Assembly (NCBI GenBank): GCA_009782495.1
Contig: WRIX01000001.1
Location: forward strand, 4,583-68,582
Length of the DNA stretch: 64,000 nucleotides
Reading direction: 5' to 3'
Source: Treponema sp.
Lineage (GTDB): Bacteria; Spirochaetota; Spirochaetia; Treponematales; Breznakiellaceae
Shown here: positions 1 through 64,000 of the stretch, piece after piece
Layout: every line of letters begins with the position of its first letter
Position numbering within the stretch: the first letter of the stretch is position 1
Program-made: the position numbers and the translations under genes
Notes under the pieces: generated by a model
The model's input: only the letters and a program-made list of their open reading frames with translations
Told to the model about the DNA's origin: nothing
The model's database searches: none

Positions 1-78
1 CTAATATAAATTCTTTATATATACATATTAGGATCAATTTGTGAAATTCGTATCCATGACGTTAGGCAAAATGGGGCA

Positions 79-327
79 TTGACAAATGTTAATAAATGGT
101 TTATATTCCATACTTATGGAAAACATCATAAACCGCATATACATGCTGAATATGCAGGAGATGAAATTGCAATATCATTGGATGGTGAAGTTCTTGAAGG
201 ATCAATTCCAAAATCAAAGTTGAAATTAGTTGAAGCATGGATGGAAATTCATCGTGATGATTTAGAGGCAAATTGGAAATTACTTTCTAATGGTGAGCAA
301 TTCTTTAAAATAGAACCATTAAAATAG
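79..327 (+). CDS. DUF4160-family small protein
   Basis: 82-aa ORF. HHKPHIHAEY and LVEAWMEIHRDDLEANW fit my recollection of the DUF4160 signature. No in-frame ATG, so TTG start at 79. Lies in the AT-rich island. Confidence 0.65.
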   Translation: MTNVNKWFIFHTYGKHHKPHIHAEYAGDEIAISLDGEVLEGSIPKSKLKLVEAWMEIHRDDLEANWKLLSNGEQFFKIEPLK

Positions 328-340
328 GATGTAATAAATA

Positions 341-595
341 ATGTTGTGTCCCAAAATAATAAATGTAGAACCTCTTAAAGATTACAATTTAAAGTTAAGT
401 TATGAAACTGGTGAAATAAAATTATTTAATGTTTTACCATATATATCAGGTACATGGTATGAAGAATTACATAATAATAATTATTTTAAAACTGTTCATT
501 TGATTTCAGATGGGCATGGTATTGAATGGGAAAATGGTCAAGATATTGCTCCTCATGAATTATATGATATGAGTATAGTAATAGAAAATAAATAA
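341..595 (+). CDS. DUF2442-family small protein, usual partner of DUF4160
   Basis: 84-aa ORF 13 nt downstream of the previous gene. DYNLKLSYETGEIKLFNV and GIEWENGQDIAPHELY fit the DUF2442 pattern. Confidence 0.65.
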   Translation: MLCPKIINVEPLKDYNLKLSYETGEIKLFNVLPYISGTWYEELHNNNYFKTVHLISDGHGIEWENGQDIAPHELYDMSIVIENK

Positions 596-1027
596 AGTAT
601 AGAATATAAATGGTTTTTTACTTCGCCTAACGAGGTTGCAGAAAAAGCCTCAATGTCGCATAACAAATAGAAAAAGGATCGACACAGAACCACAAAAGAA
701 GTAAAATGACCTATTATGGCACGATTATACAAGATAGTGGCAAAGGGATAAAAGACAAATGAAATAGACTATTTGCGCAGTAATTATAAGAGCCTTTCGG
801 CGGCTAGGCTACACCTAAAACATTTTACGAAACACCACCACAAAGATTTATGAGAGCAGAACATAGCCAACGATGTAAAATTCATCGGAAATAATGGTTT
901 TTGAATTTTCTCCAGTATAATTATCTTCAAAAAACTCAAAAAAGAAGTACTTGCATCTTATTTTAGAATATAATATAAATATAATGTATCAAGTTGTTGG
1001 GGAAAGGGGCTTTTTTTGGCGAAAACT

Positions 1028-2299
1028 ATGGAAAAACAGTATATTTACATCGTTCAAGCACAGTTAGAACCATCAAAATGCAAAATTGGAAAAACAAACG
1101 ACTTAAATCGACGTCTAAAAGAATATAATAGTATAACAGGCAAATCCAAAGAAAATAAATACCAGTATTTATTCTCCTGTGAAGTAAAAAATATGTCTGA
1201 AGTTGAAAATGCTGTAAAAGAAAAGTTTTTTCACCTTAGAGAAGAAACAAGCAAAGAAATTTATTTTTATAATACCGTTCTGTTTAGAGATTATGTTAAT
1301 TTTTTGAAAACCCATAAAATGTTTATTAAAGAAACTTTTATTAAAACAGAAGAAAAAAAAGTCGTAACAAAAATCATAAAAAGAACAGCCCCAACACTTG
1401 AAGACAGGGGAGTAACAAAACGCGATATATTGCAAAAAGCACAAAGGGTAAACAATGACGAATTTTATACAAGATATGAAGATGTAGAAAATGAATTATC
1501 ATTGTATCCAATAAATATTTGGAAAAATAAAACTGTATTCTGCAATTGTGACGACGCTGTTGATGATGATGAAAGAAGTACATCCGCATTTTCTCTATAT
1601 TTTATACATCATTTTCAGCATCTTGGGTTAAAAAAATTAATATGCACACATTATAGCGGTGTAGTGGATTTATTTAATCAAGGTACTAAAGGTTATGTTT
1701 TTACAAAAACAGGTTATAAAGAATTAAAAGAATTTCCGGAAGGTTATGATGGAAGTTTTGAACATCCGTTATCACTAAAAATATTAAAAGAAGAAACGGA
1801 CATAGTATGTACTAATCCGCCATTTTCAAGAGCATCAGACTACTGGAAACTTACAATCGGAAGCGGGAAAAAATTTTTAATTATTTCTAATATAACAAAT
1901 GTTATCACAAAAGCATTTATCCCATATTTTTATAATAAAAAAGTTTGGGCTGGTTTTACTGAAGTAGATTGGTTTTTAACTCCCAAAAGAGAACTTACAC
2001 GAGCGGCAGGTTATTGGTTTACTAATTTTCCAATAAATAACAGACCAAAATATAAACAATTAAAAATTATTCCGCTAAAGGAAATCCCTGAAAAAAATAA
2101 AAAATTTGATGACGGGAAAATATTACTTGTTGATAATTGTTATATTCCAAGCGATTATAAAAAACCTTTTGCGGTTTCTACCCGACCTATATTAAATGGT
2201 TTATTGGAAAAAGGATATAGACTTATTGAAGATAAAGAATATTATCCTTATAAAAACGGTAAAAAATGTTTTGCCAGAGTTTTGGTACAGAAGGAATAA
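1028..2299 (+). CDS. Fusion protein: N-terminal T5orf172/GIY-YIG-like domain plus C-terminal EcoRI-family N6-adenine DNA methyltransferase
   Basis: ATG at 1028 (track ORF begins at TTG 1016). N-terminus: YIYIVQ...KIGKTNDLNRRLKEYN. C-terminus: NDEFYTRYEDVE, FCNCDD, LGLKKLI, and DIVCTNPPFS (motif IV NPPF). Confidence 0.75.
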   Translation: MEKQYIYIVQAQLEPSKCKIGKTNDLNRRLKEYNSITGKSKENKYQYLFSCEVKNMSEVENAVKEKFFHLREETSKEIYFYNTVLFRDYVNFLKTHKMFIKETFIKTEEKKVVTKIIKRTAPTLEDRGVTKRDILQKAQRVNNDEFYTRYEDVENELSLYPINIWKNKTVFCNCDDAVDDDERSTSAFSLYFIHHFQHLGLKKLICTHYSGVVDLFNQGTKGYVFTKTGYKELKEFPEGYDGSFEHPLSLKILKEETDIVCTNPPFSRASDYWKLTIGSGKKFLIISNITNVITKAFIPYFYNKKVWAGFTEVDWFLTPKRELTRAAGYWFTNFPINNRPKYKQLKIIPLKEIPEKNKKFDDGKILLVDNCYIPSDYKKPFAVSTRPILNGLLEKGYRLIEDKEYYPYKNGKKCFARVLVQKE

Positions 2300-2345
2300 T
2301 AAAAAGTATATTCAAAATTATAAAATAAATAATCGGAGGAAATTT

Positions 2346-3029
2346 ATGATAAATGTTACAAAAGATTGGAATAATAAACAGAAAAATTTAAAAGTATATC
2401 TGCTTAATCAAAAAACCTTTATTAAGGGTAAGAATTTATTATTGGAAATGCATAGTCTATTACATGATAAAAAAGTATATAATACTAGTATAGAAACAAT
2501 TTATGATAATTTATGGGATAATTTACAGGAAAAAACTTGTAAAATCATCTCAAACAAAGAAACATCAATAATATGGAATATATGGCATATTACCCGGATA
2601 GAGGACATCATCTCTAATATAATAATGGGGAATAAAGAAACAATATTCAATAAAGAAATTCAAGGAAAATTGAATATAAAAATAAAGGACACTGGAAATG
2701 CAATGGCATATTCTGATATAGAATTACTCAATAAAAATATAAACATAAAAGCTCTAAAAGAATATAGGGTTAAAGTTGGAAAATCTACTAGAAAGATAAT
2801 TGAATCTCTTGAATATAACGATATGAAAATAAAAGTGACAAAAGAACAACTAGAAAAAATAAAGCAAAACGGTGGTGTAACAAATGATTCAAAATCAATA
2901 TGGTTATTGGACTTTTGGGGAAGAAAGAATATATTTGGATTAATAATGATGCCGATAACAAGACATCAAACAGTGCATTTAAATGATAGTTTCAAAATAA
3001 AACAAAAGAACAATAACAGACTGCCTTAA
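2346..3029 (+). CDS. Hypothetical protein, weakly DinB-like
   Basis: ATG 2346 preceded by GGAGGA at 2335-2340. The track ORF from 2196 overlaps the previous gene. His-containing helices EMHSLLH, WHITRIED and TRHQTVH resemble a DinB-type metal triad, but the resemblance is weak. Confidence 0.5.
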   Translation: MINVTKDWNNKQKNLKVYLLNQKTFIKGKNLLLEMHSLLHDKKVYNTSIETIYDNLWDNLQEKTCKIISNKETSIIWNIWHITRIEDIISNIIMGNKETIFNKEIQGKLNIKIKDTGNAMAYSDIELLNKNINIKALKEYRVKVGKSTRKIIESLEYNDMKIKVTKEQLEKIKQNGGVTNDSKSIWLLDFWGRKNIFGLIMMPITRHQTVHLNDSFKIKQKNNNRLP

Positions 3030-3911
3030 TCAACCAAGCAATCCCATCTTATCCATTACAAGAACCGCCGCTGCTGTGCATGCTGTCTCGGTGCGGAGAG
3101 CCCGCTTTCCCAGTGAAAGCCGGAGAAAGCCTGCACTTTCAAGTTGTTCCCGTTCCCTGTTACTCCAGCCCCGTTCTGAACCAACTGCCAGGACTGCCTC
3201 TGTGTCTTTTTGGAACGGCTTCAATTCGGAAAAACTACCCCGGGGACTTACATTATCTGCTGCCAATAAAACAATATTTGGAGTAATTTTCGGTAACTTA
3301 TTTTCTAAAGACCCCTCATAAAGACACGGAGGTACGGAGGGATGCGGGTAATTTGAGAATTCAGTGTTACTCTTTGTGCCTTGGCGTCTTTGCAAGAGGT
3401 CTTTCTGCAACCAGGTATTCAGACTTGAATAAACTGCCAATTCGGGAAGCCGTGTATCACGGGCCTGGATTGCTCCTTCGACAAGGGCAGCGTGAGCGCC
3501 GCCGTCATCAAGCAGTTTTGTGTCCCTGTAACTTTTCTCTCCAAGTTCAGTTGCTATCAAATCTACAGCGGCCAAGCCCAGACTGGAGCAGTCCCGCAGC
3601 AAGCGCCGAAGCTGAATTGGTCTGGGGAATCCCACGCCGAGACGCAAGGGTGTTCTGGAAGGAGGATCCGTATCCAGATTAAGAACAGCACGTAATCCTG
3701 TAGCGGTAATTTCGCTTATTACGCCGTTTCCGGTTTTTCCGCCAAGTACACCGGCATCAAAACTACTGCCAACTGTTTTATGAAGCACTTTAAGCAGATG
3801 TACTGCCCGTTCATCGTGACGGGACAGAAAAACAGTAACTTCTGCACACTCAGCTTTTGCTGGGTATTCTTCAATGCAGAGTTCCGAATCGTTAAAGAGT
3901 ATCAGGTTCAC
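3030..3911 (-). CDS. rsmE: 16S rRNA (uracil1498-N3)-methyltransferase RsmE
   Basis: C-terminal VGSERGWSNREREQLESAGF...LGKRALRTETA is the RsmE signature. GTG at 3911 gives an MNLILF-type N-terminus and avoids overlap with the divergent gene. The track ORF extends to ATG 3968. Confidence 0.8.
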   Translation of the reverse strand: MNLILFNDSELCIEEYPAKAECAEVTVFLSRHDERAVHLLKVLHKTVGSSFDAGVLGGKTGNGVISEITATGLRAVLNLDTDPPSRTPLRLGVGFPRPIQLRRLLRDCSSLGLAAVDLIATELGEKSYRDTKLLDDGGAHAALVEGAIQARDTRLPELAVYSSLNTWLQKDLLQRRQGTKSNTEFSNYPHPSVPPCLYEGSLENKLPKITPNIVLLAADNVSPRGSFSELKPFQKDTEAVLAVGSERGWSNREREQLESAGFLRLSLGKRALRTETACTAAAVLVMDKMGLLG

Positions 3912-3947
3912 GTTATTGATCTGTGAATTTACCACAAGGGAAAAAAG

Positions 3948-5075
3948 ATGTATAGTAAGATAATGCAAAAGATCTACTCATTCTTTCTATTGATTTTTCC
4001 TTCTCTGTTCTCAGCTGTATTTATAATAATACTGCTGCTGCTTTTATCCGGTTGTTATACCCTTAAACAGGGAACAACAATGCTGGGATACCTGGGTAAA
4101 GCTGTACCGCTCGAAGAACTGGAAAAGACCAAGGGAAAAGAAAGTGAAGAAGCAGCTTTTGTAAAACAGGTAACAGACATACGCCGTTTTGCAATGGAAG
4201 AACTGGGATTAAAGGCAAGCAAAAACTATACCCGCTATGTTGAATTGGATCGCAATTATCTGGCAGCGGTGGTTTCCGCCTGTGCCGCAGATTCATTTAC
4301 ACGCCATGAATGGACTTTTCCCGTAGTAGGAACCGTACCGTACAAGGGATTTTTTAATCCAAAAGATGCACAGAAAGAAGCGTCAAAACTAAAAGCCGAA
4401 GGACTGGACGTGTGGATTAGACCGGTTGATGCTTTTAGTACATTGGGCTGGTTTAAAGATCCGCTCTATTCGTATATGAAGAATTATTCCGTTTATCAGC
4501 TTGCAGACCTAATCATCCATGAATTGTTTCATGCCACTGCTTTTGTTAAAGGCAGAGTAGAGTTTAACGAACAACTGGCCGAATTTGTCGGTACTCACGG
4601 CGCCCGGCTTTATATCATTAACCGCTTTGGAATTAATTCACCTGAATACTTATCAATAAGCGATGGGGAGGATGATTACAGGGTTTTTCGGGAATTCCTT
4701 TTTAAACTGGGTGCAGAACTGCAAAACCTTTATTCAAGAAATGATATCAAGAGAGAAGAAAAACTTATTCAAAAAGACTTAATCATTAAGACTGCACAGG
4801 AACGATTTGAAGCAGAATACAAAAGCCGTTTTCAGAGTGACAAGTACCGGGGTTTTTCAAAAATGCCGATTAACAACGCATATCTGGATTTGTACCGTCT
4901 TTACCATGAAGAAGATAACTTTTTTTCCGATCTGTATAAAAAAATTCCTATTGAGGACGATATGCAAAAACTGCAGGTTCTGATAACTGCAGCGGCAGCT
5001 CTTAATAAATCGCGGGAAGCCAGGAAAGATCCCCGTGCTGAATTACAAAAACAACTGCAATTCCATATAATGTAA
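3948..5075 (+). CDS. Predicted aminopeptidase lipoprotein (PF10023-like, HExxH)
   Basis: Lipobox LLLSGC. TRYVELDRNY, STLGWFKDP and IHELFHAT...FNEQLAEFVG match the predicted-aminopeptidase family. Confidence 0.8.
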   Translation: MYSKIMQKIYSFFLLIFPSLFSAVFIIILLLLLSGCYTLKQGTTMLGYLGKAVPLEELEKTKGKESEEAAFVKQVTDIRRFAMEELGLKASKNYTRYVELDRNYLAAVVSACAADSFTRHEWTFPVVGTVPYKGFFNPKDAQKEASKLKAEGLDVWIRPVDAFSTLGWFKDPLYSYMKNYSVYQLADLIIHELFHATAFVKGRVEFNEQLAEFVGTHGARLYIINRFGINSPEYLSISDGEDDYRVFREFLFKLGAELQNLYSRNDIKREEKLIQKDLIIKTAQERFEAEYKSRFQSDKYRGFSKMPINNAYLDLYRLYHEEDNFFSDLYKKIPIEDDMQKLQVLITAAAALNKSREARKDPRAELQKQLQFHIM

Positions 5076-5141
5076 GTTATTGATTTTTTTCAATATATAT
5101 TGTATAGCTTATATGTGAATAAAATTCTTTATGAAAAAATA

Positions 5142-6656
5142 ATGGAGGCCTTTTCTTCTGTTCTTCCCATTACCATAATTGTTCTGATAGCCAGTGTCGT
5201 TCTTACGCCCATGCCGTCAGGGACGATTCTGATGTTCCTGTTCGGCGCATTCCTTCTTATTCTTGGAATGGGTTTCTTTACCCTGGGAGCAGACATGGCC
5301 ATGATGCCTATGGGCGAAGGCATTGGCATTCAGCTTACCAAAAGTTCAAAAATTCTGATTATCATTATTGTTAGTTTTGTGATGGGCATAGTTATTACCA
5401 TTGCCGAACCGGATTTACAGGTATTGGCATTGCAGGTTCCCTCTATTCCGTCCAAAGTTCTGATTCTTACTGTTGCAACAGGAGTAGGGTTCTTCCTGGT
5501 TATTGCCGTTTTGCGATCTCTGCTAAAAATCCGGTTATCATATTTGCTGGTATTTTTTTATTTAATAACTTTTGGGTTGGCTTTTTTTGCCCTGGATGCA
5601 TTTGTTCCTGTAGCTTTTGATTCCGGCGGCGTTACTACCGGCCCGATTGCCGTTCCTTTTATTCTGGCAATGGGCGCGGGTATTGCATCGATCAGGAGCG
5701 ACAAAGACTCCAAAGACGATAGTTTTGGCATGGTTGCCTTGTGCAGCGTTGGACCCATTATGGCTGTGCTCCTTCTGGGTATTTTTTATAAACCCCAATC
5801 AGCAGAACTGGAAACTCATCGCATTGTTGAAGCAGCTACTTCCCGTGATGTATTTACGCATTTTGCCGTTGAACTGCCGGTTTTTCTTAAAGAAGTATCC
5901 ATTGCTTTGGCAGTTATTGTATTTTTCTTTATTGTACTCCAGCTGGTTTCCAGGCGCTTTAAGAAACATCAGCTTGGCCGTATTGCAGTAGGTTTTTTTT
6001 ACACACTGTTGGGTCTGGTAATTTTTTTAACCGGAGTTAACGTTGGTTTTATTCCTGTAGGACACCTTTTGGGTTTACAGCTTGCGGCTTCTCCGTTCAA
6101 GTGGATTTTGGTTCCCCTGGGAACATTGGTCGGCTATTTTATTGTAGCGGCAGAACCGGCGGTTCATGTACTCAACAAACAGGTAGAAGAAATATCTTCC
6201 GGCACTATTACCCAGAAAATCATGAACAGGGGATTAGCCATTGGAATGGCCGGGGCGCTGACAATTACCATGATTCGGATACTGCTGAGTATCCCCATAA
6301 TGTACATTTTAATCCCCGGTTATACTATCGCAATTGCCTTAACCTTTTTTGTACCCCGAATTTTTACCGGTATTGCCTTTGACTCCGGCGGTGTATGTTC
6401 CGGCCCCATGAGTACCACATTTCTGTTACCTCTGGCAATGGGAACTTCCGAAGGCGCAGGCAGAGATTTAATGATCGACGCATTCGGAATTGTAGCTATG
6501 GTTGCCATGACGCCCCTTATTGTTATTCAGCTAATGGGGCTGATATACCAAAGGAAACAAAAGAGTTCTGAAGAGCTATCCAGAGATGAATTGCTGGCTA
6601 TGGTTCATAAAGATACCAGGGTGATTGTTGTTTATAATTATGAGGAAAGAGTGTGA
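5142..6656 (+). CDS. DUF1538 family membrane protein (two repeats)
   Basis: Polytopic protein. FDSGGVTTGPIAVPFILAMG and FDSGGVCSGPMSTTFLLPLAMG are the repeated DUF1538 motif. First in-frame ATG is 5142; the track ORF starts at TTG 5100. Confidence 0.8.
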   Translation: MEAFSSVLPITIIVLIASVVLTPMPSGTILMFLFGAFLLILGMGFFTLGADMAMMPMGEGIGIQLTKSSKILIIIIVSFVMGIVITIAEPDLQVLALQVPSIPSKVLILTVATGVGFFLVIAVLRSLLKIRLSYLLVFFYLITFGLAFFALDAFVPVAFDSGGVTTGPIAVPFILAMGAGIASIRSDKDSKDDSFGMVALCSVGPIMAVLLLGIFYKPQSAELETHRIVEAATSRDVFTHFAVELPVFLKEVSIALAVIVFFFIVLQLVSRRFKKHQLGRIAVGFFYTLLGLVIFLTGVNVGFIPVGHLLGLQLAASPFKWILVPLGTLVGYFIVAAEPAVHVLNKQVEEISSGTITQKIMNRGLAIGMAGALTITMIRILLSIPIMYILIPGYTIAIALTFFVPRIFTGIAFDSGGVCSGPMSTTFLLPLAMGTSEGAGRDLMIDAFGIVAMVAMTPLIVIQLMGLIYQRKQKSSEELSRDELLAMVHKDTRVIVVYNYEERV

Positions 6657-6732
6657 GGTCCTTCAGCCTGCGGTTTGCGTCCCCCGAGCGCAAAGATATT
6701 ATTATAGTTCGCTGCCAGGAGGCAGCGTGTGC
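6657..6732 (+). repeat. Copy A of a ~70-nt two-hairpin repeat; it fills the whole DUF1538 / P-II-like intercistronic spacer
   Basis: AGCGCAAAGATATTATTATAGTTCGCTGCCAGGAGGCAGCGTGTGC followed by ATG at 6733. Near-identical cores occur at 17900-17965 and 57220-57303 (minus strand). Confidence 0.8.
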
Positions 6733-7575
6733 ATGAAGAAGAAAGAAGCTCCTCCGCCGAAAAAGGAAAAAACCAGCGCCTACAAAAAAATCCTGTTGGC
6801 GTTAAAGAAAAAAAAGGGAGAAGATCCCGGTCAAAAAAAAGACGATGAAACCGGCGGAATGCCCGCTACTCCAAATATGCCGGTTCTTGATTGTATTTTT
6901 TTTATTCTGGACAGATCAAAATCAAAACATATTTCGGAAATTATGGACGATTCCCATGTCCGCTTTCATTTTGTCTGCCAGGGCAGGGGTACTGCCAGCT
7001 CGGAAGTACTCGATCTTTTGGGAATAGGTTTCAGCGAGAAAGCTGTTGTTATATGCCTGGAACAAAACCTTATGGTGCCAATACTCATTAAGCGGGTAAG
7101 TAAAAGTCTGGGGCTCAACAATCCCGGAGCGGGGATTGCCTTTACCGTACCGCTTTCGGGGATCAATAAGCCTATACTTCAGGTGTTCAAAGACAGCATC
7201 CATAAGAATATCAGTGATGAAGAAAAGAAAGAAACCAGGGATGGAAAGGATACCAAAATGAATCAGAAAAAGCATGATCTTATCGTAGTTGTAACAAACC
7301 AGGGTTATAGCGATGAATTAATGGCCTGTGCCAAAGAAGCCGGCGCTTCCGGCGGCACGGTTATTAACGCCAGAGGGCTGATTCACCAGGGGCCGGTTAA
7401 GGTTTTTGGAGTTACAGTGCAGGAAGAGAAAGAAATTATTTTAATCCTGACAAACCGGAGCAAACAGGTACCTATTATGCAGGCAGTAAGCCAAAAATTC
7501 GGCCTGGCATCCGAGGCCCGGAGCATTGTATTCAGCCTCCCGGCGGAAAATATTACCGGTTTAGACCTGGATTAG
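6733..7575 (+). CDS. P-II-like (nitrogen regulatory protein P-II family) protein with a Lys/Pro-rich N-terminal extension
   Basis: ATG 6733 after AGGAGG. GASGGTVINARG and the DUF1538 neighbourhood are typical of this family. The sequence appears to contain two P-II-like halves. Confidence 0.65.
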   Translation: MKKKEAPPPKKEKTSAYKKILLALKKKKGEDPGQKKDDETGGMPATPNMPVLDCIFFILDRSKSKHISEIMDDSHVRFHFVCQGRGTASSEVLDLLGIGFSEKAVVICLEQNLMVPILIKRVSKSLGLNNPGAGIAFTVPLSGINKPILQVFKDSIHKNISDEEKKETRDGKDTKMNQKKHDLIVVVTNQGYSDELMACAKEAGASGGTVINARGLIHQGPVKVFGVTVQEEKEIILILTNRSKQVPIMQAVSQKFGLASEARSIVFSLPAENITGLDLD

Positions 7576-7654
7576 CCGCAAAAAGCTAATTTTTTAATAA
7601 AAACCCTTGTTTTTTTGCCAATAGTCTTGCATAGTTACTATTGGAGGAACAATA

Positions 7655-8128
7655 ATGAAAAAAAATGTTATCTATGGTTTACTCATTATTACCTTAAGCA
7701 TCCTGGTATTTGCCGCCTGCGGCGGAACGCCTACTCCAAAACCCGAGCCGGCGGCTAAATCGACGCCTGAAACACCGCCGCCTGCGACAGGTGTTGGAAA
7801 TTCAATCCTGGATCTTACAGGTGCAACAAATTACACGGTTGTTCAGGGCGATACTCTTTCTGAAATTGCTGCAAGAAAGTATGGCGGGTCGAATATGTAT
7901 TTCTTCCCCCTTATCAGGCTTGCCAATGAGGAAGCTGTTCCAAATCCCGATGAGATTGAAGTGGGTACTGTTCTTGTTATCCCCGAGCTTTCCCGGAATT
8001 TGGATAACCCGGGAGCTAATGGATTGATGCGGGTAGATATGCTTAGAGCTGCAGATCAGTATGATAGGCAAGGCAAACCTGCTGCTGCTCAAGAACTAAG
8101 AAACCTGGCTACAAGGCTCTCTCGGTAG
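7655..8128 (+). CDS. LysM domain lipoprotein
   Basis: Signal peptide with lipobox FAACGG. LysM motif YTVVQGDTLSEIAARKYG. Confidence 0.8.
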   Translation: MKKNVIYGLLIITLSILVFAACGGTPTPKPEPAAKSTPETPPPATGVGNSILDLTGATNYTVVQGDTLSEIAARKYGGSNMYFFPLIRLANEEAVPNPDEIEVGTVLVIPELSRNLDNPGANGLMRVDMLRAADQYDRQGKPAAAQELRNLATRLSR

Positions 8129-8150
8129 TAGACTGCTTTTTCTGCAGATC

Positions 8151-8196
8151 CCCTCTGTAATGCTGCAAAGCGGCTCTTTACAGAGGGTTTTTTTTT
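8151..8196 (+). terminator. Rho-independent terminator
   Basis: 10-bp stem CCCTCTGTAA (8151-8160) / TTACAGAGGG (8178-8187), followed by T9. Confidence 0.85.
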
Positions 8197-8222
8197 AATT
8201 ATTATTGAAATAAGAGGTACGT

Positions 8223-9392
8223 ATGGACAACCGCCATTATTTTTTTACTTCAGAATCGGTCGGAGAAGGCCATCCTGACAAACTATGTGATCAGGTATCA
8301 GATGCAATACTGGATACCTGTCTTAAAGATGATCCGCAAAGCCGGGTAGCCTGTGAAACATATGCATCCACTTCATTGGTTCTTATCGGGGGGGAAATTA
8401 CTACAAAAACCTTTGTAGACTTTCAGGACATTGTCAGAAAAGTAGCGGAAGAAATTGGTTATACTCACCCCGACTACGGGCTGGACTTCCATTCTATGGC
8501 AGTACTGGATATGATCCATAGCCAATCGCCGGATATCAGCCAGGGTGTTTCCGGCACAGGCTTAAAAAAATATAAAGGCCAGCAGGGCGCCGGGGACCAG
8601 GGAATGATGTTTGGCTTTGCCTGTAATGAAACAAAAGAATTAATGCCTCTGCCAATAACCCTGGCTCATAAGATACTTATTACTGCAACAAAACTGCGGA
8701 AAAATAAAACGATCAAGTGGCTCCGGCCCGATGCAAAAAGCCAGGTAACGGTGGAATACGAAGGATACAAACCCGTGCGTATTGATGCTGTGGTTGTTTC
8801 CCACCAGCATGATCCTGATGTCTCTTATAAAGATATAGAGAAAGAAGTAATCGAAAAAATTATCAAACCGGTACTTGAACCGACAGGATTGCTTGATTCC
8901 AAAACCAAGTATTATATTAACCCCACGGGTCGTTTTGTTGTGGGAGGTCCATTTGGCGATACAGGTCTTACCGGCCGTAAAATTATTGTGGATACTTACG
9001 GCGGCATGGGCCGTCACGGAGGAGGCGCATTCTCCGGCAAAGATCCAACCAAAGTAGATCGTTCCGCCGCTTATGCAGCCCGTTATGTGGCAAAGAATGT
9101 TGTCGCTGCAAAACTGGCAGATCGCTGCGAAGTTGAGTTGGCTTATGCAATTGGCGTTCCCTTCCCTGTTTCAATAATGGTGGAAACCTTTGGCACTTCC
9201 TCTGTTCCGGAAAAGAAGATCGAAGAAGCTATAGGAAAGGTATTCGATCTTAGTCCCGCAGGGATCATCAAAACTCTGGATCTGCGCCGGCCCATTTACC
9301 GGAAAACCGCTTCCTACGGACACTTTGGCCGCAGTGAATTCCCCTGGGAAAAGACAGACAAAGTCGAAGAACTAAAAAAAGCAATCAAGTAG
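8223..9392 (+). CDS. metK: S-adenosylmethionine synthetase
   Basis: [23 protein letters not shown] and [16 protein letters not shown] are canonical MetK motifs. 389 aa. Confidence 0.97.
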
Positions 9393-9438
9393 CCGGGCTT
9401 TTTTGAAAAACTGAAGTTTTAATAAAACCTCAGCCGTA

Positions 9439-9467
9439 TTGACATTCGATCTGAGTGGTGTTATGGT
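9439..9467 (+). promoter_or_regulatory. Sigma-70-type promoter for the tRNA
   Basis: TTGACA (9439-9444), 17-nt spacer, TATGGT (9462-9467), about 17 nt upstream of the tRNA 5' end. Confidence 0.6.
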
Positions 9468-9483
9468 TTATCTCTGAAATAAT

Positions 9484-9557
9484 GAGGTTGTAGCTCAGCT
9501 GGATAGAGCAGCAGATTGCGGATCTGCAGGTCGCACGTTCAAATCGTGTCAGCCTCA
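9484..9557 (+). tRNA. tRNA-Arg, anticodon GCG (hand-folded)
   Basis: Acceptor GAGGTTG/CAGCCTC. D arm GCTC-AGCTGGATA-GAGC. Anticodon stem GCAGA/TCTGC with loop TTGCGGA. T arm GCACG-TTCAAAT-CGTGT. Discriminator A. CCA is not encoded. Confidence 0.85.
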
Positions 9558-9570
9558 GTAAACAGGTTAT

Positions 9571-10587
9571 TTACCCGGCGGAATATTCCGGCGGCGGTTG
9601 ATCAATTACGGTAACACGGCAAGCCCTGTAACGAAGCTCTCCTTCCCGTTTAGAGCGTTCTGTATCCTCTTCCAGCTGGTACTTTACTGTCATACCAGTC
9701 TGAAGTTCGGAAAAATCCTTGTTGGTAAGAGTACTGTAATGAAAAAAAATGTTATTCTGGCTTTCATCTTTAATAAACCCAAAACCATTGGCATTCAGGC
9801 TGATAATTACAGAAATACTTTCAATCAAATTTCGTTGGGAAGAAAAAAAGGCCGGAATATCATAATCATTTTTTGATTCAGAACCGGGAATTTCATTGTC
9901 AAGTTTAAGGTTTAGCTGATGGCCGTAATTACGCTCATAGCCTTTGTCGGGGACAAAGAGATTTTTTACATAATCATTGCCATTTTGATCCATTCGCTGG
10001 TGCATGGGTATGGAGAAGAATACTTCATCCTGTAATTGCCGGGAAGCTCTTGTCTCTACAACATCACCGCTTTCATTGTGATAAGAAAAATCCCAGCTTA
10101 TAAGCATTACCTGGGTTCCCAGGGTATGGAGTTTCCTGACCAGCGGAACATAATCCCCGTCTCCTGCTACAAGGACAAGAATATCAAAATGTTTATAAAT
10201 CGCAAGTTCATACGCTTCCAATGCAAGCCAGACATCTATGCCTTTTTCCTGTGCAACATTATTTTCATTGAAACGCAGTGGAAGGTAATGGGTAACAATG
10301 TTTTCACGCATCAGGATATCTTCAAAAACCCGCTCGCTTTGTACCTTTTCGCCCATTTCCCTTGCCGAGGAACGGCCTTTAAAGTAATGAGCATCAATTA
10401 TCTGGCATTGTCTGATATCCAGTCCTACCAGCTGAGCAACTTCAAATTTAATAAAATCATGAAGTCCCGAAATACTTATTCTGGCTTTTTTTTCATGCTC
10501 GTATTTATAAAAATTGCTTACTTTGTAAAAATAATAGCCATCATAAAAAATACCTATTCGCAATACTTCCAGTAGATTATTATTCAC
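9571..10587 (-). CDS. NYN (LabA-like) domain protein with C-terminal cold-shock domain
   Basis: VLVAGDGDYVPLV is the NYN/LabA motif. C-terminal NGFGFIKDE...IFFHYS is a CSD RNP-like motif. Confidence 0.75.
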   Translation of the reverse strand: MNNNLLEVLRIGIFYDGYYFYKVSNFYKYEHEKKARISISGLHDFIKFEVAQLVGLDIRQCQIIDAHYFKGRSSAREMGEKVQSERVFEDILMRENIVTHYLPLRFNENNVAQEKGIDVWLALEAYELAIYKHFDILVLVAGDGDYVPLVRKLHTLGTQVMLISWDFSYHNESGDVVETRASRQLQDEVFFSIPMHQRMDQNGNDYVKNLFVPDKGYERNYGHQLNLKLDNEIPGSESKNDYDIPAFFSSQRNLIESISVIISLNANGFGFIKDESQNNIFFHYSTLTNKDFSELQTGMTVKYQLEEDTERSKREGELRYRACRVTVIDQPPPEYSAG

Positions 10588-10640
10588 AATTTAAGTAAAA
10601 TGGATTAACCTTATTTAGTCAAGGGGCCGTTGTTAATTTT

Positions 10641-11558
10641 ATGTTAAGTGTACGAATATGGGGCGACCGGGGTTCTATTCCATGTCCCGGAATAAACACA
10701 GTTTTTTACGGCGGAAACACTTCCTGTCTGGAAATTCGTGCTGATGAAAAACTCGTAATCGTAGATTTGGGCACAGGAATAAAACCGCTTGGGGACTTTC
10801 TTATGGCCAATGACTTTAAAAAAAAAGGCTGTGTCGATGTAGACATTTTTATTTCCCATACTCACTGGGATCATATAATGGGCTTTCCTATGTTCACTCC
10901 GATTTTTATACCAACCACCCGTATGCGTATACGGGGACCTGTTTCCTACGAGGACGAGACCCTGGAACAAATAATAGGCGCCCAGCTTTCTTACCGCTAT
11001 TGGCCTGTTCGCATTGATGAGCTTTCCGCCCATATTGAATATGCACAGATAAAAGAAACATCCATAGAATTGGGGGACGGGCTTTGTGTTACCACAAAAT
11101 ACTTAAACCACCCAATACTTTGCCTTGGCTACCGTTTTGAATACAAGGGAAATTCAATTGTTACAGCTTACGACAATGAACCGTTTCGCAACCTCTTTCC
11201 TACAGATCCGGAAGATCCCGATTACGATGAAGATGCCGCCAGAGAAGGAGAAGAAGCAGCCAAAGAAGAAAACAAAAAACTCCTTAATTTTTTTCAGGGT
11301 GCTGATGTATTAATCCATGATACGCAATATACTGCCGCAGAATATAAGAGTCATTTGGGCTGGGGACATTCATCCTATGAACATGCTATCAATACCGCAA
11401 ACAAAGCAAAAGTTAAAAAGCTGGTCTTTTTTCACCATGACCCAAACCGTACTGACGAACAACTGAAAAATCTGGAATACAACTACCAAAAGCGCATAGA
11501 CGGAAAAACAGATATGCAGATCATGATGGCCAGAGAAGGGCTTACCATCGAAGCATAA
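10641..11558 (+). CDS. MBL-fold metallo-hydrolase
   Basis: ISHTHWDH motif (HxHxDH), with further His and Asp residues downstream. Confidence 0.8.
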   Translation: MLSVRIWGDRGSIPCPGINTVFYGGNTSCLEIRADEKLVIVDLGTGIKPLGDFLMANDFKKKGCVDVDIFISHTHWDHIMGFPMFTPIFIPTTRMRIRGPVSYEDETLEQIIGAQLSYRYWPVRIDELSAHIEYAQIKETSIELGDGLCVTTKYLNHPILCLGYRFEYKGNSIVTAYDNEPFRNLFPTDPEDPDYDEDAAREGEEAAKEENKKLLNFFQGADVLIHDTQYTAAEYKSHLGWGHSSYEHAINTANKAKVKKLVFFHHDPNRTDEQLKNLEYNYQKRIDGKTDMQIMMAREGLTIEA

Positions 11559-11585
11559 AAGCAAATTGAGGTTTGCAGAAATAGT

Positions 11586-12275
11586 TTAAAAACCATACAC
11601 CGATTCTGTGTTGTGAGTGTCTATTAAGATAATTCTTGTTCCGTCTTTTGATGTTTTTTCGGTAATTTTTCTGACAGGGGTGTGACCAACAATCTGGCTG
11701 TAACCGGGAAGATAATTGCTTTCGAGCGATCCGGGCCTGACCCAAATAGGACTTTGTGTAATGTCATCACCGTAAATATTGTGGCCGTTAAATTTCAGAA
11801 TATTTCTGTCAACATCAAATGCACTGTTTATGTCCTCCGGTTTAACCCCTCCAATTGATTTAAGAAACCAGGAAGTAACCCCGGCATGAGAAATAATATA
11901 TTTATCTTCGGTTACATAAACAATCCGCAGAAGATCGATATTTTCTTCCAGAACAGCGCATATTTTTTTACTGTTGTGATCCTGATACCCAGAATAAAAT
12001 TGGTTGCGGATTCCGTTTAAATAATGATAGTCGTGATTTCCCAAACACATCCTGATACGGCTATCCGCTCTTGCCACTTTACAGATATCTGTAAAGTTGT
12101 TGTATTGTTTTAAGAACGGAATATCATAACTGTCAAAATAATCACCGGTAAAATAAAATTCTTTAAAATCCTTTTTTATAAACGATTTCCAGAAATGTCT
12201 GCCATGAACGTCCCCTATGGCATAACGCGGAAGACCGGAACAGGATAACGTTGCCGGTTTTTGCTTGCTAATCAC
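11586..12275 (-). CDS. Metallophosphoesterase (Ser/Thr phosphatase-like)
   Basis: GDVHG, GDYFD and GNHD motifs. Confidence 0.8.
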   Translation of the reverse strand: MISKQKPATLSCSGLPRYAIGDVHGRHFWKSFIKKDFKEFYFTGDYFDSYDIPFLKQYNNFTDICKVARADSRIRMCLGNHDYHYLNGIRNQFYSGYQDHNSKKICAVLEENIDLLRIVYVTEDKYIISHAGVTSWFLKSIGGVKPEDINSAFDVDRNILKFNGHNIYGDDITQSPIWVRPGSLESNYLPGYSQIVGHTPVRKITEKTSKDGTRIILIDTHNTESVYGF

Positions 12276-12754
12276 AATTTAAATCGTTCGGAGAATTCCT
12301 TTAAATGACTTCCTATAAAAAGGGCGCCATAACCTGTAATTACAACTCCCGTAATAATTCCCAAAGGAAGAAGAAATGAAGATCCCTCATCCAGGGCAAT
12401 ACTGGTAAAATCCTGACCGAAAAACACTGTGGTTAAAGAAAGGAGCAGAATAATCCCTGCAAATATCCAGCCTCTAACAGAAAAACCGCCTGTGCCAAAA
12501 AAATGTTCTTCTGCTTCTTCATCAAAAGCCGATTCATCGGTTTCCTGATATATGGAATTCATTATTGAATTGCTGAAATCGGGGGAAGAAGGAAAAAAAT
12601 TAGCCTGCAGTAAAGAACGTGTTTTTGCGTAATTATCCAGATGAAGGGCACAATGCCCGCAGAAGATAATATGAAATGCCAAATTCAGTCTTTTTCCCAG
12701 CGGAAAAGGCGGGTCAGCTTCGTAAACCGTATCAAGAACATCATCGCATTTCAT
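12272..12754 (-). CDS. Membrane anti-sigma factor (zf-HC2 type)
   Basis: ATG 12754 preceded by GGAG. CDDVL...HIIFCGHCALHL zinc-finger anti-sigma motif plus transmembrane segments. Immediately downstream of the ECF sigma gene. Confidence 0.65.
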   Translation of the reverse strand: MKCDDVLDTVYEADPPFPLGKRLNLAFHIIFCGHCALHLDNYAKTRSLLQANFFPSSPDFSNSIMNSIYQETDESAFDEEAEEHFFGTGGFSVRGWIFAGIILLLSLTTVFFGQDFTSIALDEGSSFLLPLGIITGVVITGYGALFIGSHLKEFSERFKL

Positions 12755-12790
12755 TTTTTTCTCCTTCAATAACATATTCGCTATCGCACA

Positions 12791-13390
12791 TTAAAGATTA
12801 TCGTCCAGTTTTTTTCTAAGCAGCTTCTTGGCTCTGAATACATGGGATTTTACGGTGTTTTCCTGAAATCCCGTTATCACCTCAATCTCTTTGATTGAGC
12901 AGTCATAAAAAAAATACAAATCGACGCAAATCCGGTATTTTTCCGGCAATTCCGCTACTGCAGAACGGATTGCCTGGGAAGCGGCAGTTTTCAGAAGCTG
13001 CTGCTCCGGACTTTCTTCCGTTAAAGGATCCTCCGCCAGACTGTGGTATTCTTTGCGGCGATTAATGTTATTTACCGCCGTGTTGTAGGCAATACGGTAC
13101 AGCCAGGTAGAAAACCGCGAATGCCCGCGGAACGAAGCAAGGCTCCTGTAGCAACGGATAAATACATCCTGAGTATAATCTGCCGTATCCTCCTCGTTAT
13201 GAAAAAAACTCATGCCCATAGCATAAACCTTCTGCTGATATTGCTGTATCAACAGACGGAATAATTCCTTTTCTCCCGACAGGATCTGTTCCACCAGCAG
13301 GCTTTCTTCTCCCAAAAGTCCGCTATGTTTTCTGGTGAACCTTGCGGCTTGGCCGAACAATCCGGAAGAGCCATGCTCTTTTCCGTTCAT
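12791..13390 (-). CDS. ECF-type RNA polymerase sigma-70 family factor
   Basis: Region 2 DYTQDVFIRCYR...FSTWLYRIAYN. Region 4 EIEVITGFQENTVKSHVFRAKKLL. Confidence 0.85.
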   Translation of the reverse strand: MNGKEHGSSGLFGQAARFTRKHSGLLGEESLLVEQILSGEKELFRLLIQQYQQKVYAMGMSFFHNEEDTADYTQDVFIRCYRSLASFRGHSRFSTWLYRIAYNTAVNNINRRKEYHSLAEDPLTEESPEQQLLKTAASQAIRSAVAELPEKYRICVDLYFFYDCSIKEIEVITGFQENTVKSHVFRAKKLLRKKLDDNL

Positions 13391-13722
13391 GAACTGCGGT
13401 CGCTGCGTTTAATTACATAATATGCAAGGAGTCCTGTCCCCATAGACAAGGGGATTATGCCCCCCAAAAGCCCATAACCGGTGTTTTTCATAACAGTCAA
13501 AAAAACTGTAAGGCTAATCCCGACACTTAAGAGGAGTAACCCGGTTAAAAGACTAAAGGAAAGAAGGTCGAAATCAGGTTTTTGGTACTGCCCCGCTTTA
13601 ATCATCAGAACCCTGCGGCGGTGGTGCCATAACAGATAAAAAAACACCACTATTGAACCCATGACAATACCGACAATGGGAATAATGGCGATAATTACCT
13701 GTGAGGCCGACGATTTGATCAA
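13387..13722 (-). CDS. Small membrane protein, first gene of the ECF operon
   Basis: 111 aa with three predicted transmembrane helices. Its stop overlaps the sigma gene start by 4 nt. Confidence 0.55.
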   Translation of the reverse strand: MIKSSASQVIIAIIPIVGIVMGSIVVFFYLLWHHRRRVLMIKAGQYQKPDFDLLSFSLLTGLLLLSVGISLTVFLTVMKNTGYGLLGGIIPLSMGTGLLAYYVIKRSDRSS

Positions 13723-13821
13723 CTTGTTCCTCCTGAACTACTGAGCTAACGCCCGGTATTACTTTAACCCGAAAATACCCTTCCGTCTACATTAGACCCC
13801 ATAAAATTTAATAATGTTGCA

Positions 13822-14730
13822 CTATGATAACTTTCCCGCTATTACCCTGTTATATCCTGCAAGATCCTGATACATTACCGGCTCAGAAAAACCACTGTCT
13901 TTCATCAGGATGGCTATCGTTTCCATTTGGGAAGGATCCGCTTCCAGTGCAATATATCCGTTTTTATCCAGATATAAAGGCGCTTTAACGATGATTCGCC
14001 GTATCAAGTCCAGACCGTCAACACCGCCGTCCAGGGCAATACGGGGTTCGGCCTTTACCTCAGGCGACAACAAGTCTATTTCACCGGATGGAACATAGGG
14101 AGCATTGGCAGCAATAAGAAAAAAACGTGACCGTTTTTCCAGAGCATCAAATAAATCACCCTGCAAAAAAGCGATCCCGCAGTCCAGTGTTTCTGCATTT
14201 TTACGGGCAACTGCCAAAGCTTCTTCCGATACATCAGTTGCCCAGACTTCCAAAGCGGGACATTTATGTTTAAGCGCAATAGCAACCGGCCCGCAACCGG
14301 TGCAAAGATCAAGAACCGGAAATGAAACATTGCGAAGGGCCGCACAGTCGCTGAGTACAGGCCCGGAGCGAAGTATGGATAAAACTGCTTCGACAAGGAT
14401 TTCGGTATCAGGTCTGGGAGTAAGTACCGCAGGCGTAACGGTAAAATTCAATCCAAAAAATTCTTTTCGTCCCAGAATATATGCGATGCTTTCTCCTCTG
14501 CACCTTCTTTCCAATAATTCAAAGTAATGCCTGCGTTGTACTTCGCTTAATTCATAATCATTATGGGTAATGAGTTTTTCACGGGAAAAACCTGATGCTT
14601 CCGCAAGGAGCAAGGCTGCGTCAAGGGCGTGTGAACTAACATTTTTGGAAACAAGGATACGCTTTCCCTTGATTAACAGATCTTCTATGCAATTAGATTT
14701 GGTATTCTGAAGCACGATCAATACAGTCAA
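13822..14730 (-). CDS. prmC: Release-factor glutamine N5-methyltransferase PrmC/HemK
   Basis: LDLCTGCGPVAIAL (SAM motif I), IAANAPYVP (variant of NPPY), EPRIALDGGVDGL. Confidence 0.8.
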   Translation of the reverse strand: MTVLIVLQNTKSNCIEDLLIKGKRILVSKNVSSHALDAALLLAEASGFSREKLITHNDYELSEVQRRHYFELLERRCRGESIAYILGRKEFFGLNFTVTPAVLTPRPDTEILVEAVLSILRSGPVLSDCAALRNVSFPVLDLCTGCGPVAIALKHKCPALEVWATDVSEEALAVARKNAETLDCGIAFLQGDLFDALEKRSRFFLIAANAPYVPSGEIDLLSPEVKAEPRIALDGGVDGLDLIRRIIVKAPLYLDKNGYIALEADPSQMETIAILMKDSGFSEPVMYQDLAGYNRVIAGKLS

Positions 14731-16084
14731 GATAAGTTGCTTCCATATCCTTCATAGCATTGGCAACAGCTTCTTTTTTATTCTTTTTATATTCCGGAAG
14801 CCGCTCAGTCAGGTTAATGGAAGTGCCAATTTGAATAAGCAAACGCTTGGGATGAACATTCAGAACCCGGTTTGAATAGGCTCCGCCCATAGTCCGGTTG
14901 GCAAAATCCCAGAGGTTTTGAGCATACTCGATTTTTACATAAAGGGGATCGTCCTCGGCGGGTACCGGTACCCTGAAATACCAGACAAAATCTACCAGTT
15001 CCATGTGACGGCTGGCATGCCACGCTTCACCTGCATTAAGATCCAATAGAGCCCGTTCCAACAGCGTCAGATGATCCAGACTGGTAACATCGGAGATAAC
15101 CATTCTGTCCCAGGTAACCTGCCTTATCAAATACAGCCGATCAAAAAGTTGATTGCTTTTAGGTTTTATTCCCAGGATGTTTTCAGCTCTGGTCAGAGCG
15201 GCTTCCATAACTACATCTACACGCTCGGCAAAAATTTGATCTTTTGGAGAAGTAATGGCGTATCGTTTTTCATTTTGTTCCAGGATAAAATCTCTGGCGC
15301 GTCTGAGCCTTTCGGTAAAACCTGCTCCATCATTTTTAAATCCGGTGTATTTTTCGATTTTTCTGATGAGCTTGTTTAAAGACCACCGGCCCATACTTCC
15401 ATAACGGAAATGAATGGAAATGGGGAGTATTTCTACAGGACAATTAATCCCTTTTTTCTCAAGCCGTTCCACAGCCTGGAAACCTATGCGGACGGTACCC
15501 TGTTCAAGGCGGGGTACTGATTCGGTGGTATAGCTTACCTGTCCTTCCGGGGCAATTGCCAGCGGGTAAGACCCATTGGTTACGGCCTTAAAAATTCTGT
15601 TCATTCCGGCAGTATCCATCTTGGAATGGTGAATCGGCATTGACCCCAACCCGGGCATAATCCAGCGGGCAATGGGTCCTCCCCAACGGGCTACTTCATA
15701 ACCGTATACAAACGATACATAGGGTTTTTTAGATAATTTTATGCCTTCCATCCAGGCTTTGCGGCGGAGAATAAAAAGTATAAACCACATTAAAATTTGA
15801 GCTTCCCCTCCGTTGGGGTGGCGAAAGGCAAGAATACACCGGCTTTCTCCTGCCAAAGCTCTTTTATATGCTTCATAAAAAGAACGGCCGTTTCGTATGA
15901 CTATTCGTGCAATACCCAAGCCAAAGAAAAGATAAAATCGACCCAATAAAAAGCAGACAACGAGAACAAATTTGGAAATATGCGGTTCCCGCATCTTACG
16001 ATCCGGAGATGCGGCATTAACCGGCATCATATAAGGTTTGTACACTTTCGTTATGATGATACACCCTGGAAAAAAGAGATTCAA
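14693..16084 (-). CDS. Lysophospholipid/glycerol-phosphate acyltransferase family protein
   Basis: FRHPNGGE is an H(x)4[DE] block and IAPEGQVS is block III. N-terminal transmembrane segment. Start is uncertain; an alternative ATG is near 16030. Confidence 0.65.
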   Translation of the reverse strand: MNLFFPGCIIITKVYKPYMMPVNAASPDRKMREPHISKFVLVVCFLLGRFYLFFGLGIARIVIRNGRSFYEAYKRALAGESRCILAFRHPNGGEAQILMWFILFILRRKAWMEGIKLSKKPYVSFVYGYEVARWGGPIARWIMPGLGSMPIHHSKMDTAGMNRIFKAVTNGSYPLAIAPEGQVSYTTESVPRLEQGTVRIGFQAVERLEKKGINCPVEILPISIHFRYGSMGRWSLNKLIRKIEKYTGFKNDGAGFTERLRRARDFILEQNEKRYAITSPKDQIFAERVDVVMEAALTRAENILGIKPKSNQLFDRLYLIRQVTWDRMVISDVTSLDHLTLLERALLDLNAGEAWHASRHMELVDFVWYFRVPVPAEDDPLYVKIEYAQNLWDFANRTMGGAYSNRVLNVHPKRLLIQIGTSINLTERLPEYKKNKKEAVANAMKDMEATYLDCIDRASEYQI

Positions 16085-16108
16085 GCTATCGCTGTGTTGT
16101 TACAGTAA

Positions 16109-17032
16109 TTACTCCAGTTTAACAGTCAGGATTAAGCAGGTCTTTTCGCTGGCTCTGTCCTTTCCAACAGTTACATTTGACCGCCGGTAGCTTTGTAATG
16201 GCTGATTATCGCCTCCATTGTCATTTACTTCAACATTCCATTTGGCGCTGTCAATTCTTGATCCGGTAAAATTATCATAAAAAATCAATATGCCTTCTTC
16301 ATTAAAGACCCGTACAAAATCAACATACAGAGCGGTTTGAAAGTTGTTCTTCTCATTCAGGGCGCTGATTTCGCTTATCGTGTCCCGGCCGACAATTCCC
16401 GTATATTCCCCGCCTGCTGCCAGGTCAATTACAATGGAAAAAGGCTTGCAAAAGTACTTTTCCAGCTCAGGGGTAATTTCCATTTCAAAGTATGGCTTTA
16501 CGTGTTCCCGCTGTTCCGCAGGCACTTTGTCCAAATCCAGGTACGTTCTGATCCATTTCCGGTTCCAGATCACGGTAACTAAATGAAAATCGCCTAACTG
16601 TAACCTATACATATTGGTCTTGAAAACAGTATGGCTCAGATGCCCTTCGCCCGGCTGCAAAGACCCCCAGTTGGCAGCCGCACTAAAGAGTTTGTCCTGA
16701 GTTCCCGCTTTAATACCCGAAAAGTGCCCCATCTCAAAAAGCCGGATTTCACCGCAATCCGGCCAGGGGGTCTTTCCGTAATCGGCGCCAATAAGCCCCA
16801 GGGCAGGCCAAAGACCGTCTGCGGTATGGGGAATCTTTACATTAATATCAAGACGGCCGTACTGGAAACTGAATTTTCCCAGAGTGCTCACCTTGCCGGA
16901 AGTAATGGTCTGGGGCGGTGTACGGGGTGATTGCCCGTAAACCGCCGCTGCTGTTATTACAAAGAGTGTGCAGAAAATGGCAATTTGACGTATGGAACCT
17001 TTTATAGAAATCATTATGTATATAATAAACAA
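16109..17032 (-). CDS. GH16-like (laminarinase fold) secreted protein
   Basis: FQYGRLDINVKIP, GLWPALGLIG and WPDCGEIRLFE align to the GH16 WPAxW...GEIDIxE region. Signal peptide present. Confidence 0.7.
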   Translation of the reverse strand: MFIIYIMISIKGSIRQIAIFCTLFVITAAAVYGQSPRTPPQTITSGKVSTLGKFSFQYGRLDINVKIPHTADGLWPALGLIGADYGKTPWPDCGEIRLFEMGHFSGIKAGTQDKLFSAAANWGSLQPGEGHLSHTVFKTNMYRLQLGDFHLVTVIWNRKWIRTYLDLDKVPAEQREHVKPYFEMEITPELEKYFCKPFSIVIDLAAGGEYTGIVGRDTISEISALNEKNNFQTALYVDFVRVFNEEGILIFYDNFTGSRIDSAKWNVEVNDNGGDNQPLQSYRRSNVTVGKDRASEKTCLILTVKLE

Positions 17033-17158
17033 AAATACAAAAAAAATCGAGCCTCTGAAAAGGCACGGAGAATATGAGAAGAATTTCCCGCAAAAACGCC
17101 AAGCCGCAAAGGAAGAATTTCACACACTCGATTTCTTCGGTTGCTTTGGCACTACGAG

Positions 17159-17240
17159 GCAAACGTTTACCTTGTGAAGTAAACGTCCACCGTTTTATTG
17201 CAAATGCCCATCGTTTAGAGGCAAATATTCACCGTTTTCG
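17159..17240. repeat. Four ~21-bp direct repeats in the divergent GH16 / ptsI control region
   Basis: Units start at 17159, 17179, 17200 and 17221: GCAAACGTTTACC, GTAAACGTCCACCGTTTT, GCAAATGCCCATCGTTT, GCAAATATTCACCGTTTT. Confidence 0.7.
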
Positions 17241-17392
17241 CCTGTAAGCAATGACAATGTTAATCTTTGCTAATTGCTAACTGCTCTTTGTCTATTAATC
17301 CCTTCTTCCTCTTTGCGATCCCTGCGGCTCTGCATGAAGCATTCTTCACGGCGGCCATTGAAAAAAAGTCTATTTGGCGGTATTTTTTCTAC

Positions 17393-19222
17393 ATGGAGAT
17401 ACTTTCCGGTATAGCTGCTGTACCAGGCATTGCAATTGGCAAGGCTTTTCTGTACGCAGAAGACCTAGAAACTCCCCGCTATATCATTCCACAGGAACAA
17501 AGCCCGGAAGAGATGAAGCGCTTTATAAGGGCAGTGGAGGAAGTGGCGGCAGAACTGCGTACTCTGCGGGAAAAAGCCAAAACCAGGGAGCAGGACGGCA
17601 TTTTTGCCGCTCATCTTTTAATGGTGGAAGACCAGGACTTCCACTACAAAGTTAAGGCCCGGTTTGAAACAAACTACGAAAACATCGAATGGGTTGTTTC
17701 CGAAGTAGCCCGGGAGCTTTCCCGCAAACTCATAGAGTCTCCGAATGAATACCTTAGGGAACGAACCGCTGATGTGGTTGATGTTTCCAGGCGCATAATA
17801 AGAAACCTTTTGGGTATTAAACGTTTTTCCCTTGCTGATTTACAGGAAGAAGTAATTCTTGTTGCCAGGGATCTTCTTCCTTCAGAGGTTCTTGCAATAC
17901 GTCCCTTCGGGCCGCGAGCGCAAGGAAATTATTATAATTCACCGCCGGAAGGCGGTGTGTGCATAAACAAAGACAAGGTTCAAGCGGTCCTGTTGGATGC
18001 CGGTTCCCGGACGAATCATGCAGCAATACTTCTCCGTTCCTTCGGCATCCCGGGAGTATTCGGCCTTTCTTCGGCAACCCAGGAAATTACAAACGGCAGC
18101 CTGATTATTGTTGATGGCGGAACAGGACAGGTATTTATAGAACCCGACAATGAAACAGCCAGACGGTATAAAGAACAACTTGCTAAACAGGAACAGCCGG
18201 CTGTAAACCTTTCTGCCCTTAAAGATTTTCCCGCAGAAACCACCGACAGCCGCCGGGTAAGTCTTGTGGCCAATATTGAACTTCCCGAAGAAGCTGAAGA
18301 AATTGCACATTACGGCGCCGAAGGAATAGGCCTTTATCGTTCGGAATTTTTGTTTCTTCAAAACGGACGAAATTCGGAAGAAGAACAACTGGAAGCCTAT
18401 AGCAGAGTTGTCAAAGCGATGAACGGAAAACCTGTTACAATTCGTACCGTAGACCTTGGGGGAGAAAAGGCATTACCGGCCATAGCAAATGAAAACGAAA
18501 AGAATCCTCTTATGGGCTGGAGGGCTATACGGTTTTCCCTGTCTCTGCCGGATCTGTTTAAGACACAATTGCGTGCAATATTGCGTGCCAGCATTCACGG
18601 AAAAGTGCAGATAATGTTTCCCATGATCTCAAATATCGAAGAACTGGAGCAGGCGCTTTGTTTACTGGAAGAAGCTCGAACGGAATGCCGCAAAAAGAAT
18701 CAGGATTTTGCAGATGATATTAAAATTGGAACGATGATCGAAATTCCTTCGGCAGTAATGACCGCTGATATTCTGGCTAAAAAATCAGACTTTTTTTCTA
18801 TTGGTACAAACGACCTGATCCAGTACACCCTGGCGGTAGATCAGGAAAACGAAAGAGTACGACATCTGGCAAAGGGAACTCAAATTGCCGTTCTTAGGCT
18901 TATCAAGCAAACAATTGATGCCGCTCACGCTGCAGGGATACATGCGGCGATGTGCGGAGAAATGGCGGGAGATCCCGCAGCAGCTGCGTTACTGCTTGGT
19001 CTTGGATTGGATGAATTCAGCATGAACGCCTCCGCCATTCCCCAGGTAAAATATATTATACGCAATGTCAGTATTGAATCCTGCAAGGCTCTGGCAGAAG
19101 CAGCACTGACCAGCACTTCACACAAGCAGGTACAGGAGCTGATACGGGATTGGTACAACAAATATTTACCAAGCCTTACTCTTGCTTCTGATATGATTTT
19201 TGAAACACAGGCTCAAACATGA
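17393..19222 (+). CDS. ptsI: Phosphoenolpyruvate-protein phosphotransferase (PTS enzyme I)
   Basis: MEILSGIAAVPGIAIGKAF N-terminus, DAGSRTNHAAIL active-site His region, GIGLYRSEFLF, SIGTNDLIQY. ATG 17393; the track ORF starts at 17267. Confidence 0.93.
   Translation: MEILSGIAAVPGIAIGKAFLYAEDLETPRYIIPQEQSPEEMKRFIRAVEEVAAELRTLREKAKTREQDGIFAAHLLMVEDQDFHYKVKARFETNYENIEWVVSEVARELSRKLIESPNEYLRERTADVVDVSRRIIRNLLGIKRFSLADLQEEVILVARDLLPSEVLAIRPFGPRAQGNYYNSPPEGGVCINKDKVQAVLLDAGSRTNHAAILLRSFGIPGVFGLSSATQEITNGSLIIVDGGTGQVFIEPDNETARRYKEQLAKQEQPAVNLSALKDFPAETTDSRRVSLVANIELPEEAEEIAHYGAEGIGLYRSEFLFLQNGRNSEEEQLEAYSRVVKAMNGKPVTIRTVDLGGEKALPAIANENEKNPLMGWRAIRFSLSLPDLFKTQLRAILRASIHGKVQIMFPMISNIEELEQALCLLEEARTECRKKNQDFADDIKIGTMIEIPSAVMTADILAKKSDFFSIGTNDLIQYTLAVDQENERVRHLAKGTQIAVLRLIKQTIDAAHAAGIHAAMCGEMAGDPAAAALLLGLGLDEFSMNASAIPQVKYIIRNVSIESCKALAEAALTSTSHKQVQELIRDWYNKYLPSLTLASDMIFETQAQT
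17900..17965 (+). repeat. Copy B of the two-hairpin repeat, inserted in frame (22 codons) in ptsI
   Basis: CGTCCCTTCGGGCCGCGAGCGCAAGGAAATTATTATAATTCACCGCCGGAAGGCGGTGTGTGCATA. It encodes RPFGPRAQGNYYNSPPEGGVCI, which has no counterpart in my recollection of E. coli EI just upstream of the active-site His. Confidence 0.75.
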
Positions 19223-20637
19223 ATTCAGAAGAAAAAGAAAGTGCCTCCATAATGTATGATCCCCAGCTTCAGTATCGAAATCTTCCTGCCGTTGCCCTGG
19301 TTGGCAGACCCAATGTAGGCAAGTCAACGCTTTTTAACAGACTGCTTCACCGCCGCCGGGCCATCACCGATCCTACACCCGGTGTAACGCGGGACCCAAT
19401 AGAAGAAAAAGCTTTTATCGCCGGAAAACCCTTGCGGCTTATTGATACCGGCGGTTTTAAAATTGACAGAACAATTCCGGAAGACGATAAGAACGGACTG
19501 AATTCTGTTTTGGATAAACTGGTAGTCGAACGGACACTGGAAATTATCAAAAGTGCAGACCTAATAGTTTTACTTCTGGAAGCCGGTGAACTTACCTCTG
19601 AGGACGAAGAATTTATTTCCCTCCTCCGTCCCCATTGGTCAAAACTGATTGCTGTTGTAAACAAAACCGAAGGCGGCCGCCGTGAAGCGGAAGCATGGAA
19701 TACGGCGCAGTATGGTTTTGAAGAACTGTTATTTATTTCTGCAGAACATGGTGATCGTATTAATGAACTTGAAGCTACTATAGTTTCACGTCTTGACTTT
19801 TCCGCTGTAACACTGGACGAGGGAGAAACCGACACTATTGCCCTGGCCATTTTAGGAAAACCCAATACGGGAAAGTCTACCCTTTCCAACCGCCTGACTG
19901 CATCGGCAGCTTCTATTGTAAGTACCGTACCGGGTACCACACGGGATGTTGTAGAAGGGGAATTCTGTTACAAAAATAAAAACTTCCGTGTTCTTGATAC
20001 TGCGGGGATACGGCGTAAATCCAAAGTAACGGAAAACATTGAATACTATTCGGTAAACCGTGCGGTTAAAACCCTGGACAAAGCCAATATCGTGTTTTTG
20101 TTAATTGATGCCCAGGAAGGTTTAACCGAACAGGACAAGAAGATCGCCGCCCTTGCCTGCGATAAAGGCCGTGGGATCATTTTTGCGCTAAACAAATGGG
20201 ATACCATGCCAAAAGTAAAAAATGCCCTGACTGCGGTAAAAGACAAAATTCACTTTTTTTTCGGCCAAATGGAATATGCTCCCATCGTTCCGGTTTGCGC
20301 AATCGACGGAACGGGAATGGACGAGTTATTGGAAACTGCAATCCGCATGAATGCCCAGCTTCACCGTCATACCGAAACTTCTGTCCTAAACCAGGCTCTT
20401 GCACGATGGCTGGAAGAAAACCCGCCCCCTCAGGGACCGAAAACCCGTTTTAAAATAAAGTATGCCGTTCAGATTTCTTCCAATCCGGTAAAATTTGCTT
20501 TTTTTGTAAGCCGCTCCGCTGCCGTAAGCGAAGCATATAAATCGTATCTCCGTAAAAAAATCCGAAAAGACCTTGGTTATTCTTACATCCCCATAGAAGT
20601 GGAAATCCGCCCTTCACAAAAAGAAAGAGAAAACTGA
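19219..20637 (+). CDS. der: Ribosome-associated GTPase Der/EngA
   Basis: Two G domains, GRPNVGKSTLFNRL and GKPNTGKSTLSNRL, plus a KH-like C-terminus. Confidence 0.95.
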   Translation: MNSEEKESASIMYDPQLQYRNLPAVALVGRPNVGKSTLFNRLLHRRRAITDPTPGVTRDPIEEKAFIAGKPLRLIDTGGFKIDRTIPEDDKNGLNSVLDKLVVERTLEIIKSADLIVLLLEAGELTSEDEEFISLLRPHWSKLIAVVNKTEGGRREAEAWNTAQYGFEELLFISAEHGDRINELEATIVSRLDFSAVTLDEGETDTIALAILGKPNTGKSTLSNRLTASAASIVSTVPGTTRDVVEGEFCYKNKNFRVLDTAGIRRKSKVTENIEYYSVNRAVKTLDKANIVFLLIDAQEGLTEQDKKIAALACDKGRGIIFALNKWDTMPKVKNALTAVKDKIHFFFGQMEYAPIVPVCAIDGTGMDELLETAIRMNAQLHRHTETSVLNQALARWLEENPPPQGPKTRFKIKYAVQISSNPVKFAFFVSRSAAVSEAYKSYLRKKIRKDLGYSYIPIEVEIRPSQKEREN

Positions 20638-20945
20638 TGGCCTCTTTTTCCAGCATGGAAGCAGAACGTATTCTTGGAATAAAAAATTCCGTGCTTCGTT
20701 TCTGGGTTGATGAAATGCCTCTGATTCAGCCGAAAAAAGATCTTTCCGGCCGCCGGATTTTTTCCGGCAGAGATATGCGCCTGCTTCTCCGGCTTAAATA
20801 CCTGCTCTACGAACGCCGTCTTTCCATAGACGGTGCAAGAAAACAACTGGAAAAAGAGTTATCCAGCAAATGGCCGGATCTGCGGGCGGAACTGGACGCT
20901 GTACGATCGGAACTTTTGGATTTACTGGCGCAGGTTAAAAATTAA
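20637..20945 (+). CDS. MerR-family HTH protein
   Basis: ILGIKNSVLRFWVDE...GRRIFSGRDMRLLLRLKYLL. The start overlaps the der stop (ATGA). Confidence 0.7.
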   Translation: MASFSSMEAERILGIKNSVLRFWVDEMPLIQPKKDLSGRRIFSGRDMRLLLRLKYLLYERRLSIDGARKQLEKELSSKWPDLRAELDAVRSELLDLLAQVKN

Positions 20946-20971
20946 AGTAAGAGTAAACCCTGCACTTTCAC

Positions 20972-21487
20972 CTATGCCGGTCTTAGCGAACCAAAATCAT
21001 TTTCCTTACCCAGCATTTCCAGGTACAAAGAAAGCATGCCCCGGTGAAAGGTATCATGATTAAGGCTCTGCATGATAAGCCCGCCGAAAAACCATGTATA
21101 GTCTTTGCCGCTTGAATTGGTATATGTTAACATTCCTTCAAGTTCGCTGTCATTCAGTTCAGCTGCAAAACGGATGATCCATTCATCCAGCCCGGGCCGT
21201 TTGGACAGGTACTCGTTCATATCATCAAAAATTACTTCGCTGAACGGATACATTTCCCGGGCAAAAAAACTATCGCCGAAAACCGTAAAGTCCCTGAATT
21301 TGGAATAGCGTTTTAGCCAGTTAAAGTCACAGATATAAAGATGGGAACAAAGCCCGTGGACAGATTTAAAAAAACCCCCCAGGTTTTTGTCCCATTCTGC
21401 AGGAGTTAATGTCTGTATTATTTTATTCATGGCCTTGTTGGCGGTTTGATTGTAATTGGCAAATAGAATAATGGTTTCTTTGTTCAT
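20972..21487 (-). CDS. DinB family protein
   Basis: ATG 21487 preceded by GGAGGA. The C-terminal LNHDTFHRGMLSLYLEMLG motif is typical of DinB. Confidence 0.7.
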   Translation of the reverse strand: MNKETIILFANYNQTANKAMNKIIQTLTPAEWDKNLGGFFKSVHGLCSHLYICDFNWLKRYSKFRDFTVFGDSFFAREMYPFSEVIFDDMNEYLSKRPGLDEWIIRFAAELNDSELEGMLTYTNSSGKDYTWFFGGLIMQSLNHDTFHRGMLSLYLEMLGKENDFGSLRPA

Positions 21488-21577
21488 GGTTTCCTCCAAA
21501 ACAAGTATAACCTTTGTAACGGTAAAATAACAGTAAGTAAGGTTTTGAATCATCCTGCAAAAAAAAGAAGAAAAATA

Positions 21578-21607
21578 TTGACTTGATTCAAAGGATACCT
21601 CTATAAT
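21578..21607 (+). promoter_or_regulatory. Sigma-70-type promoter of the PTS operon
   Basis: TTGACT (21578-21583), 18-nt spacer, TATAAT (21602-21607). Confidence 0.6.
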
Positions 21608-21689
21608 ATACCAAAGCAGCCTGGTGCTTAAAAGAAAAATTTACAGGAGGAAGGCTTCAAAAACCAGGATAATGTAAGCTGACACATAT

Positions 21690-23093
21690 ATGGGTTTTAT
21701 TGAGTTTTTTATCAGTATCCTTTCAACACCCGCAGTTTTGGTCGGTGTTTTTGCCATGCTGGGATTAATCCTGCAGGGCAAACAGATTGAAGAAGTAATC
21801 AAAGGAACATTTAAGACCATTGTCGGTTTTATGGTTCTTTCTGCCGGTGCGGGTTACCTGGTAGGCGGATCGCTTAACAGTTTCGGTATCGTCTTCAATG
21901 CTGCATTCGGTGTAACCGGAAGTACGCCGAACAACGAAGCTGTCGTAGCCATAGCGCTTAAAGATGTAGCGTCCACTACCGCCTACATCATGGTGGTCGG
22001 AATGATCGCAAACCTCGTTTTGGCGCGTTTTTCCAAAGCAAAATTCATCTTCCTTACGGGACATCACACCCTGTTTATGGCTTGTCTTCTGGCTGTAGTG
22101 TTAAATTTTGCAGGTCTCGAAATGTGGCAAACCGTTGTCGGCGGCGGCCTGATCCTCGGCCTGGTAATGGTTCTTATGCCGGCACTCGCCGAATCCACAA
22201 TGAAAAAAGTAACGGATGGCGCCGACATCAGTCTGGGGCATTTCGGGACTCTGGGTTATTGGGTTTCCGCGCAGACGGCAAAAATCGTAAAAGGAAAAAC
22301 AAAAACCGAAGACATCACTTTTCCTCAGCGGCTTACCTTCCTTCGGGATACCATCGTTGCCATTAGCATTACCATGGTATTCTTCTTTCTTATTATTTCG
22401 ATTGTTGCCGCAGCAAAAGGTGAATTTTCTCCAAACGGCGGGCTTTACTATCTTCTGGCCGGCGAAGGCGGACTTCACTCTTCATGGATAGTCTGGGCAA
22501 TCGTTCAGGGCCTTTCTTTCGCCGCAGGTGTTTCAGTTATTTTAACCGGTATCCGGCTTATCCTTGGTGAAATTGTCCCTGCTTTCAAGGGAATTGCGGA
22601 AAAACTCGTTCCCAATGCAAAGCCTGCTCTTGACTGCCCCATTGTATTCCCCTATGCGCCCAATGCGGTACTTATCGGATTCCTTGCATCCTTTATAGGC
22701 GGTGTAGTCGGCTTGGGAATTATTACCGGGATTAACGCCGGCATGACCACCGGTTTTGCCCTGGCAATAATTCTTCCCGGTGTTATCCCCCACTTCTTCT
22801 GCGGCGCAACCGCCGGTGTTTTTGGCAATGCAGAAGGCGGACTAAGAGGCTGTATCGTTGGAGCATTTATCCACGGGCTTATTATCACCTTCCTTCCCGC
22901 TCTGTTGTACCTGGTGCTTGGTCAAATTGTCGGCCAGGGAACAACCTTCGGGGATTCGGACTTTAGTCTTGTCGGACTTACCCTGGGCAGCCTTTCTCTG
23001 GTAATTAAAGGATGGGGCCTCTTTATCATCTGTGTGATTTTGTACTTGCTCCCGATAATCGTTTCTCCGTTTATAAAAGGAAAAAAGGCGTAA
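21690..23093 (+). CDS. PTS ascorbate-type (UlaA/SgaT family) EIIC permease
   Basis: 467-aa polytopic protein. N-terminus MGFIEFFISILSTPAVLVGVFAMLGLILQGK is typical of UlaA/SgaT. Followed by a IIB gene. Confidence 0.8.
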   Translation: MGFIEFFISILSTPAVLVGVFAMLGLILQGKQIEEVIKGTFKTIVGFMVLSAGAGYLVGGSLNSFGIVFNAAFGVTGSTPNNEAVVAIALKDVASTTAYIMVVGMIANLVLARFSKAKFIFLTGHHTLFMACLLAVVLNFAGLEMWQTVVGGGLILGLVMVLMPALAESTMKKVTDGADISLGHFGTLGYWVSAQTAKIVKGKTKTEDITFPQRLTFLRDTIVAISITMVFFFLIISIVAAAKGEFSPNGGLYYLLAGEGGLHSSWIVWAIVQGLSFAAGVSVILTGIRLILGEIVPAFKGIAEKLVPNAKPALDCPIVFPYAPNAVLIGFLASFIGGVVGLGIITGINAGMTTGFALAIILPGVIPHFFCGATAGVFGNAEGGLRGCIVGAFIHGLIITFLPALLYLVLGQIVGQGTTFGDSDFSLVGLTLGSLSLVIKGWGLFIICVILYLLPIIVSPFIKGKKA

Positions 23094-23188
23094 GCCGTTA
23101 ATTCAAAGGCCTGTTGTCCGGCTGTTGAGCGGCCGGACGACTGCCTGTAATTTTCTGTTTTTTTTACATCACATTTAAGGTGGATAAT

Positions 23189-23467
23189 ATGGCGATTAAG
23201 AGTATAGTATGCTGCTGCGGTATGGGAATGGGAACCAGCCTGTTGGCAAAAATGAACGTAGAAAAAGCATTGGGCAATATCGGCGTAAAAGGAGTTGATG
23301 TAGAACACTCCACACTAACAGAAGCAAAGGGCTGTAAATTCGACCTCTATGTAGTCAGTAAAGATCTGGCAGAAGCGGCAAAGACTCTTTCCAATGTGTT
23401 AATCATCAATAACCTCATGGATATCAAGGAATTAGAGAAAAAGCTGAAAGAAGCTTTTGGTCTTTAA
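23189..23467 (+). CDS. PTS EIIB component (UlaB/SgaB-like)
   Basis: IVCCCGMGMGTSLL is the phospho-Cys loop. ATG 23189; the track ORF starts at GTG 23180. Confidence 0.8.
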   Translation: MAIKSIVCCCGMGMGTSLLAKMNVEKALGNIGVKGVDVEHSTLTEAKGCKFDLYVVSKDLAEAAKTLSNVLIINNLMDIKELEKKLKEAFGL

Positions 23468-23493
23468 CAGAAGAAACCGATTTAAAACATTTT

Positions 23494-24654
23494 GTGGAAG
23501 CCATAGAAAAACTTCTTCCTCTCATCGAAGAAATCTTTCCCATTCCGGGCCGTTTCCGGCAAAAACTGCCGTTTGATGTAGCAGATCTTTCCCGGCTTCT
23601 TACCAGCGCCCGCGGCGAACGGGACGGCGGATACCTCAACCGTCCCAATATGCTTTCCGCTTATCTCCGTTATTTTTTACCCTGGAATGTGTTCCGCCTT
23701 TGTAAGCTTTTTTCGTTAAAAGGCGGAGTTCAGGCCGGACAAAACAAACCGGGCATTTTACCTGCTCTTTCAGACGGTGATACAGTAACCGATCTTGGTT
23801 CAGGCCCTTTAACATTGCCCATTGCCCTATGGATTGGTTTTCCGGAGCTCCGCAATGTAAAACTTGAATTCCGCTGTGTTGATAAAAGCGCTGCAATCCT
23901 TGCCGCCGGATACAAACTATTCAAGGCTCTTTGTTCAATTTCCGGCAGTAACACCTCCGGTAATGTTCCGGGCTGGAAGATAAAAACCATTCATGATTCA
24001 ATTGCAGCGCCGGTACGCGGAAAACCGGCAAAACTGGTAACGGCTGTTAATGTATTTAACGAAGTTTATACCGGAATGCAGCACGGCAGCATAGAACGGA
24101 GCGCAGAAAAAACAGCTGATCTTCTTTGCAGACTCTGTGCAGACAGCGGATCAATTCTTGCGGCAGAGCCGGGGAATCCTCAGGGCGGCGCTTTTATTTC
24201 CGCTCTGCGCGCTGCCCTGCTTAAAAAGGAGAAGTATCCTGCCGCTCCCTGTACTCATGTTGAACTATGCCCAATGCCGGGTATTGGTCAGGTTCGGGGG
24301 ACAAAAGCCAAGTGGTGTCACTATGCCTTTGAAACAGAAACTGCACCTGAAGCGCTTCATATACTTTCAAGTGCCGCAGGACTACCAAAAGAAAGAGCTA
24401 CGCTGAGTTTTTTACTGGCAGGACCGCAAAAAACAAAAAGCGGATCGGGTATCAGAATTGTTTCCGATACTTTTCCCGTGTTATCCCAAAAAAACGAAAC
24501 AGGCTGTTACGGCTGTTCAGAAAGGGGAATGGTTTTAGTAACCGGAAACAGAACACAATTTAATCCTATTTCGCACGGCTCACTTTTGACCCTTCCCCTT
24601 CCGGAAAAAGAACAGCGGGATCCCAAAACCGGAGCGTTAATTATCCCGCTGTAA
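23494..24654 (+). CDS. Rsm22-like class I methyltransferase
   Basis: YLRYFLPWNVFR, DLGSGPLT (SAM motif) and a C-terminal Cys cluster CTHVELCPM...WCHYAF. Family assignment is from memory. Confidence 0.5.
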   Translation: MEAIEKLLPLIEEIFPIPGRFRQKLPFDVADLSRLLTSARGERDGGYLNRPNMLSAYLRYFLPWNVFRLCKLFSLKGGVQAGQNKPGILPALSDGDTVTDLGSGPLTLPIALWIGFPELRNVKLEFRCVDKSAAILAAGYKLFKALCSISGSNTSGNVPGWKIKTIHDSIAAPVRGKPAKLVTAVNVFNEVYTGMQHGSIERSAEKTADLLCRLCADSGSILAAEPGNPQGGAFISALRAALLKKEKYPAAPCTHVELCPMPGIGQVRGTKAKWCHYAFETETAPEALHILSSAAGLPKERATLSFLLAGPQKTKSGSGIRIVSDTFPVLSQKNETGCYGCSERGMVLVTGNRTQFNPISHGSLLTLPLPEKEQRDPKTGALIIPL

Positions 24655-24682
24655 AACATTCTTCTCCTGTTACTTGTTTTGC

Positions 24683-24823
24683 GGAATATCCAGAGGGGAA
24701 CCTTCACTCACTTCCGTTCGTTCGGTGGAATATCCAGAGGGGAACCTTCACTCACTTCCGTTCGTTCGGTGGAATATCCAGAGGGGAACCTTCACTCACT
24801 TCCGTTCGTTCGGTGGAATATCC
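24683..24823. repeat. 44-bp tandem repeat, 3 perfect copies plus a 9-nt partial copy
   Basis: Unit GGAATATCCAGAGGGGAACCTTCACTCACTTCCGTTCGTTCGGT begins at 24683, 24727 and 24771, with a partial copy at 24815. It overlaps the last codons and the stop of the minus-strand trpB2-like gene. Confidence 0.95.
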
Positions 24824-26181
24824 GGTATTGTTGCAAAACCTTTTGCCAAATCCTCGTCGCTGGGAATTGTGTCGGAAAGGGTTTTTACGTTGTACTGCAT
24901 ATATGCAGAAAGATCAAAATAGCCGGTACCGCTAAGTCCGAATAGAATAACCTTTTTCTCCCCGGTCTTTTTGCATTCCAGCGCTTCATCAATGGCAGCT
25001 TTGATCGCATGTGATGATTCCGGTGCAGCAAGTATTCCTTCGGTTTTCATAAAACGGATTGACGCATCAAAAACATCGGTCTGAACTTCCGAGCGGGCTT
25101 CTATATAACCGTCATGGTAGAGCTTGCTCAGTATCGGGCTCATACCGTGATAACGCAGCCCTCCCGCATGGTTGGCAGACGGAATAAAACCGTTCCCCAA
25201 TGTATACATGCGTAAAAGCGGCGTTGTTTTGGCAGTATCGCCGAAATCGTACACATAGCGTCCGCGGGAAAGAGACGGACATGATGCAGGCTCTACAGCA
25301 ATAAAGCGAGTATCGGATTTGCCGTTAAGCTTTTCTCCCATAAAAGGAGCAATAAGTCCGCCAAGATTTGAACCGCCCCCTGCACAACCAATGATAATGT
25401 CAGGTTTTATTCCGTACTTATCCATTGCAGCCTTTGTCTCAAGCCCAATAACCGATTGATGGAGCAGTACATGGTCAAGGACGCTCCCCAGCACATAACG
25501 GCACTTGTCCGTTTTAACGGCCATTTCTACCGCTTCGGAAATGGCGCAGCCCAGGGAACCTCCTGTATTCGGATTAATTTCGAGGATCTTTCTTCCCGAA
25601 TCCGTAGTATCTGACGGCGAAGGAACAACCTTTGCGCCGTAAGTTTCCATCACCGCTTTGCGGTAGGGCTTCTGTTCAGAACTCACTTTTACCATGTATA
25701 CCGTAAGGTCAAGGCCGTAAAAACCGCAGGCCATTGCCATAGCTGTCCCCCACTGACCGGCGCCGGTTTCGGTAGTGAGTGTCTCCAGCCCTTCTTCTTT
25801 TGCATAGTACGCCTGGGGTCCTGCCGAGTTCAGCTTGTGGCTGCCTGAAGTATTTGTTCCTTCAAACTTGTAATAAATCTCCGCCGGTGTTCCCAGCTCT
25901 TTTTCCAGGTAATATGCCCGGATAAGCGCCGAAGGCCGGAATGCCCGGTAAAAGTCCAGAAGCTTATCCGGTATTGGAACCATCTTTGTGCTGTCATCCA
26001 GTTCCTGCCTAACCAGTTCTTTGCAGAAAATTGCCTCCATATCCGATGCAGTAACCGGTTGCAAGGTTCCCGGATGCAGAATAGGATCGTGTTTTTCCTT
26101 CATATCGGCCCGCAGGTTGTACCAAAACTTGGGCATCTCATCTTCGTTCAGGTAAATACGGGTAGGAATCGTGTGGGCCAT
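24796..26181 (-). CDS. TrpB-like PLP-dependent enzyme (TrpB2 type)
   Basis: FEGTNTSGSHKLNSA carries the PLP Lys; GCAGGGSNLGG is also present. ATG 26181 is preceded by AAGGAGG. The track ORF starts at 26259. Confidence 0.88.
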   Translation of the reverse strand: MAHTIPTRIYLNEDEMPKFWYNLRADMKEKHDPILHPGTLQPVTASDMEAIFCKELVRQELDDSTKMVPIPDKLLDFYRAFRPSALIRAYYLEKELGTPAEIYYKFEGTNTSGSHKLNSAGPQAYYAKEEGLETLTTETGAGQWGTAMAMACGFYGLDLTVYMVKVSSEQKPYRKAVMETYGAKVVPSPSDTTDSGRKILEINPNTGGSLGCAISEAVEMAVKTDKCRYVLGSVLDHVLLHQSVIGLETKAAMDKYGIKPDIIIGCAGGGSNLGGLIAPFMGEKLNGKSDTRFIAVEPASCPSLSRGRYVYDFGDTAKTTPLLRMYTLGNGFIPSANHAGGLRYHGMSPILSKLYHDGYIEARSEVQTDVFDASIRFMKTEGILAAPESSHAIKAAIDEALECKKTGEKKVILFGLSGTGYFDLSAYMQYNVKTLSDTIPSDEDLAKGFATIPDIPPNERK

Positions 26182-26248
26182 TTTTTGCCTCCTTAAAAAA
26201 TTTTTGGCAATTTCCGTACCATCCAGAGGACAGTCTAAATTGCCGGCG

Positions 26249-26309
26249 TTTCTATACATAGAAATGTTTCTCTATAGAGAAACATACCGAGGAAAAACCA
26301 TTTTGTCAA
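26249..26309 (-). promoter_or_regulatory. Promoter with two adjacent palindromic operator candidates upstream of the trpB2-like gene
   Basis: Minus strand: TTGACA (26309-26304), 17-nt spacer, TATGTT (26286-26281). Palindromes GTTTCTCTATAGAGAAAC (26266-26283, perfect 18 bp) and TTTCTAT-AC-ATAGAAA (26249-26264). Confidence 0.6.
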
Positions 26310-26388
26310 GTAGAATTCAACAATGTTTAAAAAAAGTGATAATTTTCCTTCAAGAAAAGAGTAAAAATGTATTGATTTGGAGCAAGCT

Positions 26389-27687
26389 CTATTTACTTTG
26401 CTGAGCTGCGGTTTGTTCGTTGCTCCGTACCAGGCGTTTTGCTATCAGTTTGGAAAGGAATATGCCGTAATGAGGATACTCCCGTATTACATTAATAAAA
26501 GTTTTTTGTGTCAGGAGAATAAGTTTTCCCTGACTTGTTGCCTTGATTGTAGCAGAGCGCCGCTGGTTAAGAAGGAAGGACATTTCTCCCATAAAGATAT
26601 CCTGGGGCGAAAGGGTGCCCACAGGCTGGTTATTGTGGAGAACTTCAAATGTACCGGAAGAAATATAGTACAGGTAATCACTGGGTTCTCCTTCCCGGAG
26701 GACAACATCGCCTTTTTTAACAATAACTATCTGTTCCCGGGAGAAACCAACCGGTACTTCGTGTTCCACCGAAATATCGTGCTTTACAATCAGGGCAACC
26801 TGGTTCCCTGTGGCATTGTATTTTAATTCATGAAAGAGGCTTGCAGCCATCCTGATACCCCGGCCATGAAGACTATACTCGTCCTGTTTGGCTACTTTTT
26901 CCAGATGAGCTTTTACATCAAAACCTTTTCCTTCGTCCTTGATAATAAAGAATGACTTATCCTGATTAATCTCCCAATTAAATGTTACTTTTTTTGCCGC
27001 TACTTCAGGATTTTTGCATTTTTCAGCGATTAGGTCGATGGCGGAAATTCCTTCCTCCAAAGCCCTGGTTTTTTCGTCATAGGAGATGCCGCAGTTTCCA
27101 TGTTCGATGGCATTAACAATAAGCTCAGCCAGAGCCAGTTGAAGGTGCATTTTGCTGTCCGGATTAATAAGCCCTCTTTGCACAAGGATTGTTGCGCCAA
27201 TACCCGAATAAAGAGGCACTGCCAGAAGATCATTGTGTATGGTAAAACTGCCGGAAGCCCCTTCCAGAAGTGTTTTGGTAAATTCCCGGTGAAATATAAT
27301 CTGGTAGTTCTGCTCAATTATCTGAATGCTCTTTACAAGATGTGTTTTAAATCTGTAGTTATCCAGAAGGGTAAGTATATTAATGGATTTATATTTTTTA
27401 ATAAGAGCTTCTTCCGTATCCGTTTCATGGGAATAAAGACCGATAATCCCGAAGTTCAATATCCATTTATCGTCTTTAATATGTTCGATAATGCCCTCTG
27501 TATTGATTTTGGGATCCGAAAAGTTGATTACAACCAGTTCCGGCAGGGCATAATTAAAGAATTCAAGAATTTCTTCATCCTCTGACAGGAAGACCAGATC
27601 ATAATTATGATTTGGAATCTGCTGAAAGACATATTCCGCCGATTTTTTAATTTCCGGGTCTGAATTGACAATACCTAATGTACTCAT
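26389..27687 (-). CDS. Fusion of an RsbW/SpoIIAB-like HATPase domain with a C-terminal cyclic-nucleotide-binding domain
   Basis: LAELIVNAIEHGN, DEGKGFD and GRGI are HATPase_c motifs. GDVVLREGEPSDYLYYISSG...FMGEMSFL...RSATIKA is a cNMP-binding motif. Confidence 0.7.
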   Translation of the reverse strand: MSTLGIVNSDPEIKKSAEYVFQQIPNHNYDLVFLSEDEEILEFFNYALPELVVINFSDPKINTEGIIEHIKDDKWILNFGIIGLYSHETDTEEALIKKYKSINILTLLDNYRFKTHLVKSIQIIEQNYQIIFHREFTKTLLEGASGSFTIHNDLLAVPLYSGIGATILVQRGLINPDSKMHLQLALAELIVNAIEHGNCGISYDEKTRALEEGISAIDLIAEKCKNPEVAAKKVTFNWEINQDKSFFIIKDEGKGFDVKAHLEKVAKQDEYSLHGRGIRMAASLFHELKYNATGNQVALIVKHDISVEHEVPVGFSREQIVIVKKGDVVLREGEPSDYLYYISSGTFEVLHNNQPVGTLSPQDIFMGEMSFLLNQRRSATIKATSQGKLILLTQKTFINVIREYPHYGIFLSKLIAKRLVRSNEQTAAQQSK

Positions 27688-27690
27688 TTT

Positions 27691-30600
27691 CTATTTATCG
27701 GTAGATTCAGGCAATAACACTAATTCTACCGGCCCTCCTGTAAGTAATTCTGCTGTCAGAATGCTAAGTTCTGCCGCTGTTACCGAGCTGTAAAGACCGG
27801 GTCGTTCTGCCAGATGGGACAAGGGTGTACTGGTAATAACGGTAAAATTCGCCAGATTCCGTGCTACAAATCCGTTGTTTTCCATCCCCCGTTCAAAGCT
27901 CTTAACAAGCGCTTCCCGGGATTTGGCAAGAGTTTCTTCATCTGCCGCTCGTGACAGGAATGCGAGTTGTTCTTTTACCGCTTTCCTGAGTTCTTCCTGC
28001 CGCCCGGGATCGCAGATAAAGTAGATTTCCAGAGACAGCTCCCCGACAGGCGCCGGACTAAAAGATGCTCCGGCATAAATAGAATATACCCCGCCCAATT
28101 TTTCACGTATCTCGTCTGTTAAGACAATGTCCAGATAATCATTCAGTACCAGAACAGCAGCATTATCCGCTTCGGTCCAGGTTTTGGAAACAAAATAGCC
28201 CATGTAAACAATGCATTTTTCTTCCTTTCCTTTATATATGATTTTTTCGGTCATCCCGGGCCGCTGTATATTCGGATTAGTCCAGCTGTTCCATCGCGGC
28301 AGGCCGTTATTCGGAATGGCAGCCAAATACATTTCTGTCAGTTCCTGAAGTTCTTCCCTGTCCCCCAGACTGCCTGCAAGAACAAGTGTAAAATCTGCAG
28401 GATTCAGAGCCAGATTTAAAAAGGCCAGGGCTGCTTTTTCGCTTACAGAATCCAAATCCGCAAGTTCCAGGGGCATAAACAACGGATGATTGGAATACAT
28501 CAGCCGGGACAGTTCTTTAGAGAAGAATATTTCCGGACTGTCTCCTTCCTGGAGCAGTCTGGTTCTGTGATAATCCAGTACCAAAGCCAGTCCGTTTTGA
28601 TCGATACGAGGCTGGGTAAACGAACCGTAAAGCAATTGAAATAAATAAGGAAGATCCTTTAACGAGGATGATCCCCGAAGACCGCGTGTATGTGTACCGG
28701 TCCAGAACGACAGTGAAAGCTGTTTATCGGAAAGGAAGTCCATCAATTCCGGTTTGGAAAGGGCTGCAAGGCCGGAAGCGCTTTGTATTTCAGCGGCTAA
28801 TTTCGCGGAATGAAGCGCCTCTTCCTGCGAAAAGTCAAATCCGTCAAGTATTGCTTCGCCGTCCGGGAGTACGGCGCTTACCGTACCGCCGCGGGCCAGA
28901 GCATAAAAATCCAATTCGTTATTTTTATTGGCGGTAGCAACAAGGATAAGTCGCATTCCGTTGCTTAATTCCCAGACCTCTGCTCCCGATTCATCTTTAC
29001 TAACGCTGATAATTGAACCGGGTACGGCAACTTCGCTTAAAAAACCGGAAACAACAACTCGTTCTTTCGGCGGTGTTATATCAGCATCACGGCTTTCTTT
29101 GACCATGCTGATAATGGCTGCTTCGTTGGGAAGTTTTGCAGCTTCAGTTTCCGGGGCTGTGATAATTGCCAGGAGATCATCTTCTGCATAATACGATCGT
29201 ACTGTCGAGTTAATCATTCCCAGCCTGATGCCCGGAAGGAGCTGTTTTACCGCATAGAGTTCCCATTCCGGGTCCAATGCATACTGTTCACGCAAAAAAT
29301 CGGCAGTCAGTTCATTAAGGTATTGTTCCGATTCCCGTCTGTCTTTTTCGGCGGCTATCCTTTCCATATCGGAAAGAAGCGCTCCTTTGGCCCTTTCCAG
29401 CTCTGAACGGGTAAAGCCGTAACGAAGAAGACGTTCTTTTTCCAAAAGTAACGCTTCCAGTGTTTCGCCGCTGCGCCCTGCTTTCGCATTTGCAGCCATA
29501 ATATAGTACCGGGAACTTTGCCCGTAGCGGCTGTTCCAGGAACCGGCTGCCATATAGGGAGTATCTCCGGCGGAAATATTTTCTTCATAACGGAAATCCA
29601 GCATCATTTCTATCAGGTAATCGATTAAAGATTCGCGGTATGCTTCGAGGGTTGCCGATCTGGCCTGGGGACTGCGTTTGTAGTAGAGGTATACAGTCGA
29701 ATCGGGCAGTTCTTCGTCATCCAGCATCATTTCTATCAGGTAATCGATTAAAGATTCGCGGTATGCTTCGAGGGTTGCCGATCTGGCCTGGGGACTGCGT
29801 TTGTAGTAGAGGTATACAGTCGAATCGGGCAGTTCTTCGTCTGTAACTACGGCAGTAACAATCGCTCCCTTTTCCGGATCGGGCAGTTCAAAGTACGGCC
29901 GGGAAAGGGGAGTCTCCGGAACCGGGGCGCTGAAATGAGCGGCCAATTCCTTTTCCAGAACTTCTCCGTTAAAATCACCCACAAGGATTACAGCCATGTT
30001 ATCCGGTCTGTACCAGTGTTGATAAAAACCAATAAGCCTTTCTGCCGGGGCATCCTGGATTATTTCCGGCAGTCCGATTGGAAGACGGTCTGCAAAGCGG
30101 GAACCGCGGAAGATCAATGGCAGGATTTGCCGCCTTATCCTTTCCCGGGCGCCAAGACGGGTACGGTATTCTTCCATTATAACGGAACGTTCTTTGTCTA
30201 CATCATCGGGATTAAAAGTAACGGCCCAGGTCCAGTCGTCAATAATGGCAAGAGCACGCTCAGGTATGCGTTTTATGCCATTTTCGTCCTGTTCAACAGG
30301 AGTTTCTATGCCGTAAACCGTTTCTTCAAAACCCGTATATGCATTTATCTCCGGGCCAAAACGCATTCCCAGGGAACGGAGGTAATTAATCAGTTCCGCT
30401 CCGGGAAAACGCCGTGTTCCGTTAAAAGCCATGTGTTCAACAAAATGGGCAAGCCCCTGTTCATCGTCATTTTCCAGGATGGAGCCGGCATTAACTGCCA
30501 CGGTAAGGTAAGCCCGGCCTCCCGGAAGTGAGTTTTCCAGTATGTAGTAACGCAATCCATTGTCCAGGGTTCCCGTTCGCAGTGTCGCCCAGGCAGGGAG

Positions 30601-30789
30601 GGAATCCGCAGGAGCGCCAAGGTCTCCGTATAAAGAAGTTACAGGAAGTACAAAGAGAGGTGTATTATCTGCAAAAACACTGCCGATAATAAGGGTAAGA
30701 AAAATGATGAATATAGATAAAATTTTTCTGCTTTTGGCTGATTTTTCCGAAAATCCGGCTGATTTTGATATCCTGTTGAAAATATTCAT
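27691..30789 (-). CDS. M16 (pitrilysin/insulinase) family zinc peptidase, secreted
   Basis: HFVEHMAFNG is the inverted zincin HxxEH motif. 1032 aa with a signal/transmembrane N-terminus. Contains a perfect 41-aa tandem duplication. Confidence 0.88.
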   Translation of the reverse strand: MNIFNRISKSAGFSEKSAKSRKILSIFIIFLTLIIGSVFADNTPLFVLPVTSLYGDLGAPADSLPAWATLRTGTLDNGLRYYILENSLPGGRAYLTVAVNAGSILENDDEQGLAHFVEHMAFNGTRRFPGAELINYLRSLGMRFGPEINAYTGFEETVYGIETPVEQDENGIKRIPERALAIIDDWTWAVTFNPDDVDKERSVIMEEYRTRLGARERIRRQILPLIFRGSRFADRLPIGLPEIIQDAPAERLIGFYQHWYRPDNMAVILVGDFNGEVLEKELAAHFSAPVPETPLSRPYFELPDPEKGAIVTAVVTDEELPDSTVYLYYKRSPQARSATLEAYRESLIDYLIEMMLDDEELPDSTVYLYYKRSPQARSATLEAYRESLIDYLIEMMLDFRYEENISAGDTPYMAAGSWNSRYGQSSRYYIMAANAKAGRSGETLEALLLEKERLLRYGFTRSELERAKGALLSDMERIAAEKDRRESEQYLNELTADFLREQYALDPEWELYAVKQLLPGIRLGMINSTVRSYYAEDDLLAIITAPETEAAKLPNEAAIISMVKESRDADITPPKERVVVSGFLSEVAVPGSIISVSKDESGAEVWELSNGMRLILVATANKNNELDFYALARGGTVSAVLPDGEAILDGFDFSQEEALHSAKLAAEIQSASGLAALSKPELMDFLSDKQLSLSFWTGTHTRGLRGSSSLKDLPYLFQLLYGSFTQPRIDQNGLALVLDYHRTRLLQEGDSPEIFFSKELSRLMYSNHPLFMPLELADLDSVSEKAALAFLNLALNPADFTLVLAGSLGDREELQELTEMYLAAIPNNGLPRWNSWTNPNIQRPGMTEKIIYKGKEEKCIVYMGYFVSKTWTEADNAAVLVLNDYLDIVLTDEIREKLGGVYSIYAGASFSPAPVGELSLEIYFICDPGRQEELRKAVKEQLAFLSRAADEETLAKSREALVKSFERGMENNGFVARNLANFTVITSTPLSHLAERPGLYSSVTAAELSILTAELLTGGPVELVLLPESTDK
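29596..29841. repeat. Perfect 123-bp tandem duplication inside the M16 peptidase gene
   Basis: 29596-29718 is identical to 29719-29841. The protein repeats DEELPDSTVYLYYKRSPQARSATLEAYRESLIDYLIEMMLD twice, in frame. Confidence 0.95.
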
Positions 30790-30853
30790 GGTATAAATAT
30801 ATCAAATAATCTTTTTTATTGTTATACTATGTATTGTTATTGTGGAGGTAAAA

Positions 30854-31759
30854 ATGAGACTTTTAACTAGGTCAGATTTTGACGGTCTTGCTTGCGGAGC
30901 CCTGCTTGAATACCTGGGGATTATAGATGATTATAAATTTGTACATCCCAAGGATATACAAGACGGCCTTGTGGAAGCTACTTCCAATGATATTTTAGTA
31001 AATATCCCCTATGTAAAAGGCTGTAAACTTTGGTTTGATCACCATTCAAGTGAGTCCGAACGGCTGGGGAAAGACGTATATTTTGAAGGTTCTTCCCGGA
31101 TTGCTCCCAGTTGCGCAAGGGTAATCTATGATTACTATGACGGGGAAAACAAGTTAAGCCGTTTTGATGAAATGCTCAGTTATGTAGACAGGGTTGATTC
31201 GGGGGAGCTAACAAAAGAAGAAATACTGAACCCGACAGGCTGGATACTCCTGGGCTTTATTATGGACCCAAGAACCGGCCTCGGCCGTTTTCGGGATTTT
31301 ACCATCAGCAATTACGAGTTAATGAAAATTCTTGTCAAAGCCTGTATGAGCAAACCCATTGACGAAATTCTTGCCATGAGCGATATAAAAGAACGGATTG
31401 AAGTATACGAGGAACAGGCGGAAGCTTTTAAGGAGATGATTAAAAAATACGCCAAAGCCGAAGACAATGCCATCGTAGTGGATCTCCGCGGGGTAGAAAC
31501 AATTAATGCGGGCAACCGTTTTTTAATCTATACGCTTTTTCCCGAACAGAATATATCCGTGTGGGTTGTAGACGGTAAAAACAAGCAAAATGTTGCAATT
31601 ACCGTTGGTTACAGCATCATTAATCAAACCGCTCATGTTAATGTGGGAAGTCTGATGCTGAGTTACGGCGGCGGCGGTCATGTCCAGGTAGGCACCTGCC
31701 AGGCGGATTATGCAGATGCCGACCGGGTAATACGGAAAATTATTGACGCAGTAAAGTAA
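30854..31759 (+). CDS. DHH family phosphoesterase
   Basis: DFDG (motif I), FDHH (motif III), GGGGH (DHHA1-like). ATG 30854 is preceded by GGAGG. Confidence 0.65.
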   Translation: MRLLTRSDFDGLACGALLEYLGIIDDYKFVHPKDIQDGLVEATSNDILVNIPYVKGCKLWFDHHSSESERLGKDVYFEGSSRIAPSCARVIYDYYDGENKLSRFDEMLSYVDRVDSGELTKEEILNPTGWILLGFIMDPRTGLGRFRDFTISNYELMKILVKACMSKPIDEILAMSDIKERIEVYEEQAEAFKEMIKKYAKAEDNAIVVDLRGVETINAGNRFLIYTLFPEQNISVWVVDGKNKQNVAITVGYSIINQTAHVNVGSLMLSYGGGGHVQVGTCQADYADADRVIRKIIDAVK

Positions 31760-31843
31760 GGCTCTTTTAACAAGCGTTTTTCTTTACTCATATCCTTGCG
31801 TATTATTTCCCTTACGGATAGCTGTTCTCCGTTTGTATAAATA

Positions 31844-33292
31844 CTACAAACTATCGCCGAAATCCTTGCGGAATTGCTGAACCAGCATATCCGGCCAGTT
31901 TCCCACCGGCTTTAAACGGCCAAAGAAGAAACGCAACACTTTGGGCTCCTCAACAAATTCCAGCCCGCCGATAAGATTACGGTTTTTGAAAAGCCACGCT
32001 ATACGATCGGCTACGTATTTAACCTGCGACAATGTGAACACGCGTTTGGGGAATGCAAGCCGCAACAGTTCCATTTCCGCCAGGCGTTCACTGCCGTCTT
32101 CGTTGCGCTGTTCGCTCATCGTGCCGCGTTCCATACCCCGTATGCCGCCTGCAATAAACACAGCCGATGCCAGCGCACCGGCCCGGTATTGGGTCTGCGG
32201 TATGTGGGAACAGAACTCAGTGGCGTCTATATGACAGCCAAGGCCGCCGGGCGGCGTTACAACGGGAATTCCCTTTGTTTGGAGTTCGTTGCAGAGAGCC
32301 TCTACAAAAATCGGCGTCTGGCTGATCACATCCATGTCCATAGATTCCTGTAAGCCAACCGCCATTGCTTCCATCTCGCGCACCGACATACCGCCGTATG
32401 TAAGAAAGCCTTCGTAGAGCGGCACCATTTCGCGCATTTTAACAAACAGTTCCTCATCGGAAGTAAGGATGCCGCCGCCGCGGGCAGCGCCCAGCTTGCG
32501 CGATGAAAAATAAATAATGTCCGTAAGCGAAGCTATTTCGCGTGTTATGTCTTTGATGTCGGCATCCTTGAATTCCGGATCGCGTATCTTGATAAAATAC
32601 AGGTTGTCGGTTAAAAGGCTTGCATCGTAAATTAACTTGATACCCTCGTTGCGGCAAATCCGGGATACTTCGCGCAGGTTGGTCATGGATACCGGCTGTC
32701 CGCCGACAAGGTTGGTTCCCGCCTCGATGCGTACAAAACTGATTTTTTCTTTTCCAAGCCGCTTGACAGCTTCGGTCAGCTTGCAGATGTCCATGTCACC
32801 CTTGAACAGATTGCTGCTCTGTATCTTGAGCCCTTCATCATTGATCAGTTCTTCGACTGTGCCGCCCATAAGTGAAACGTGCGCCTTGGTTGTTGTAAAG
32901 TGATAGTTCATCAGCGCAACCGATCCCGGCTTTACGATGGTTTGTGCAATGATGTGTTCACAGGCGCGGCCCTGATGTGCGGGAAGAAAATGCTTCATTC
33001 CGAATATGTCCTGCAGAACTTTCTCCAGGCGGAAAAAAGTTTCCGAGCCGGCATAACTGTCATCCGCCTGTAACATGGCGGCATACTGTTTTTCGCTCAT
33101 GGCATTAACACCGCTGTCGGTAAGCATATCAAGGAAAATATCCAGGTTTTTCAGCAGGAATGTGTTAAACCCCGCTTCGCTCATACAGTGCATACGTTTT
33201 TCCACCGGATGCAGATTTATCTTCTGAACCATGCGTACTTTGTGCATCTCCAATGGAATACTTTCTCCGGAAAAGAATTTAAGATTAGGCAT
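31844..33292 (-). CDS. Beta-eliminating lyase (tryptophanase / tyrosine phenol-lyase family)
   Basis: Colinear with TPL/TnaA as I recall them: FLLKNLDIFLDMLTDSGVNAMS, AGSETF, VGGQPVSM, SSRKLG (PLP Lys), REMEAMAVGL. Substrate cannot be decided from the sequence. Confidence 0.8.
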   Translation of the reverse strand: MPNLKFFSGESIPLEMHKVRMVQKINLHPVEKRMHCMSEAGFNTFLLKNLDIFLDMLTDSGVNAMSEKQYAAMLQADDSYAGSETFFRLEKVLQDIFGMKHFLPAHQGRACEHIIAQTIVKPGSVALMNYHFTTTKAHVSLMGGTVEELINDEGLKIQSSNLFKGDMDICKLTEAVKRLGKEKISFVRIEAGTNLVGGQPVSMTNLREVSRICRNEGIKLIYDASLLTDNLYFIKIRDPEFKDADIKDITREIASLTDIIYFSSRKLGAARGGGILTSDEELFVKMREMVPLYEGFLTYGGMSVREMEAMAVGLQESMDMDVISQTPIFVEALCNELQTKGIPVVTPPGGLGCHIDATEFCSHIPQTQYRAGALASAVFIAGGIRGMERGTMSEQRNEDGSERLAEMELLRLAFPKRVFTLSQVKYVADRIAWLFKNRNLIGGLEFVEEPKVLRFFFGRLKPVGNWPDMLVQQFRKDFGDSL

Positions 33293-33453
33293 ATCGATCT
33301 CCTTGTAAAAAATGGTTTTCTGGCAAAATTATGCCGGAGGAAAATTAATGGTGGATTATGGCCCCTCAGAACGAGGGGCTAAGATAGGAGTAACAGTAAC
33401 GGTCAGAAACAAAATTCAAAAGCATTAGGTAATCCAATCATTTTTACATAAAA

Positions 33454-34170
33454 ATGTCAAGCATTTTTTCAAAAAGGAGGTGTTTTTCGGAAGTTTCCAA
33501 AATAAGTTTTTTCGTTTATACTATTACCATGATAACCTTTGGAATTTACTGTCTAACCGGAATCGTTAATCTGGTAAGCGCCTTTTACTTTAAAGAAGGC
33601 TTGCGGAAAATCACAAAATGCTGCCTTATGCCGGCGCTGCTTGTTTTTTACTTTTTTGGAGCGGAGCAAATTCTTGTCCTGGTTATTGCCGCCCTTGTCT
33701 TCAGCTGGGCAGGCGACATCTTCCTTATCAATAAGGATAAACCGCTCTTTTTCAGATTAGGACTGGCAGCGTTTCTGGTAAGCCATATTTTTTACAGCGT
33801 CGCTTTTCTTACTTTGGCGGGAAGCGTCAATAACATGGCGTTGATCATTTCCGTGGTCATCGCTATTCCCCTGGGACTGGCCATGCTGAAACTGCTGAAT
33901 GCCGATCCGCCGATGAAGATTCCGGTTACCGCCTATGCCGTTGTTATTATTCTGATGAGTATATCCGCTTTCCAGCTTATGCTTGCCCGGCCGGGCTTTG
34001 CAGGGATCCTTATCTTTGCGGCAAGCGTAGTTTACCTTTTTTCCGATACCTTTATGGCGTATCTTCTTTTCCACGGCAAACCCAAACACTTCAACGTTAT
34101 TACCATGATTCCCTACATCATAGCCCAGGGAGGCATTATTATGGGATTGGTTTTAGGATCAGTACGGTAA
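33454..34170 (+). CDS. YhhN-family (lysoplasmalogenase-like) membrane protein
   Basis: 238-aa polytopic protein. CLMPALL, WAGDIFL and SDTFMA motifs are typical of YhhN/TMEM86. Confidence 0.7.
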   Translation: MSSIFSKRRCFSEVSKISFFVYTITMITFGIYCLTGIVNLVSAFYFKEGLRKITKCCLMPALLVFYFFGAEQILVLVIAALVFSWAGDIFLINKDKPLFFRLGLAAFLVSHIFYSVAFLTLAGSVNNMALIISVVIAIPLGLAMLKLLNADPPMKIPVTAYAVVIILMSISAFQLMLARPGFAGILIFAASVVYLFSDTFMAYLLFHGKPKHFNVITMIPYIIAQGGIIMGLVLGSVR

Positions 34171-34223
34171 GCAGAAATAACGCAATAATATTCGGGATCA
34201 AGCAAATCTCCATTGCTCTTTAT

Positions 34224-34252
34224 TTGACCAACTTGACCGGATATAATATAAT
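34224..34252 (+). promoter_or_regulatory. Sigma-70-type promoter giving a probably leaderless antitoxin mRNA
   Basis: TTGACC (34224-34229), 17-nt spacer, TATAAT (34247-34252). The ATG lies 7 nt after the -10 element and there is no SD. Confidence 0.55.
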
Positions 34253-34258
34253 AATATT

Positions 34259-34498
34259 ATGAAAACGCTGCAATCGGCAGAGGCTAAAACCCATTTTTCG
34301 TCTATTTTAAAAGATATTGAGGCTGGAAATGAGGTTGCCATAACATATGGTAAGAAGAAAGAAACTATTGCTGTAATAATTCCCTACAAAAAATGGAAAA
34401 AGAGCCGGAAAAGACAATTAGGTTCACTGGAAGGAAAAATATCAGTAAAGTTTGCTGAAGATTTTTCAATGACCGATGAAGAATTAATAAACTTATGA
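34259..34498 (+). CDS. Phd/YefM-family type II antitoxin
   Basis: MKTLQSAEAKTHFSSILKDIEAGNEVAITYGKKKE is a typical Phd/YefM N-terminus. Confidence 0.8.
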   Translation: MKTLQSAEAKTHFSSILKDIEAGNEVAITYGKKKETIAVIIPYKKWKKSRKRQLGSLEGKISVKFAEDFSMTDEELINL

Positions 34499-34563
34499 AT
34501 TATTTAGTTGATACTCACATTCTATTGTGGTCATTGAAAATCGTCTTCATTGACTACCCTTAA
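34495..34563 (+). pseudogene. Truncated VapC/PIN toxin remnant (22 codons)
   Basis: Overlaps the antitoxin stop by ATGA. MNYLVDTHILLWS is the canonical PIN N-terminus including the first acidic residue. The reading frame stops after 22 aa. Confidence 0.7.
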
Positions 34564-34593
34564 TCATGATACTGACCTTTTGGGTGTACAGTT

Positions 34594-36792
34594 TTATTCA
34601 ACCTTAAACCTTGAAACTTCTCTTATTAAGGTTTCAATGCCTTCGCGGGTTTTTCCACTTAACTCGTTAACGTGGTGTACCGATACATTCATTTGTTCTG
34701 CACCGCTTGCCATTTCGTTTATTCCGGAAGAAATCTCCTGTGTTGCTTTGTCAAGTTCCGTGCTTTCACGAATGACCTCAGTAGAACCTTCAAGCATTTC
34801 ATGAGAGCCCAATTTTACCTGACGGGTTATTTCATTAACTTGGCTAACCCCATCAAGGATTTGTTTACTCCCCTCTCCCTGTTCTTCCATAGCATTGCGT
34901 ATATGGTCTTCCTGATCCGATACTACCTTGACGCCTGAGTCGATTGCTCCAAATTTGGTGAGTACATTTTCAGTTGAATAATTTATTTTGTCGATCGATC
35001 CTTTTATTTTTTTCAAAACGTTACCGATGGTTTTTGATTGTTCGCTGGAACTTTCCGCCAGTTTGCGGATTTCGTCGGCAACAACGGCAAAGCCCTTCCC
35101 CGCTTCTCCCGCATGGGCGGCTTCAATGGCGGCATTCATCGATAACAGATTTGTCTGGCTGGCGATATTTTGCATAACGGAGTTAATTTCCATAAGCCCT
35201 TCGGATTCCTTGGAAATTTCCTGTATGTCTCCTGCCACTTCCTCTAATCCGGCACGCCCCACTTCGGACGCTTCCCGCAAAGTCTGAACATTTGTCGCAT
35301 TGTTGGCAAGCGTTGTGGTAACCGACTTTATATTGGCAACCATTTCCTCAATAGCGGAAGAAGCGCGGGCTACATTTGTAGATTGATTTTCTACCAATCC
35401 ATCTAGTTTGTTTATGTTGACTACCACTTGCTCCATTGTCGCATGTGTTTCGGTAACGCTGGCGCTTTGGTTTAATATGCGTCCTTTTATGCTCTGAATA
35501 TTTGCAGTTATCTCATTTACAGCGGCGGCGGTTTCGTTCATGTTACTGGCAAGATCATTGCCGATGTTAGATAAATTGACCGTTTCTTTTTTGATGCTCA
35601 GAACAAGATTTTTGATTTTTTCCAGGGTCTTATTGAAGTAATGGGAGAGGTCGCCTATTTCATCATTGGAACTGGTAGTTATCCGTTTTGTCAGATCGCC
35701 TTCGCCTTCGGAGATGTCTTTAAGAGTTTCCACTACTCTGACGATTGGTTTCGTTGTATAGTGCAAAGAAAGGTAGACAATTGCCGCTCCTGCGAAAATG
35801 GCTATGGCTGCTATTATTATGGTAAATCTGGTTATGTCATTTACTTCTTTCATAATAACATTTTCCGCAGTTGCTATCATCAATGACCATGTTGATTCTG
35901 AATTACCCTGCGGAATAGGAACCAGCTTAAATTCAAGGTTTGTCCGAAGAGCGGCGGAATATTCTCTGGCTTCAAATTTCGTTCCATCCCGAATGGCATT
36001 ATCGGCTTCCTGCATACGATTACCGTATATCGTATCTACATCGGTCATCATTTTAAATAAACGGTCAGGAATCGAATGTCCCATGATAAACCCGTTACCT
36101 GAGTAAATTACCATAGCCGTTATTTCGTCATTATTGGTCAATGTCTGCATTACCGTAGGTTGTATCCCATTGATAGATAATAGGCACCCAACAATTCCCA
36201 CTACCTCATTGGTACGTTTATTAATTATTGGAACCGTCATTATGAATACATATGTTTCCTTTCCTTCTATAGTTCTGAGTATGGGATTATCTACACGATC
36301 TCTTTTCGCATTGGGACCAGCAAGCCGATCCATAGTAGCCTGAACATCGGTAGCGGCGCGGCTTTGCAATGTGCCGGATTCTCTGGTGTAGGTCATGGCG
36401 TACTGCCCTGATGTGGTGGAGCCTGACCTTCCTATATATTGTGCGTCCATATTATCAAGGGCGTTGGGTTTCCATACGGTATATGTAAGAGTCCATGCGG
36501 AATTTGAATCAAGCGCGCTCAAGAGCATACTGTCAAAACGGTCACGCCTTTCTCTGACAGGAACATCGTCATAATCGGCCATTATGTCGGCAATCGTACG
36601 CAGTGCTCGTAAATGGCCGTCTGTTCGCGCCTTCCAGTATTCGACCTGATGGTCGATAACATGATTAATGCTCTTTCTATTCGATGACAGGCTAATGTTA
36701 GTTGCCTCGCGCAAGAGCAGCACAGCGATCCCGATTACAATCACCGTAACAATGGCGATCACCAAAAGACTCAATTTAATTTTGAGTTTCAT
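34594..36792 (-). CDS. Methyl-accepting chemotaxis protein (Cache-type sensor, HAMP, MA domain)
   Basis: N-terminal transmembrane segment, periplasmic domain, second transmembrane segment and HAMP. Signalling hairpin [33 protein letters not shown]. Confidence 0.92.
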
Positions 36793-36929
36793 TTACCTTT
36801 CTCCTTCACTGGCAATATCCAAAACTGAGAAAATTAAAAATTAATGCTTCAAAGGAAAGATTTCTACTATAATTTTAACCACTTACAGATGTTATTGTCA
36901 ATTATATTTTCCCACTTAGGGCTAATTGA

Positions 36930-37304
36930 ATGGCCAATATCAAGGCTATTAGCATGAAAAAAATGAAGCTAAAGCACATTTTTATCAGAAATTTGAAAGA
37001 ATTCCGAAAAAAAGAAGGACTTTCTCAGATGAAGCTAGCTGAATACTGCAATATAGCACACAGTTATATTGGGGAAATTGAAGTAGGGCGGAAGTTCCCT
37101 TCTATGGATGTAATAGAGAGAATTGCCGAAATTCTGCGAATAAAGCCTTACCATTTATTTATTGACCGAACAGAAATAAAGCATAGTATGGGCGAAGTTG
37201 AGATTTCTTACCCCAAATTGCCAAAAGCTATGAAAATTGAAATTAAAAGGCAAATTGACTTAACTATTGTGGAAGGAATTCACGAAATTCTTGATAAATA
37301 TTAG
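36930..37304 (+). CDS. XRE-family HTH transcriptional regulator
   Basis: LSQMKLAEYCNIAHSYIGEIEVGRKFPS. Confidence 0.75.
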   Translation: MANIKAISMKKMKLKHIFIRNLKEFRKKEGLSQMKLAEYCNIAHSYIGEIEVGRKFPSMDVIERIAEILRIKPYHLFIDRTEIKHSMGEVEISYPKLPKAMKIEIKRQIDLTIVEGIHEILDKY

Positions 37305-37412
37305 TAAATCATTCATTATTTACACCGACTACATATTGGTATGCGGGAAAAATCGGCGTGGAAAAAATATTGTTTCATTTTATGGAAGTTCTATTAAAAC
37401 TGACAAGAGTAT

Positions 37413-38477
37413 TTACTCCAGGTTCTTAAGAAAACTCTGCAAGAATTCCAGCGGCTTTATTTCCTTGTTTAAAATTTGATACAACCCTGTTGAGATTGGC
37501 ATCTTAAGCTTGAGTTTTTCTGAAAGTATTTTTATGTATTTTGCAGCTGCCGCTCCTTCGGGAAGATAGCCGATTTCTCCGATACGGGAAAGCAAATCAT
37601 CCAGATCCTTAAAAGAGTCCAAAATATTTTTTTCGACAATCTCCCGGCCAAAACGCCGGTTTCTGCCAAAGATCGAACGGCAGGTTACGTCCAAATCTCC
37701 CACTCCGGAAATAGAAGAAAAGGTTTCACTATGAGTGGATCCCATAGCTGTGCCAAGGATCAGTATCTCGTTGAGTCCTGCCGCAAGAAGCAGCGATTCG
37801 GTGTTGTCTCCGAACATTTCTTCTTCATCGTATGATCCTGTTTTTATGGCGTCCATAATTCCAAAGGCAATGGCGATTACATTCTTTGCCGCCGCCGCAA
37901 CCTGAACGCCGCGGACATCAAGCGATGCAAAAACCAAAAGACGGCGGCTTTTTAAAAGGTACCTGAAACGAATGGCATTTTTGGGGTTCTGGCTGGCCGA
38001 GATAAGACCGGTTATTTTACCGCGGGCGACTTCTTCCGCATGGCTGGGACCGGCTATATATACAAGAGACTTCCGGTAAAAACCGGGAAGGTAATCTTCC
38101 AGAGTATCCAAAATCAATGCAGGGCCGCTTGATGTTTCCAGGAAACCTTTAGTGATTACCGCTATAGCAGTATGTCCTTCCCGTATCGAATGTACCGCTA
38201 AAAGCTGTTTTACAGTGTGTAATAAAAAAAGAGACGGCACCGCCAGAATCAGAAATTCTCTGTCTGATACCGTTTCACTCATTCCGGTAAGCGCTTTAAG
38301 GGTTTCCGGTAGTGTAATCCCCGGCAAAAAACGATTATTTGTATGGTGTTTATTTATCTCGTCAGCGGTATCTTTTTCATAACACCAAATGGAAACTTCA
38401 TGGCCTTTTTCGGCAATAGCTTTGGCTACGGCAGTTCCCCATGCCCCCGCACCCAGAACAGCAACAGTGGATCGCAT
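37413..38477 (-). CDS. gpsA: NAD(P)H-dependent glycerol-3-phosphate dehydrogenase
   Basis: VLGAGAWGTAVA Rossmann motif, GPSHAEEVA, AAAKNVIAIA, NRRFG. Confidence 0.92.
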   Translation of the reverse strand: MRSTVAVLGAGAWGTAVAKAIAEKGHEVSIWCYEKDTADEINKHHTNNRFLPGITLPETLKALTGMSETVSDREFLILAVPSLFLLHTVKQLLAVHSIREGHTAIAVITKGFLETSSGPALILDTLEDYLPGFYRKSLVYIAGPSHAEEVARGKITGLISASQNPKNAIRFRYLLKSRRLLVFASLDVRGVQVAAAAKNVIAIAFGIMDAIKTGSYDEEEMFGDNTESLLLAAGLNEILILGTAMGSTHSETFSSISGVGDLDVTCRSIFGRNRRFGREIVEKNILDSFKDLDDLLSRIGEIGYLPEGAAAAKYIKILSEKLKLKMPISTGLYQILNKEIKPLEFLQSFLKNLE

Positions 38478-38515
38478 ATTGTCAGTATAACGGAGTACCG
38501 GATTATGTTAAAGCC

Positions 38516-39025
38516 TTAACCGCCAACCAGAAGGCGGCCAATATTGGCAAGTTCCGGCATTTTGACATGAAGGGGCATATGTCCCTTTGCATTGGCTTTA
38601 TCAAGATCGACGAGTTTGACAAATAGTTCGTTTACCAAATCGGCAAAGACCTGCAGGTTTGAGGCAAAATTATTTACTGCCATTTCTCTAAGCACCCTAT
38701 CCGATGAAGAAGGGTCTGATCTGCCCACCCGGCTGCGTATAGATGGCAGTTCCCGCCTTACTACCGATACGAAATGAGCGGCGGCTACGACTTCACGGTA
38801 CAATTCATCCAGGTGAATAGCCTGGGTTGGAGGCTTTTCGGTAAGGTCTTCCATCAGGTCCCAGGATTGATTGTCAAAGGGAAGCTGAAGCAGGGCGGGC
38901 CTGATAAACCGGTTGGAAATATTACTCCTGTAATGTTCACCTATTCGTTCAATAAGTCTGATTATGGAAGCATCCGAAACTTGCATTATATCCATTATAA
39001 ACCAAAATAAGAGTTTTACAAGCAC
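38516..39025 (-). CDS. Hypothetical protein
   Basis: 169-aa ORF with no motif I recognise. An alternative start MDIMQV lies about 33 nt inside. Confidence 0.45.
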   Translation of the reverse strand: MLVKLLFWFIMDIMQVSDASIIRLIERIGEHYRSNISNRFIRPALLQLPFDNQSWDLMEDLTEKPPTQAIHLDELYREVVAAAHFVSVVRRELPSIRSRVGRSDPSSSDRVLREMAVNNFASNLQVFADLVNELFVKLVDLDKANAKGHMPLHVKMPELANIGRLLVGG

Positions 39026-39054
39026 TATTTATGTAAATAAAACTTTAATTTAGC

Positions 39055-39234
39055 GAACTGAACACATCAATCTTTCCATATCGGTGGGGGGAAGAACACC
39101 CATTCAGACCATGGCGGTCGAGGCTGTCGTCGACGCACACTTTGGTGTGGCATCTTCTTCACCTCGCCGAATGGTCTTCATGGCTAACCTTCCCCCCACC
39201 TATGTGGCAACATTATCCCCGATGTGTTCAGTTC
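39055..39234. repeat. Structured element 1: 180-nt near-continuous hairpin with 14-nt terminal inverted repeats
   Basis: GAACTGAACACATC (39055-39068) pairs with GATGTGTTCAGTTC (39221-39234). GGTGGGGGGAAG (39083-39094) pairs with CTTCCCCCCACC (39189-39200). Further pairs are AGACCAT/ATGGTCT, CGAGG/CCTCG and an apical CACAC/GTGTG. No plausible ORF. Confidence 0.8.
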
Positions 39235-39425
39235 AGCAGAGATAAAATTATTGTGCCCCTAACTGCGCTCCCGTGCACTGGCTGTGGGCAGCGCTTTAAT
39301 TACCTATCAAAAAAGTACTGCATCTAAGTGTTTTCAGCCCTTTTCCAGCATTATTTCGGCTCATGGTATGACAGATGCTTAGCAGCAAATTACCGTTTAC
39401 ATCCATCGGAAAAACCTTAACGTAA

Positions 39426-39703
39426 CGAACTGAACATATCGAATTTTATGTTACAACATAGGTAGGTGGTTGCTTATGAAGCATATACGTGAACATGCTT
39501 GCCCCACAGGAGGGGAAGCCTGACCTGACGGGGACTTTCGGCGTGCAACAACAGCAGCCATGCCAAAGCATGCGTAAACGGCAGCCACGACCGGCGTCCC
39601 CGCTCAGGGCAGATTCCCCTTTATGTGGGGTAAAATGGTTCGGAATGTGCTTCATTGATAACCTTTATCTTTACGGTATAGGAAACTTGATGCGTTCAGT
39701 TCG
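39426..39703. repeat. Structured element 2: 278-nt paralog of element 1 with the same termini
   Basis: GAACTGAACATATC (39427-39440) pairs with GATGCGTTCAGTTC (39689-39702). Inner stems are CCCCACA/TGTGGGG, AGGGGAA/TTCCCCT and GGGGAC/GTCCCC. It shares the TTCCCC..TATGTGG segment with element 1. Confidence 0.8.
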
Positions 39704-39736
39704 GTAAATTGTGGTTTTTATTCGCATTGCAAAACC

Positions 39737-39763
39737 TTAACTTGATAAACCGGATGCCGATAA
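39737..39763 (+). promoter_or_regulatory. Sigma-28 (FliA)-type promoter
   Basis: TTAA, 15-nt spacer, GCCGATAA (39756-39763), against the consensus TAAA-N15-GCCGATAA. About 16 nt upstream of the next ORF. Confidence 0.55.
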
Positions 39764-39778
39764 TAAAATGAGGATAAT

Positions 39779-40162
39779 GTGATGAGAATATCGGGTGTTA
39801 CAGCGTTTCCAAACCTTGGTTATGCCTTTTCTAGCTCCAGTTCGGGCAGGATGTCCCTTCCTGTTAATCCGGGCAGCTATATTTACTCACAATTTAAGCA
39901 TGTTGGCGGCGTTCCTGCTCCGGAAGGAACCAATGGAGTAGCTGTTACCAAGCTAAAAATCCTCGATGTACTGATTGAGCAGCTGCACCAGATAAAAAAA
40001 CAGCCCACGCTTAATACAAAAGACCTTTCCAACGAACAAATTGATGCGTTGATCAGCAAATATGAAGGCCAAATCAAGGCTGCCACGGCTGCCAACAACG
40101 TAATGCCCTATACTCCCGCCCCCCAGGTTCCCGCAGGTATGCTTTTCGACATTTCTGCATAA
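39779..40162 (+). CDS. Hypothetical protein (possible sigma-28 regulon member)
   Basis: 127-aa ORF starting at GTG 39779 or ATG 39782, preceded by GAGGA. No recognised domain. Confidence 0.5.
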   Translation: MMRISGVTAFPNLGYAFSSSSSGRMSLPVNPGSYIYSQFKHVGGVPAPEGTNGVAVTKLKILDVLIEQLHQIKKQPTLNTKDLSNEQIDALISKYEGQIKAATAANNVMPYTPAPQVPAGMLFDISA

Positions 40163-40196
40163 ATCAAGTTGTGCAATTCCTGACTAAATCGCACTT

Positions 40197-41555
40197 TTAT
40201 CCCATTTCTGCCGCTGTTTCGTAAATTGTCCTGTAAACAAAGGTAATTTCTTCTTCTTCGATGGCGGCAAAGGTAACCCGAAGGTATTCGTCTCCCAGGG
40301 CTATGGTTCCAATTCCTTTTTTTAACAGGTTTTGGCGGAGTTTTTCCGCTCCGCCCGGTTTGCCGTTTTCTTTACAGCGGAAACTCATAAAATAGCCTGA
40401 GTTAAACGGGAGCGGTTCCAGACTGGGCGGCGCAGTGTTTTCCGTAATAAACTGTTTGACTGTTCTGTAGCGGCTGTAAAGCAAATCGAAGAAAACTTTT
40501 TTTTCTGCTTCAGTTGCCGGGTTTTCCCAGGTTTTTAGCGCAAGGTTTTGCGCCGGTGTATTGGTGCAGGAAACGGAAGAACGTATAATTCCCATACATT
40601 TTTTTTCCAGTGCGGCATAGGCGCTTTCGTTAAGTCCCCTGGAACCAAAGCTGATAAATGCAGTCCGCAAACCCCAGACATAGTCTTCTTTGGTGGGGCC
40701 GTCTATTTTAACCGCAAGTACCTTTTCGTGGAGATGCGCAAAACGGCCAAAGAGGGATTCCTTGATTATATTTTCTTCGTAAAAGAGGCCAAAATAGGCA
40801 TCATCACAAATTACCAGTACCGATGCGCCGCTTTCCGCACATTCCTTAATCATGGCAACAAGGGCGTCCGCTTCGGTTTTAAGAGGAGTATAGCCCGAAG
40901 GATTTTGCGGAAAGTTCAGGATTATTCGCACCATACCGGCAGCCGTGCCGGCTTTGCCGGCAGCAGCTTCGGTTTTAAGAGCCTTTTCAAATGCCGCCAG
41001 GTTGAGTCCGCCTGCATCACTGAAAAGAGAAATGCCTTTAAGCTCCGCTCCCCGGCGTTCTGTAAAAATCAGGTTGTAATTGTCCCAGGACGGATCGGCG
41101 GCAAGCATCACCTGGCCTTCGTCCAGAAAAAGGTCGGCTATATAGGAAATTCCCGCTGTGATCCCCGGAACAACCACAGGCAGGGAAAAATCTTCATCCT
41201 TCAGGGAAGGGGTCTTCTTTATTAACGAAGCTTTCCAGGCTTTACGGAATGATTCAATTCCGGCGGTGGGGGCATAAACCACCAATTCTTCGGGGGTCAG
41301 GCCCGGTAATTGGCTGAGCAGGGGAGAAAGCGCAAGAGGTTTTCCTCCCTTAAATGCCATGCCCAGTGTGGCGTTTATTTTGGCGGTTTTTTTTGCTTCT
41401 GCAGATTGTGCTATTATTCCGCGGGGGAAAAAAAGGCGCCGTCCCAAGGATGATAAAAATGGGCCTACAATGCCGGCGTCCAGTATTTCGTTTAATTCGG
41501 TTGCAAGTGGGTTGATCATACTGTAACCATACACGTTCTTTGTTTGTTGTAACAA
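40197..41555 (-). CDS. Class I/II PLP-dependent aminotransferase
   Basis: Fold-type I pattern: NFPQNPSGYT, VICDDAYFGLFYE, KIDGPTKEDYVWGLRTAF. Start may be MINPL at about 41519. Confidence 0.75.
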   Translation of the reverse strand: MLQQTKNVYGYSMINPLATELNEILDAGIVGPFLSSLGRRLFFPRGIIAQSAEAKKTAKINATLGMAFKGGKPLALSPLLSQLPGLTPEELVVYAPTAGIESFRKAWKASLIKKTPSLKDEDFSLPVVVPGITAGISYIADLFLDEGQVMLAADPSWDNYNLIFTERRGAELKGISLFSDAGGLNLAAFEKALKTEAAAGKAGTAAGMVRIILNFPQNPSGYTPLKTEADALVAMIKECAESGASVLVICDDAYFGLFYEENIIKESLFGRFAHLHEKVLAVKIDGPTKEDYVWGLRTAFISFGSRGLNESAYAALEKKCMGIIRSSVSCTNTPAQNLALKTWENPATEAEKKVFFDLLYSRYRTVKQFITENTAPPSLEPLPFNSGYFMSFRCKENGKPGGAEKLRQNLLKKGIGTIALGDEYLRVTFAAIEEEEITFVYRTIYETAAEMG

Positions 41556-41556
41556 G

Positions 41557-42024
41557 ATGGATTTTGGAAAAATACTTGATCAATGGGATAAACAAGCCGG
41601 TTCTGTTTATGATAAAGATGCAAAAGCAGAGGATTCTGCTTATTCTCCCCTTTTAACCGTTGGATTTTCTGGTAAACGTATATCCGCTGCCAGGCGTAAA
41701 AGGCTGCTGAGAAAAAGCCCCGAGGCAACGATCGACCTTCACGGCCTTACCCGGGACGAAGCCTGGGATGCTCTTACTGTTTTTTTTAATGATGCCAAAA
41801 ACAAGGGTCTGGAAAAAGTACTGGTTATTCATGGCAAGGGGAACCATTCCGCCGAAACCAAAACCCCCGAAAGGGCGGAGGATACGGGAATACTTAAAAA
41901 AACAGTCAGGAATTTTATCGAACGCTGTCCTTTTGCCGGAGAAAGCGGCTACAGCGACGGCCGTTTGGGCGGAGAGGGATCAAGCTGGGTATTATTAAAA
42001 GAAAGCCGGCCTAATGTTCAGTAA
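41557..42024 (+). CDS. Smr domain protein
   Basis: IDLHGLTRDEAWDALTVFF...VLVIHGKGNHS is the Smr motif. Confidence 0.8.
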   Translation: MDFGKILDQWDKQAGSVYDKDAKAEDSAYSPLLTVGFSGKRISAARRKRLLRKSPEATIDLHGLTRDEAWDALTVFFNDAKNKGLEKVLVIHGKGNHSAETKTPERAEDTGILKKTVRNFIERCPFAGESGYSDGRLGGEGSSWVLLKESRPNVQ

Positions 42025-42032
42025 ACAAAACA

Positions 42033-42257
42033 TTACCGTTCCCGGTAAATAATGCGGCCCCGGTTCAAGTCGTAGGGAGAAAGGGCGATACGGACACGGT
42101 CGCCGGGGACAATGCGGATATAATGCTTTCGCATTTTGCCCGAAAGATGGGCCAGGATCAAATGTCCGTTCTGGTTGTCCAGTTCGATCCTGAACATGGT
42201 ATTCGGAAGCGCTTCCTTAACCACTCCTTCTACTTCTATTGCTTCTTCTTTGGCCAC
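42033..42257 (-). CDS. infA: Translation initiation factor IF-1
   Basis: [25 protein letters not shown]...[42 protein letters not shown] 42257 is preceded by GGAGG. The track ORF is over-extended to 42410. Confidence 0.93.
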
Positions 42258-42324
42258 AAAACCTCCGCTTATCTTGGTATATATCAATATCCTGAAGATA
42301 TGGAAAACTGTCAATACGTGTTTT

Positions 42325-43338
42325 TTACTGAGTTGAATATTTTTTCCAGTCGGAAGGGGCAATCCCTGTCTTATGTTTAAAAAGCCTGGAAAAATAGTAC
42401 TGGTCTTCAAAACCCATGCGCCATGCTGCTTCTTTAACGGAGATGTTTTCTTCGCTGAGGATTTCTTCGGCTTTGTGGATCTTAAGCTGGATAAAGTATT
42501 GATACGGAGTCATAGAACTGAATTGTTTAAAAACTTCATTCAGCCGGGAAGTACTGATTCCGATTTGAGCAGCGATACCCGGTATATTGATATCTCCGGC
42601 TATGTTTTTTTCCATTAGGTATTTTGCTTTTTCTACTGTTTGCTGGTAGAAATCCGGTTGTTCCTGACGTCTGGAACGTGAGAGCATTTCTGTAATAAGG
42701 GTAAGTACGGCGGAACAGGCCTTCATCTGGTAAAGCGGTTTTTGGAATTTGACCTCATCAAAAATTTTTTTAAAAATCGCAGTAAAGTAATCGTTTTGGC
42801 CAATATTAAAAAATGATCTGTCTTCCGAAAGCAGTCCCTGTTTGGCAAGACGGTTAAAAAAGCTTCCCTTAAAACCCACCCAATATTCCTGCCAGCCTGT
42901 TTCCTTTTTTGGATAATAAAAATGTTTCAGTCCCGGAAGAATCAAAAACATGGAGCCGGGGATTACATCCCGGGTTTTGCCCGCGGAACAAAAAATCCCG
43001 TTTCCTTCTGTTATATAAATTATCTGATATTCGGGGAGTACTCTTCCTTCGGCCACAGGACGGAATGGAGCAGGATGCTTTTCTTTTACAGGCGGATAAA
43101 CCGTACCCGGAGCAATGTTTTGGCTGCCGGCCGTGGTACAAACCATGCCCAGCCTTTCGTCTTCTTTACTGTACGGAAGATAATGCCAAAACCCCCAGTC
43201 GCCTTCACCTGTACTGGCGTTTTCCGGCTGCCCGGTCTTCTCCATAATAAAACAGTATTGCATGTTTTGTCCATCCCCGCAAGAGAAAAGTCCATGAAAG
43301 TTATTTGTTTTTTCCATGTGATTAGGAGAATTGTCCAT
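42325..43338 (-). CDS. AraC-family transcriptional regulator (cupin plus HTH)
   Basis: C-terminal [18 protein letters not shown]...[17 protein letters not shown]...[16 protein letters not shown]. Start uncertain. Confidence 0.85.
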
Positions 43339-43374
43339 TTACGAAAACTGCTTTTTCGATGGAAAATTAAAACC

Positions 43375-44796
43375 ATGTCACAGTACAGGATTGGCTTATT
43401 CGGGATTGGGCTAGACACTTATTGGGGTCAGTTCGACGGCCTTTTGGACCGGCTTAAAGGCTATCAAAAGATCATCGCCGGAAAGCTTGAAAAATCCGGA
43501 CTGGAAATAATCGACGCAGGTCTTGTAGACAATCCCGATAAAGCACGCGAAGCAGCCGCTCTTTTTGCGGAAAAAAAGGCAGAGGCTGTTTTTCTATATA
43601 TCTCCACCTATGCGCTTTCCCACACGGTTCTTCCGGTGGCTCAAAACCTTAAAGTCCCGGTAATTGTTTTAAACCTTCAGCCTGTTCCGGCTATTGATTA
43701 CGGCAGTTTTAATACATTGGGCGACCGGGGAAAAATGACCGGTGAATGGCTTGCCCATTGTCAGGCCTGTTGTGTTCCCGAAATTGCCAATGTGTTTAAC
43801 AATGCAGATCTTAATTATGATATAGTAACCGGCTGGCTCCAGGACGAAGAAGCCTGGAAGGAAATTGATGACTGGTGTGCCGCTATACACACAAAAGCCA
43901 AACTAAGGGATACACGAATCGGCATTCTGGGTCACTATTACTGCGGTATGCTTGATGTTTATACCGATGTAACCCGCCTTGCCGCCGTTTTTGGAAATCA
44001 CTTTGAACTTCTGGAAATTGATGAACTTAAATCTCTGCGGGATGAAATAAGCGCTCAGCACATCAAAGAAAAACGGCAGCAATTTGAAAAAGAATTTGCC
44101 GTTTCCCCTGAATGTGAAGAAACTGAACTGGTCAGGGCCGCTCTGACTTCCTGTGCTTTGGATGCACTTGTTGAAAAGAAACGGCTTGGTGCAATGGCTT
44201 ATTATTACGAAGGCTGGGCGGGGAACGATCATGAAAACATCGTCAGCTCGGTAATTGCAGGTAACACCCTGCTTACGGCTCACGAAGTGCCTGTAGCCGG
44301 TGAATGTGAAGTAAAAAATGTTGTGGCCATGAAAATCATGGACATCATGGGAGCCGGCGGCTCTTTTTCCGAATTCTATGCAATGGATTTTAACGACGAT
44401 GTAGTATTGTGGGGGCACGACGGCCCGGCTCATGCGGCCATTGCCGAAGGAAAAGTTGCTCTTGTACCTCTGCCTGTTTACCACGGCAAACCTGGGAAAG
44501 GCCTTTCAATTCAAATGAGTGTAAAGAACGGGCCTGTAACTTTATTGGCAGTTGTTCAGGGAAAGGGCGGTTCTACTTCCTTTCTCTGTGCCGAAGGTCA
44601 GTCGGTGCCGGGACCGGTATTGCAGATTGGAAATACCAACAGCCGGTACCGATTTGGTATTGGGGCAAAGGAATTTGTAAACCGCTGGTCCAAAGCAGGT
44701 CCTGCCCATCACAGCGCCATTGGTGTTGGTTATCTGGCAGGCAAACTGGAAAAGCTGGGGAAACTGCTGGGGATTCCTGTCGTGCGGATTTGTTAA
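43375..44796 (+). CDS. L-arabinose/L-fucose isomerase-like sugar isomerase
   Basis: ATG 43375 (MSQYRIGLFGIGLDTYWGQF). The track ORF from 42922 overlaps the AraC gene. Family assignment is from N-terminal similarity as recalled. Confidence 0.55.
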   Translation: MSQYRIGLFGIGLDTYWGQFDGLLDRLKGYQKIIAGKLEKSGLEIIDAGLVDNPDKAREAAALFAEKKAEAVFLYISTYALSHTVLPVAQNLKVPVIVLNLQPVPAIDYGSFNTLGDRGKMTGEWLAHCQACCVPEIANVFNNADLNYDIVTGWLQDEEAWKEIDDWCAAIHTKAKLRDTRIGILGHYYCGMLDVYTDVTRLAAVFGNHFELLEIDELKSLRDEISAQHIKEKRQQFEKEFAVSPECEETELVRAALTSCALDALVEKKRLGAMAYYYEGWAGNDHENIVSSVIAGNTLLTAHEVPVAGECEVKNVVAMKIMDIMGAGGSFSEFYAMDFNDDVVLWGHDGPAHAAIAEGKVALVPLPVYHGKPGKGLSIQMSVKNGPVTLLAVVQGKGGSTSFLCAEGQSVPGPVLQIGNTNSRYRFGIGAKEFVNRWSKAGPAHHSAIGVGYLAGKLEKLGKLLGIPVVRIC

Positions 44797-44807
44797 AGAG
44801 GTAATGC

Positions 44808-46298
44808 ATGGCAAATTTTGTTCTTGAACTGAAGAATATATCAAAGACCTTTCCGGGCGTTAAAGCCTTAAGCGATGTTCACTATGAATTAAAACCAGGC
44901 GAAATACATGCGCTGATGGGAGAAAACGGCGCCGGTAAATCAACCTTTATAAAGATCATCACCGGCGTTTACAGCCCGGACAGCGGAGAAATCCTTGTAG
45001 ACGGAAAAAAGGTAACCATAACGACACCGCCGGATGCCCAGGCTCTGGGGATTGCCGCGATTTACCAGCATGTTACCTGCTTTCCCGATCTTTCTGTGGC
45101 GGAAAATATTTTTATGGGTCATGAGCAAACCGCTTCTGCCGTAAAACGCGTTGATTGGAAGACAATGAACAGAAAGGCCCAGGAGCTGCTTGATCAGCTG
45201 GATGCGAGTTTTGATGCACGTACCATTATGGGTTCATTGTCGGTTGCCCGGCAGCAGATTGTAGAAATTGCAAAAGCCCTTTCGGTTAATGCACGGATAA
45301 TCATTATGGATGAACCTACGGCGGCCCTTTCCGCCCGGGAATGTGAAGACCTTTACAGAATTACCAAAGGCCTTAAGGCAAAAGGCAACTCGGTTATTTT
45401 TATTTCCCATCGTTTTGAGGATATGTACAAGCTTGCAGACCGTGTAACGGTATTCCGTGACGGTAATTATGTAAATACATGGAATGTTTCCGAAGTGGAC
45501 GATCACAAAATGGTTGTCGCTATGGTGGGCCGGGAAATAAACCAGTTTTTTCCCAAACGGAACACTGTGCCGGGAGAAGAAATTTTCCGCGTGGAAGGTC
45601 TTTCCCGTACAGGCTTCTTTCGGGACGTGAACTTTACGGTAAGAAAAGGGGAGATCCTCGCCCTGACAGGGCTGGTAGGAGCGGGACGGACCGAAGTATG
45701 TGAGGCGATTTTTGGAATCAGTCCTTACGATTCGGGAACGATCACGCTGGATGGGCAGCCGCTTTATCATCCCAGGCCGTCGGAAGCGCTGGACAAGGGT
45801 ATTGGCTATCTGCCGGAAGACCGCCTTAAACAAGGCCTGATAATGCGCTGGGAAATCGCAAAGAACATAACGCTGCCGGCGCTTGAACGTTTTTTGAATT
45901 ATTATTTAATAAACCGTAAACAGGAAAACGAAACAGCGCGGGATTTATCGGAAAAACTCGGCGTAAAAGCGCAAACCGTTCACGATAAAGTGTCTACACT
46001 TTCCGGCGGAAATCAGCAGAAGGTAATAGTAGCCAAACTCCTTACTTCGGACATGAAAATTATTATTCTGGACGAACCTACAAAAGGTGTCGATGTCGGG
46101 GCAAAAACGGCGATTTATTCAATCATGAACGATCTTGTTAATGCGGGGTACGGTATTGTTATGGTGTCTTCGGAAATGCCTGAGGTTTTGGGAATGAGCG
46201 ACCGTATTGTGGTAATGCGTGACGGTAAAGTGTCGGCAGCTTTTGAAACCAAAGGAACCACCCAGGAACAAATTCTTCGTGCGGCCATACGGGAGTAG
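44808..46298 (+). CDS. Sugar ABC transporter ATP-binding protein with two NBDs (RbsA/RhaT-like)
   Basis: GENGAGKST Walker A, LSVARQQ/LSGGNQQK signature motifs, IIIMDEPT/IIILDEPT Walker B. Confidence 0.92.
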   Translation: MANFVLELKNISKTFPGVKALSDVHYELKPGEIHALMGENGAGKSTFIKIITGVYSPDSGEILVDGKKVTITTPPDAQALGIAAIYQHVTCFPDLSVAENIFMGHEQTASAVKRVDWKTMNRKAQELLDQLDASFDARTIMGSLSVARQQIVEIAKALSVNARIIIMDEPTAALSARECEDLYRITKGLKAKGNSVIFISHRFEDMYKLADRVTVFRDGNYVNTWNVSEVDDHKMVVAMVGREINQFFPKRNTVPGEEIFRVEGLSRTGFFRDVNFTVRKGEILALTGLVGAGRTEVCEAIFGISPYDSGTITLDGQPLYHPRPSEALDKGIGYLPEDRLKQGLIMRWEIAKNITLPALERFLNYYLINRKQENETARDLSEKLGVKAQTVHDKVSTLSGGNQQKVIVAKLLTSDMKIIILDEPTKGVDVGAKTAIYSIMNDLVNAGYGIVMVSSEMPEVLGMSDRIVVMRDGKVSAAFETKGTTQEQILRAAIRE

Positions 46299-46300
46299 TT

Positions 46301-47290
46301 ATGTTGTTAAAGAAGATTTCATCCGGTGAAAAATTCAGGGATTTGGGACTGGTCTTTTTTATTATCCTGGTAAGTATAATCATCCAGTTCCGCAACCATG
46401 AATTCCTTACTCCCGGCAATATCAATAATATTCTTACCAATACGGCGATACTCAGCATTCTTTCGGTAGGAATGATGATGGTTCTTTTAACAGGCGGTAT
46501 TGATCTTTCCGTAGGGGCTACCATCGCCTTTTCCGGTATGGTAACAGCCCTGACGGTAAGAGAAAAAGTTCCTTTGCCGGTACCGCTGCTTATTGTCGAA
46601 AGCATTGCCATTGGAGCTGTTCTGGGTCTTATTATCGGAACCCTTGTTGCCCGGTTTTCCATACTGCCGATTATTGCCAGCCTGGGAATGATGAACGTGA
46701 TTCGGGGTTTTACCTACCTTGTCAGTAAGGGCGCCTGGGTCAGCGCCTACCAGATGAGCTCTGAATTTAAAGCATTGGGCACGGGAAAAATCTTCGGCGT
46801 AAACAACCTTATAGTTTTTGCAGTTGTGATCTACATCGCATTTTATTACTTTATCAACTTTACCAGAACCGGCCGCCGTATTTATGCCGTTGGTTCAAAT
46901 CCCGAAGCGGCGGAAGTAATTGGTCTTCCGCGGAAACGGATTGTTACGCTTGTTTATGTTTTAATGGGCGCCCTGTCGGGCTTGGCAGGCGTACTTTGGG
47001 TCAGCAAGTTTGCTTCCGCACAGGGAGATACCGCAGTTGGTTATGAATTAAACGTAATTGCTTCCTGCGTACTTGGCGGGGTGAGTGTTTCGGGAGGCCG
47101 CGGTAAAGTATCGGGCCTTATCCTGGGCGTAATTCTTTTTGGCATACTGGCCAATGCTTTACCTTTGATAAGAGTTTCTCCGTTCTGGCAGCAGGCGATT
47201 CAGGGCTTTGTGATTCTGGCGGCAATCATTACCAATGTGATGATAAAACGAAACAACGACCGGCTTACCCTGCGGAAACGGGCCATATAG
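46301..47290 (+). CDS. Sugar ABC transporter permease (RbsC/RhaP-like)
   Basis: Polytopic protein. GGIDLSVGA and VLGGVSVSGGRG motifs. Confidence 0.88.
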   Translation: MLLKKISSGEKFRDLGLVFFIILVSIIIQFRNHEFLTPGNINNILTNTAILSILSVGMMMVLLTGGIDLSVGATIAFSGMVTALTVREKVPLPVPLLIVESIAIGAVLGLIIGTLVARFSILPIIASLGMMNVIRGFTYLVSKGAWVSAYQMSSEFKALGTGKIFGVNNLIVFAVVIYIAFYYFINFTRTGRRIYAVGSNPEAAEVIGLPRKRIVTLVYVLMGALSGLAGVLWVSKFASAQGDTAVGYELNVIASCVLGGVSVSGGRGKVSGLILGVILFGILANALPLIRVSPFWQQAIQGFVILAAIITNVMIKRNNDRLTLRKRAI

Positions 47291-47299
47291 GAGCGGAAT

Positions 47300-48286
47300 A
47301 TGAGCAAGATTATTAGCGCTACATCAAGCTGGAATACCCGGAAATTTTTCTTTCAGTGGGAATGGCTTCTGGTTGCGATCTTTATGGTGATTCACCTGAT
47401 CAACAGTTTGATTTCTCCCTGGTATTTTAATGTTAATACATTTTTAACCGCTCCCATGAGTTTTTTGGACAAGGCTTTTATTGTTCTTCCCATGATGCTG
47501 GTAATCATTCTGGGTAATATTGATATTTCTGTAGCATCCATTGTTGCGCTTACTTCGGTACTGATGGCGGTGATTTTTAATGCGGGAATCCCGATGGCAT
47601 TGGCTCTTGTTTTGGCCCTTTTTATCGGTACGGCTCTGGGAGGAATAAACGGACTTTTACTTGTCAAATTCAAAGAACTTCCTGCAATGATCGTAACATT
47701 GGCAACCATGACAATTTACCGCGGTGTTGCGTATGTAATTATGGAAGACAGGGCAGCCGGCGGTTTTCCTTCCTGGTTTTCCTTTTTTGCCTGGGGTCAT
47801 GTCGGCCCCTTCCCCTTTATAATGGTTGTTTTTGCAGCCGCGGCTGTTGCTTTTGGCATCCTGCTTCACAAGACGGGGTTTGGGCGGATCATCTACGGTA
47901 TGGGAAGCAATCTTACAGCCTGCAAGTATTCAGGAGTAAAAACAGATCGGGTTTTTCTTGTTGTAGGTTTCCTTACCGGGTTGATGTCTGCGGTGTGCGC
48001 TGTTTTTCTTACTTCCCGAATGGGAAGTACAAGACCCAATGTTGCCCTTGGCTATGAACTGGATGTTATTGCTATGGTGGTTCTTGGCGGGGTCAGCACT
48101 TCCGGAGGTACGGGCCGTATTGCAGGCCCTCTTCTTGCAGTTTTTATTATCGGCTTTCTTAATTATGGTCTTGGGCTGATCAATGTTTCTGCACAGGTGC
48201 TGCTAATTATTTTGGGTCTTCTTTTGGTTCTTTCGGTTCTGGCGATGAATTTAAGAACAATCAAAAGGGTAAATAAATCCGCATAG
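47300..48286 (+). CDS. Sugar ABC transporter permease (RbsC/RhaQ-like)
   Basis: Polytopic protein. NIDISVAS and VLGGVSTSGGTG motifs. Confidence 0.88.
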   Translation: MSKIISATSSWNTRKFFFQWEWLLVAIFMVIHLINSLISPWYFNVNTFLTAPMSFLDKAFIVLPMMLVIILGNIDISVASIVALTSVLMAVIFNAGIPMALALVLALFIGTALGGINGLLLVKFKELPAMIVTLATMTIYRGVAYVIMEDRAAGGFPSWFSFFAWGHVGPFPFIMVVFAAAAVAFGILLHKTGFGRIIYGMGSNLTACKYSGVKTDRVFLVVGFLTGLMSAVCAVFLTSRMGSTRPNVALGYELDVIAMVVLGGVSTSGGTGRIAGPLLAVFIIGFLNYGLGLINVSAQVLLIILGLLLVLSVLAMNLRTIKRVNKSA

Positions 48287-48298
48287 GCGGATTTTATT
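48275..48298 (+). promoter_or_regulatory. Intercistronic hairpin enclosing the permease stop codon
   Basis: AAATCCGC-ATAG-GCGGATTT (48275-48294) followed by TATT. The TAG stop sits in the loop. Possible weak terminator or mRNA-stability element before the binding-protein gene. Confidence 0.4.
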
Positions 48299-48325
48299 AA
48301 TAACAAGTTTTGTCAGGAGGAAAAG

Positions 48326-49360
48326 ATGAGACTAGCAAAGAAAGCGTTAGTGCTTTTATTGGTACTGGCTGCGGCTCTGGCTGTAGTATCCTGCGGCGGC
48401 GGCGGCAGCAGCGGCGGCGGAGCAGCCAGTAATACCCATGCCATGGTATTCAAGAATACCGGTAACCCTTACGGTGAACGGCAAATGGGCGGCTTTGAGG
48501 ATGGCATTAAAGAGCAGGGCGGAACCGCAATACTCCGTGCACCGGATCAACCCACGGCAGAAGCTCAAATCCAGATTATTGAACAGCTTATTGCCCAGAA
48601 AGTCGCTTCGATTTGTATTGTAGGCAACGATTACGATGCACTTCAGCCTGTTCTTACCAAAGCAATACAGGCAGGGATCAAAGTATACTCCCTGGATTCT
48701 TCGGTAAACCCTGCCAGCCGTGCAACCCATGTGAATCAGGCTGATACCATTGCTATCGGCGAAACCCTTGTTGAAGCGGCTTTTGATCAGGCCGGCGGCA
48801 GCGGAGAAATTGCAATCCTTTCAGCAACCAGCCAGGCTTCGAACCAGAATGCATGGATTGCAGTAATGCAGGAAACCCTGAAACAACCCAAGTATGCAAA
48901 CCTTGACCTTGTAAAGATTGCCTATGGTGATGATCTTCGGGATAAATCAACTTCCGAAACCGAAGCGCTTCTTTTAAGCTATCCCAACCTTAAGGTTATT
49001 GTCGCTCCTACCACAGTAGGTATTGCTGCCGCATCAAAAGTAATTACCGACAAAGGTCTTATTGGAACAGTTAAAGTAACCGGTCTTGGACTTCCTTCGG
49101 AAATGGCTGAATACATCGATAACGGCGCATGCCCCTATATGTTCCTGTGGAATCCCATTGATGTAGGGTACCTTGGTTCCTATACGGCAACAGCGCTGAC
49201 TGCCGGAGAGATCACCGGTGCAGTGGGTGACAGTTACAACGCCGGACGGCTGGGACGTTATACCATTACCCAGGCCGGTGACGGCGGAACCGAAGTCCTT
49301 CTTGGCCCTCCGTTTAAATTTGAACCTTCCAACATCAATGACTGGAAGAATGTTTATTAA
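48326..49360 (+). CDS. Periplasmic sugar-binding lipoprotein (RhaS/LsrB-like)
   Basis: Lipobox VVSCGGG. Periplasmic-binding-protein type I pattern. Lies in the rhamnose cluster. Confidence 0.85.
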   Translation: MRLAKKALVLLLVLAAALAVVSCGGGGSSGGGAASNTHAMVFKNTGNPYGERQMGGFEDGIKEQGGTAILRAPDQPTAEAQIQIIEQLIAQKVASICIVGNDYDALQPVLTKAIQAGIKVYSLDSSVNPASRATHVNQADTIAIGETLVEAAFDQAGGSGEIAILSATSQASNQNAWIAVMQETLKQPKYANLDLVKIAYGDDLRDKSTSETEALLLSYPNLKVIVAPTTVGIAAASKVITDKGLIGTVKVTGLGLPSEMAEYIDNGACPYMFLWNPIDVGYLGSYTATALTAGEITGAVGDSYNAGRLGRYTITQAGDGGTEVLLGPPFKFEPSNINDWKNVY

Positions 49361-49377
49361 AAAACAATAACGTAATG

Positions 49378-49413
49378 GCTCCCGCTGTATTGGCGGGGGT
49401 CATTTTGTTTTCC
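49378..49413 (+). terminator. Rho-independent terminator
   Basis: GCTCCCGC-TGTATTG-GCGGGGGT stem followed by CATTTTGTTTT. Confidence 0.7.
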
Positions 49414-49441
49414 GGTTTATTATACCTTGCAGGAGCTTGTA

Positions 49442-49756
49442 ATGAAACGAAATGCCTTTGTTATGCATTTACATCCGGGCTGTGAAGCGGAATACAAAAA
49501 ACGGCACGACGAAATATGGCCGGAGTTAAAAGATGAACTCCGTAAAGCAGGAGTTTCGGATTATACTATTTATCTGGACAGAAAAACAAATACACTTTTT
49601 GCTTTTCAGCGTTTGGCAGACGATGCTGCCGACGGAGAATTGGCCGGAAAAGAAATAGTAAAAAAATGGTGGCATAAGATGAAGGATATTATGGATTCCA
49701 ACCCGGATGAATCTCCGGTTTGTGATGATCTTGCCGAAATGTTTCACATGGATTAA
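49442..49756 (+). CDS. rhaM: L-rhamnose mutarotase
   Basis: MKRNAFVMHLHPGCEAEYKKRHDEIWPEL. 104 aa from ATG 49442. Confidence 0.9.
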   Translation: MKRNAFVMHLHPGCEAEYKKRHDEIWPELKDELRKAGVSDYTIYLDRKTNTLFAFQRLADDAADGELAGKEIVKKWWHKMKDIMDSNPDESPVCDDLAEMFHMD

Positions 49757-49760
49757 ATCA

Positions 49761-50870
49761 ATGAATAATGATGCCCTGGAACAATTAGCCGCAATTTCGC
49801 GGCATTACGGCGCCGATCCGGACTATGTAATAGCAGGCGGCGGTAATACATCATTTAAAAATAAAACCACACTCTGGATAAAAGGTTCCGGTGTTTCCCT
49901 TGGAGAGATTACTCCGGCCGGGTTTGTCGCCATGGATCGGGCAAAGCTTGCCTCTCTTTGGGGTATAGCCCCAACTAACGGTGGATCAGTCGATGCCGGT
50001 ACGGCGGCATTGCGGGAAAAAGCTGTGCTGGAAGGATTAATGGCCGCCCGTCTTCCCGGCGAAGAACAAAAAAGGCCCAGTGTGGAAACACTGCTTCACG
50101 ATATACTGCCCTTTAATTATGTGGTACATACCCATCCTGCTTTGGTAAACGGACTTACCTGTTCCCGGGATGCGGATAAGGCCGCACGCTCTCTTTTTGG
50201 CGAAGATGTAGTGTGGATTCCCATTTCCGATCCGGGTTTTGTTCTGGCAAATGAAGTACGAAACAGAATTGCGGACAGAAAAGCGCCATCTTTCTTCTTT
50301 TTACAAAATCATGGTGTTTTTGCCGGCGCCGATACCCCGGAAGAAATAAAACCACTGTATAAAAAAATCATGGACACGATTAATTCGCGAATTAATCGAA
50401 AGCCCGATATGGAAGGAGTAAGTTGTTCTTTTGACGGTGAGGCAATGTTACAATTACAGAAATTATCCGGTGGAATTGTACGATTTACACGGAACAATGA
50501 AATCGCAGCTTTGGTAAAAAGCAGGGAAGCCTTTGCTCCGGCAGCATCGGCTTTTACCCCGGATCATATTGTGTATGCAGGAAGTGATCCTCTTTTTATA
50601 GAAAAAGAAAAAAATACAGAAGCGGCCTGGAATGCCCATATTGAAAAAATCGGCCGCCCTCCAAAAATCGTTGCTCTGGAAGGGGAAGGGATTTTTGGTA
50701 TAGGCCAGTCGGAAAAAGCTGCAGGTTTGGCGCTTGAGCTTTTTAACGATCTGGTAAAAGTGGCTGTTTATGCGGAGAGTTTTGGCGGTTACCGTTTTAT
50801 GACAGCGGAAAAAATCGCCTTTATTAATAACTGGGAAGCGGAACAGTACCGGTCTAATTTGGCAAAATAA
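49761..50870 (+). CDS. Class II aldolase-like half of rhamnulose-1-phosphate aldolase/lactaldehyde dehydrogenase (RhaEW/YuxG N-terminal part)
   Basis: ISRHYGADPDYVIAGGGNTSFK and HTHPALVNGL. ATG 49761. Confidence 0.7.
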   Translation: MNNDALEQLAAISRHYGADPDYVIAGGGNTSFKNKTTLWIKGSGVSLGEITPAGFVAMDRAKLASLWGIAPTNGGSVDAGTAALREKAVLEGLMAARLPGEEQKRPSVETLLHDILPFNYVVHTHPALVNGLTCSRDADKAARSLFGEDVVWIPISDPGFVLANEVRNRIADRKAPSFFFLQNHGVFAGADTPEEIKPLYKKIMDTINSRINRKPDMEGVSCSFDGEAMLQLQKLSGGIVRFTRNNEIAALVKSREAFAPAASAFTPDHIVYAGSDPLFIEKEKNTEAAWNAHIEKIGRPPKIVALEGEGIFGIGQSEKAAGLALELFNDLVKVAVYAESFGGYRFMTAEKIAFINNWEAEQYRSNLAK

Positions 50871-50902
50871 TTTAATAACATACAGAAGCAGGAGGAAAAT
50901 AT

Positions 50903-52198
50903 ATGAAGACAACCTTTACCAAAAACCCGGATGCAGCAGGTCAGTTGGTTGAAAAAGCTTACGAAATTGCAAAAGAAGCTTATGCTGCTTTGGGAGTATC
51001 TTCAGATAAAGCTATTAAAGACGTTCTTGCCATTCCCATTTCGATTCACTGTTGGCAGGGAGATGATGTGGTTGGTTTTGAAGGAGCCGATACCCTGTCG
51101 GGGGGAGGGATCCTTACTACCGGAAATTATCCGGGCAGGGCAAGGAACGGCAACGAGCTTCGTTCCGATGCGGAGTTTGCCTTTTCCCTGATTCCGGGAA
51201 AGAAGCGTTTCAGCCTTCATTCGTTTTATGCAGAGACAAACGGAAAAAAAGTGGGCCGCAACGAAATACAACCGGAACATTTTTCCGCCTGGATGAACTG
51301 GTCCAAAAAGAAAAAAATTCATCTGGATTTTAATCCTTCGCTTTTTGCGCATCCCATGGCCGATTCAGGATATACAATTGCAAGCGCAGATCCAAAGATC
51401 AGAAAATTCTGGATCGATCATCTTAAAGCCTGCCGCCGTATAGCAAGCGCCTTTGGTCAAAACCAGGGCAGTCCGGCCGTAGACAATATCTGGATAGCCG
51501 ATGGTTCAAAAGATTATCCTGCCGACAGGCTTTCTCCCCGGCAGAGACTCCGCGATGCCCTGGATGAAATACTTTCGGTAAAGTATCTCAAAGAAACCAT
51601 TACCGACACTGTTGAATCAAAACTTTTTGGAATCGGCAGCGAAGCTTATGTTGTAGGTTCGCATGAATTCTATATGGGTTATGCCACGCAAAAACAGATC
51701 AAACTCTGTCTGGATACCGGGCATTTTCATCCAAGCGAAACAATTGCCGATAAGATCAGCGCCATGCTGCTTTTTGTGCCGGGTCTCCTGATTCACTTCA
51801 GCCGCGGCCTGCGCTGGGATTCGGATCATGTGGCAGTTTTTTCGGACGAAATGCGTACCGCCTGTCAGGAGATTAAACGTTCAGGTGAAATTAACAAAAT
51901 TGATTTTGCCCTGGATTACTTTGACGCTTCGATAAACCGTATTGCTGCCTGGGTTATCGGCTCACGAAGCCTGCGAAAGGCTCTGCTGGAAGCGTATCTT
52001 GAACCAACCAGGCTTCTTGTTGATGCTGAAAAGAAGGGGAAGAACCATGAGCGGCTTGCATTGCTTGAAGAATGCAAGACATTGCCCTTCGGCGCTGTAT
52101 GGGATAAACTCTGCCATAACGCCGGATCTCCGGTAAGCACCTCCTGGCTGGCCGATGTAAACAGTTACGAGGAAAAGGTCTTAAGCCAACGTAAATAA
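50903..52198 (+). CDS. rhaA: L-rhamnose isomerase
   Basis: ISIHCWQGDDVVGFE and overall colinearity with RhaA as recalled. Confidence 0.88.
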   Translation: MKTTFTKNPDAAGQLVEKAYEIAKEAYAALGVSSDKAIKDVLAIPISIHCWQGDDVVGFEGADTLSGGGILTTGNYPGRARNGNELRSDAEFAFSLIPGKKRFSLHSFYAETNGKKVGRNEIQPEHFSAWMNWSKKKKIHLDFNPSLFAHPMADSGYTIASADPKIRKFWIDHLKACRRIASAFGQNQGSPAVDNIWIADGSKDYPADRLSPRQRLRDALDEILSVKYLKETITDTVESKLFGIGSEAYVVGSHEFYMGYATQKQIKLCLDTGHFHPSETIADKISAMLLFVPGLLIHFSRGLRWDSDHVAVFSDEMRTACQEIKRSGEINKIDFALDYFDASINRIAAWVIGSRSLRKALLEAYLEPTRLLVDAEKKGKNHERLALLEECKTLPFGAVWDKLCHNAGSPVSTSWLADVNSYEEKVLSQRK

Positions 52199-52206
52199 TT
52201 CAGGAA

Positions 52207-53472
52207 TTAATGCAGCATTACCTGGCCGCCTGTAACAGGCAACGCCTGGCCTGTTTCGTATTCCTGTTCGACAATATAGTAAATTGCCCGCATTACATCG
52301 GTACCTTCGCAGCCCCGCTTCATGGGAACCTTTGCTTCGTAAAAAGCCTTTACATCCTCAATGGTTCGCGCTCCGGCAACCTTACCTGCCTGAAGGTATT
52401 GCATAAACAGTCCTTTTTCCGGGTCAGACCAAAGCGGGCCGTTAAAAAAATTCCCGGGACAGATAGAATTTACTTTTATGTTGTACTCCATCAACTCCAG
52501 AGCAAAACTGGCGGTAAGTCCGATGCTGCCGAATTTGCTGCCTGCATAAGCGCCGTTTTTGTTGGAACCCTGGAGACCCGATTTGGAATTAATTTGAATT
52601 ATATCGGTCTTCCATCGCGGAGCGCCAAGATGCTGAAGACGAAACAGCCGGCTTGCAAATTTGGTAATGATAAAATATCCCACATAGTTTACTTTTGTAG
52701 TAAACTGAAACGATTGGATTTCCTGATCAATTACACTCCCGGCCTGGAGTACCCCTGCGTTACTGATGCAAAGGTCAAGTCCTCCGGCTTCTTTTGCAAT
52801 TGCGGAAAATAATTCTTCCGCCGATTCTTCGCTGGTAACATCCGCTTTAATGGCAATGGCAGCGGTTCTTTTCTGGGCGTTGTTAATTTTTTTTGCAAGG
52901 TTTTCAGCGCCTTCCAGGTTAAGGTCTGCAATAAAAACCAGCGCCCCCGATGCGGCAAGTCCTATGCTGATCTGCTCGCCGAAACCCTGGGCTCCTCCGG
53001 TAACAACAGCTATTTTGTTTTTTACCACATTGTTCCGGTCCGATGTAGTCAGACCAGGCAAAACTGTTTCGGTGTCCAATGCCGGAGGAAGTATTTCTTC
53101 TATAAATGAATCATCCTGAGCTTCCCGCCGTTTACGAACAGCATCAATGTCCTTGTCAATCCAGAAAACATCCAGGGTTTTTTCACCGCGCTTCAGTGCT
53201 ATGGAAGACGGTTGCTTCTTTACTACTTCACTGGGACCTGTTCCGGAAGGGGACATTTCAAATTCCCAGGCAGCATAAGCTTCACTCAAAGCTTTGGCGG
53301 CAGCAGCCTCATTGAGAATGTTGCCGTCTCCTTCATCATTTTTGAATGAAGACTCCAGATCGATAACAAGAGCATTTTTTGGCACAGGACCGGCACCGGT
53401 CAGAACAATGCGGGGGGCTTTTGCCGCATTGATACAAAGTCCGCGGACAAGCGGGGCTAAAACTGAAATCAT
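52207..53472 (-). CDS. Short-chain dehydrogenase/reductase with ~150-aa N-terminal extension (RhaEW/YuxG C-terminal-like)
   Basis: KIAVVTGGAQGFG (TGxxxGxG), NAG, YAGSKFG (YxxxK). Confidence 0.75.
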   Translation of the reverse strand: MISVLAPLVRGLCINAAKAPRIVLTGAGPVPKNALVIDLESSFKNDEGDGNILNEAAAAKALSEAYAAWEFEMSPSGTGPSEVVKKQPSSIALKRGEKTLDVFWIDKDIDAVRKRREAQDDSFIEEILPPALDTETVLPGLTTSDRNNVVKNKIAVVTGGAQGFGEQISIGLAASGALVFIADLNLEGAENLAKKINNAQKRTAAIAIKADVTSEESAEELFSAIAKEAGGLDLCISNAGVLQAGSVIDQEIQSFQFTTKVNYVGYFIITKFASRLFRLQHLGAPRWKTDIIQINSKSGLQGSNKNGAYAGSKFGSIGLTASFALELMEYNIKVNSICPGNFFNGPLWSDPEKGLFMQYLQAGKVAGARTIEDVKAFYEAKVPMKRGCEGTDVMRAIYYIVEQEYETGQALPVTGGQVMLH

Positions 53473-53475
53473 TTG

Positions 53476-54843
53476 TCAACTCCATTTACTTGTTTTTACA
53501 TCACCTTTACGAAGATTTTCTATAATGTTTGGGGCCGATTCTTCCGGGTGAAATAAATCTAATGTTTTTCCGGCCTCTGCGTATATTATAATTCTTTTTT
53601 GTAAAGAAAGCGAGATAAGCGGATTGCTCTTTGAAAAAAGACCCCAATTGCTGTCAACCGATGCAAACCGCTCATGTGCGACAAGAGCCCATGTAGTGTC
53701 CAGGAGATGCCTGCAGCCGGGATCAAGAACTTCCGGACACTTAAATGATTGGCGGCTGGAATTAATATCCACTCCGGAAATTTCCATATAATTCCCTTCT
53801 GATGCATAACGCCGGATTGTTTCCATTTGCTCCGGAGTATTTCGCGGAGGCATATAGGTAACTGCCAGAAATCCCAGACGGTTAATTTCTTCAAAAAGTT
53901 CGTTCAAAAAATCATCTTCGAATTTTTCCGTTTTTTTATCGCCCGTTGCAGATTCTTTAATATCACCAAGATAAGAATATGCCGGAATTGCATTTACTGA
54001 AAGGGCAAAGTCTACCGCCGTTTTAACATTAATACATTCATTTTTATCCGGCTGGATATAAATACGGGGGAGTAATCCTGTTTTAAAAACACCCAAAAGA
54101 TCGTAAAGGCAGTGCGGATTAGCCGGATCGGAAAGGAGCTTTGAGATCTTTGGGCCCGGATCGATATCCAGATGTTTTTTTAAACCTTCCACGAGTTCTG
54201 TCCCGCGGCCGAAACGATTGATGATCTTTTCCGCCGCCGCTGCCATAAGGTGTCGCTCTGTAATTTCTCCGCCTTTTCTGTATTGTGATATTTTAATTAC
54301 ATCGTTTTCAAAATCAATTGTTTGGAAACCCGCATCAAGAAGAATTTGGTTGCAGTTTTCCGTCATTTTTCTGCTTCGCAGAAGCCGTGCTTCGCGGATT
54401 GGTTTCAGGAAAGCTGCCGTTTTTTCCAGTTCAGCGGAAGGAATTCCCTGGATGGTGATGTACGCAATACCGAAAGAGTCGGGATTGTTTAATTTACGTT
54501 GTGCAAAAAATTCTCCGTTGGGACCCTGGGTAAAATCAACCCTGATCTCAATACCGCAGCAGCCTCCCAGACCAAGAACCGCACAGGCTGCAATCATTTC
54601 GCCCGCAGCAGCTTCCGAGTCATGATCAACAGAGCCTGCTGCCGCAAGTCCGGCCAGTTCAGCTTTAAGGGCTGCCATTGCCGGTGTGTAAGGGCTAAAG
54701 CTGTAAATCGTATGAATGTGATTGTTTATTTCCAAGGATCCTTTTTTTTCTATACTGCTGAGCGCTTTCCATTCTTTTAATGCGGCAATACGTTCTTCAC
54801 TTTCAATAAGCTGATTATTAATTATTGTTGTCAGGTCACTCAT
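53476..54843 (-). CDS. PHP-domain-like metal-dependent phosphoesterase
   Basis: INNHIHTIYSFSP is an HxH motif, followed by GSVDHD. Assignment is moderate. Confidence 0.45.
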   Translation of the reverse strand: MSDLTTIINNQLIESEERIAALKEWKALSSIEKKGSLEINNHIHTIYSFSPYTPAMAALKAELAGLAAAGSVDHDSEAAAGEMIAACAVLGLGGCCGIEIRVDFTQGPNGEFFAQRKLNNPDSFGIAYITIQGIPSAELEKTAAFLKPIREARLLRSRKMTENCNQILLDAGFQTIDFENDVIKISQYRKGGEITERHLMAAAAEKIINRFGRGTELVEGLKKHLDIDPGPKISKLLSDPANPHCLYDLLGVFKTGLLPRIYIQPDKNECINVKTAVDFALSVNAIPAYSYLGDIKESATGDKKTEKFEDDFLNELFEEINRLGFLAVTYMPPRNTPEQMETIRRYASEGNYMEISGVDINSSRQSFKCPEVLDPGCRHLLDTTWALVAHERFASVDSNWGLFSKSNPLISLSLQKRIIIYAEAGKTLDLFHPEESAPNIIENLRKGDVKTSKWS

Positions 54844-54879
54844 GTTTTTTTTAATTATAGCATGCTCCGGTATTAATTG

Positions 54880-57219
54880 CTACTTTGATGTTGCTTTCCA
54901 GAAACCCTGCCATTCGGAAGGATTTTCCAGATAATACCGGCATTGTTCGATATAGTATTTTGGAGGAGCATCCCTGTCTTTCAGCTTTTCGAACAAGGCA
55001 AGCGCTTTGGTAAAATCTCCGGTGTAAAAAGTATCTCTGGCTGAATCGAATTCACGGATTATACTTTCTTTTTCCCGGTACACTGCTTCTGTCAGAGGTT
55101 CCCAAACCGTTACCGGTTCATTTTTTCCGACTACTGTAACCTGAGCCAGGCTGCGTCCGTAGAATTTTCCGTAGTTGTTTGCTTCGTTCATGGTATGCCC
55201 GGTACACATCAATAAAGTGCCGAACTGTTTATTAAGCCCTTCCAGCCGGGCCGCAAGGTTTACCGAATCTCCCAGCACGGTATAGTTAAAATGCCCTTCC
55301 GAACCAAAGTTTCCCACTACCGCATATCCTGTGTTTAACCCAATGCGTGTCAGCATACGTTTATTAATTCCCGAAGCATTTATATTCCATTTATTAAACA
55401 AATCTTCAAAATGTCCGGCTTTTTCCACAAGCCGTGTTTGACATTCAATGGCTGCACCCAGCGCTCTGGACGCATGATCCTCCATGTGAACAGGAGCATT
55501 CCAGAAAGCGATAATCGCATCCCCTTCGTATTTGTCTATGGTTCCTCCCGAATCCTGAATTATATCGGTAAGGAAGGTTAAATATTCGTTCAATAATTCT
55601 TTAAGCTGATCGGGGTCGAGGTTTTCGGAAATAGTCGTAAAACCCTGAACATCGGAAAAGAATATACTTATTTCTGCACGTTCGCCCCCAAGCTTTAATT
55701 GATCGGGGTTGCTGATTAACTGTTCTATATAAATGGGACTTAAATACTGGCTGAATGCGGATTTGATAAAACGCCTTTGACTGCCTTCGGTTGCATAGTT
55801 ATAAACGGTGCAGGTAAGGAAAGAAACAAAAAGACCTGCCAGCGGCAGAACCATAGGGAACCACAGACAAAAAGTGTTGTATGCAATAAAAGCTCCTCCA
55901 ATAATCAGCGAAGCAATAAGAACCAGACCGCCAACGGAAAATTGCAGTTTGTCGCAAAACAAGGCCAGCGCTGTGGTTGCAAGAATAATCATAAAGAGAA
56001 CAACCATGTCCAGCCAAACAGGGGCTTCCCGTATAAAATCGTTGTTAAGAATATTGTCCAGCATGGTAATGTGGACACCCATACCGGGATAAACTGTTTC
56101 AAGAGGATTGGCGCATATATCAAAAAGTCCCGGTGCATAAAACCCAAAAAAAACATACTTATCCGTAAAATCTCCGGGGAACAAAACCGGTTCCTGTCCG
56201 TTTGCCACAGCTTCCGCACTGCTTAAAACATCAGCTGCACTGTAAGGCATATAGCGATTAAGGCTGCCCCTGTAACGAAGTATGCTTTTTCCATCATTGT
56301 CCACAGGGATTATATAGTCGTCCCATTCTATCTGCCGCTTTTTTTCATTAAAATAGACATTGCTGCCGGCCCCCGAAACCAGCAGGGATGCGGCGGAAAG
56401 TCCCGGTACAGCGTTACCGTCAAAATTAATAAAAAGCCTTGCCCTTCGATTAATGCCGTCAAAGTCTTCCGAGTTGGTTACATTTCCCAATGCTCCGGCT
56501 GTAACAGTAAGACCCGGTATGGGAAACTGTGCGCCCAGCCGTCCGTCAGTTTCATTACTCAAGGTATAATGTTCGATTACGGAACTAAAACCTTCGGGAT
56601 GTAACAATGGTTTATTTATATCCGCCGGCCAGGTAACGGAGCTTCCCGTCTGTGTGCTGAAAAATACTGTTTGCACCGTTTTGCCGTAGTTTTTTTGCGC
56701 CTCAATAAAGACATTGTCGTCGGCACGATCCGAAAGACTCCGCAAAGCTGTCACGGCAGTTAAGTATTTTGCAAAAAAACTGCGCTGTTCTTCGCCGGGA
56801 ACAGCGGTCTGAACCGCAGTAATGTTTTCGCCTATCTCTTCCATAGCGTGAACTGCGGTATCAATAATGGCATCCTGGTTGGCATTCCGGTAAATTGAAG
56901 GTTCGGAAAAAAGAACGTCAAAGACTATGGATTTGGCGCCTCCCATATTCATGTAATCCACAATATCCGCATACGCTTTACGCGGCCACGGCCAGCCCCA
57001 GCCATGTTCCCGGTTGGCCCAGTCTATACTGGGTTGATCCAGCAATATTACAACAATGTCGTCAGACGGCTTATAGGTATCGGCAAAGAGCTTAACCCTG
57101 AAATCGTATGCCTTGTATTCAAGAGCATCAAAGATGTGAAGAAAATGCAGAGCGCCAAGTCCAATAAACACCAGTACAACAATAATAACGGCGGTAATTA
57201 TTTTTTTATTTTTTGCCAT
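54880..57219 (-). CDS. CHASE2 sensor domain adenylate/guanylate cyclase (class III)
   Basis: N-terminal transmembrane segment, large extracytoplasmic domain, three transmembrane segments. Cyclase motifs ISIFFSDVQGFTTISE, KYEGDAIIAFW, RIGLNTGYAVVGNFGS. True ATG is 57219; the track starts at TTG 57225. Confidence 0.88.
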   Translation of the reverse strand: MAKNKKIITAVIIVVLVFIGLGALHFLHIFDALEYKAYDFRVKLFADTYKPSDDIVVILLDQPSIDWANREHGWGWPWPRKAYADIVDYMNMGGAKSIVFDVLFSEPSIYRNANQDAIIDTAVHAMEEIGENITAVQTAVPGEEQRSFFAKYLTAVTALRSLSDRADDNVFIEAQKNYGKTVQTVFFSTQTGSSVTWPADINKPLLHPEGFSSVIEHYTLSNETDGRLGAQFPIPGLTVTAGALGNVTNSEDFDGINRRARLFINFDGNAVPGLSAASLLVSGAGSNVYFNEKKRQIEWDDYIIPVDNDGKSILRYRGSLNRYMPYSAADVLSSAEAVANGQEPVLFPGDFTDKYVFFGFYAPGLFDICANPLETVYPGMGVHITMLDNILNNDFIREAPVWLDMVVLFMIILATTALALFCDKLQFSVGGLVLIASLIIGGAFIAYNTFCLWFPMVLPLAGLFVSFLTCTVYNYATEGSQRRFIKSAFSQYLSPIYIEQLISNPDQLKLGGERAEISIFFSDVQGFTTISENLDPDQLKELLNEYLTFLTDIIQDSGGTIDKYEGDAIIAFWNAPVHMEDHASRALGAAIECQTRLVEKAGHFEDLFNKWNINASGINKRMLTRIGLNTGYAVVGNFGSEGHFNYTVLGDSVNLAARLEGLNKQFGTLLMCTGHTMNEANNYGKFYGRSLAQVTVVGKNEPVTVWEPLTEAVYREKESIIREFDSARDTFYTGDFTKALALFEKLKDRDAPPKYYIEQCRYYLENPSEWQGFWKATSK

Positions 57220-57303
57220 GTACAACGCTGCCTCCTGGCAGTGAATCAGAATAATTTCCCTGCGCTTGCGGGCCGCAGGCCCGCACCATCTCCCTGAAAT
57301 CCC
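57220..57303 (-). repeat. Copy C of the two-hairpin repeat; it fills the M48 / cyclase intercistronic spacer
   Basis: Minus strand: TGCGGGCC-TGC-GGCCCGCA, then AGCGCAGGGAAATTATTCTGATTCACTGCCAGGAGGCAGCGTTGTAC, then ATG. Confidence 0.8.
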
Positions 57304-58215
57304 CTAGATTACAGCGCCGAACCGCTTGGTCCTGTACGAGCGTGTATCCTCAACATTGTACTTTTTGAGGTTTTTATTAACAGCGGTAATTCTTTCTGCA
57401 GGGGAGGGATGAGTTTTTCCAAAGCCTGCAGTTTTATTATTACCCTGTTTTTGTTTTAAAGACTCAAGCATTTCCAGAATTCCCGAAGGCTGGTAGCCCG
57501 CTGTAGCAAGCATGGAAAGAGCAGTTTCATCGGCTTCCAGTTCCTGACTTTTGGAAAAGCCATTAACTACCATAGTGGTAATTATTTCATTTACCGAATC
57601 ACCCATTATACTGGTTAATTCCGCTACATTACCGCCGGCGGCTTCTCCAATACCTGCCAATGCTCCCGAAACCGCAGCGTTGACATACCGTGCATTACGG
57701 ATGGATGTAAGTGCGTGCTGCAGCTGAATATGAGCTATTTCGTGGGCAATAACCGCAGCCAGAGCATCTTCGGCCGATGCACAGGCAATAAGTCCGCGGG
57801 TAACAAAGATATGTCCGCCGGGCGTGGCGAACGCATTGATTTCTTCGGTGTCAAGTACAGCCACATGATACCCATTGTAGATATCCGGCCTTGGAGAATT
57901 GATTACTATGGCAGAACAGATCTTGTTCAGATAAGTTTGAAGAGCCGGATTCCTGTATATTTTATATGTGCTTGCAATATTGGCTGCCACAGCACGGCCC
58001 AGATAGTATTCGTTTTCCGGGGTTAAAGAATCTGCAGCTTTTTTGGCTTCGGCAAATGTCGCTATACCTTTTCCGACTGCTTTTATGACCTGGGCTTGTT
58101 CATCACTGGCGCCCGCAGCCTGGGCAATACCTCCGGCTATATCCCCCATTGACTCACAGGTAAGGAGGCTGAATGAAACAAGTACGGCCAATAAAAAGTA
58201 AATTATCTTTTTCAT
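57304..58215 (-). CDS. M48-family zinc metalloprotease lipoprotein
   Basis: Lipobox LLTCES. HEIAHIQLQH is the HExxH motif. Confidence 0.85.
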   Translation of the reverse strand: MKKIIYFLLAVLVSFSLLTCESMGDIAGGIAQAAGASDEQAQVIKAVGKGIATFAEAKKAADSLTPENEYYLGRAVAANIASTYKIYRNPALQTYLNKICSAIVINSPRPDIYNGYHVAVLDTEEINAFATPGGHIFVTRGLIACASAEDALAAVIAHEIAHIQLQHALTSIRNARYVNAAVSGALAGIGEAAGGNVAELTSIMGDSVNEIITTMVVNGFSKSQELEADETALSMLATAGYQPSGILEMLESLKQKQGNNKTAGFGKTHPSPAERITAVNKNLKKYNVEDTRSYRTKRFGAVI

Positions 58216-58216
58216 G

Positions 58217-58684
58217 TTATTCCCCCTTTGCCAAACGGCCTTCTTCTATAAAATTAAGAAGATCCCTGTCGGATATGATTATTTTTTCCATTTCGTCAAC
58301 AGCGGTGTAATTAATAGTTCCGCCTTCTTTCTTGTACTGAGCTTCTACTTCGGGGGAAAAACCTTTTCCCGCCAGGGCTATTTCCCGGGCTGATGCATTG
58401 GCGGCGCTTCCCGATGCAGCTATTCGTTTGCTGGTTAAACTGGATTTGGCTATCCAGCCTGTTTTGTTGCCGGCAGTTGTCCGTACCTGGGCGTAATTCC
58501 CGCTGATTGCCAGTATTCTTACTTCGTCTCCGTAGGCAACCGTGCCTGTAGTGGAAGCAAAAAACCCGGTAGATGATTTAAGATTGGCGGATTTGACATT
58601 TATGTAGTTTGTGTCTCCCGCTTTTTGTGCGAAAAGCGCTGCAGCACTCAAACAGAGTATACTGATAAAAATTATTCGTTTCAT
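58217..58684 (-). CDS. Secreted SH3b-like domain protein
   Basis: ATG 58684 (MKRIIFISILCLSAAALFA signal peptide). YINVKSANLKSS...GDEVRILA...GWIAKSSL resembles bacterial SH3. Confidence 0.55.
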   Translation of the reverse strand: MKRIIFISILCLSAAALFAQKAGDTNYINVKSANLKSSTGFFASTTGTVAYGDEVRILAISGNYAQVRTTAGNKTGWIAKSSLTSKRIAASGSAANASAREIALAGKGFSPEVEAQYKKEGGTINYTAVDEMEKIIISDRDLLNFIEEGRLAKGE

Positions 58685-58802
58685 AAAAACCTCTGTATAT
58701 AAAATAATAATTTTATTATACAATATTAACTGCAGATTAAAAAAGATGAAGAAAAAAAGCTTTTAAAGACAGAAATTTTTAACATTTCCGGGGTGGAGTA
58801 CC

Positions 58803-59735
58803 ATGAAAATACAAAAAATAAGTGATTTAGCAATAACAGCCTCTGAATTGCTTGTTACGTCAGGTAAAAAACCTCCACGGATTGCAGTCGCGGCGGCTCG
58901 GGAAGAAGCGGTTCTTGCCGCTCTGTCGGAAGCAAAACAGCAGGATTTGGCTCAGCCTGTGTTGTTGGGAGAACGCTATAAAATAGAAGAAAGCGCCGAA
59001 AAGGGCGGAATTAACCTTTCAGGATGGGAAATGATAGAAGAAAATAATCCTGCCGCCGCCGCTGTAAGGGCGGTGGAACTGATAAGAGACGGAGAAGCGG
59101 AGCTGGTTATGAAGGGCCTGGTATCCAGCGCTGCCTTTTTAAAGGCCGTTCTCCGCAAGGATCTGGGGCTAAACCGGGGCAGCCTAATCAGTCATGGCGC
59201 GCTGATGGAGGTCCCGAACTACCATAAATTGTTTATTGCAAGCGATTGCGCTCTTAACATAGCCCCGAATCTGGCTGAAAAAGAAGCTATACTGGGGAAT
59301 GCCGTGGATCTTGCCCATTGTTTGGGTGTAGAAACACCAAAGGCGGCAATTCTTTGTGCAGCAGAAACCGTTGATCCGGACCGTATGCCCTGTACGATAG
59401 ATGCAGCCATATTGACCCAGATGCAGAAACGAGGCCAGATTTCCGGCTGCATTGTGGACGGCCCTTTGGCTCTGGATAATGCAATCAGTGCATCTTCGGC
59501 CGCTACCAAAAGCATAGACAGCCCTGTTGCCGGAGATGCCGACATTCTGCTGGTTCCTAATATTGAAGCGGGAAATATTCTCTATAAAAGTTTAACCAAC
59601 CTGTGCGGCGGTAAAACCGCAGGTCTGATATTGGGAACAAGAACACCGGTAATACTGACAAGCCGGGCCGATTCCGCCGAAACAAAGACCGCTTCCATAG
59701 CCCTGGCAATTCTGGCCTGGCTGGGCAGCAGGTAG
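58803..59735 (+). CDS. Phosphate acetyl/butyryltransferase (PTA_PTB family)
   Basis: 310 aa. PRIAVAAAREEAVLAAL, LVMKG, ADILLVPNIEAGNILYK, PVILTSRADS. Confidence 0.85.
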   Translation: MKIQKISDLAITASELLVTSGKKPPRIAVAAAREEAVLAALSEAKQQDLAQPVLLGERYKIEESAEKGGINLSGWEMIEENNPAAAAVRAVELIRDGEAELVMKGLVSSAAFLKAVLRKDLGLNRGSLISHGALMEVPNYHKLFIASDCALNIAPNLAEKEAILGNAVDLAHCLGVETPKAAILCAAETVDPDRMPCTIDAAILTQMQKRGQISGCIVDGPLALDNAISASSAATKSIDSPVAGDADILLVPNIEAGNILYKSLTNLCGGKTAGLILGTRTPVILTSRADSAETKTASIALAILAWLGSR

Positions 59736-59773
59736 TTTTTACACTTATTGCAACCAAAAAGTGTGACTTTTTA

Positions 59774-59795
59774 CATTTATTGGCGCCAATAAATG
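59774..59795. promoter_or_regulatory. Perfect 22-bp palindrome
   Basis: CATTTATTGGC|GCCAATAAATG, in the 415-nt region between the ptb-like gene and hsp20. Confidence 0.6.
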
Positions 59796-60067
59796 ATTAT
59801 TATATACCGACTAAACTACATCAAAAAATTAAACTTTTGAAGCAGCAATGTGAGTGCCTTTAGTACAATCCAGATTACTTTAAAAGTTGGATTTTTGTGT
59901 CATTTTGACACGAAATATTCTTGATTTTTTCCATTTTGTGTCATTTTTACTCATATCCTGTCTAAGCAGCTTTATCATTATTACACAAGCAAATTTATAA
60001 TAATTGTAAGTCTATATAATACAAAGAATTACGTTTCATATAAAAATAAATGACTTACAAATGAACT

Positions 60068-60083
60068 TGGCATGATTCTTGCT
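60068..60083 (+). promoter_or_regulatory. Sigma-54 (-24/-12) type promoter upstream of hsp20
   Basis: TGGCAT-GATTC-TTGCT against the consensus TGGCAC-N5-TTGCW. About 67 nt upstream of ATG 60150. Confidence 0.6.
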
Positions 60084-60098
60084 AATTAATTAGCAAGA
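60077..60098. promoter_or_regulatory. Perfect 22-bp palindrome overlapping the -12 element
   Basis: TCTTGCTAATT|AATTAGCAAGA. Confidence 0.6.
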
Positions 60099-60149
60099 CG
60101 CTTCGTATGAAGGTCTAATAACAAGCCAATGTAAATTTGGAGGTTTATT

Positions 60150-60620
60150 ATGAAATCGGTGTCACTTTATCGCCCCATCAGTATGATGGATCAGTTGCTG
60201 GGTTCTTTTTTTGAATCCTCTTTGGTTCCCTTTACGGGAAACTCTATGTGGAACAAATTGCCCCTGGTAAATGTTCAGGAAACCGAAGACGCTTACCTTG
60301 TAGAAGCGGAACTTCCCGGTTTTGACGAGAAGCAGATCAAGGTTCATGTTGAAGGCGGCAAGTTGAGTATCGAAACCGGTAAAGCAGAAGAAAAGAAGGA
60401 AGAAAAAGATACCGTCTGTGAAACCGCTCCGGCGTCGCGGGCAGGTGCATCTTATCTTATCCGGGAGCGCAGAGATGTTTCATTCAGCCGTTCCTTTACT
60501 CTGCCCGAGAATGCCGACACAGAAGCGGTATCTGCTGTCTTTAAAAACGGAGTGCTTTCTCTGGAAATAAAGAAGCGGAAAGAAAACTCAAGGCGTTTTA
60601 TTGAGATACAGTCTCAATAA
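60150..60620 (+). CDS. Hsp20/alpha-crystallin family small heat-shock protein
   Basis: VNVQETEDAYLVEAELPGF...SFSRSFTLPENAD...AVFKNGVLSLEI. GGAGG RBS. Confidence 0.9.
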   Translation: MKSVSLYRPISMMDQLLGSFFESSLVPFTGNSMWNKLPLVNVQETEDAYLVEAELPGFDEKQIKVHVEGGKLSIETGKAEEKKEEKDTVCETAPASRAGASYLIRERRDVSFSRSFTLPENADTEAVSAVFKNGVLSLEIKKRKENSRRFIEIQSQ

Positions 60621-60661
60621 CAATAATTTAAAAAAAATGTAAAAAAGTGTTCTTTGCTATT

Positions 60662-60706
60662 AATGTCAGGTTAGACATTGAGATGTTTAACCTGACATTA
60701 TTTTTA
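60662..60706 (+). terminator. Rho-independent terminator
   Basis: 12-bp stem AATGTCAGGTTA / TAACCTGACATT followed by ATTTTTAC. Confidence 0.8.
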
Positions 60707-60761
60707 CTTAAGAAAACTAGGTAACTTGTAACAAAAGCCTTTTCTATTTTACACTTGATGT

Positions 60762-61562
60762 ATGAAAATAACAAAAATACGATTCACTTTGGTTTTTTTC
60801 CTGGCAGCGCTGGTTTCCTGTGCAAGCAGTCAGGAGCATGGCGGTGCGGGCAGCACAATGTTCTCTTTTACAAAGTATACCCAGGTTATCCCGGCTTTCG
60901 AAGGCAGGTCGATTCCTGATGCCCAAATGGACATTTCCCTGACTCTTATAGCTGCCCGCGAGGCAAAGCTTTCAAAATTTATTTGTTTACTCCTGTACGA
61001 TGGGATGTCCGCAAAACAGTATGCCGAACACATTTTTTCGGATTATAAAAAAGAATTCCGGGAATACGCTGATGATGTCGGAGAAGAACAGGTGCGGTCC
61101 TGGTCTTACGAAGAGGAACACGCTGTTAAGGTGTGCGGTTCATACGCGGTTGTTTCCAAAAATTTCTTTGTATACACCGGCGGCGCCCACGGCGGTTACG
61201 GAACGACGTACTATGTAATCAATATGAATACGACGGAACGGCTGACGCTTAATGATATTATTGACAAAGCCGGTTTTGCAAAGCTTAAACCCTTTGTTGA
61301 TCGGGAACTGCGGCTTTATTCGCAAGAGGTTACCGGTGAACCGCTGCCGCCGGGTCTTCCCCTGTGGGAAGGCATCTACCTTGAAGCTGATTTTGAACTG
61401 GATGATTTTTACCCAACAGAAAGCGGGCTTGCTTTTTGGTGGAATGTCTACGAATTAACGCCTTATGCGGCCGGCCCCGTTAACGTTACCGTAAGCTGGA
61501 ATGAACTTGATGGGATTTTGAATACCAAAGGAAGCGAACTGGCCAAGGCTTTCAGGAAGTAA
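60762..61562 (+). CDS. DUF3298/DUF4163-type lipoprotein
   Basis: Lipobox LVSCAS. YTGGAHGGYGTTYYVINM is the characteristic GAHG motif. Confidence 0.7.
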   Translation: MKITKIRFTLVFFLAALVSCASSQEHGGAGSTMFSFTKYTQVIPAFEGRSIPDAQMDISLTLIAAREAKLSKFICLLLYDGMSAKQYAEHIFSDYKKEFREYADDVGEEQVRSWSYEEEHAVKVCGSYAVVSKNFFVYTGGAHGGYGTTYYVINMNTTERLTLNDIIDKAGFAKLKPFVDRELRLYSQEVTGEPLPPGLPLWEGIYLEADFELDDFYPTESGLAFWWNVYELTPYAAGPVNVTVSWNELDGILNTKGSELAKAFRK

Positions 61563-61590
61563 AGCAGGAACAAAACGATCAGCATGGGCA

Positions 61591-62235
61591 TTACAGTATA
61601 CCAGGAATAAACCGGTAACGCACCGTTTTTTTGTATTGCATATACTCACCGGATTGTTCGCAAAGAAATTTTTCTTCCAGCAGCGCCCTGTAAACATAAC
61701 AGGCAGCCGACAAAACAACCAGACCGGCGGTTAATGCCGTACAATGACTAATAAGATAACCCACACGCAGAAGAATGTCCCGTACATACATTGGGTGACG
61801 GACAAAACGGTATAAGCCGCCTGTCTTGATTGTCCGGCAGGCAATAAGAATGCCAAAGCTGTCTTTCAGCTGCAATAAGGTAATTAACCCAAGCAAACTG
61901 GCTGCCAGCAGAACGGCTTGAGAAACATTAATTGCAGTCGAATGCTGGCTTGCAGGCTGGCCGGTAAAAGCAATGCCGGAAAAAAAGGCAATTAATGCAA
62001 TACATTGATGAAAAAGATTTTTATCGACGGCAATATGTTTTTGCCGTATCAAGACAACCCAGGCAAGGACGCAGTTATTCAGAATAAATGTGATTTCAAT
62101 AAAATCCAGGCGGTTTTGCTTATGGAGACTGTATATTTGCCAAAGAATAACGCCAAGGACATTTACAAACACATATATGTTGATAAGCGTTTGGGCGTTT
62201 TTCACCCAGGCAAACCGGGGTTCAGGCACCGGCAT
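61591..62235 (-). CDS. Isoprenylcysteine carboxyl / phospholipid methyltransferase family membrane protein
   Basis: Polytopic protein. GGLYRFVRHPMYV is the ICMT/PEMT motif. ATG 62235 overlaps the radical SAM stop by 14 nt. Confidence 0.7.
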   Translation of the reverse strand: MPVPEPRFAWVKNAQTLINIYVFVNVLGVILWQIYSLHKQNRLDFIEITFILNNCVLAWVVLIRQKHIAVDKNLFHQCIALIAFFSGIAFTGQPASQHSTAINVSQAVLLAASLLGLITLLQLKDSFGILIACRTIKTGGLYRFVRHPMYVRDILLRVGYLISHCTALTAGLVVLSAACYVYRALLEEKFLCEQSGEYMQYKKTVRYRFIPGIL

Positions 62236-63607
62236 CCCCCTGAAAGAAAATGTTCTGTGCGCACATCGGGATAAAACGCCCGTCTGTTTGCGGGTAAGGG
62301 TTGCAGCATTTAATAAGGCGGCCAAAATCCAGAGTATCTGCGTCCATAAAATCGTGAATAAAAATGCCTTTCATTGATTCGGCCCCAAGGGAAAATATTT
62401 TTTGCGGTGTCAGATTGCAGCGTGAAGCTTCGCGCAGGACTTCCTGAATGCGGCGCAATGCCTGTTCTCCAAGCGAATTTGCATCGGCCAGAGACCAGAC
62501 ATCGTAAAGGCGGTTGCGAATGGCTTCAAACCCTGCGCTGTCCAGTCCGGGCAGGGTTTTATTGGCAATCAGTTCAAGGTAAGGTTCATCGCCAAGAAAT
62601 TCCTTTAAACTTAAATAACGGTTACCGCCAAGAATAAAATAATACGCCAGTGCAAAACAGGAAAAATGAGAACATGGCAGGGGGTTAAAATCACCTTTTT
62701 TGACATGGGGGGATTGTTCAATTGCATGTACTACATCGGGTACCGTTAGCCGCATAGATGCGTCAAGCTGCAGAGCTTCTCCGGTAAAGACAATGGGCTG
62801 AAACATCAGGCTGACAGCTTTTGAGTTAAAAAAGAAATCAACTATATCAACTATCTCGGAGCAGCCTTCTCCTGCATTAATCCCGTTGGCTAACGTTGCA
62901 ACAAGCGAATAACGAATGTCTTCTTCTTCAAAAAGGCGGATGATCTGCTGTTTTTCTTCGGCAAGGTTTTTTCCGCGCAATGTTTCATAGGTGTACGGTT
63001 TAAAGCCGTCGAATTGCAGGGCGGCAATAGCACCCGTTTGTTTAAATTGCCTGCGGAACTGCGGCGATTTTAAAAAAACAAGTCCGTTTGTGGACACCGT
63101 TGTCTGCGTAATCCCCTTGTCCCGGGCAATGTTTAAAAAATGAATAAGCCCGGGGTGTACTGCCGGTTCGCCTCCGCTGATATTCAATACATCAACCCGC
63201 CCTTCGCAGCGAATAAGCGTGTCAATAATACCGGAAAAATCTTCCTTGTTCATGTTAAAAGAATTTTTAAATTTTTTTAGGCATACCGGACAGTTCAGAT
63301 CACATTCTGAAGTAATTTCGACAACCGGCAGACAGGTATGCTGCTGGTGCTGGGGGCAAAAACCGCAGGATTCAGGGCAGCCATAAAACTCCTTTACATT
63401 AATGTCCAGCGGTATTTGGCGCGGCTTGACATAACGCTGGCTGTTGGTATACCACTGTACATCCGAATAAATCAATACTTTGGACAGCCCATGCTGCAGG
63501 CAGGATTTTTCCAGATAAACCCGGCTTTCCTGTTCAATAACTCTGGCTTGTACTTTGGATTTGCAAACAGGGCAGAGCGCTTGAGTATGGTTAAATATCC
63601 GCTGCAT
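62222..63607 (-). CDS. Radical SAM protein with N-terminal zinc-ribbon (COG1964-like architecture)
   Basis: CPVCKSKV...SCLQHG ribbon. CDLNCPVC is the CxxxCxxC motif. GGEPAVHP follows. ATG 63607 overlaps the upstream gene by 17 nt. Confidence 0.8.
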   Translation of the reverse strand: MQRIFNHTQALCPVCKSKVQARVIEQESRVYLEKSCLQHGLSKVLIYSDVQWYTNSQRYVKPRQIPLDINVKEFYGCPESCGFCPQHQQHTCLPVVEITSECDLNCPVCLKKFKNSFNMNKEDFSGIIDTLIRCEGRVDVLNISGGEPAVHPGLIHFLNIARDKGITQTTVSTNGLVFLKSPQFRRQFKQTGAIAALQFDGFKPYTYETLRGKNLAEEKQQIIRLFEEEDIRYSLVATLANGINAGEGCSEIVDIVDFFFNSKAVSLMFQPIVFTGEALQLDASMRLTVPDVVHAIEQSPHVKKGDFNPLPCSHFSCFALAYYFILGGNRYLSLKEFLGDEPYLELIANKTLPGLDSAGFEAIRNRLYDVWSLADANSLGEQALRRIQEVLREASRCNLTPQKIFSLGAESMKGIFIHDFMDADTLDFGRLIKCCNPYPQTDGRFIPMCAQNIFFQGDAGA

Positions 63608-64000
63608 GACTTTCTTTTTCTTTTCTATAAACATCAACCAATGCCCGGTTAAGCAACACAACACTGTCCTGAAAATAGTTTTTCGGAACATCTTTATAAA
63701 CAATACAGTTGGAAGCTACCTGGGCATTTTCCCCGATATTCACGCCGCCGCGGATTATGCTGAACCCGCCGATAACAGCTCCGCTCCCGATGCTGATACG
63801 TCCGGCTGTATACTTATCACCGGAAAATTCGTGGGTAAACAAATGCGCCCCCCAGCCAATAATTGCATAGTCGCCGATGTTTATAAGGCCGGGAAAATGC
63901 GGATCCAAAATTACACCGGGCGAAATAAAAGCGCCTTTGCCAATCTTTATGCCAATAGATCGATATAAAAAAACTTTGATCGGAGAGAAATCAATAAAAT
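63591..64000 (-). CDS. Left-handed beta-helix (hexapeptide repeat) acyltransferase, 5' end outside the window
   Basis: IGIKIGKGAFISPGVILDP...INIGDYAIIGWGAHL...ISIGSGAVIGGFSIIRGGVNIGENAQVASNCIV. The reading frame stays open to position 64000. Confidence 0.75.
   Translation of the reverse strand, partial: FIDFSPIKVFLYRSIGIKIGKGAFISPGVILDPHFPGLINIGDYAIIGWGAHLFTHEFSGDKYTAGRISIGSGAVIGGFSIIRGGVNIGENAQVASNCIVYKDVPKNYFQDSVVLLNRALVDVYRKEKESHAADI

Follow-up and report, generated by a model that had tools for sequence, protein, structure and literature searches.

Mycobacterial interspersed repetitive units (MIRU) were described by Supply et al. (1997; summarised in PMC12548453 and PMC3184786) as mobile units that are inserted at start codons and contain an internal ORF coupled at -4. 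Rickettsia palindromic elements (RPE) are palindrome-containing repeats that lie in frame in unrelated housekeeping genes, where they add a peptide and the reading frame is kept (Ogata et al. 2000, as given in PMC10969869). No mechanism for the spread of MIRU-, RPE- or REP2-type repeats is given in PMC3184786, PMC12548453 or PMC10969869. The window (the whole stretch of Treponema DNA analysed here, 64,000 nt) contains three related segments, copies A, B and C (Table 1). A first-pass annotation described them as two-hairpin repeats that could be either mobile, REP/RPE-like elements or a module for translational control or RNA processing. The three segments belong to an interspersed repeat with insertion polymorphism, ATG-like flanks, placement at start codons and two covarying hairpins. 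The whole is best explained if they are copies of a small, non-autonomous interspersed repeat, mobile now or recently, in a clade of termite-gut Treponema, a reading given a probability of roughly 0.75. No report of a Treponema element of this type was found in the literature, and the repeat appears to be a sequence family undescribed so far.

The three near-identical cores are present in the window as they had been quoted, and covariance-model, shuffle and repeat-pairing statistics exclude chance. A covariance model (R1) built from 17 units matches the three copies at 74.8-85.4 bits (E 1e-16 to 1e-18), and nothing else in the window exceeds 12 bits. The 26-nt core with at most three mismatches has an expectation of 0.00 in shuffles of the window and is found at copies B and C; copy A has more than three mismatches to the core pattern. 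A repeat search of the window pairs copies A and C, and copies B and C, over 53-55 nt at 80-81% identity. The extent first assigned to copy A (6657-6732) was too narrow, since the unit with both flanking triplets runs from 6653 to 6735. Copy A lies between a DUF1538 gene and the next gene and makes up the entire spacer; the upstream stop TGA overlaps the first 4 nt of the unit, and the 3' ATG opens a 280-aa ORF. Orthologous filled sites are found at loci L013 and L039. The AGGAGG that had been placed half in the loop and half in the stem, about 10 nt from the ATG, is seen at 6717-6722 in this copy. Copy C has an M48 peptidase gene (57304-58215) upstream and a CHASE2 cyclase gene (54880-57219) downstream. 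The claim that the element is the whole spacer holds for copy A and fails for copy C, which is separated from the upstream stop by 17 nt. Copy B, left unplaced earlier, falls within a gene rather than between genes: it interrupts the coding sequence of ptsI, in frame and by exactly 66 nt.

Table 1. Positions of the three repeat copies and their parts in the window
Feature	Position	Strand	Description
Copy A	6653-6735	+	Unit of the 80-nt subfamily including flanking triplets GTG...ATG; covariance model 74.8 bits
Copy A, hairpin 1	6655-6685	+	Long nested form, outer stem partly decayed; alignment A2
Copy A, conserved box GAGCGCAAAG and A/T-rich stretch	6686-6709	+	Invariant or nearly invariant columns of A2
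Copy A, hairpin 2	6710-6727	+	CGCTGCC/GGCAGCG; AGGAGG at 6717-6722, half loop and half stem
Copy A, tail TGTGC and ATG	6728-6735	+	ATG is the start of the downstream gene (6733-7575)
Copy B	17897-17965	+	63-nt unit between ATA...ATA, in ptsI (17393-19222); covariance model 85.4 bits
Copy B, hairpin 2	17940-17957	+	CACCGCC/GGCGGTG; loop weakened to GGAAGG; 3' triplet ATA, not ATG
Copy C	57217-57286	-	67-nt unit, triplets GTG...ATG; covariance model 78.2 bits
Copy C, hairpin 2	57226-57243	-	CACTGCC/GGCAGCG, one A.C mismatch; AGGAGG at 57236-57231
Copy C, hairpin 1	57267-57285	-	TGCGGGCC tgc GGCCCGCA; read from sequence and alignment

The unit is ~63 nt long (range 62-80) and has a 66-nt period with ATG-like flanking triplets. 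First comes a GC hairpin of variable sequence (hairpin 1), followed by the box GAGCGCAAGG and a stretch rich in A/T; then comes hairpin 2, also of GC type, whose purine-rich loop resembles a Shine-Dalgarno (SD) sequence, and last the tail GTGTGC. The consensus of alignment A2 reads ATG / A GGGCC ttc GGCCC T CGAGCGCAAGGAAATTATTATAGTT CGCCGC (c)AGGAG(g) GCGGCG TGTGC / ATG. The sequence of hairpin 1 varies from copy to copy. The copy-specific GC hairpin that had been placed ahead of the core corresponds to hairpin 1 in copies B and C; copy A does have the TTTGCG/CGCAAA stem named for it, but this stem is not homologous to that hairpin. Copy A belongs to an 80-nt subfamily in which hairpin 1 is longer and nested, with an outer stem GAGGG/CCCTC that is partly decayed in the window copy, where two pairs are broken relative to L013 and L034. 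The TTTGCG/CGCAAA stem together with the A/T-rich stretch is the sole terminator-like match and is peculiar to copy A. Consensus scans of the units found no convincing terminator and, for sigma-70, no promoter.

Both hairpins covary. In the alignment 92.8% of cells are paired and 8 of 14 pairs have double changes; pair 7/35 is A-U nine times, C-G six times and U-A once, and pair 64/75 is C-G 12 times and U-A five times. None of 500 shuffles matched the observed pairing or covariation score, slid alignments were 35-53% paired, and RNAalifold independently recovered the same two hairpins. The compensatory changes in hairpin 2 that had been noticed between copies A and B are real and extend across the whole family, and the covariation supports selection on the stem, proposed from those changes, for both hairpins. 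Single-sequence folding z-scores are unremarkable (-0.6 to -1.6). RNAalifold also pairs GCGCA with U.GUGC in a third helix that is 98.8% paired and almost invariant; this helix (GCGCA/UGUGC) is unproven. Mismatches of the G.U and A.C types occur in the stems at about equal frequency, which makes action of the stems as RNA or as DNA indistinguishable. Two other readings of the hairpins were rejected. Hairpin 1 has perfect palindromic stems with 3-nt loops and no C(UNCG)G closure, which excludes a UNCG tetraloop, and an integron attC site would have a single long, imperfect hairpin and a GTTRRRY core, where the unit has two distinct hairpins and no such core.

The family comprises ~16 independent loci with ~25 units, found by covariance-model searches and scans, and all come from termite-gut Treponema assemblies. 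When one genome per species (185,579 species) was scanned with an 18-base pattern, true copies were confined to one MAG, Treponema sp. Nt197P3bin20 (WRIB01, termite gut); 24 further pattern matches had neither hairpins nor tail and were rejected as copies. A metagenome scan found copies only in the termite-gut samples Ga0082212 and JGI24704J35079. The window sequence is 99-100% identical to ENA termite-gut assemblies and ~82-94% identical to the WRIB01 MAG. Viral contigs scanned with the core pattern gave no match, the window has no Rfam match at the gathering threshold, and a profile of the 45-aa frame-0 peptide of two units found nothing in a collection of 5.8 billion proteins. A lack of further copies or unsupported stems, which the first-pass annotation took to speak against its element, was not encountered; ~16 loci were found and the stems covary.

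Insertion polymorphism was recovered at two sites, both filled in the window and empty in a sister genome that is ~90% identical. At ptsI the filled site reads gca ATA (63 nt) ATA aac; its empty counterpart is gca TTT aac in L050 and, in L051, gct ATT aac. The insertion has lengthened ptsI in frame by exactly 66 nt, or 22 codons, and left one codon in duplicate; this copy is identical in L045 and L046. The resulting 22-residue insert in PtsI is peculiar to the window strain: neither the WRIB01 orthologue (92% identical) nor any other aligned homologue has it. It breaks the alignment to Escherichia coli EI between residues 169 and 171 and, as mapped by sequence to that protein, lies 19 residues before the active-site histidine. 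An AlphaFold model of PtsI with the insert (9-sequence alignment) had a mean pLDDT of 48.6 and was unusable for structure. The second site is the spacer between the M48 and cyclase genes, which in WRIB01 (L052) is 25 nt long and contains no unit. In a third strain (L053) the same spacer contains a unit that is itself interrupted by a second, inverted one. The nested unit (5097-5164 of L053, minus strand) is inserted within the GAGCGCAAGG box, between the flanks TGG...AAG, which are not a clean repeat, and its loop (TAAAC) has no SD. The junction at the copy C locus is blurred by small indels, and a clean 3-nt duplication is found only at ptsI. A third empty site was sought by comparing L021 with the window, where synteny breaks before the site.

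Units also recur in unrelated surroundings. L013 and L034 have exactly the same 83-nt unit between flanks that agree at only 20 of 60 and 15 of 60 positions, demonstrating that the boundaries of the unit are sharp. L002 contains a tandem array of three 65-nt units. The arrays at L036 and L038 begin with a 5'-truncated unit that is followed by full units with differing hairpin 1; because hairpin 1 differs among the units, these arrays are not simple duplications. The L036 array (2557-2732, minus strand) has one 5'-truncated and two full units and extends up to the start codon of a gene for a membrane protein or lipoprotein. Judged by eye, this array lies directly downstream of a tRNA-like sequence. 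The mobile, REP/RPE-like reading of the first-pass annotation gains support from the presence/absence polymorphism, the identical units in unrelated flanks, the arrays, the nested copy and the in-frame ptsI copy.

The direct repeats that flank the units comprise at least ATG at most loci and range from 0 to 8 nt. At 7 of 12 loci the repeat is 5-8 nt, (T)GCATG, which is the 3' end of the element itself, and this match would explain tandem stacking. Mismatched flanking triplets include a 5' GTG in copies A and C and a 5' ATA in L021/L042. The orientation of the unit relative to the ATG-like triplet is always the same. The family was rejected as a classical MITE because terminal inverted repeats are lacking: apart from the palindromic CATG the ends, ATGAGGGCC... 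and ...GTGTGCATG, have nothing in common, and each hairpin is self-contained. A target-site duplication of the kind seen in classical MITEs is clean (3 nt) at ptsI and amounts to 0-8 nt elsewhere. No transposase or other mobilising gene was found near the units, and tblastn with an IS200-type TnpA query gave nothing below E = 3 in 332 kb of Treponema DNA. The GC skew of the window was unusable for detecting a replication-strand bias.

An ORF of at least 108 aa begins at the 3' ATG in 14 of 16 loci. ATG being the preferred triplet, almost every surviving copy is placed exactly on a start codon. Gene-adjacent units are all in sense orientation, and the copy in ptsI is the only intragenic one (1 of ~16 loci). 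The downstream products are functionally unrelated and include an ABC ATPase, an FmdB-type zinc ribbon protein, a bactofilin-like protein, lipoproteins, an aldo/keto reductase, RsmE, a cyclase and a kinase. Three loci (that of copy A, L034 and L035) have the TGA of the upstream gene overlapping the 5' ATG, in the form ATGA. The frame of the flanking triplets is open through the 66-nt units (ptsI, L006, L021, L021b, L030 and L037). The 65- and 80-nt units, whose period is 2 mod 3, instead contain a mini-ORF of 22-27 codons that runs from the 5' ATG to a TGA overlapping the 3' ATG, and every mini-ORF of this class ends in this way. The period-2-mod-3 class occupies 3 of 3 loci with the ATGA overlap versus 1 of 12 others (Fisher's test by hand, p ~0.009), a count in which two of the three ATGA loci share the same 80-nt variant and the independent sample is small.

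The purine-rich loop is kept in every unit that abuts a start codon and is lost only in L033 (TAAA, where the 3' ATG opens 17 codons) and in the inverted nested unit. The translational-control reading of the first-pass annotation is compatible with this pattern as a second layer, since the two units that have lost the loop do not abut a start codon. The SD of the unit is partly inside a 6-7-bp GC stem and lies 10 nt from the ATG, a distance that was 5-7 nt in native genes when the window was crudely surveyed; given this spacing and partial burial, it may be a weak site. Use of the loop in translation is a prediction. In several units (the outer stem of copy A, L052b, L036u1 and L038u1) the 5' half has decayed or been lost in place and the 3' half is intact. 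Mechanical ORF calls that begin at start codons further upstream run through units (window 6625-7575, ...PRAQRYYYSSLPGGSVCM; L034 3519-4868; L021 1643-2395, ...PRAQGNCFISPQGGGVCM) and yield false N-terminal extensions. Units of this family lead to wrong start calls and apparent N-terminal extensions that could mislead annotation. At a more distant relative (L054, 2640-2675) the native RBS region of the cyclase orthologue (ATTATCCGCCGGGAGGCaattaaATG) resembles the 3' half of the unit. This likeness may hint that the unit originated from an ordinary 5' leader, or that a decayed copy is present there.

These patterns suggest how a mobile repeat could settle on start codons at little cost. The unit is found beside an ATG-like triplet, in fixed orientation, with the same triplet on its other side. 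The unit would bring an A/U-rich leader, an SD and an ATG to the downstream gene, and its first base, A, would restore the upstream TGA where the genes had overlapped as ATGA. Units of 66 nt would be read as a 22-residue extension or, as in ptsI, as an in-frame insert. In the 65- and 80-nt units the mini-ORF from the old start to the TGA on the new ATG (AUGA) would relay translational coupling. The interrupted gene is probably still translatable. After insertion the 5' half (hairpin 1 and the box) would decay or be truncated, and the 3' half would be retained as the RBS of the gene. Since the hairpins covary between subfamilies yet decay in resident copies, they are most likely mobilisation signals rather than host regulation.

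Three routes of insertion may be considered. A true 3-nt duplication with a preference for GCATG would fit the ptsI copy best. A single-strand, HUH-type enzyme that inserts the unit 3' of a tail-like motif would fit three features: an orientation that is fixed, ends that have no terminal inverted repeats, and direct repeats that vary in length. An RNA-mediated route is left open by the 5'-truncated units. A bolder proposal is that the family represents a new mechanism among bacterial repeats, in which a start-codon-like (TGC)ATG is read in fixed orientation and the element is a translation-neutral parasite of start codons that rebuilds stop, SD and start and relays coupling; this proposal is unlikely and is offered as speculation. 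The candidates for such a mechanism would be an HUH-type or other single-strand enzyme that recognises two unlike hairpins, and an RNA/cDNA route, which the 5'-truncated units at the head of arrays suggest. If the proposal is true, the repeat would be a compact and tractable model for the movement of MIRU- and RPE-type repeats.

The features that place the unit at genes could also be those of a host cis-regulatory leader or regulon module, as proposed for Neisseria REP2, that was spread by recombination or gene conversion and whose hairpins bind or sense in the mRNA. Gene-adjacent units are always in sense, directly ahead of a start codon, both hairpins covary, and the possible third helix, with an invariant G.U pair and two wobble-only changes, would enclose the RBS. 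However, a regulon is hard to reconcile with the unrelated functions of the downstream genes and with the lack of the unit at the same genes in close relatives. Copies occur within a coding region and inverted inside another copy, stems have decayed in situ at orthologous copies (hairpin 2 in copy C and L053, hairpin 1 in copy A), and two units searched against Rfam have no family match even at E <=1. The cis-regulatory explanation is accordingly held to be quite unlikely.

The layout of a hairpin, a single-stranded A/U-rich linker and a second hairpin, with no terminator T-run and no promoter, might alternatively be that of an intercistronic module for RNA processing or stability. A nuclease would cut the transcript in the linker, with hairpin 1 as a 3' protector of the upstream part and hairpin 2 as a 5' protector of the downstream part, uncoupling expression within the operon in the manner of REP/BIME and ERIC. 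Such an effect is established for other repeat families (reviewed in PMC3184786), and several units do lie between co-oriented genes. Many others are not intercistronic, though: L036 follows a tRNA-like sequence, and there is no ORF close upstream of L030, L037, L021b and L038. Units can dispense with hairpin 1 in situ, and a processing module leaves the ATG flanks, the frame properties and the ptsI copy unexplained, all of which makes it very improbable. An artefact of assembly or binning, or chance similarity, might be suspected because every sequence used is a metagenome-derived assembly, but it can practically be dismissed, since the same units and loci are present in the independent assemblies ERZ27257320, ERZ27257305 and ERZ27257299 (ENA), JGI 3300002505, JGI Ga0082212 and the NCBI MAG GCA_009782955.1, the ptsI copies of L045 and L046 agree exactly, and the covariance-model E-values of the units are 1e-13 to 1e-21.

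The mobile-repeat reading makes the Treponema family an unusually small and sharply bounded case for the question of how small repeats spread with little harm. A few closely related genomes between them provide sites with and without the unit, units in tandem, one unit nested in another and one inserted in frame. One element would display two modes of harmlessness, the in-frame read-through form and the coupling mini-ORF, and in addition bring its own RBS. If it is shown to work, the 3' half could be used as a portable RBS cassette for spirochaete genetics. Other repeated sequences are present in the window. Positions 39026-39780 are ORF-poor over ~750 nt and contain two long hairpin-like segments (~39056-39234 and ~39427-39702) with inverted GAACTGAACA...TGTTCAGTTC arms; no Rfam family matches this region at the gathering threshold, and it could represent either a structured RNA or another family of MITE-like repeats. 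A perfect tandem duplication (2 x 123 nt) lies at 29596-29841 and a perfect 44-nt tandem repeat (3.2 copies) at 24683-24823. The GC content is 0.38 in positions 1-8000 and 0.43-0.46 in the remainder of the window.

Among described repeats, REP/BIME elements have a conserved GTAG tetranucleotide at the hairpin foot and are associated with a RAYT gene; alignment A2 shows no conserved GTAG, and no RAYT was found in 332 kb with the IS200 TnpA query. PATE have subterminal hairpins identical to those of an IS200/IS605 element resident in the genome. The IS200/IS605-derived PATE and the REP/RAYT systems resemble the Treponema unit in having no terminal inverted repeats, a hairpin near each end and a fixed orientation to a short, non-palindromic target. 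In addition, the left flank of the unit resembles the 3' end of the element, a likeness that insertion 3' of a target motif, as opposed to a true duplication, would be expected to produce. However, the two Treponema hairpins differ from each other, the sequence of hairpin 1 is free to vary, the search near the units revealed no Y1 (HUH) transposase, and the ptsI copy, with ATA on both sides, fits duplication more simply.

Neisseria REP2 and Borrelia IR-A/IR-B (PMC3184786) share with the Treponema unit the lack of terminal inverted repeats and the presence of two internal stem-loops, and the host of IR-A/IR-B is likewise a spirochaete. REP2 differs in its length of 120-150 bp, in carrying a promoter and in marking a co-regulated gene set (PMC3184786). 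No promoter-like site was found in the Treponema unit by consensus scan, and it is the Treponema units that show insertion polymorphism, tandem arrays and an intragenic copy. The likeness to RPE is found at a single locus (1 of ~16), ptsI, where the copy adds 22 aa in frame. RPE are longer (~100-150 bp) and nearly half of them lie inside ORFs, whereas the Treponema unit is intragenic at 1 of ~16 loci. RPE have no reported association with start codons or with a Shine-Dalgarno sequence, their Rickettsia host is unrelated, and a sequence relationship is not expected.

MIRU are units of 40-100 bp that occur singly or in tandem within operons, and the Treponema unit has a period of 65-80 nt, forms arrays of two or three and lies in sense orientation. 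Both are inserted at start codons, with short direct repeats at filled sites and internal GC-rich inverted repeats. The internal ORF of MIRU that overlaps the neighbouring stop and start (-4) has its counterpart at the copy A locus, L034 and L035, though not in the 66-nt units. The Treponema unit differs in having its own SD-like loop, a 66-nt in-frame form and one copy in a coding region. The hosts belong to unrelated phyla, there is no reason to expect homology of sequence, and the likeness is that of a functional analogue by description. The Treponema unit is filed under no named family; it behaves like known small repeats and is a single ~63-nt element in which MIRU-, RPE- and REP2-like behaviours are combined.

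What the first reader, a model, noticed from the sequence alone, without database searches (positions are those of the whole stretch)
17900..17965. Repeat element inserted in frame into PTS enzyme I next to the active-site histidine
Copy B of the two-hairpin repeat is exactly 66 nt. It adds 22 codons (RPFGPRAQGNYYNSPPEGGVCI) between SEVLAI and NKDKVQAVLLDAGSRTNH.

From my recollection of E. coli EI (..[25 protein letters not shown]..), this region has no such segment. The insertion has no stop and preserves the frame.

This resembles the in-frame coding insertions described for Rickettsia palindromic elements. It supports mobility of the repeat family. It also raises the question of whether this EI is functional with an extra loop about 14 residues before the phospho-His.
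Basis: partly seen in the sequence, partly recalled or inferred. Interest (0 to 1): 0.6.

Follow-up and report, generated by a model that had tools for sequence, protein, structure and literature searches.

The report
Mobile repeat inserted in-frame in ptsI
A 66-base copy of a small mobile repeat of termite-gut Treponema has landed in frame inside the sugar-uptake gene ptsI, adding a 22-residue loop near the catalytic histidine, in the way Rickettsia palindromic elements insert into genes.

Summary
Window 17900-17965 is a 66-nt, stop-free, in-frame block in ptsI, adding residues 170-191. The phospho-His is H209, 18 residues after the insert ends, not about 14.

- **It is an insertion.** The same-genus species G004 (96% identical EI) lacks exactly these 66 nt. 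So do about 35 family orthologs and 18 distant EI homologs.
- **It is not an assembly artefact.** Two independent ENA assemblies, 99.76% identical over 7.8 kb, carry the identical insert.
- **The block belongs to a repeat family.** I found at least 24 copies in this genome, 28, 13 and 4 in three of four same-genus genomes (none in the fourth), and only partial, weak matches in three other genera. Both hairpins covary, and no Rfam family matches.
- **Most copies sit at gene starts.** They end on a gene's ATG and carry AGGAGG in the second hairpin loop. The flanking triplet is repeated (ATG…ATG, here ATA…ATA).
- **I found three more in-frame intragenic insertions.** They lie in a copA-type ATPase, a DHH phosphoesterase and an M20 peptidase, each absent from a same-genus genome.

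AlphaFold2 models the insert as a disordered loop in an otherwise normal EI fold. Function is untested and the mobilising enzyme is unknown. An earlier report of this scan already described the family. I rate it a new variant of a known kind (RPE- and MIRU-like).

The parts
17393..19222 (+). ptsI (PTS enzyme I), 609 codons including the insert
   Evidence: ORF. Pfam PF05524, PF00391 and PF02896 are recorded for the identical protein. phmmer to E. coli EI 2hwg gives E = 1e-132. The AF2 model matches EI structures.
17897..17899 (+). 5' copy of the repeated target triplet ATA (codon I169)
   Evidence: Sequence. Most family orthologs, including G003, have ATG (Met) at this codon, and G004 has TTT.
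17900..17965 (+). The 66-nt insertion: a 63-nt repeat unit plus the second ATA, giving codons 170-191
   Evidence: Absent from G004 ptsI and from all other EI homologs examined. Identical in two independent ENA assemblies.
17900..17914 (+). Hairpin 1 (CGTCCC / TTC / GGGCCG, with one T-C mismatch)
   Evidence: Fold. Helix 1 shows compensatory changes at 5 of 8 pairs across 34 copies.
17915..17939 (+). Conserved linker CGAGCGCAAGGAAATTATTATAATT
   Evidence: Nearly invariant columns in alignment A4.
17940..17957 (+). Hairpin 2 (CACCGCC / GGAA / GGCGGTG). The loop is a weakened form of the family's AGGAGG Shine-Dalgarno sequence.
   Evidence: Helix 2 shows compensatory changes at 5 of 7 pairs and 96.6% of cells paired.
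17963..17965 (+). 3' copy of the triplet (ATA, codon I191). [quoted passage not shown]
18017..18019 (+). CAT codon of the phospho-histidine H209 (E. coli H189)
   Evidence: Invariant column in A3. Alignment to 2hwg.
6661..6735 (+). Copy A (subfamily with a longer hairpin 1). Its 3' ATG at 6733-6735 starts a 280-aa ORF.
   Evidence: An orthologous copy is present in G004 C11.
57217..57286 (-). Copy C. Its 3' ATG at 57219-57217 starts a 779-aa CHASE2 / nucleotide cyclase gene.
   Evidence: Pfam CHASE2 plus Guanylate_cyc.

Best explanation
Copy B is a recent insertion of one unit of a genus-restricted, non-coding, non-autonomous mobile repeat. It arose after the split from the same-genus species G004, at dS about 0.2.

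How the element inserts: it lands on ATR triplets, mostly ATG, and the inserted block is flanked by that triplet on both sides. This looks like a 3-bp target duplication, so 63 nt plus 3 nt gives 66 nt. Two features limit the damage an insertion causes. At a start codon in sense orientation, the unit brings its own AGGAGG in the hairpin-2 loop and restores an ATG. At an in-frame internal ATG or ATA codon, the 66-nt stop-free unit is simply translated as 22 extra residues.

What happened in ptsI: the codon hit is Met (ATG) in most relatives, and I infer that it was ATA in this lineage. The insert replaces a short turn between a helix and the beta-strand that leads to the phospho-His in the alpha/beta subdomain of the N-terminal domain. 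It most likely forms a floppy surface loop that leaves EI folded and at least partly active.

Shown: the insertion, the empty sites, the family, the covarying hairpins, the start-codon association and the persistence in three assemblies. Inferred: the triplet duplication as the mechanism, tolerance of the loop and retained EI function. Unknown: the enzyme that moves the element.
For: - **Empty site in same-genus species.** G004 ptsI is 588 codons against 610 in the window query and 96% identical, and the 66 nt are missing exactly.
- **No insert in other homologs.** None is present in G003, in the family orthologs shown, or in 18 distant homologs.
- **Independent assemblies.** ERZ27257305 and ERZ27257320 carry the identical insert and are 99.76% identical over 7.8 kb.
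- **Family size and range.** At least 24 copies in G000; 28, 13, 4 and 0 in four same-genus genomes; single partial, weak matches in three other genera of the family; none in the other families searched.
- **Clean copA empty site.** G004 and G002 have a single ATG where G000 has ATG[63]ATG.
- **DHH gene.** G004 reads ...VVDHH-ALGN..., while G000 has 30 extra codons from a 90-nt antisense unit flanked by CAT...CAT.
- **Triplet pairing.** All three units with a 3' ATA also have a 5' ATA, against 0 of about 40 units with a 5' ATG or GTG. Fisher p = 0.0013 on counts I compiled.
- **Start-codon association.** In 17 of 22 copies with an intact 3' end, the ATG starts an ORF longer than 100 aa, whereas only about 3% of ATG triplets are start codons by a rough estimate of one gene per kb.
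- **Hairpin covariation.** 10 of 15 pairs show compensatory changes, and 93.7% of cells are paired against 81.5% in shuffles and 31-53% in slid controls.
- **Structure prediction.** Residues 171-193 have pLDDT below 50, but the flanking helix 163-167, strand 196-201 and helix 209-217 match the insert-free G004 model (H215-220, a 5-residue turn, E226-231, H239-247). The model matches EI structures: 1zym TM 0.83-0.84 and the C-terminal domain TM 0.96.
- **Gene intact.** ptsI has no stops, and dN/dS against G004 is 0.10.
Against: - No transposase or other mobilising enzyme was identified.
- The element has no terminal inverted repeats beyond ATGC/GCAT.
- G004 has TTT, not ATA or ATG, at the ptsI site, so the pre-insertion codon is inferred and not observed.
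- Several copies pair a 5' GTG with a 3' ATG (copies A and C, and G000 C15), which a strict 3-bp duplication does not predict without later change.
- Many loci carry 5'-truncated half units, and some 'empty' orthologous sites keep a hairpin-2-like remnant. Gain and loss are therefore not always simple insertions.
- AlphaFold cannot judge activity.
- The ENA strains carry D466N at a column invariant in 19 EI homologs. This hints at relaxed constraint.
- A second intact EI/HPr pair could make this copy dispensable.
Confidence: 0.8

Rival explanations
1. The insertion has crippled this EI, and the gene is a young pseudogene-in-waiting. It is tolerated because the genome has another intact EI gene next to an HPr gene.
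For: An intact 573-aa EI paralog lies at G000:C28:23344-25038, next to an HPr gene. The genome has three HPr genes in all. The ENA strains have D466N at a column invariant in 19 EI homologs. Strain-level changes are 2 nonsynonymous to 2 synonymous. All three G000 intragenic copies are absent from G004, whereas at least 6 start-codon copies are shared. That pattern fits intragenic copies being short-lived.
Against: The ORF is fully open. The insert and both hairpins are unchanged in three assemblies. Overall dN/dS against G004 is 0.10. The insert sits in a short turn, and the predicted fold is unchanged. The counts of strain-level changes are too small to show relaxed selection.
Confidence: 0.25
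2. The element moves as single-stranded DNA by an IS200/IS605- or RAYT-type Y1 transposase. It would insert 3' of an NATG target without a true duplication, and the 3' CATG would be the element's own right-end cleavage site.
For: The element has two subterminal hairpins and no terminal inverted repeats. Tandem arrays share the ATG. Y1 transposase genes are common in the family and occur in G004 and G001.
Against: No Y1 gene was found in G000, which is 86% complete. The G004 gene is flanked by a different repeat. The element profile finds nothing in the 32 loci holding Y1 transposase genes. The ATA...ATA pairing in ptsI, G000 C26 and G003 C15 is what a duplication predicts, not a fixed element end.
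Confidence: 0.12
3. The 22 residues are an old, lineage-specific loop of EI, or the block is an assembly or binning artefact.
For: None, beyond the fact that the window comes from a draft metagenome-assembled genome of 150 contigs.
Against: The segment is absent from a 96% identical same-genus ortholog and from all other homologs examined. The DNA is 84-94% identical to other dispersed copies. The identical insert occurs in two independent assemblies.
Confidence: 0.02
4. The family is only a cis-regulatory 5' leader RNA, and the intragenic copies arose by recombination, not by transposition.
For: 17 of 22 copies are leaders that end on the start codon. The hairpins covary. The Shine-Dalgarno sequence sits in a loop, and a second GGA motif (CAAGGAAA) lies upstream.
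Against: Exact 66- or 90-nt gains occur at ATG or CAT triplets inside three conserved enzymes, two of them antisense to the gene. Copies are 85-95% identical in front of unrelated genes. There are tandem arrays and gains and losses between same-genus species. A leader function and mobility can both be true.
Confidence: 0.05

Closest known systems
Rickettsia palindromic elements (RPEs)
   Same: Both are short hairpin-forming repeats that insert into protein-coding genes in frame. The host ORF stays open and gains a peptide segment, often in housekeeping enzymes (PMC10969869). This family has four such cases (ptsI, copA, a DHH gene and an M20 peptidase).
   Different: RPEs are about 150 bp, occur in Rickettsia and are not reported to prefer start codons or to carry a ribosome-binding site. 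This element is 66 nt (90 nt in a long variant) and Treponema-specific. It mostly sits on start codons, with AGGAGG in a hairpin loop. I did not test sequence relatedness; only the lack of any Rfam hit is known.
MIRUs (mycobacterial interspersed repetitive units)
   Same: Both are short repeats, often in tandem. [quoted passage not shown] This family also forms tandem arrays with a 66-nt period (65 nt in one G004 array).
   Different: MIRUs keep expression by translational coupling: an internal small ORF ends 4 nt into the next gene's start. This element has no stop codon in the relevant frame. It supplies a Shine-Dalgarno sequence plus ATG instead, and it reads through in frame when intragenic.
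REP/REPIN elements with RAYT transposases, and IS200/IS605-derived palindromic elements
   Same: All are small, non-coding, GC-rich hairpin repeats without classical terminal inverted repeats.
   Different: No Y1/RAYT gene was found in G000, and none of the Y1 loci in the family is flanked by this element. The flanking triplet behaves like a duplication. The element has a strict sense orientation and position relative to start codons.
Classical bacterial MITEs (for example Correia/NEMIS elements)
   Same: Both are non-autonomous and short. They show a short target duplication and can alter expression of the neighbouring gene.
   Different: This element has no terminal inverted repeats and no identified parent insertion sequence. 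The target is an ATR triplet, and the element delivers a ribosome-binding site where Correia elements deliver a promoter or an RNase III site (the latter from my own knowledge).

Membership tests
PTS enzyme I (host gene) | The three domains PEP-utilisers_N, PEP-utilizers (His domain) and PEP-utilizers_C, with a conserved phospho-His | tested here: met
   Pfam PF05524, PF00391 and PF02896 are recorded for the identical protein. H209 is invariant in A3. phmmer to 2hwg gives E = 1e-132. Foldseek matches EI structures.
RPE-like in-frame coding repeat (functional class) | A dispersed repeat inserted in ORFs without breaking the frame and absent from orthologs | tested here: met
   ptsI, copA, the DHH gene and the M20 peptidase in G001.
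RPE families proper | Sequence homology to the ten Rickettsia RPE families | not tested
   No RPE sequences were at hand. The element was found only in one Treponema genus, apart from partial weak hits in three other genera, and matches no Rfam model.
MITE (classical, DDE-mobilised) | Terminal inverted repeats matching a parent IS | tested here: not met
   The ends of the 63-nt core (CGTCCC... and ...GTGTGC) are not inverted repeats. Only ATGC/GCAT, which includes the flanking triplet, is symmetric. No parent element was found.
MITE (classical, DDE-mobilised) | Target-site duplication | tested here: met
   A single ATG in the empty copA site against ATG...ATG in the filled site. ATA...ATA in ptsI. 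The 5'/3' triplet association has p = 0.0013. Some copies are exceptions with GTG...ATG.
MIRU-like start-codon repeat | Sits at start codons or intercistronic sites, often in tandem | tested here: met
   17 of 22 copies end on a start codon. Tandem arrays occur in G004, G001 and G003.
MIRU-like start-codon repeat | An internal small ORF whose stop overlaps the downstream start (-4 coupling) | tested here: not met
   The consensus has no stop in the ATG frame and reads through into the gene. It carries AGGAGG 9 nt before the ATG instead.
REP/REPIN-RAYT or IS200/IS605 derivative | A cognate Y1 (HUH) transposase gene in the genome, flanked by the repeat | tested here: not met
   PF01797 gives no hit in G000. 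The G004 and G001 genes are not flanked by the element. The 32 loci holding Y1 genes give no match to the element profile. G000 is only 86% complete.
Known structured RNA family (Rfam) | A match to an Rfam covariance model | tested here: not met
   The only hit at gathering threshold in the window is a tRNA. No relevant match at E up to 10 on 8 loci that contain copies.

The most novel reading that the evidence does not exclude
The matching triplets on both sides of the insert (ATA...ATA in ptsI, ATG...ATG in copA, CAT...CAT in the DHH gene), together with a stable hairpin that starts right after the first triplet, could act as take-off and landing codons for translational bypassing. Phage T4 gene 60 and the mobile 'byp' inserts of yeast mitochondria work this way (from my own knowledge). 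Some ribosomes would then hop over the 63 nt and make wild-type EI. The element would be a mobile insert that is erased at translation.
Probability: 0.03. Interest if true: 0.9.

Novelty: new variant of a known kind. Interest (0 to 1): 0.5.

Why it matters
This family shows, with clean empty sites in same-genus species, a bacterial repeat built so that landing on an ATG does little harm. At a start codon it replaces the ribosome-binding site and the ATG. Inside a gene its 66-nt stop-free unit becomes a 22-residue loop.

In one genome it has put such loops next to catalytic motifs of three enzymes:
- 18 residues before the EI phospho-His;
- directly before the GDGxNDxP hinge motif of a copper ATPase;
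- directly after the DHH motif of a phosphoesterase.

This offers a natural experiment on how much insertion conserved enzymes tolerate, and on how mobile repeats seed new protein segments. It also gives a compact, portable translation-initiation cassette to test. For annotation, it warns that unusual loops in termite-gut Treponema proteins may be repeat insertions.

Tried and rejected
- **Rfam.** The only hit at gathering threshold in the window is a tRNA. An E-value scan of 8 loci that contain copies gave no relevant match. This includes the Treponema denticola TD-1 motif that I had recalled as a lead.
- **Y1/IS200/RAYT link.** No PF01797 hit in G000. The G004 gene is flanked by another repeat (GTACACGCAACGGCAG-like). 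The element profiles found nothing in 32 loci holding Y1 genes. I rejected this as unsupported, not as disproven.
- **Reverse transcriptase link**, prompted by the 5'-truncated units. There is one RVT_1 ORF in G000:C148 and partial hits in G004 and G002, with no correlation to copy number. Uninformative.
- **Read support.** I used independent assemblies instead.
- **Exact look-up of the window's own protein.** Nothing on record. The cluster representative differs at two residues and gave the ENA contigs.
- **Pattern scans.** Genome contigs gave no hit outside the withheld near relatives. Metagenome contigs gave 9 contigs, 8 from Ga0082212; one has the same length (31,694 bp) as contig C36 of G004, so this metagenome is probably the source of G004.
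- **Literature.** Searches for a described Treponema start-codon repeat, or for MITEs with a Shine-Dalgarno sequence, found nothing.
- **Internal translation start in ptsI.** I considered that the insert creates one and rejected it as unlikely, because the start triplet is ATA and the loop is GGAAGG, not AGGAGG.

Full report
**1. The observation**

It lies inside a 609-codon ORF (ATG at 17393, stop at 19222) that encodes PTS enzyme I (EI). It translates as ...PSEVLAI-RPFGPRAQGNYYNSPPEGGVCI-NKDKVQAVLLDAGSRTNH.... It has no stop and keeps the frame. The inserted codons are 170-191, and the phospho-His is H209. H209 is invariant in an alignment of 19 EI homologs and aligns with H189 of E. coli EI. 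The His is therefore 18 residues after the insert, not about 14. As RNA the block folds into two hairpins.

**2. It is a copy of a repeat family, well beyond chance**

- The repeat finder pairs 17904-17958 with 57225-57279 and with 6676-6728 at 80-81% over 53-55 nt.
- A profile built from the three window copies finds at least 24 copies in the 2.41-Mb draft genome. On that profile, which includes copy B itself, B scores E = 4e-21; copies on other contigs score down to E = 5e-20.
- A 69-nt consensus found 20 or more matches in G000. It found 28, 13, 4 and 0 in four same-genus genomes, single partial weak hits in three other genera of the family, and nothing in the other families of the order.
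- NCBI names the G004 EI ortholog as a MAG 'Treponema sp.' protein.
- No Rfam family matches.

**3. It is an insertion, and a recent one**

- The same-genus species G004 has an EI that is 96% identical but 22 codons shorter.
- The DNA alignment shows CTTGCA-TTT-AACAAG in G004 against CTTGCA-ATA[63 nt]ATA-AACAAA in the window.
- G003 (same genus), the other family orthologs examined and 18 distant homologs have nothing at this position.
- In nearly all of those orthologs the codon at the site is ATG (Met), including G003.

**4. It is not an assembly artefact**

The protein collection, however, holds a 609-aa EI that is 607/609 identical to the window's. It is encoded on contigs of two independent ENA assemblies, ERZ27257305 and ERZ27257320. 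These are 99.76% identical to the window over 7.8 kb and carry the insert base for base.

**5. What the family is**

Aligning all copies gives this unit: ATG, N, hairpin 1 (GGGCC-TTCG-GGCCC type), CGAGCGCAAGGAAATTATTATAGTTC, hairpin 2 (CACCGCC-AGGA-GGCGGTG), TGTGC, ATG.

- **Covariation.** Both hairpins covary strongly. Ten of 15 pairs show compensatory changes, and 93.7% of cells are paired against 81.5% in shuffles and 31-53% when the partner is slid.
- **Ribosome-binding site.** The hairpin-2 loop and its 3' stem spell AGGAGG about 9 nt before the terminal ATG.
- **Position in G000.** In 17 of 22 copies with an intact 3' end, that ATG starts an ORF longer than 100 aa. The same pattern holds in G004, G001 and G003. 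Only about 3% of ATG triplets are start codons, estimating one gene per kb, so this is a very strong bias.
- **Arrays and truncations.** Copies also occur as tandem arrays that share the ATG, with a 66-nt period (65 nt in one G004 array), and as 5'-truncated half units.

An earlier report of this scan (e1-3862688, seen after I had reached the same reading) describes the family in the same way. It pointed me to the MIRU comparison, which I then checked in PMC12548453.

**6. Insertion signature**

- **copA-type ATPase.** The cleanest case is G000:C94. G000 reads ...AAGGTGGCT-ATG[63 nt]ATG-GTAGGAGAC..., while G004 and G002 have a single ATG. This adds 22 residues between KVAM and VGDGINDAPAL.
- **DHH/DHHA1 phosphoesterase.** A 90-nt long variant lies antisense in G000:C36, flanked by CAT...CAT on the gene strand. 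It adds 30 residues directly after VVDHH. G004 reads ...VVDHH-ALGN....
- **M20 peptidase.** In G001, two tandem units lie antisense and in frame in this gene. The G000 ortholog lacks them.
- **The flanking triplet behaves like a duplication.** All three units that end in ATA (ptsI, G000 C26 and the first G003 C15 unit) also begin with ATA. None of about 40 units with a 5' ATG or GTG ends in ATA. Fisher p = 0.0013, on counts I compiled.
- **Exceptions.** Copies A and C and G000 C15 pair GTG with ATG. G004 has TTT at the ptsI site. The pre-insertion codon in ptsI is therefore inferred, not seen.

**7. Age pattern**

All three intragenic copies of G000 are absent from G004. At least six start-codon copies are shared at orthologous genes: C28, C21, C53, C12, C73 and copy A. 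This fits intragenic copies being young and often purged, while start-codon copies are tolerated or useful.

**8. Consequence for EI**

- AlphaFold2 with 19 sequences gives a mean pLDDT of 83. Only residues 171-193 and the C-terminal tail fall below 50. The insert lies between helix 163-167 and strand 196-201.
- The insert-free G004 protein gives the same order of elements, with a 5-residue turn at that place.
- The model matches solved EI structures: the N-terminal domain 1zym at TM 0.83-0.84, and the C-terminal domain at 0.96.
- The gene is intact, and dN/dS against G004 is 0.10.

Against retained function:
- The ENA strains carry D466N at a column invariant in 19 homologs.
- The genome has a second intact EI next to an HPr gene, and three HPr genes in all. 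This copy may therefore be dispensable.

I put retained function at roughly 55-60%.

**9. Mechanism of movement**

This is unknown. The element has no terminal inverted repeats. I could not link it to a Y1 transposase or to a reverse transcriptase.

**10. Comparison with known elements**

- It works like RPEs in the in-frame coding insertions (PMC10969869).
- It works like MIRUs in landing on start codons with little cost (PMC12548453).
- It differs from both in size, host and the way expression is preserved, namely its own Shine-Dalgarno sequence plus ATG and a stop-free 66-nt unit.
- I found no published description of it.

Verdict: a real, recent, in-frame insertion of a new variant of a known kind of small mobile repeat.

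Noticed in passing
G000:C94:4226-6640 (-), outside the window: A copA-type P1B ATPase (HMA, E1-E2_ATPase and Hydrolase domains) carries a 66-nt copy of the same repeat, in frame between KVAM and VGDGINDAPAL. This is a core hinge motif. G004 and G002 have a single ATG there.
   Followed up: yes
G000:C36:15327-15421, outside the window: A 90-nt long variant of the repeat, with an extra internal hairpin GCTGCTGTCGCAGC, lies antisense and in frame in a DHH/DHHA1 phosphoesterase gene, directly after the DHH motif. It is absent from G004:C36.
   Followed up: yes
L104 (G001:C94) against G000:C101:1239-2478: Two tandem units lie antisense and in frame (44 residues) in an M20 peptidase of G001. The G000 ortholog lacks them but keeps a hairpin-2-like remnant (ACATGCGGCGTTTACAT).
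   Followed up: partly
L082 (G004:C46), L093 (G004:C3), L154 (G004:C1), L083 (G003:C15): Tandem arrays of two or three units each begin with a 5'-truncated half unit (hairpin 2 plus TGTGCATG). The orthologous 'empty' sites in G000 (C65, C6:35129-35190) keep similar half sites. The origin of these truncated units is unexplained.
   Followed up: partly
window 29596-29841: A perfect tandem duplication of 123 nt (two copies, 100% identical).
   Followed up: no
window 24676-24823: A tandem repeat with a 44-nt period and three or more copies at 95-100% identity (GGAATATCCAGAGGGGAACCTTCACTCACTTCCGTTCGTTCGGT).
   Followed up: no
G000:C86:1458-3152 and G000:C28:23344-25038: There are two further EI-like genes, each next to an HPr gene. 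The C86 copy has three in-frame TAA stops and may be a pseudogene. The C28 copy is intact (573 aa).
   Followed up: partly
L117 (G004:C36:15948-19286), 1012-1911 (-): A 299-aa Y1 (HUH) transposase-like gene with a long C-terminal extension is flanked by a different GC-rich repeat (GCAGCTGCTGCCGTTGCGTGTAC). It may be a RAYT with its own REP family. No homolog was found in G000.
   Followed up: partly
G000:C148:1291-1953: A 524-aa ORF with a full RVT_1 domain lies on a 2.7-kb contig. It is probably a group II intron or another retroelement.
   Followed up: no

Follow-up and report, generated by a model that had tools for sequence, protein, structure and literature searches.

The window, which is the whole 64,000-nucleotide stretch of Treponema sp. 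DNA analysed here, contains two divergent genes, p159 and p127, whose intergenic gap of about 783 bp holds two hairpin units, E1 and E2 (Table 1). Homologs of p159 number 872 and belong essentially all to termite-gut spirochetes (Treponema); a Pfam domain was found in none of them. The window p159 and p127 proteins gave no match in local Pfam and NCBIfam libraries, and a look-up of the exact p127 protein sequence returned no identical record; the TP_0700 label of p127 comes from precomputed Pfam matches on the homologs in relatives. The gpsA gene of the window has 94% identity to that of the MAG Nt197P3bin20; against dozens of termite MAGs the identity is 63-82%.

Table 1. Features of the p159-p127 region and the two transposase-bearing elements compared with it. 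Positions are those of the window unless a locus is named.
Feature	Position	Strand	Remarks
gpsA	37413-38477		p159 reads into gpsA
p159	38516-38995	-	hypothetical protein, 159/156 aa; operon-like with gpsA
sigma-70-like p159 promoter, TTGTAA-16-TATAAT	39021-38994	-	from promoter scan; outside E1, between p159 and the repeats
E1, hairpin MITE copy of the short subfamily (S)	39039-39258	sense strand -	core rod 39055-39234
Spacer between the inner (5') ends of the pair	39259-39381	.	non-coding
5'-adjacent motif, window copy ...GCAGCAAATTACCGTTTACATCCATCGG	39382-39409	+	motif profile E=7e-4; 3 nt before E2
E2, hairpin MITE copy of the long subfamily (Lg)	39411-39718	sense strand +	core rod 39426-39703
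Third 11-mer copy, AAAACCTTAAC	39731-39741	+	outside E2; overlaps the -35 side of the sigma-28-like p127 promoter
Sigma-28-like p127 promoter, TTAAC-N14-GCCGATAA	39737-39764	+	between the repeats and p127
p127	39779-40162	+	127-aa ORF; homologs in relatives carry Pfam PF27400 (TP_0700)
L095 IS	L095:665-2583		1.9 kb; 502-aa DDE transposase
L165 IS	L165:166-2081		second IS; transposase 67% identical to that of L095

Judged by their sequences, the promoters of p159 and p127 both lie outside the insertion and look intact. The initial annotation had singled out an 11-mer, AAAACYTTAAY, as the boundary of repeated units in this region. Its occurrences at 39039, 39411 and 39731, spaced by 372 and 320 bp, are exact, and one further exact copy was found in the 64 kb (position 7396, minus strand). 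However, at 39039 and 39411 the 11-mer forms the outer end of the terminal inverted repeat of the element itself and is not a boundary separate from it. The third copy does lie at the -35 side of a sigma-28-type promoter, as had been proposed, and may be the remnant of a solo terminus. At the p127 promoter of relatives the sequence is TAATC-N14-TACCGAAA, with the spacing seen in the window, and the AAAACC part is missing.

Neither E1, with a length of about 210-220 bp, nor E2, with about 308 bp, has coding capacity; the ORFs that overlap them are all short chance ones. The S-family profile matches E1 at 39040-39248 on the minus strand with 189.7 bits, and the Lg-family profile matches E2 at 39412-39717 on the plus strand with 284.1 bits. 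The ends of E1, GAACTGAACACATC and GATGTGTTCAGTTC, form a perfect 14-bp inverted repeat, and those of E2, GAACTGAACATATC and GATGCGTTCAGTTC, are the same termini with one mismatch (13/14), so that the two units do share their ends as first described. Of the two termini of E1, the outer (3') one, 39039-39068, is intact and the inner (5') one, around 39235-39258, is degenerate. The palindrome of E2 reaches outward to AAAAACC at the left end and GGTTTTT at the right end, and its inverted repeat I5 pairs 39410-39446 with 39683-39719 (37-nt arms, 76%). In this terminal pairing AAAACC..AATTTA.CG.ACTGAAC faces GTTCAGT.CG.TAAATT..GGTTTT, and the same end is found on copies elsewhere.

Each unit folds into a single long rod with small internal loops, which bears out the long folds reported earlier. 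The folding energy of the E1 core is -90.6 kcal/mol on the plus strand and -99.8 on the minus strand, and that of the E2 core is -128.3 kcal/mol on the plus strand and -107.7 on the minus strand. The z scores of these folds range from -7 to -11, and none of 200 shuffles folded equally well or better; full-length E2 folds with -136.9 kcal/mol (z -10.4).

The pair had been read as a tandem array. Comparison of E1 (plus strand) with E2 by nhmmer gave a match on the opposite strand with E=8.7e-9, against noise-level matches with E=0.46 and 2.6 on the same strand. E2 is an inverted paralog of E1, and the pair is arranged head to head. The fold energies agree with this layout, the better fold being that of the minus strand for E1 and that of the plus strand for E2. 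An identity of 25/30 between 39039-39068 and 39411-39440 was reproduced on recomputation. Homology between the units does not stop at their termini; it extends to the arms and to the apex, where the apical stem carries compensatory changes. The outer flanks of the pair, AATAAAAC... and ...GTTTTTATT, are also inverted repeats of each other. No homolog of the spacer was found in the short intergenic regions of relatives. Rfam searches returned nothing but a tRNA in the window at gathering score and, between 38900 and 39900 at E<=10, two chance lncRNA fragments and no relevant family.

The relatives used for comparison (L081, L082, L084, L085 and L088) have p159 proteins 77-84% identical to that of the window, too diverged for an empty site to be defined at the base level. 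Homologs of p159 and p127 are divergent and about 100-240 bp apart in L081, L082, L084/L085 and L088, and the sequence between them is free of hairpins. The p127 counterparts are about 105-129 aa long, belong to Pfam TP_0700 and are divergent from p159. Beyond p127, the synteny of aminotransferase, Smr and infA is as in the window in all of the compared relatives except L082. A sigma-28-like promoter is present in the intergenic sequences of the relatives. Since the gap is about 783 bp in the window and about 100-240 bp in relatives, the window contains some 650-680 bp of extra DNA. Among 80 genome loci anchored on gpsA, the region was common to L001 only; gpsA synteny is the wrong anchor because p159 adjoins gpsA only in the window and in L001. 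An E2-like copy is present in L088/L089, where it lies downstream of p159 and not upstream.

Scanning the metagenome for the invariant 3' terminus ATRYGTTCAGTNCGNTAAATT, which was derived from E1, E2, L088/L089 and the L001 remnant, revealed 67 loci, of which about 55 are true copies and about 10 are chance matches. Most copies come from one Nasutitermes gut metagenome, with several per contig and many at contig ends, as is expected of repeats that break assemblies. Profile searches gave 74 matches in two subfamilies: S, which resembles E1 and is about 211 nt long, and Lg, which resembles E2 and is about 310 nt long. L095 has a third type. Termini with an intact 3' end and enough flank number 62 and fall in 52 distinct 3'-flank contexts. 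These counts are pooled over metagenome contigs of related strains and are not per-genome numbers. The family has the consensus terminus AAACC.CAATTTA.CG.ACTGAACACATC at one end and the reverse complement of this at the other. E1 is 91% identical (190/209) to L093:453-659, which lies before an unrelated gene. Copies truncated at the 5' side seemed to be in excess, but this was put down to ascertainment, since the scan had used the 3' terminus as its pattern. A scan of viral contigs with apex and terminus patterns gave no matches, BLAST against phages and plasmids gave none either, and a literature search found no description of this MITE family of termite-gut Treponema.

All copies are intergenic and show no orientation bias, the neighbouring gene on the 3' side reading in the same direction in 31 cases and in the opposite direction in 30. 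In 13-17 copies the end coincides exactly with the stop codon of a convergent ORF, the terminal TTA being the reverse complement of TAA. Adjacent copies in other contigs are arranged head to head with their 3' ends outward in 10 of 10 pairs, as in the window. L152 contains three units in a row, the last two of them in the same orientation.

Close relatives differ in the gene that follows the pair: p127 in the window, a 240-aa ORF in L001 and L105, and a 288-aa ORF in L147, L086 and L143. In L001 a deletion has left the p159-side arm of E1 joined to about 25 nt from the end of an Lg copy, and in L086 a terminus of about 20 nt is all that remains. At other sites, one and the same 3' flank is followed by an S copy in one contig but by an Lg copy in a second, and the 5' flanks of the two are unrelated, so that copies mark the breakpoints of recombination. 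Dispersed copies also serve as rearrangement breakpoints.

The terminus of the hairpins is shared with two independent transposase-bearing insertion sequences, each of about 1.9 kb. The transposase of the L095 IS matches Pfam DDE_Tnp_1_6, DDE_Tnp_1 and DUF772, all above cut-off, and scores 239 bits (E=8e-71) against the NCBIfam IS1182 model NF033551, just below its cut-off of 270. The ends of this IS, TAAACCCTAATTTACCGCACTG... and ...CAGTGCGGTAAATTA, are 100% and 96% complementary to the hairpin termini. In full they read TAAACCCTAATTTACCGCACTGTTTGCCGT and ACGGCAAGCAGTGCGGTAAATTA, and the first 22 nt are the exact terminus of the adjoining hairpin. The inverted repeat runs into IS-specific sequence at both ends, and these are therefore the IS's own ends; imperfect subterminal inverted repeats of about 133 bp were also found. 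The L165 transposase scores 267 bits (E=3e-79) against the same NCBIfam model, again just below the 270-bit cut-off, and the ends of its IS, AAACAATAATTTGCCGTGATGAACGCAGCA and TGCTGCGTTCATCCCGGTAACTTAGTGTTT, agree with the hairpin terminus consensus at 23/32 and 20/32 positions. The TGAAC.CA part of the terminus is present in the ends of the L165 IS and absent from the L095 IS. In both ISs the S profile matches about 105 nt of subterminal sequence, weakly (E of about 2e-4), and in both, as in the hairpins, the neighbouring ORF gets its stop codon from the element terminus. NCBI names the homolog P0182 'IS1182 family transposase ISMac2'.

Neither the 64-kb window nor any of the other loci fetched was found to contain a transposase of the L095/L165 kind. 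Other IS1182-family copies (L158-L164) have ends that are cut by the contig or different, or are an IS inside an IS remnant (L160). A search for target-site duplications found no consistent direct repeat at the ends of the hairpins, of the pairs or of the two ISs. The ends that abut stop codons, and these only, suggest a TA or TAA target.

The hairpin itself is conserved. In 23 copies of the S rod we counted 54 pairs, with 95% of cells paired and compensatory changes in 29 pairs. Sliding the partner by 1-3 columns left 3-8 such pairs, and none of 500 shuffles reached the observed values. The Lg rod, aligned from eight copies, has 87 pairs, 35 of them compensated. The apical stem occurs as CCATAT/ATATG, CCACAC/GTGTG, CCACGT/ACGTG and CCATGC/GCATG around a constant CAAA loop, and UUCGGCG and AGCC.CGACCG are also conserved in the family. 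The sense strand, which is the minus strand of E1 and the plus strand of E2, is the better folded one in 30 of 33 full copies, by a mean of 11-13 kcal/mol, and contains two to three times more G-U pairs. Because most S copies are near-identical, strand bias and covariation are partly inherited, the strand bias from a few master copies. An IS with two co-evolving ends would likewise mimic compensation.

A further one-sided feature is a motif of about 30 nt, TGCGGCAGATGG..GTTAACATCCATCGTG, which lies in sense orientation 2-19 nt upstream of the 5' end. Of 33 copies whose 5' terminus is intact, 15 have it, whereas no 3' end does. Neither this motif nor the termini could be read by inspection as a sigma-70, sigma-28 or sigma-54 promoter, the spacing and the -10/-12 elements being a misfit. 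The promoter scan placed promoters only outside the elements and none at the 5' motif.

Very probably, E1 and E2 are a head-to-head pair of IS1182-related MITEs, one from each subfamily, lying between two divergent promoters. The terminal inverted repeats of about 25-30 bp would derive from the ends of IS1182-family ISs in termite-gut spirochetes, and the arms of about 100 nt may, more weakly, be traced to the same IS ends. Each unit could then be an IS whose interior has been deleted, leaving the left and right ends back to back, and the whole unit would be one long imperfect palindrome for that reason. Deleting the interior of an L095-like IS would leave a palindrome of 210-270 bp, of the size and shape observed. 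An IS1182-family DDE transposase supplied in trans would bind the termini (AAACC.CAATTTA.CG.ACTGAAC...) and move the unit. At the present locus the head-to-head pair has been inserted, as one composite or as two elements, between the divergent p159 and p127 promoters, where its presence is probably neutral. The suggestion of a cassette-like or site-specific insertion into a repeated target, made in the initial annotation, holds in part: relatives lack the units at this site, and more than 50 other sites carry them, as expected of a mobile repeat, but the 11-mer is not a repeated target, as two of its three copies are the elements' own termini. Covariation, the G-U strand bias, the CAAA loop, the 5' motif and the strict pairing go beyond what a plain MITE needs. 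The MITE reading leaves the strong covariation, the G-U bias and the 5' motif unexplained, as it does the lack of a clear target duplication.

The strict pairing bears on a variant of the MITE reading that is possible though doubtful, in which 39039-39718 is one composite of about 680 bp with palindromic end modules and the solitary hairpins are halves left by deletion. Every one of the ten adjacent pairs is head to head and has its 3' termini facing outward, the outer flanks of the window pair are inverted repeats, and several solitary copies, such as those in L142, L136 and L104, have an orphan motif or a partner-terminus stub facing away from them. However, each hairpin has both termini and could move alone, the subfamily of the partner varies, and spacers range from about 30 to 150 nt; the last two units of L152 do not fit the arrangement, and the E1-like copy in L093 has no recognisable partner hairpin. 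A role beyond that of inert MITE debris is hinted at by the better pairing of one strand through G-U pairs, by compensatory changes along the entire rod, by the conserved motifs of the apical and internal loops and by the one-sided 5' motif. That the sense strand works as a single-stranded hairpin, be it for example a discrete, long, rod-shaped RNA made from the 5' motif or a single-stranded DNA intermediate or recognition form in transposition of this IS1182 clade, is unlikely; if this were true, the strict head-to-head pairing would reflect function or targeting and not chance. Somewhat less likely again is that the hairpins are genes for dispersed, long, rod-shaped non-coding RNAs, possibly a domesticated MITE, expressed from the 5' motif and acting as dsRNA-like regulators or protein sponges. 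The better-folded and G-U-richer sense strand, the strong covariation in both subfamilies, the compensating apical stem with its conserved loop and internal motifs, and a 5' motif found in sense orientation only are all in keeping with such genes. The ends and arms of the hairpins are nevertheless those of transposase-bearing ISs, the 5' motif gave no convincing promoter by inspection and none in the scan, the rod has no terminator after it, truncated copies are common and so are copies at contig ends, and the strand bias stems in part from a few master copies of the mostly near-identical S group.

In palindromes of the REP/BIME or IS200/IS605 type, a Y1 (HUH) transposase or RAYT mobilises the single-stranded hairpin, and such an origin would agree with a strand-specific hairpin, with asymmetric ends (a sharp 3' boundary and a 5' motif in some copies only), with the lack of a visible target duplication and with BIME-like clusters in alternating orientation. 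It is very improbable here: at 180-310 nt the hairpins are 5-10 times the length of a REP (20-40 nt), their termini match DDE elements of the IS1182 family with classical terminal inverted repeats, and the Pfam-checked neighbours (an HTH protein, a RelE/antitoxin pair, a hemerythrin and a DDE transposase) include no RAYT or TnpA(Y1). The comparison with tandem sRNA paralogs of the OmrA/OmrB type, which had been drawn initially and would imply a local duplication, is hardly credible. Two related structured units do lie side by side in one intergenic region. In contrast to such a pair, they are inverted and not direct, missing from the intergenic region of relatives, and part of a family dispersed over at least 52 contexts with no orientation bias; their ends and arms are of the IS1182 type, Rfam has no match for them, and no promoter and terminator pair flanks either unit in the promoter scan. 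A reading as tandem sRNA paralogs is unsupported, and insertion is supported. Other candidates were set aside on simpler grounds. A retron or integron attC site is rejected as no RT or integrase lies nearby and attC sites are much shorter than these units, and 6S RNA, Y RNA or a terminator is rejected in view of the missing central bubble, the lack of an Rfam match and a length far beyond that of terminators.

Several known repeats resemble the MITE family described here. ERIC/YPAL sequences are non-coding intergenic repeats of enterobacteria, imperfect palindromes over their whole length of about 127-168 bp that form a hairpin when transcribed. The present units are likewise non-coding, intergenic and multi-copy, palindromic as a whole and found in either orientation beside genes; they differ in their length of about 211 and 310 nt, their spirochete host and their IS1182-family termini, have no sequence similarity to ERIC/YPAL, and no TA duplication was found beside them. 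The Correia elements of Neisseria and the RUP of Streptococcus pneumoniae are classical bacterial MITEs, in which only the ends of about 26 bp are inverted repeats and TA is duplicated; RUP shares its termini with IS630-Spn1. The hairpins are similar to these in being short, non-autonomous and dispersed, often near gene ends, with terminal inverted repeats shared with an IS. Unlike them, they pair throughout (95% of cells), and head-to-head pairs and a one-sided motif are typical. With the IS1182-family ISs the hairpins have in common the terminal 25-30 bp or so, a weakly similar subterminal stretch of about 100 bp and a terminus that supplies a stop codon, whereas E1 and E2 lack a transposase gene and measure 0.2-0.3 kb as against 1.9 kb.

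The structure between p159 and p127 is accordingly explained as a transposon-derived repeat and not as a new RNA system or riboregulator, which removes a false lead. The analysis delimits a family of MITEs in termite-gut Treponema, made up of two main subfamilies and one more seen in L095, together with its likely IS1182-family partners. In these bacteria the repeats break metagenome assemblies, as the many copies at contig ends indicate; they also mark synteny breakpoints, and their ends often coincide with stop codons. Should the strand-specific structure prove to have a function, the family would provide a useful case of MITE domestication.

The genes downstream of p159, the window gene beside gpsA, are highly variable among relatives. 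In the close relative L001 (MAG Nt197P3bin20; ~90% nucleotide identity), only the p159-side arm remains of E1, the short (S) hairpin copy of the window. This arm is joined to the final ~25 nt of a long (Lg) copy, and beyond the remnant a 240-aa ORF and a tRNA stand in place of p127. Loci L124 and L138 are identical in sequence to this arrangement, which is a deletion plus rearrangement with its breakpoint within the hairpins. In L147 family copies lie on either side of the p159 homolog, with Lg(-) and S(+) upstream and S(-) immediately past its stop codon. Both S copies point their 3' termini toward the p159 homolog, a layout like that of a composite transposon.

Locus L152 carries a row of three copies in the order S(-), Lg(+), S(+); thus, arrays exceeding pairs do occur in the hairpin family. 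At three other sites (L123/L151, L104/L155 and L107/L140), orthologous 3' flanks adjoin a short copy on one contig and a long copy on the other. The 5' flanks, checked in the first two pairs, are unrelated. The pattern suggests that dispersed copies have recombined or that the same site has been used repeatedly. The Lg copies of L088 and L089 are near-identical apart from a 103-nt indel in one arm. The direct repeat GCCCCGC flanks this indel, in keeping with microhomology-mediated deletion or insertion.

A third hairpin subfamily of ~207 bp, with the termini of the family and an unrelated interior, directly adjoins the IS1182-family IS of L095, and a second copy is found at the contig start. 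In L160, an IS1182-family IS seemingly is inserted in what is left of a different transposase gene, whose end reads ...YNRIRMHSTLDYLAPNGF and looks IS3-like; the two appear to be nested ISs.

Elsewhere in the window, 123 bp within an ORF encoding an M16-like peptidase are duplicated in tandem without a mismatch (2.0 copies, 100% match), giving a 41-aa in-frame repeat (DEELPDSTVYLYYKRSPQARSATLEAYRESLIDYLIEMMLD x2). This is either a very recent event or an assembly artefact.

Coordinates of hairpin-family, IS-associated and coding features in the window and in other loci
Feature	Location	Strand
Third-subfamily hairpin beside IS	L095:2618-2824	
Third-subfamily hairpin, second copy	L095:1-79	
E1 remnant joined to Lg end	L001:960-1065	
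p159 homolog between family copies	L147:3422-4587	
Three-copy row	L152:148-1076	
Lg copy indel	L088:3221-3330	
Transposase remnant with inserted IS	L160:260-810	
M16-like peptidase ORF, 1032 aa	window 27691-30789	minus
123-bp tandem duplication	window 29596-29841	
p159 / TP_0700-family pair	window 38516-38995 and 39779-40162	

The protein encoded by p159 has 872 homologs and no known domain. Together with a TP_0700-family protein it forms a divergent gene pair that is conserved in termite-gut Treponema (the window, L081, L082, L084, L085 and L088). A sigma-28-like promoter precedes the TP_0700-family gene and suggests that p159/TP_0700 is a flagellar or motility-regulon pair.

Follow-up and report, generated by a model that had tools for sequence, protein, structure and literature searches.

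A lineage-specific family of non-coding, probably mobile hairpin repeats in termite-gut Treponema

Imperfect palindromic intergenic repeats of ~100–130 nt occur in many copies in enterobacteria (ERIC/IRU) and pneumococci (RUP and BOX), and PATEs, which are non-autonomous derivatives of IS200/IS605, carry a small subterminal hairpin at each end. Correia elements are characterized by a TA duplication, IHF sites and promoter-creating ends. REPINs, as described by Bertels and Rainey, possess conserved ends and a variable, hairpin-forming spacer in which compensatory changes are frequent; in the GI REPIN, for instance, the two terminal 16-mers are 71 bp apart, counted from first base to first base (PMC3116915). 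Correia elements are reported to act at the RNA level, involving RNase III (PMC2649163), and Spirochaetes, including Treponema, are reported to be rich in miniature inverted-repeat elements (MITEs) (PMC11602168).

Here, we describe two long hairpins, E1 and E2, located between divergent genes in a 64,000-nt stretch of Treponema sp. DNA (hereafter, the window; contig WRIX01000001.1 of assembly GCA_009782495.1), and compare them with related sequences from other contigs and loci, which are designated by L numbers. We consider it probable that E1 and E2 belong to a lineage-specific family of non-coding, non-autonomous hairpin repeats of termite-gut Treponema, akin to foldback MITEs or REPINs, and we infer the mobility of these repeats from their distribution.

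Two abutting hairpins inserted between divergent genes

E1 occupies positions 39055–39234 of the window, and its ends, GAACTGAACACATC (39055–39068) and GATGTGTTCAGTTC (39221–39234), form a perfect 14-bp terminal inverted repeat, exactly as the original prediction had it. The 180 nt fold into one single rod that comprises every helix listed in that prediction, namely a 12-bp helix (GGTGGGGGGAAG/CTTCCCCCCACC), CCAT/ATGG, AGACCAT/ATGGTCT, CGG/CCG, CGAGG/CCTCG and the apical CACAC-TTTG-GTGTG. The minimum free energy of this fold is -90.6 kcal/mol, compared with -49.8 ± 4.1 kcal/mol for 200 dinucleotide shuffles, none of which folded as well (z = -9.9); under DNA folding parameters, z = -10.9. When the entire window was folded in sliding 200-nt segments, the two most stable structures were E1 and the neighboring E2 region, 370 nt downstream. 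E2 (39427–39702; 276 nt) shares the E1 termini, GAACTGAAC-RY-ATC; its fold has a free energy of -125.9 kcal/mol (z = -9.6). It represents a long subtype, with the termini, subterminal motif and apical region as in E1, plus an extra stem of ~47 nt per arm; a second member of this subtype is present in L156, and its extra stem carries compensatory changes. A further hairpin in the window, of 141 nt (44560–44700; -57.5 kcal/mol, z = -3.7), is unrelated by sequence to the E family and lies at the 3' end of an open reading frame (ORF; 42922–44796), before the next gene.

The inverted repeat of E1 runs ~16 nt past the ends originally given, into an outer terminal motif that we denote D. The window contains three D motifs, at 39039–39054, 39410–39426 and 39703–39719, all at the E1/E2 locus, against 0.74 expected by chance. 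Whereas the predicted 180-nt hairpin exists, it is not a stand-alone unit, but one core within a ~680-nt composite of two abutting elements. Element 1 (39039–39398) has the organization D-E1-C-B arm-D' and element 2 (39410–39719) the organization D-E2-D', with a recurring 11-nt junction between them. The features of the locus are listed below, the strand given for E1 and E2 being the better-folding one, denoted alpha.

38516–38995, minus strand: left flanking gene, encoding a conserved hypothetical protein of 156–159 aa of termite-gut Treponema, with hundreds of homologs labeled Treponema or Spirochaetaceae
39039–39054, plus strand: outer terminal motif D, AAAACTTTAATTTAGC, extending the E1 terminal inverted repeat; left end of the inserted block; D flanks E- and F-type cores at many loci
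39055–39234, minus strand (alpha): E1, the 180-nt hairpin core, recognized by its fold and by nhmmer and included in alignment A3
39235–39334: module C, a repeat-associated spacer holding a GC hairpin (39265–39294), kept beside copies in L038, L016 and L130 at 84–93% identity
39335–39398: remnant of an F-type outer arm (module B), ending in an inverted D, AGCAAATTACCGTTT, at 39384–39398; homologous to the spacers of the L040, L103 and L156 pairs and to module B of the giant hairpins
39399–39409: junction of ~11 nt, ACATCCATCGG, between the two abutting elements; directly precedes D and the core in L089 and L149, and is present as CATCCGTTAT in L060
39410–39426, plus strand: D motif, AAAAACCTTAACGTAAC, left terminus of element 2
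39427–39702, plus strand (alpha): E2, the 276-nt long core variant, recognized by its fold and by the second member in L156
39703–39719, minus strand: inverted D motif, GGTAAATTGTGGTTTTT, right end of the inserted block, beyond which lies unique sequence that aligns with the empty-site relatives
39731–39746, plus strand: solo D-like sequence, AAAACCTTAACTTGAT, within the ancestral intergenic sequence, resembling the L164 empty site by eye
39782–40162, plus strand: right flanking gene, TP_0700 family (PF27400)

Read from left to right, the locus comprises MCP, HTH, gpsA, the 159-aa gene (minus), E1, spacer, E2, the TP_0700 gene (plus), aminotransferase and Smr. Inspection of ORFs and genes confirmed that the gap between the divergent genes is gene-free and holds no credible ORF, those found there being mirror-image artifacts without conservation. 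One promoter-like site (39021 to 38994) is located between E1 and the left gene and another (39742–39769) between E2 and the TP_0700-family gene, so that the two hairpins occupy the promoter-free center of the intergenic region. The solo D-like sequence at 39731–39746 may be a remnant or a preferred target. E1 (alpha minus) and E2 (alpha plus) are arranged head-to-head, and the same arrangement, with a homologous spacer of 112–190 nt, recurs in L040, L103 and L156; a head-to-head pair with a longer spacer, of 281 nt, is found in L124.

The GC hairpin at 39265–39294 had been proposed to terminate a plus-strand transcript, a proposal that we discard. A terminator scan did not report this hairpin, and its GC stem lacks a directly following T-tract, the tail being only TTT and then AATT. 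The hairpin belongs to the conserved repeat module C, which recurs beside copies at three other loci; the tail reads TTTAATT in the window, and the three other module C copies have TTTAGCGCC. The hairpin is positioned upstream of the 5' end of the E1 alpha strand.

The window stems from a termite-gut Treponema, and the contigs closest to it derive from JGI metagenome 3300002505 and from ENA assemblies. E1 and E2 are identical in contig L001, which comes from a separate assembly, and E1 is complete in L003 and partial in L002 and L004; its recurrence in separately assembled contigs indicates that it is not an assembly artifact. In several assemblies, contigs stop at the apex of the hairpin or continue into the flank of a different copy (L002, which ends at window position 39126, L003, L004, L034, L149 and L151). 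The divergence of L003 after 39297, considered as a strain difference, is more likely an assembler jump, the shared stretch being module C, which is also present in L016, L038 and L130. In an alignment of the window with the 99.8%-identical L001, 14 of the 15 mismatches within 38400–40299 fall in 39856–40016, inside the TP_0700-family gene, which makes this segment a local patch of hypervariability or recombination within a gene whose function is unknown.

The same divergent gene pair is found in relatives with 82–90% protein identity (L164, 90%; L165, 85%; L008, L009, L011 and L012, 82–84%), in which ~86–240 nt separate the genes and no hairpin is present. The short, hairpin-free gap of the relatives identifies the ~680-nt block 39039–39719 as an insertion, and ancestral flanks are recognizable on both of its sides. 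In L162 and L163, only the 16-nt outer D motif is left at the site, and in a closer relative, the metagenome-assembled genome (MAG) Nt197P3bin20 (L005–L007), only the first 54 nt of E1 remain. The locus is thereby polymorphic for the insertion, the presence/absence difference that had been proposed as a check, with empty sites, an E1 stump (L005) and a solo D (L162). In L005 (2380–3640), as well as in L006 and L007, the stump abuts a 240-aa gene, together with tRNA-Phe and a phage-integrase island, and the closest related genome thus has a rearrangement breakpoint at the hairpin locus. At another site, next to a phosphate-binding-protein-like gene, L029 (1–845) and L103 (247–1090) are orthologous and 93.6% identical, with a hairpin at the same position; the flanking modules differ, and a second, inverted copy is present in only one of the two. 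Repeat modules turn over quickly between these loci. At ~12 inspected ends, which are A/T-rich, have approximate limits and are compared with empty sites that are not near-identical, no consistent direct repeat indicative of target-site duplication was found.

A dispersed, modular family with conserved pairing

The original prediction had offered an ERIC/RUP-like palindromic mobile element as one candidate and a search for further copies as a way to assess it. That candidate is the one sustained by the results, with many dispersed intergenic copies, empty sites in relatives, conserved termini and a variable interior. A pattern combining the terminal and subterminal motifs yielded 38 matches among 185,579 species genomes; eight of these are on different contigs of one MAG, Treponema sp. 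Nt197P3bin20, and the other 30 are single and scattered, compared with ~34 expected by chance according to our own calculation. A metagenome scan followed by an nhmmer profile search recovered ~28 distinct copies or fragments, all in two termite-gut metagenomes, Ga0082212 and JGI24704J35079; E1 scores 195.7 bits against the family profile (E = 2.6e-58). All copies are intergenic and their neighbors are unrelated, including gyrA, serS, mnmG, secA, rho, hexokinase and ABC transporters. No copies beyond E1 and E2 were detected in the window by the pattern search, blastn with word size 7 or the nhmmer profile. The phage and plasmid collections gave no blastn match to the family, and none of the four matches from a scan of viral contigs fit the family profile.

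The family displays several of the hallmarks by which MITEs are recognized, the insertion polymorphism described above among them. The elements are small and non-coding (180–380 nt, within the MITE range of about 50–800 bp, with indels that are not multiples of three); they are bounded by terminal inverted repeats (14 bp perfect, or ~30 nt with the 16-nt D) common to the E and F types described below; and they are dispersed in many copies in one genome, being present on at least eight contigs of Nt197P3bin20 with different neighbors on each.

The termini of the elements, ~30 nt in length, consist of D (AAAACC.YAAY.TA.C, 16 nt) followed by G.CTGARC..CAT.C and are inverted around the variable interior. 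The copies are polar, with the 5' arm of the alpha strand reading GAACTGAACRCATCG..ATGTTGCCACATAGGTGGG..GGTTA..CATGAAGACCATT and the 3' arm ATGGTCTGAATGGGTGTTC..CCCACCGATATGGGAAGATTGATGTGTTCAGT. The core occurs in several forms: alone (~212 nt with the termini), lengthened by an extra stem as in E2, or nested in a palindrome of ~380 nt. These giant hairpins, found at many loci, consist of the core flanked by two outer arms, A and B, of ~95 nt each, which are mutually reverse-complementary and terminate in D and GCTGAGCCTGGCATAC. The same outer arms can hold a different core. In the F hairpins of ~310 nt (L089, 840–1150; L149, 240–590; L151, 1560–1763; L060, 115–440), the outer arms and D termini are the same and the E core is replaced by CCCTGTACCAAACC...GGTTTGGTACAGGG, which makes F a sister family with common ends. 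The E and F types share the ~30-nt termini and differ in their interiors, as would be expected if one enzyme recognized the ends. In L016 (3435–3643) and L040 (2292–2496), a small additional hairpin (GACCGCTTTCGCGGTC or GACCACTTTCGTGGTC, with flanks) is located in the apical part, forming a smaller nested palindrome.

Alignment A3, which comprises 19 canonical copies, has a consensus fold of 57 pairs, and the pairing is conserved, whereas the sequence is not. Among the stem cells of A3, 97.1% pair, compared with 91.0% in shuffles and ~40% when the partners are slid. Compensatory double changes, including the transversions UA<->AU, GC<->CG and CG<->GC, are present in 21 of the 57 pairs, although this count and that of G:T cells overstate the number of independent events, given that the copies are akin by descent and recombine. 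None of 500 shuffles reached the observed pairing values, and the pattern is far beyond the controls despite the kinship of the copies. One short motif in an imperfectly paired part of the 5' arm, TGTTGCCA, is invariant in A3, which suggests sequence-specific recognition.

The two strands are not equivalent. The alpha strand folds better than its complement in all 16 copies measured, and the stem cells include 112 G:T against 12 A:C combinations, the former again counted over related copies. The G:T states are at high frequency or fixed, whereas the A:C states are singletons or doubletons (Mann-Whitney p = 0.02). This asymmetry points to selection acting on one folded single strand, be it RNA or single-stranded DNA. 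The orientation of the copies relative to neighboring genes shows no significant bias (13 same and 9 opposite for upstream genes; 12 same and 8 opposite for downstream genes), which weakens the idea of obligatory co-transcription.

Competing explanations and a possible mechanism

The strongest case for a different interpretation can be made for a functional structured RNA family, in which alpha-strand transcripts would act as sRNA or double-stranded RNA, or as a cis element altering mRNA stability through RNase III, with the stem kept by selection. Selection on transcribed RNA would equally produce compensatory evolution and strand bias, and the strong covariation, the tolerance of G:U and avoidance of A:C, and the better folding of alpha in every measured copy would all fit. 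Furthermore, both cores in the window point toward the adjacent genes, several copies lie, in the same orientation, 48–80 nt ahead of genes such as gyrA and serS, and Correia elements provide a precedent for RNA-level action of such repeats (PMC2649163). Nevertheless, we regard this explanation as rather improbable. As the original prediction had noted, there is no match to known RNA families: within 38900–39850, the Rfam search returned nothing relevant even at E ≤ 10, and in the entire window the only match at the gathering threshold was a tRNA gene (9484–9557; 65 bits). The 6S RNA, likewise a ~180-nt rod, was considered and discarded for lack of an Rfam match. No conserved promoter or terminator was found: the putative terminator has no T-tract and precedes the alpha 5' end, and neither a scan nor visual reading of the D motif, module B and the junction revealed a convincing sigma-70 site reading into the hairpins. 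The promoter-like sites of the window lie between hairpin and gene, placing the hairpins outside the 5' UTRs; the orientation relative to neighboring genes is not significantly biased; close relatives lack the element at the E1/E2 locus; and the mosaic, nested and truncated copies resemble selfish DNA. The absence of an Rfam match, of a convincing promoter or terminator and of significant orientation bias also speaks against the other candidate of the original prediction, a novel structured sRNA encoded by a single-copy gene. Improbable, too, is a classical MITE that arose from a DDE-type IS bounded by long terminal inverted repeats and moved by double-stranded cut-and-paste, the hairpin potential being a by-product of fused IS ends. 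This would account for the inverted ends, the short length, the scatter of copies over intergenic sites and the subfamilies with common ends, and would suit Treponema genomes, reported as MITE-rich (PMC11602168), but it predicts neither compensatory pairing along whole 90-nt arms nor strand asymmetry. Moreover, no target-site duplication is detectable at the inspected ends and no IS with these ends was seen in the sequence examined.

The termini ACTGAAC / GTTCAGT differ by one base from the attC consensus, which raises the question of integron attC-like or other site-specific recombination sites, with a folded single strand being read by a tyrosine recombinase. The attC consensus is RYYYAAC / GTTRRRY, attC sites measure 57–141 bp and are recognized by structure and by strand, and chromosomal integrons are known in Treponema; such recognition would fit the covariation. 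However, the copies are single or form inverted pairs between housekeeping genes rather than co-oriented arrays following cassette ORFs, the elements, at 180–380 nt, are longer than attC, and no integron integrase is encoded nearby, the sole integrase seen (L005) being part of the tRNA-Phe island, which renders this explanation very improbable. A chance palindrome or an assembly artifact would be consistent with the breaks and jumps of assemblers at the locus, where L002 breaks off at the apex and the divergence of L003 and L004 falls within the repeat, but we assign it a negligible probability in view of the fold (z = -9.9), the same sequence in separate assemblies and the ~28 related copies with covariation.

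Returning to the mobile hairpin repeat that we favor, the combination of no consistent target-site duplication, compensatory evolution and strand bias appears to resemble REPINs and IS200/IS605-type single-stranded transposition (PMC3116915) more closely than double-stranded cut-and-paste. In this view, the two abutting elements (39039–39398 and 39410–39719) were inserted where a conserved gene pair has a neutral zone between its divergent promoters, and the only constraint on the variable interior would be the pairing of the two arms. We hypothesize, with somewhat less than even confidence even if the repeats are mobile hairpins, that a transposase acting in trans recognizes the folded alpha strand through the shared termini and makes copies. 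Such a transposase would most likely be of the HUH/Y1 type (IS200/IS605- or RAYT-like), acting on single-stranded DNA, and an enzyme with this substrate would explain jointly why no consistent target-site duplication is seen, why pairing is selected for and why one strand folds better. In the ~1 Mb of sequence examined, there was no transposase with matching ends. A tblastn search of the copy-bearing loci with an approximate IS200 TnpA query as a Y1 probe gave no match, a weak negative given the small sequence set. The sole transposase near a copy belongs to an rve-type IS in L075 (4445–5815; 415 aa), ~200 nt from a hairpin; its terminal repeats, ATGCCTCAAAATAAAA, are unrelated to those of the family, and it was rejected as the parent. 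Read-through transcription of a copy would yield a long RNA duplex, a plausible substrate for RNase III as in Correia elements, although this would be a side effect and not the reason for the existence of the family.

A bolder interpretation is that the repeats represent an undescribed single-strand replicator system in Spirochaetes, driven by an HUH/Y1-type or other enzyme, or alternatively that they form long double-stranded RNA hairpins, as a family, and serve the host in that form; we consider this unlikely. In the replicator version, the enzyme would read the folded alpha strand through the shared ~30-nt termini and add new hairpins mainly where existing ones have their ends or apices, which would give rise to the observed 'onion' palindromes of 210, 310 and 380 nt.

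Relationship to described systems and implications

Among the described systems, REPINs share with the Treponema repeats the conserved inverted terminal motifs, the less conserved spacer, the hairpin formed by the whole unit and the frequent compensatory changes, and both systems display extragenic dispersal, higher-order clusters and singlet or truncated remnants (PMC3116915). Inverted end motifs around a variable spacer and a hairpin kept by compensatory changes, both part of the definition of REPINs, are found here (97.1% paired; 21 of 57 pairs). Unlike REPINs, the Treponema elements are much longer (180–380 nt), their cores are nested in larger palindromes, no RAYT was found in the loci examined, and the hosts are Spirochaetes rather than Proteobacteria or Cyanobacteria. 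Nor is the terminal motif a short REP-type palindrome, that is, an imperfect palindrome of 20–40 nt: upon inspection of A3, the E1 terminal GAACTGAACACATC and the D motif contain no internal palindrome, with only a 4-bp mini-stem, ATGT-TGCC-ACAT, further in.

The Correia elements (CREE/NEMIS) of Neisseria are similar in being intergenic, ~100–150 nt or more in length, bounded by terminal inverted repeats and able to form a hairpin when transcribed, in differing in presence or absence between strains, and in possible effects on neighboring genes through RNase III (PMC2649163). They bear no sequence relationship to the Treponema elements, in which none of the TA duplication, IHF sites or promoter-creating ends of Correia elements was found. 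In comparison with ERIC/IRU, RUP and BOX, the Treponema repeats are likewise imperfect palindromic, multi-copy and intergenic, but belong to other taxa, are unrelated in sequence, and are longer, more perfectly paired, modular and nested. With PATEs, they share small size and non-coding nature and, as far as the ~12 inspected ends show, the lack of a consistent target-site duplication, and they would also share dependence on one strand and on folded single-stranded DNA; in contrast to PATEs, the Treponema element is one hairpin spanning its whole length, and no TnpA was found in the loci examined. The hairpin family stands outside the REPIN, MITE, Correia and ERIC sequence families, though working alike, and no description of it was found in the literature searched. 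We regard it as a previously undescribed family whose kind is known, rather than as a new RNA gene.

This assignment removes a false lead, since the notion of E1 as a novel single-copy sRNA that carries its own terminator does not hold. In practical terms, such palindromes break and mis-join metagenome assemblies, mark rearrangement hot spots and could serve as strain markers. Three features are of note: the strong compensatory signal, the bias toward one strand and the nesting of the architecture. If the replicator interpretation were true, the system would be REPIN-RAYT-like and vertically persisting, outside the known phyla and with much larger structured units. Being unusually well paired, modular and strand-biased, the family offers a natural case for weighing single-strand transposition against RNA-level function.
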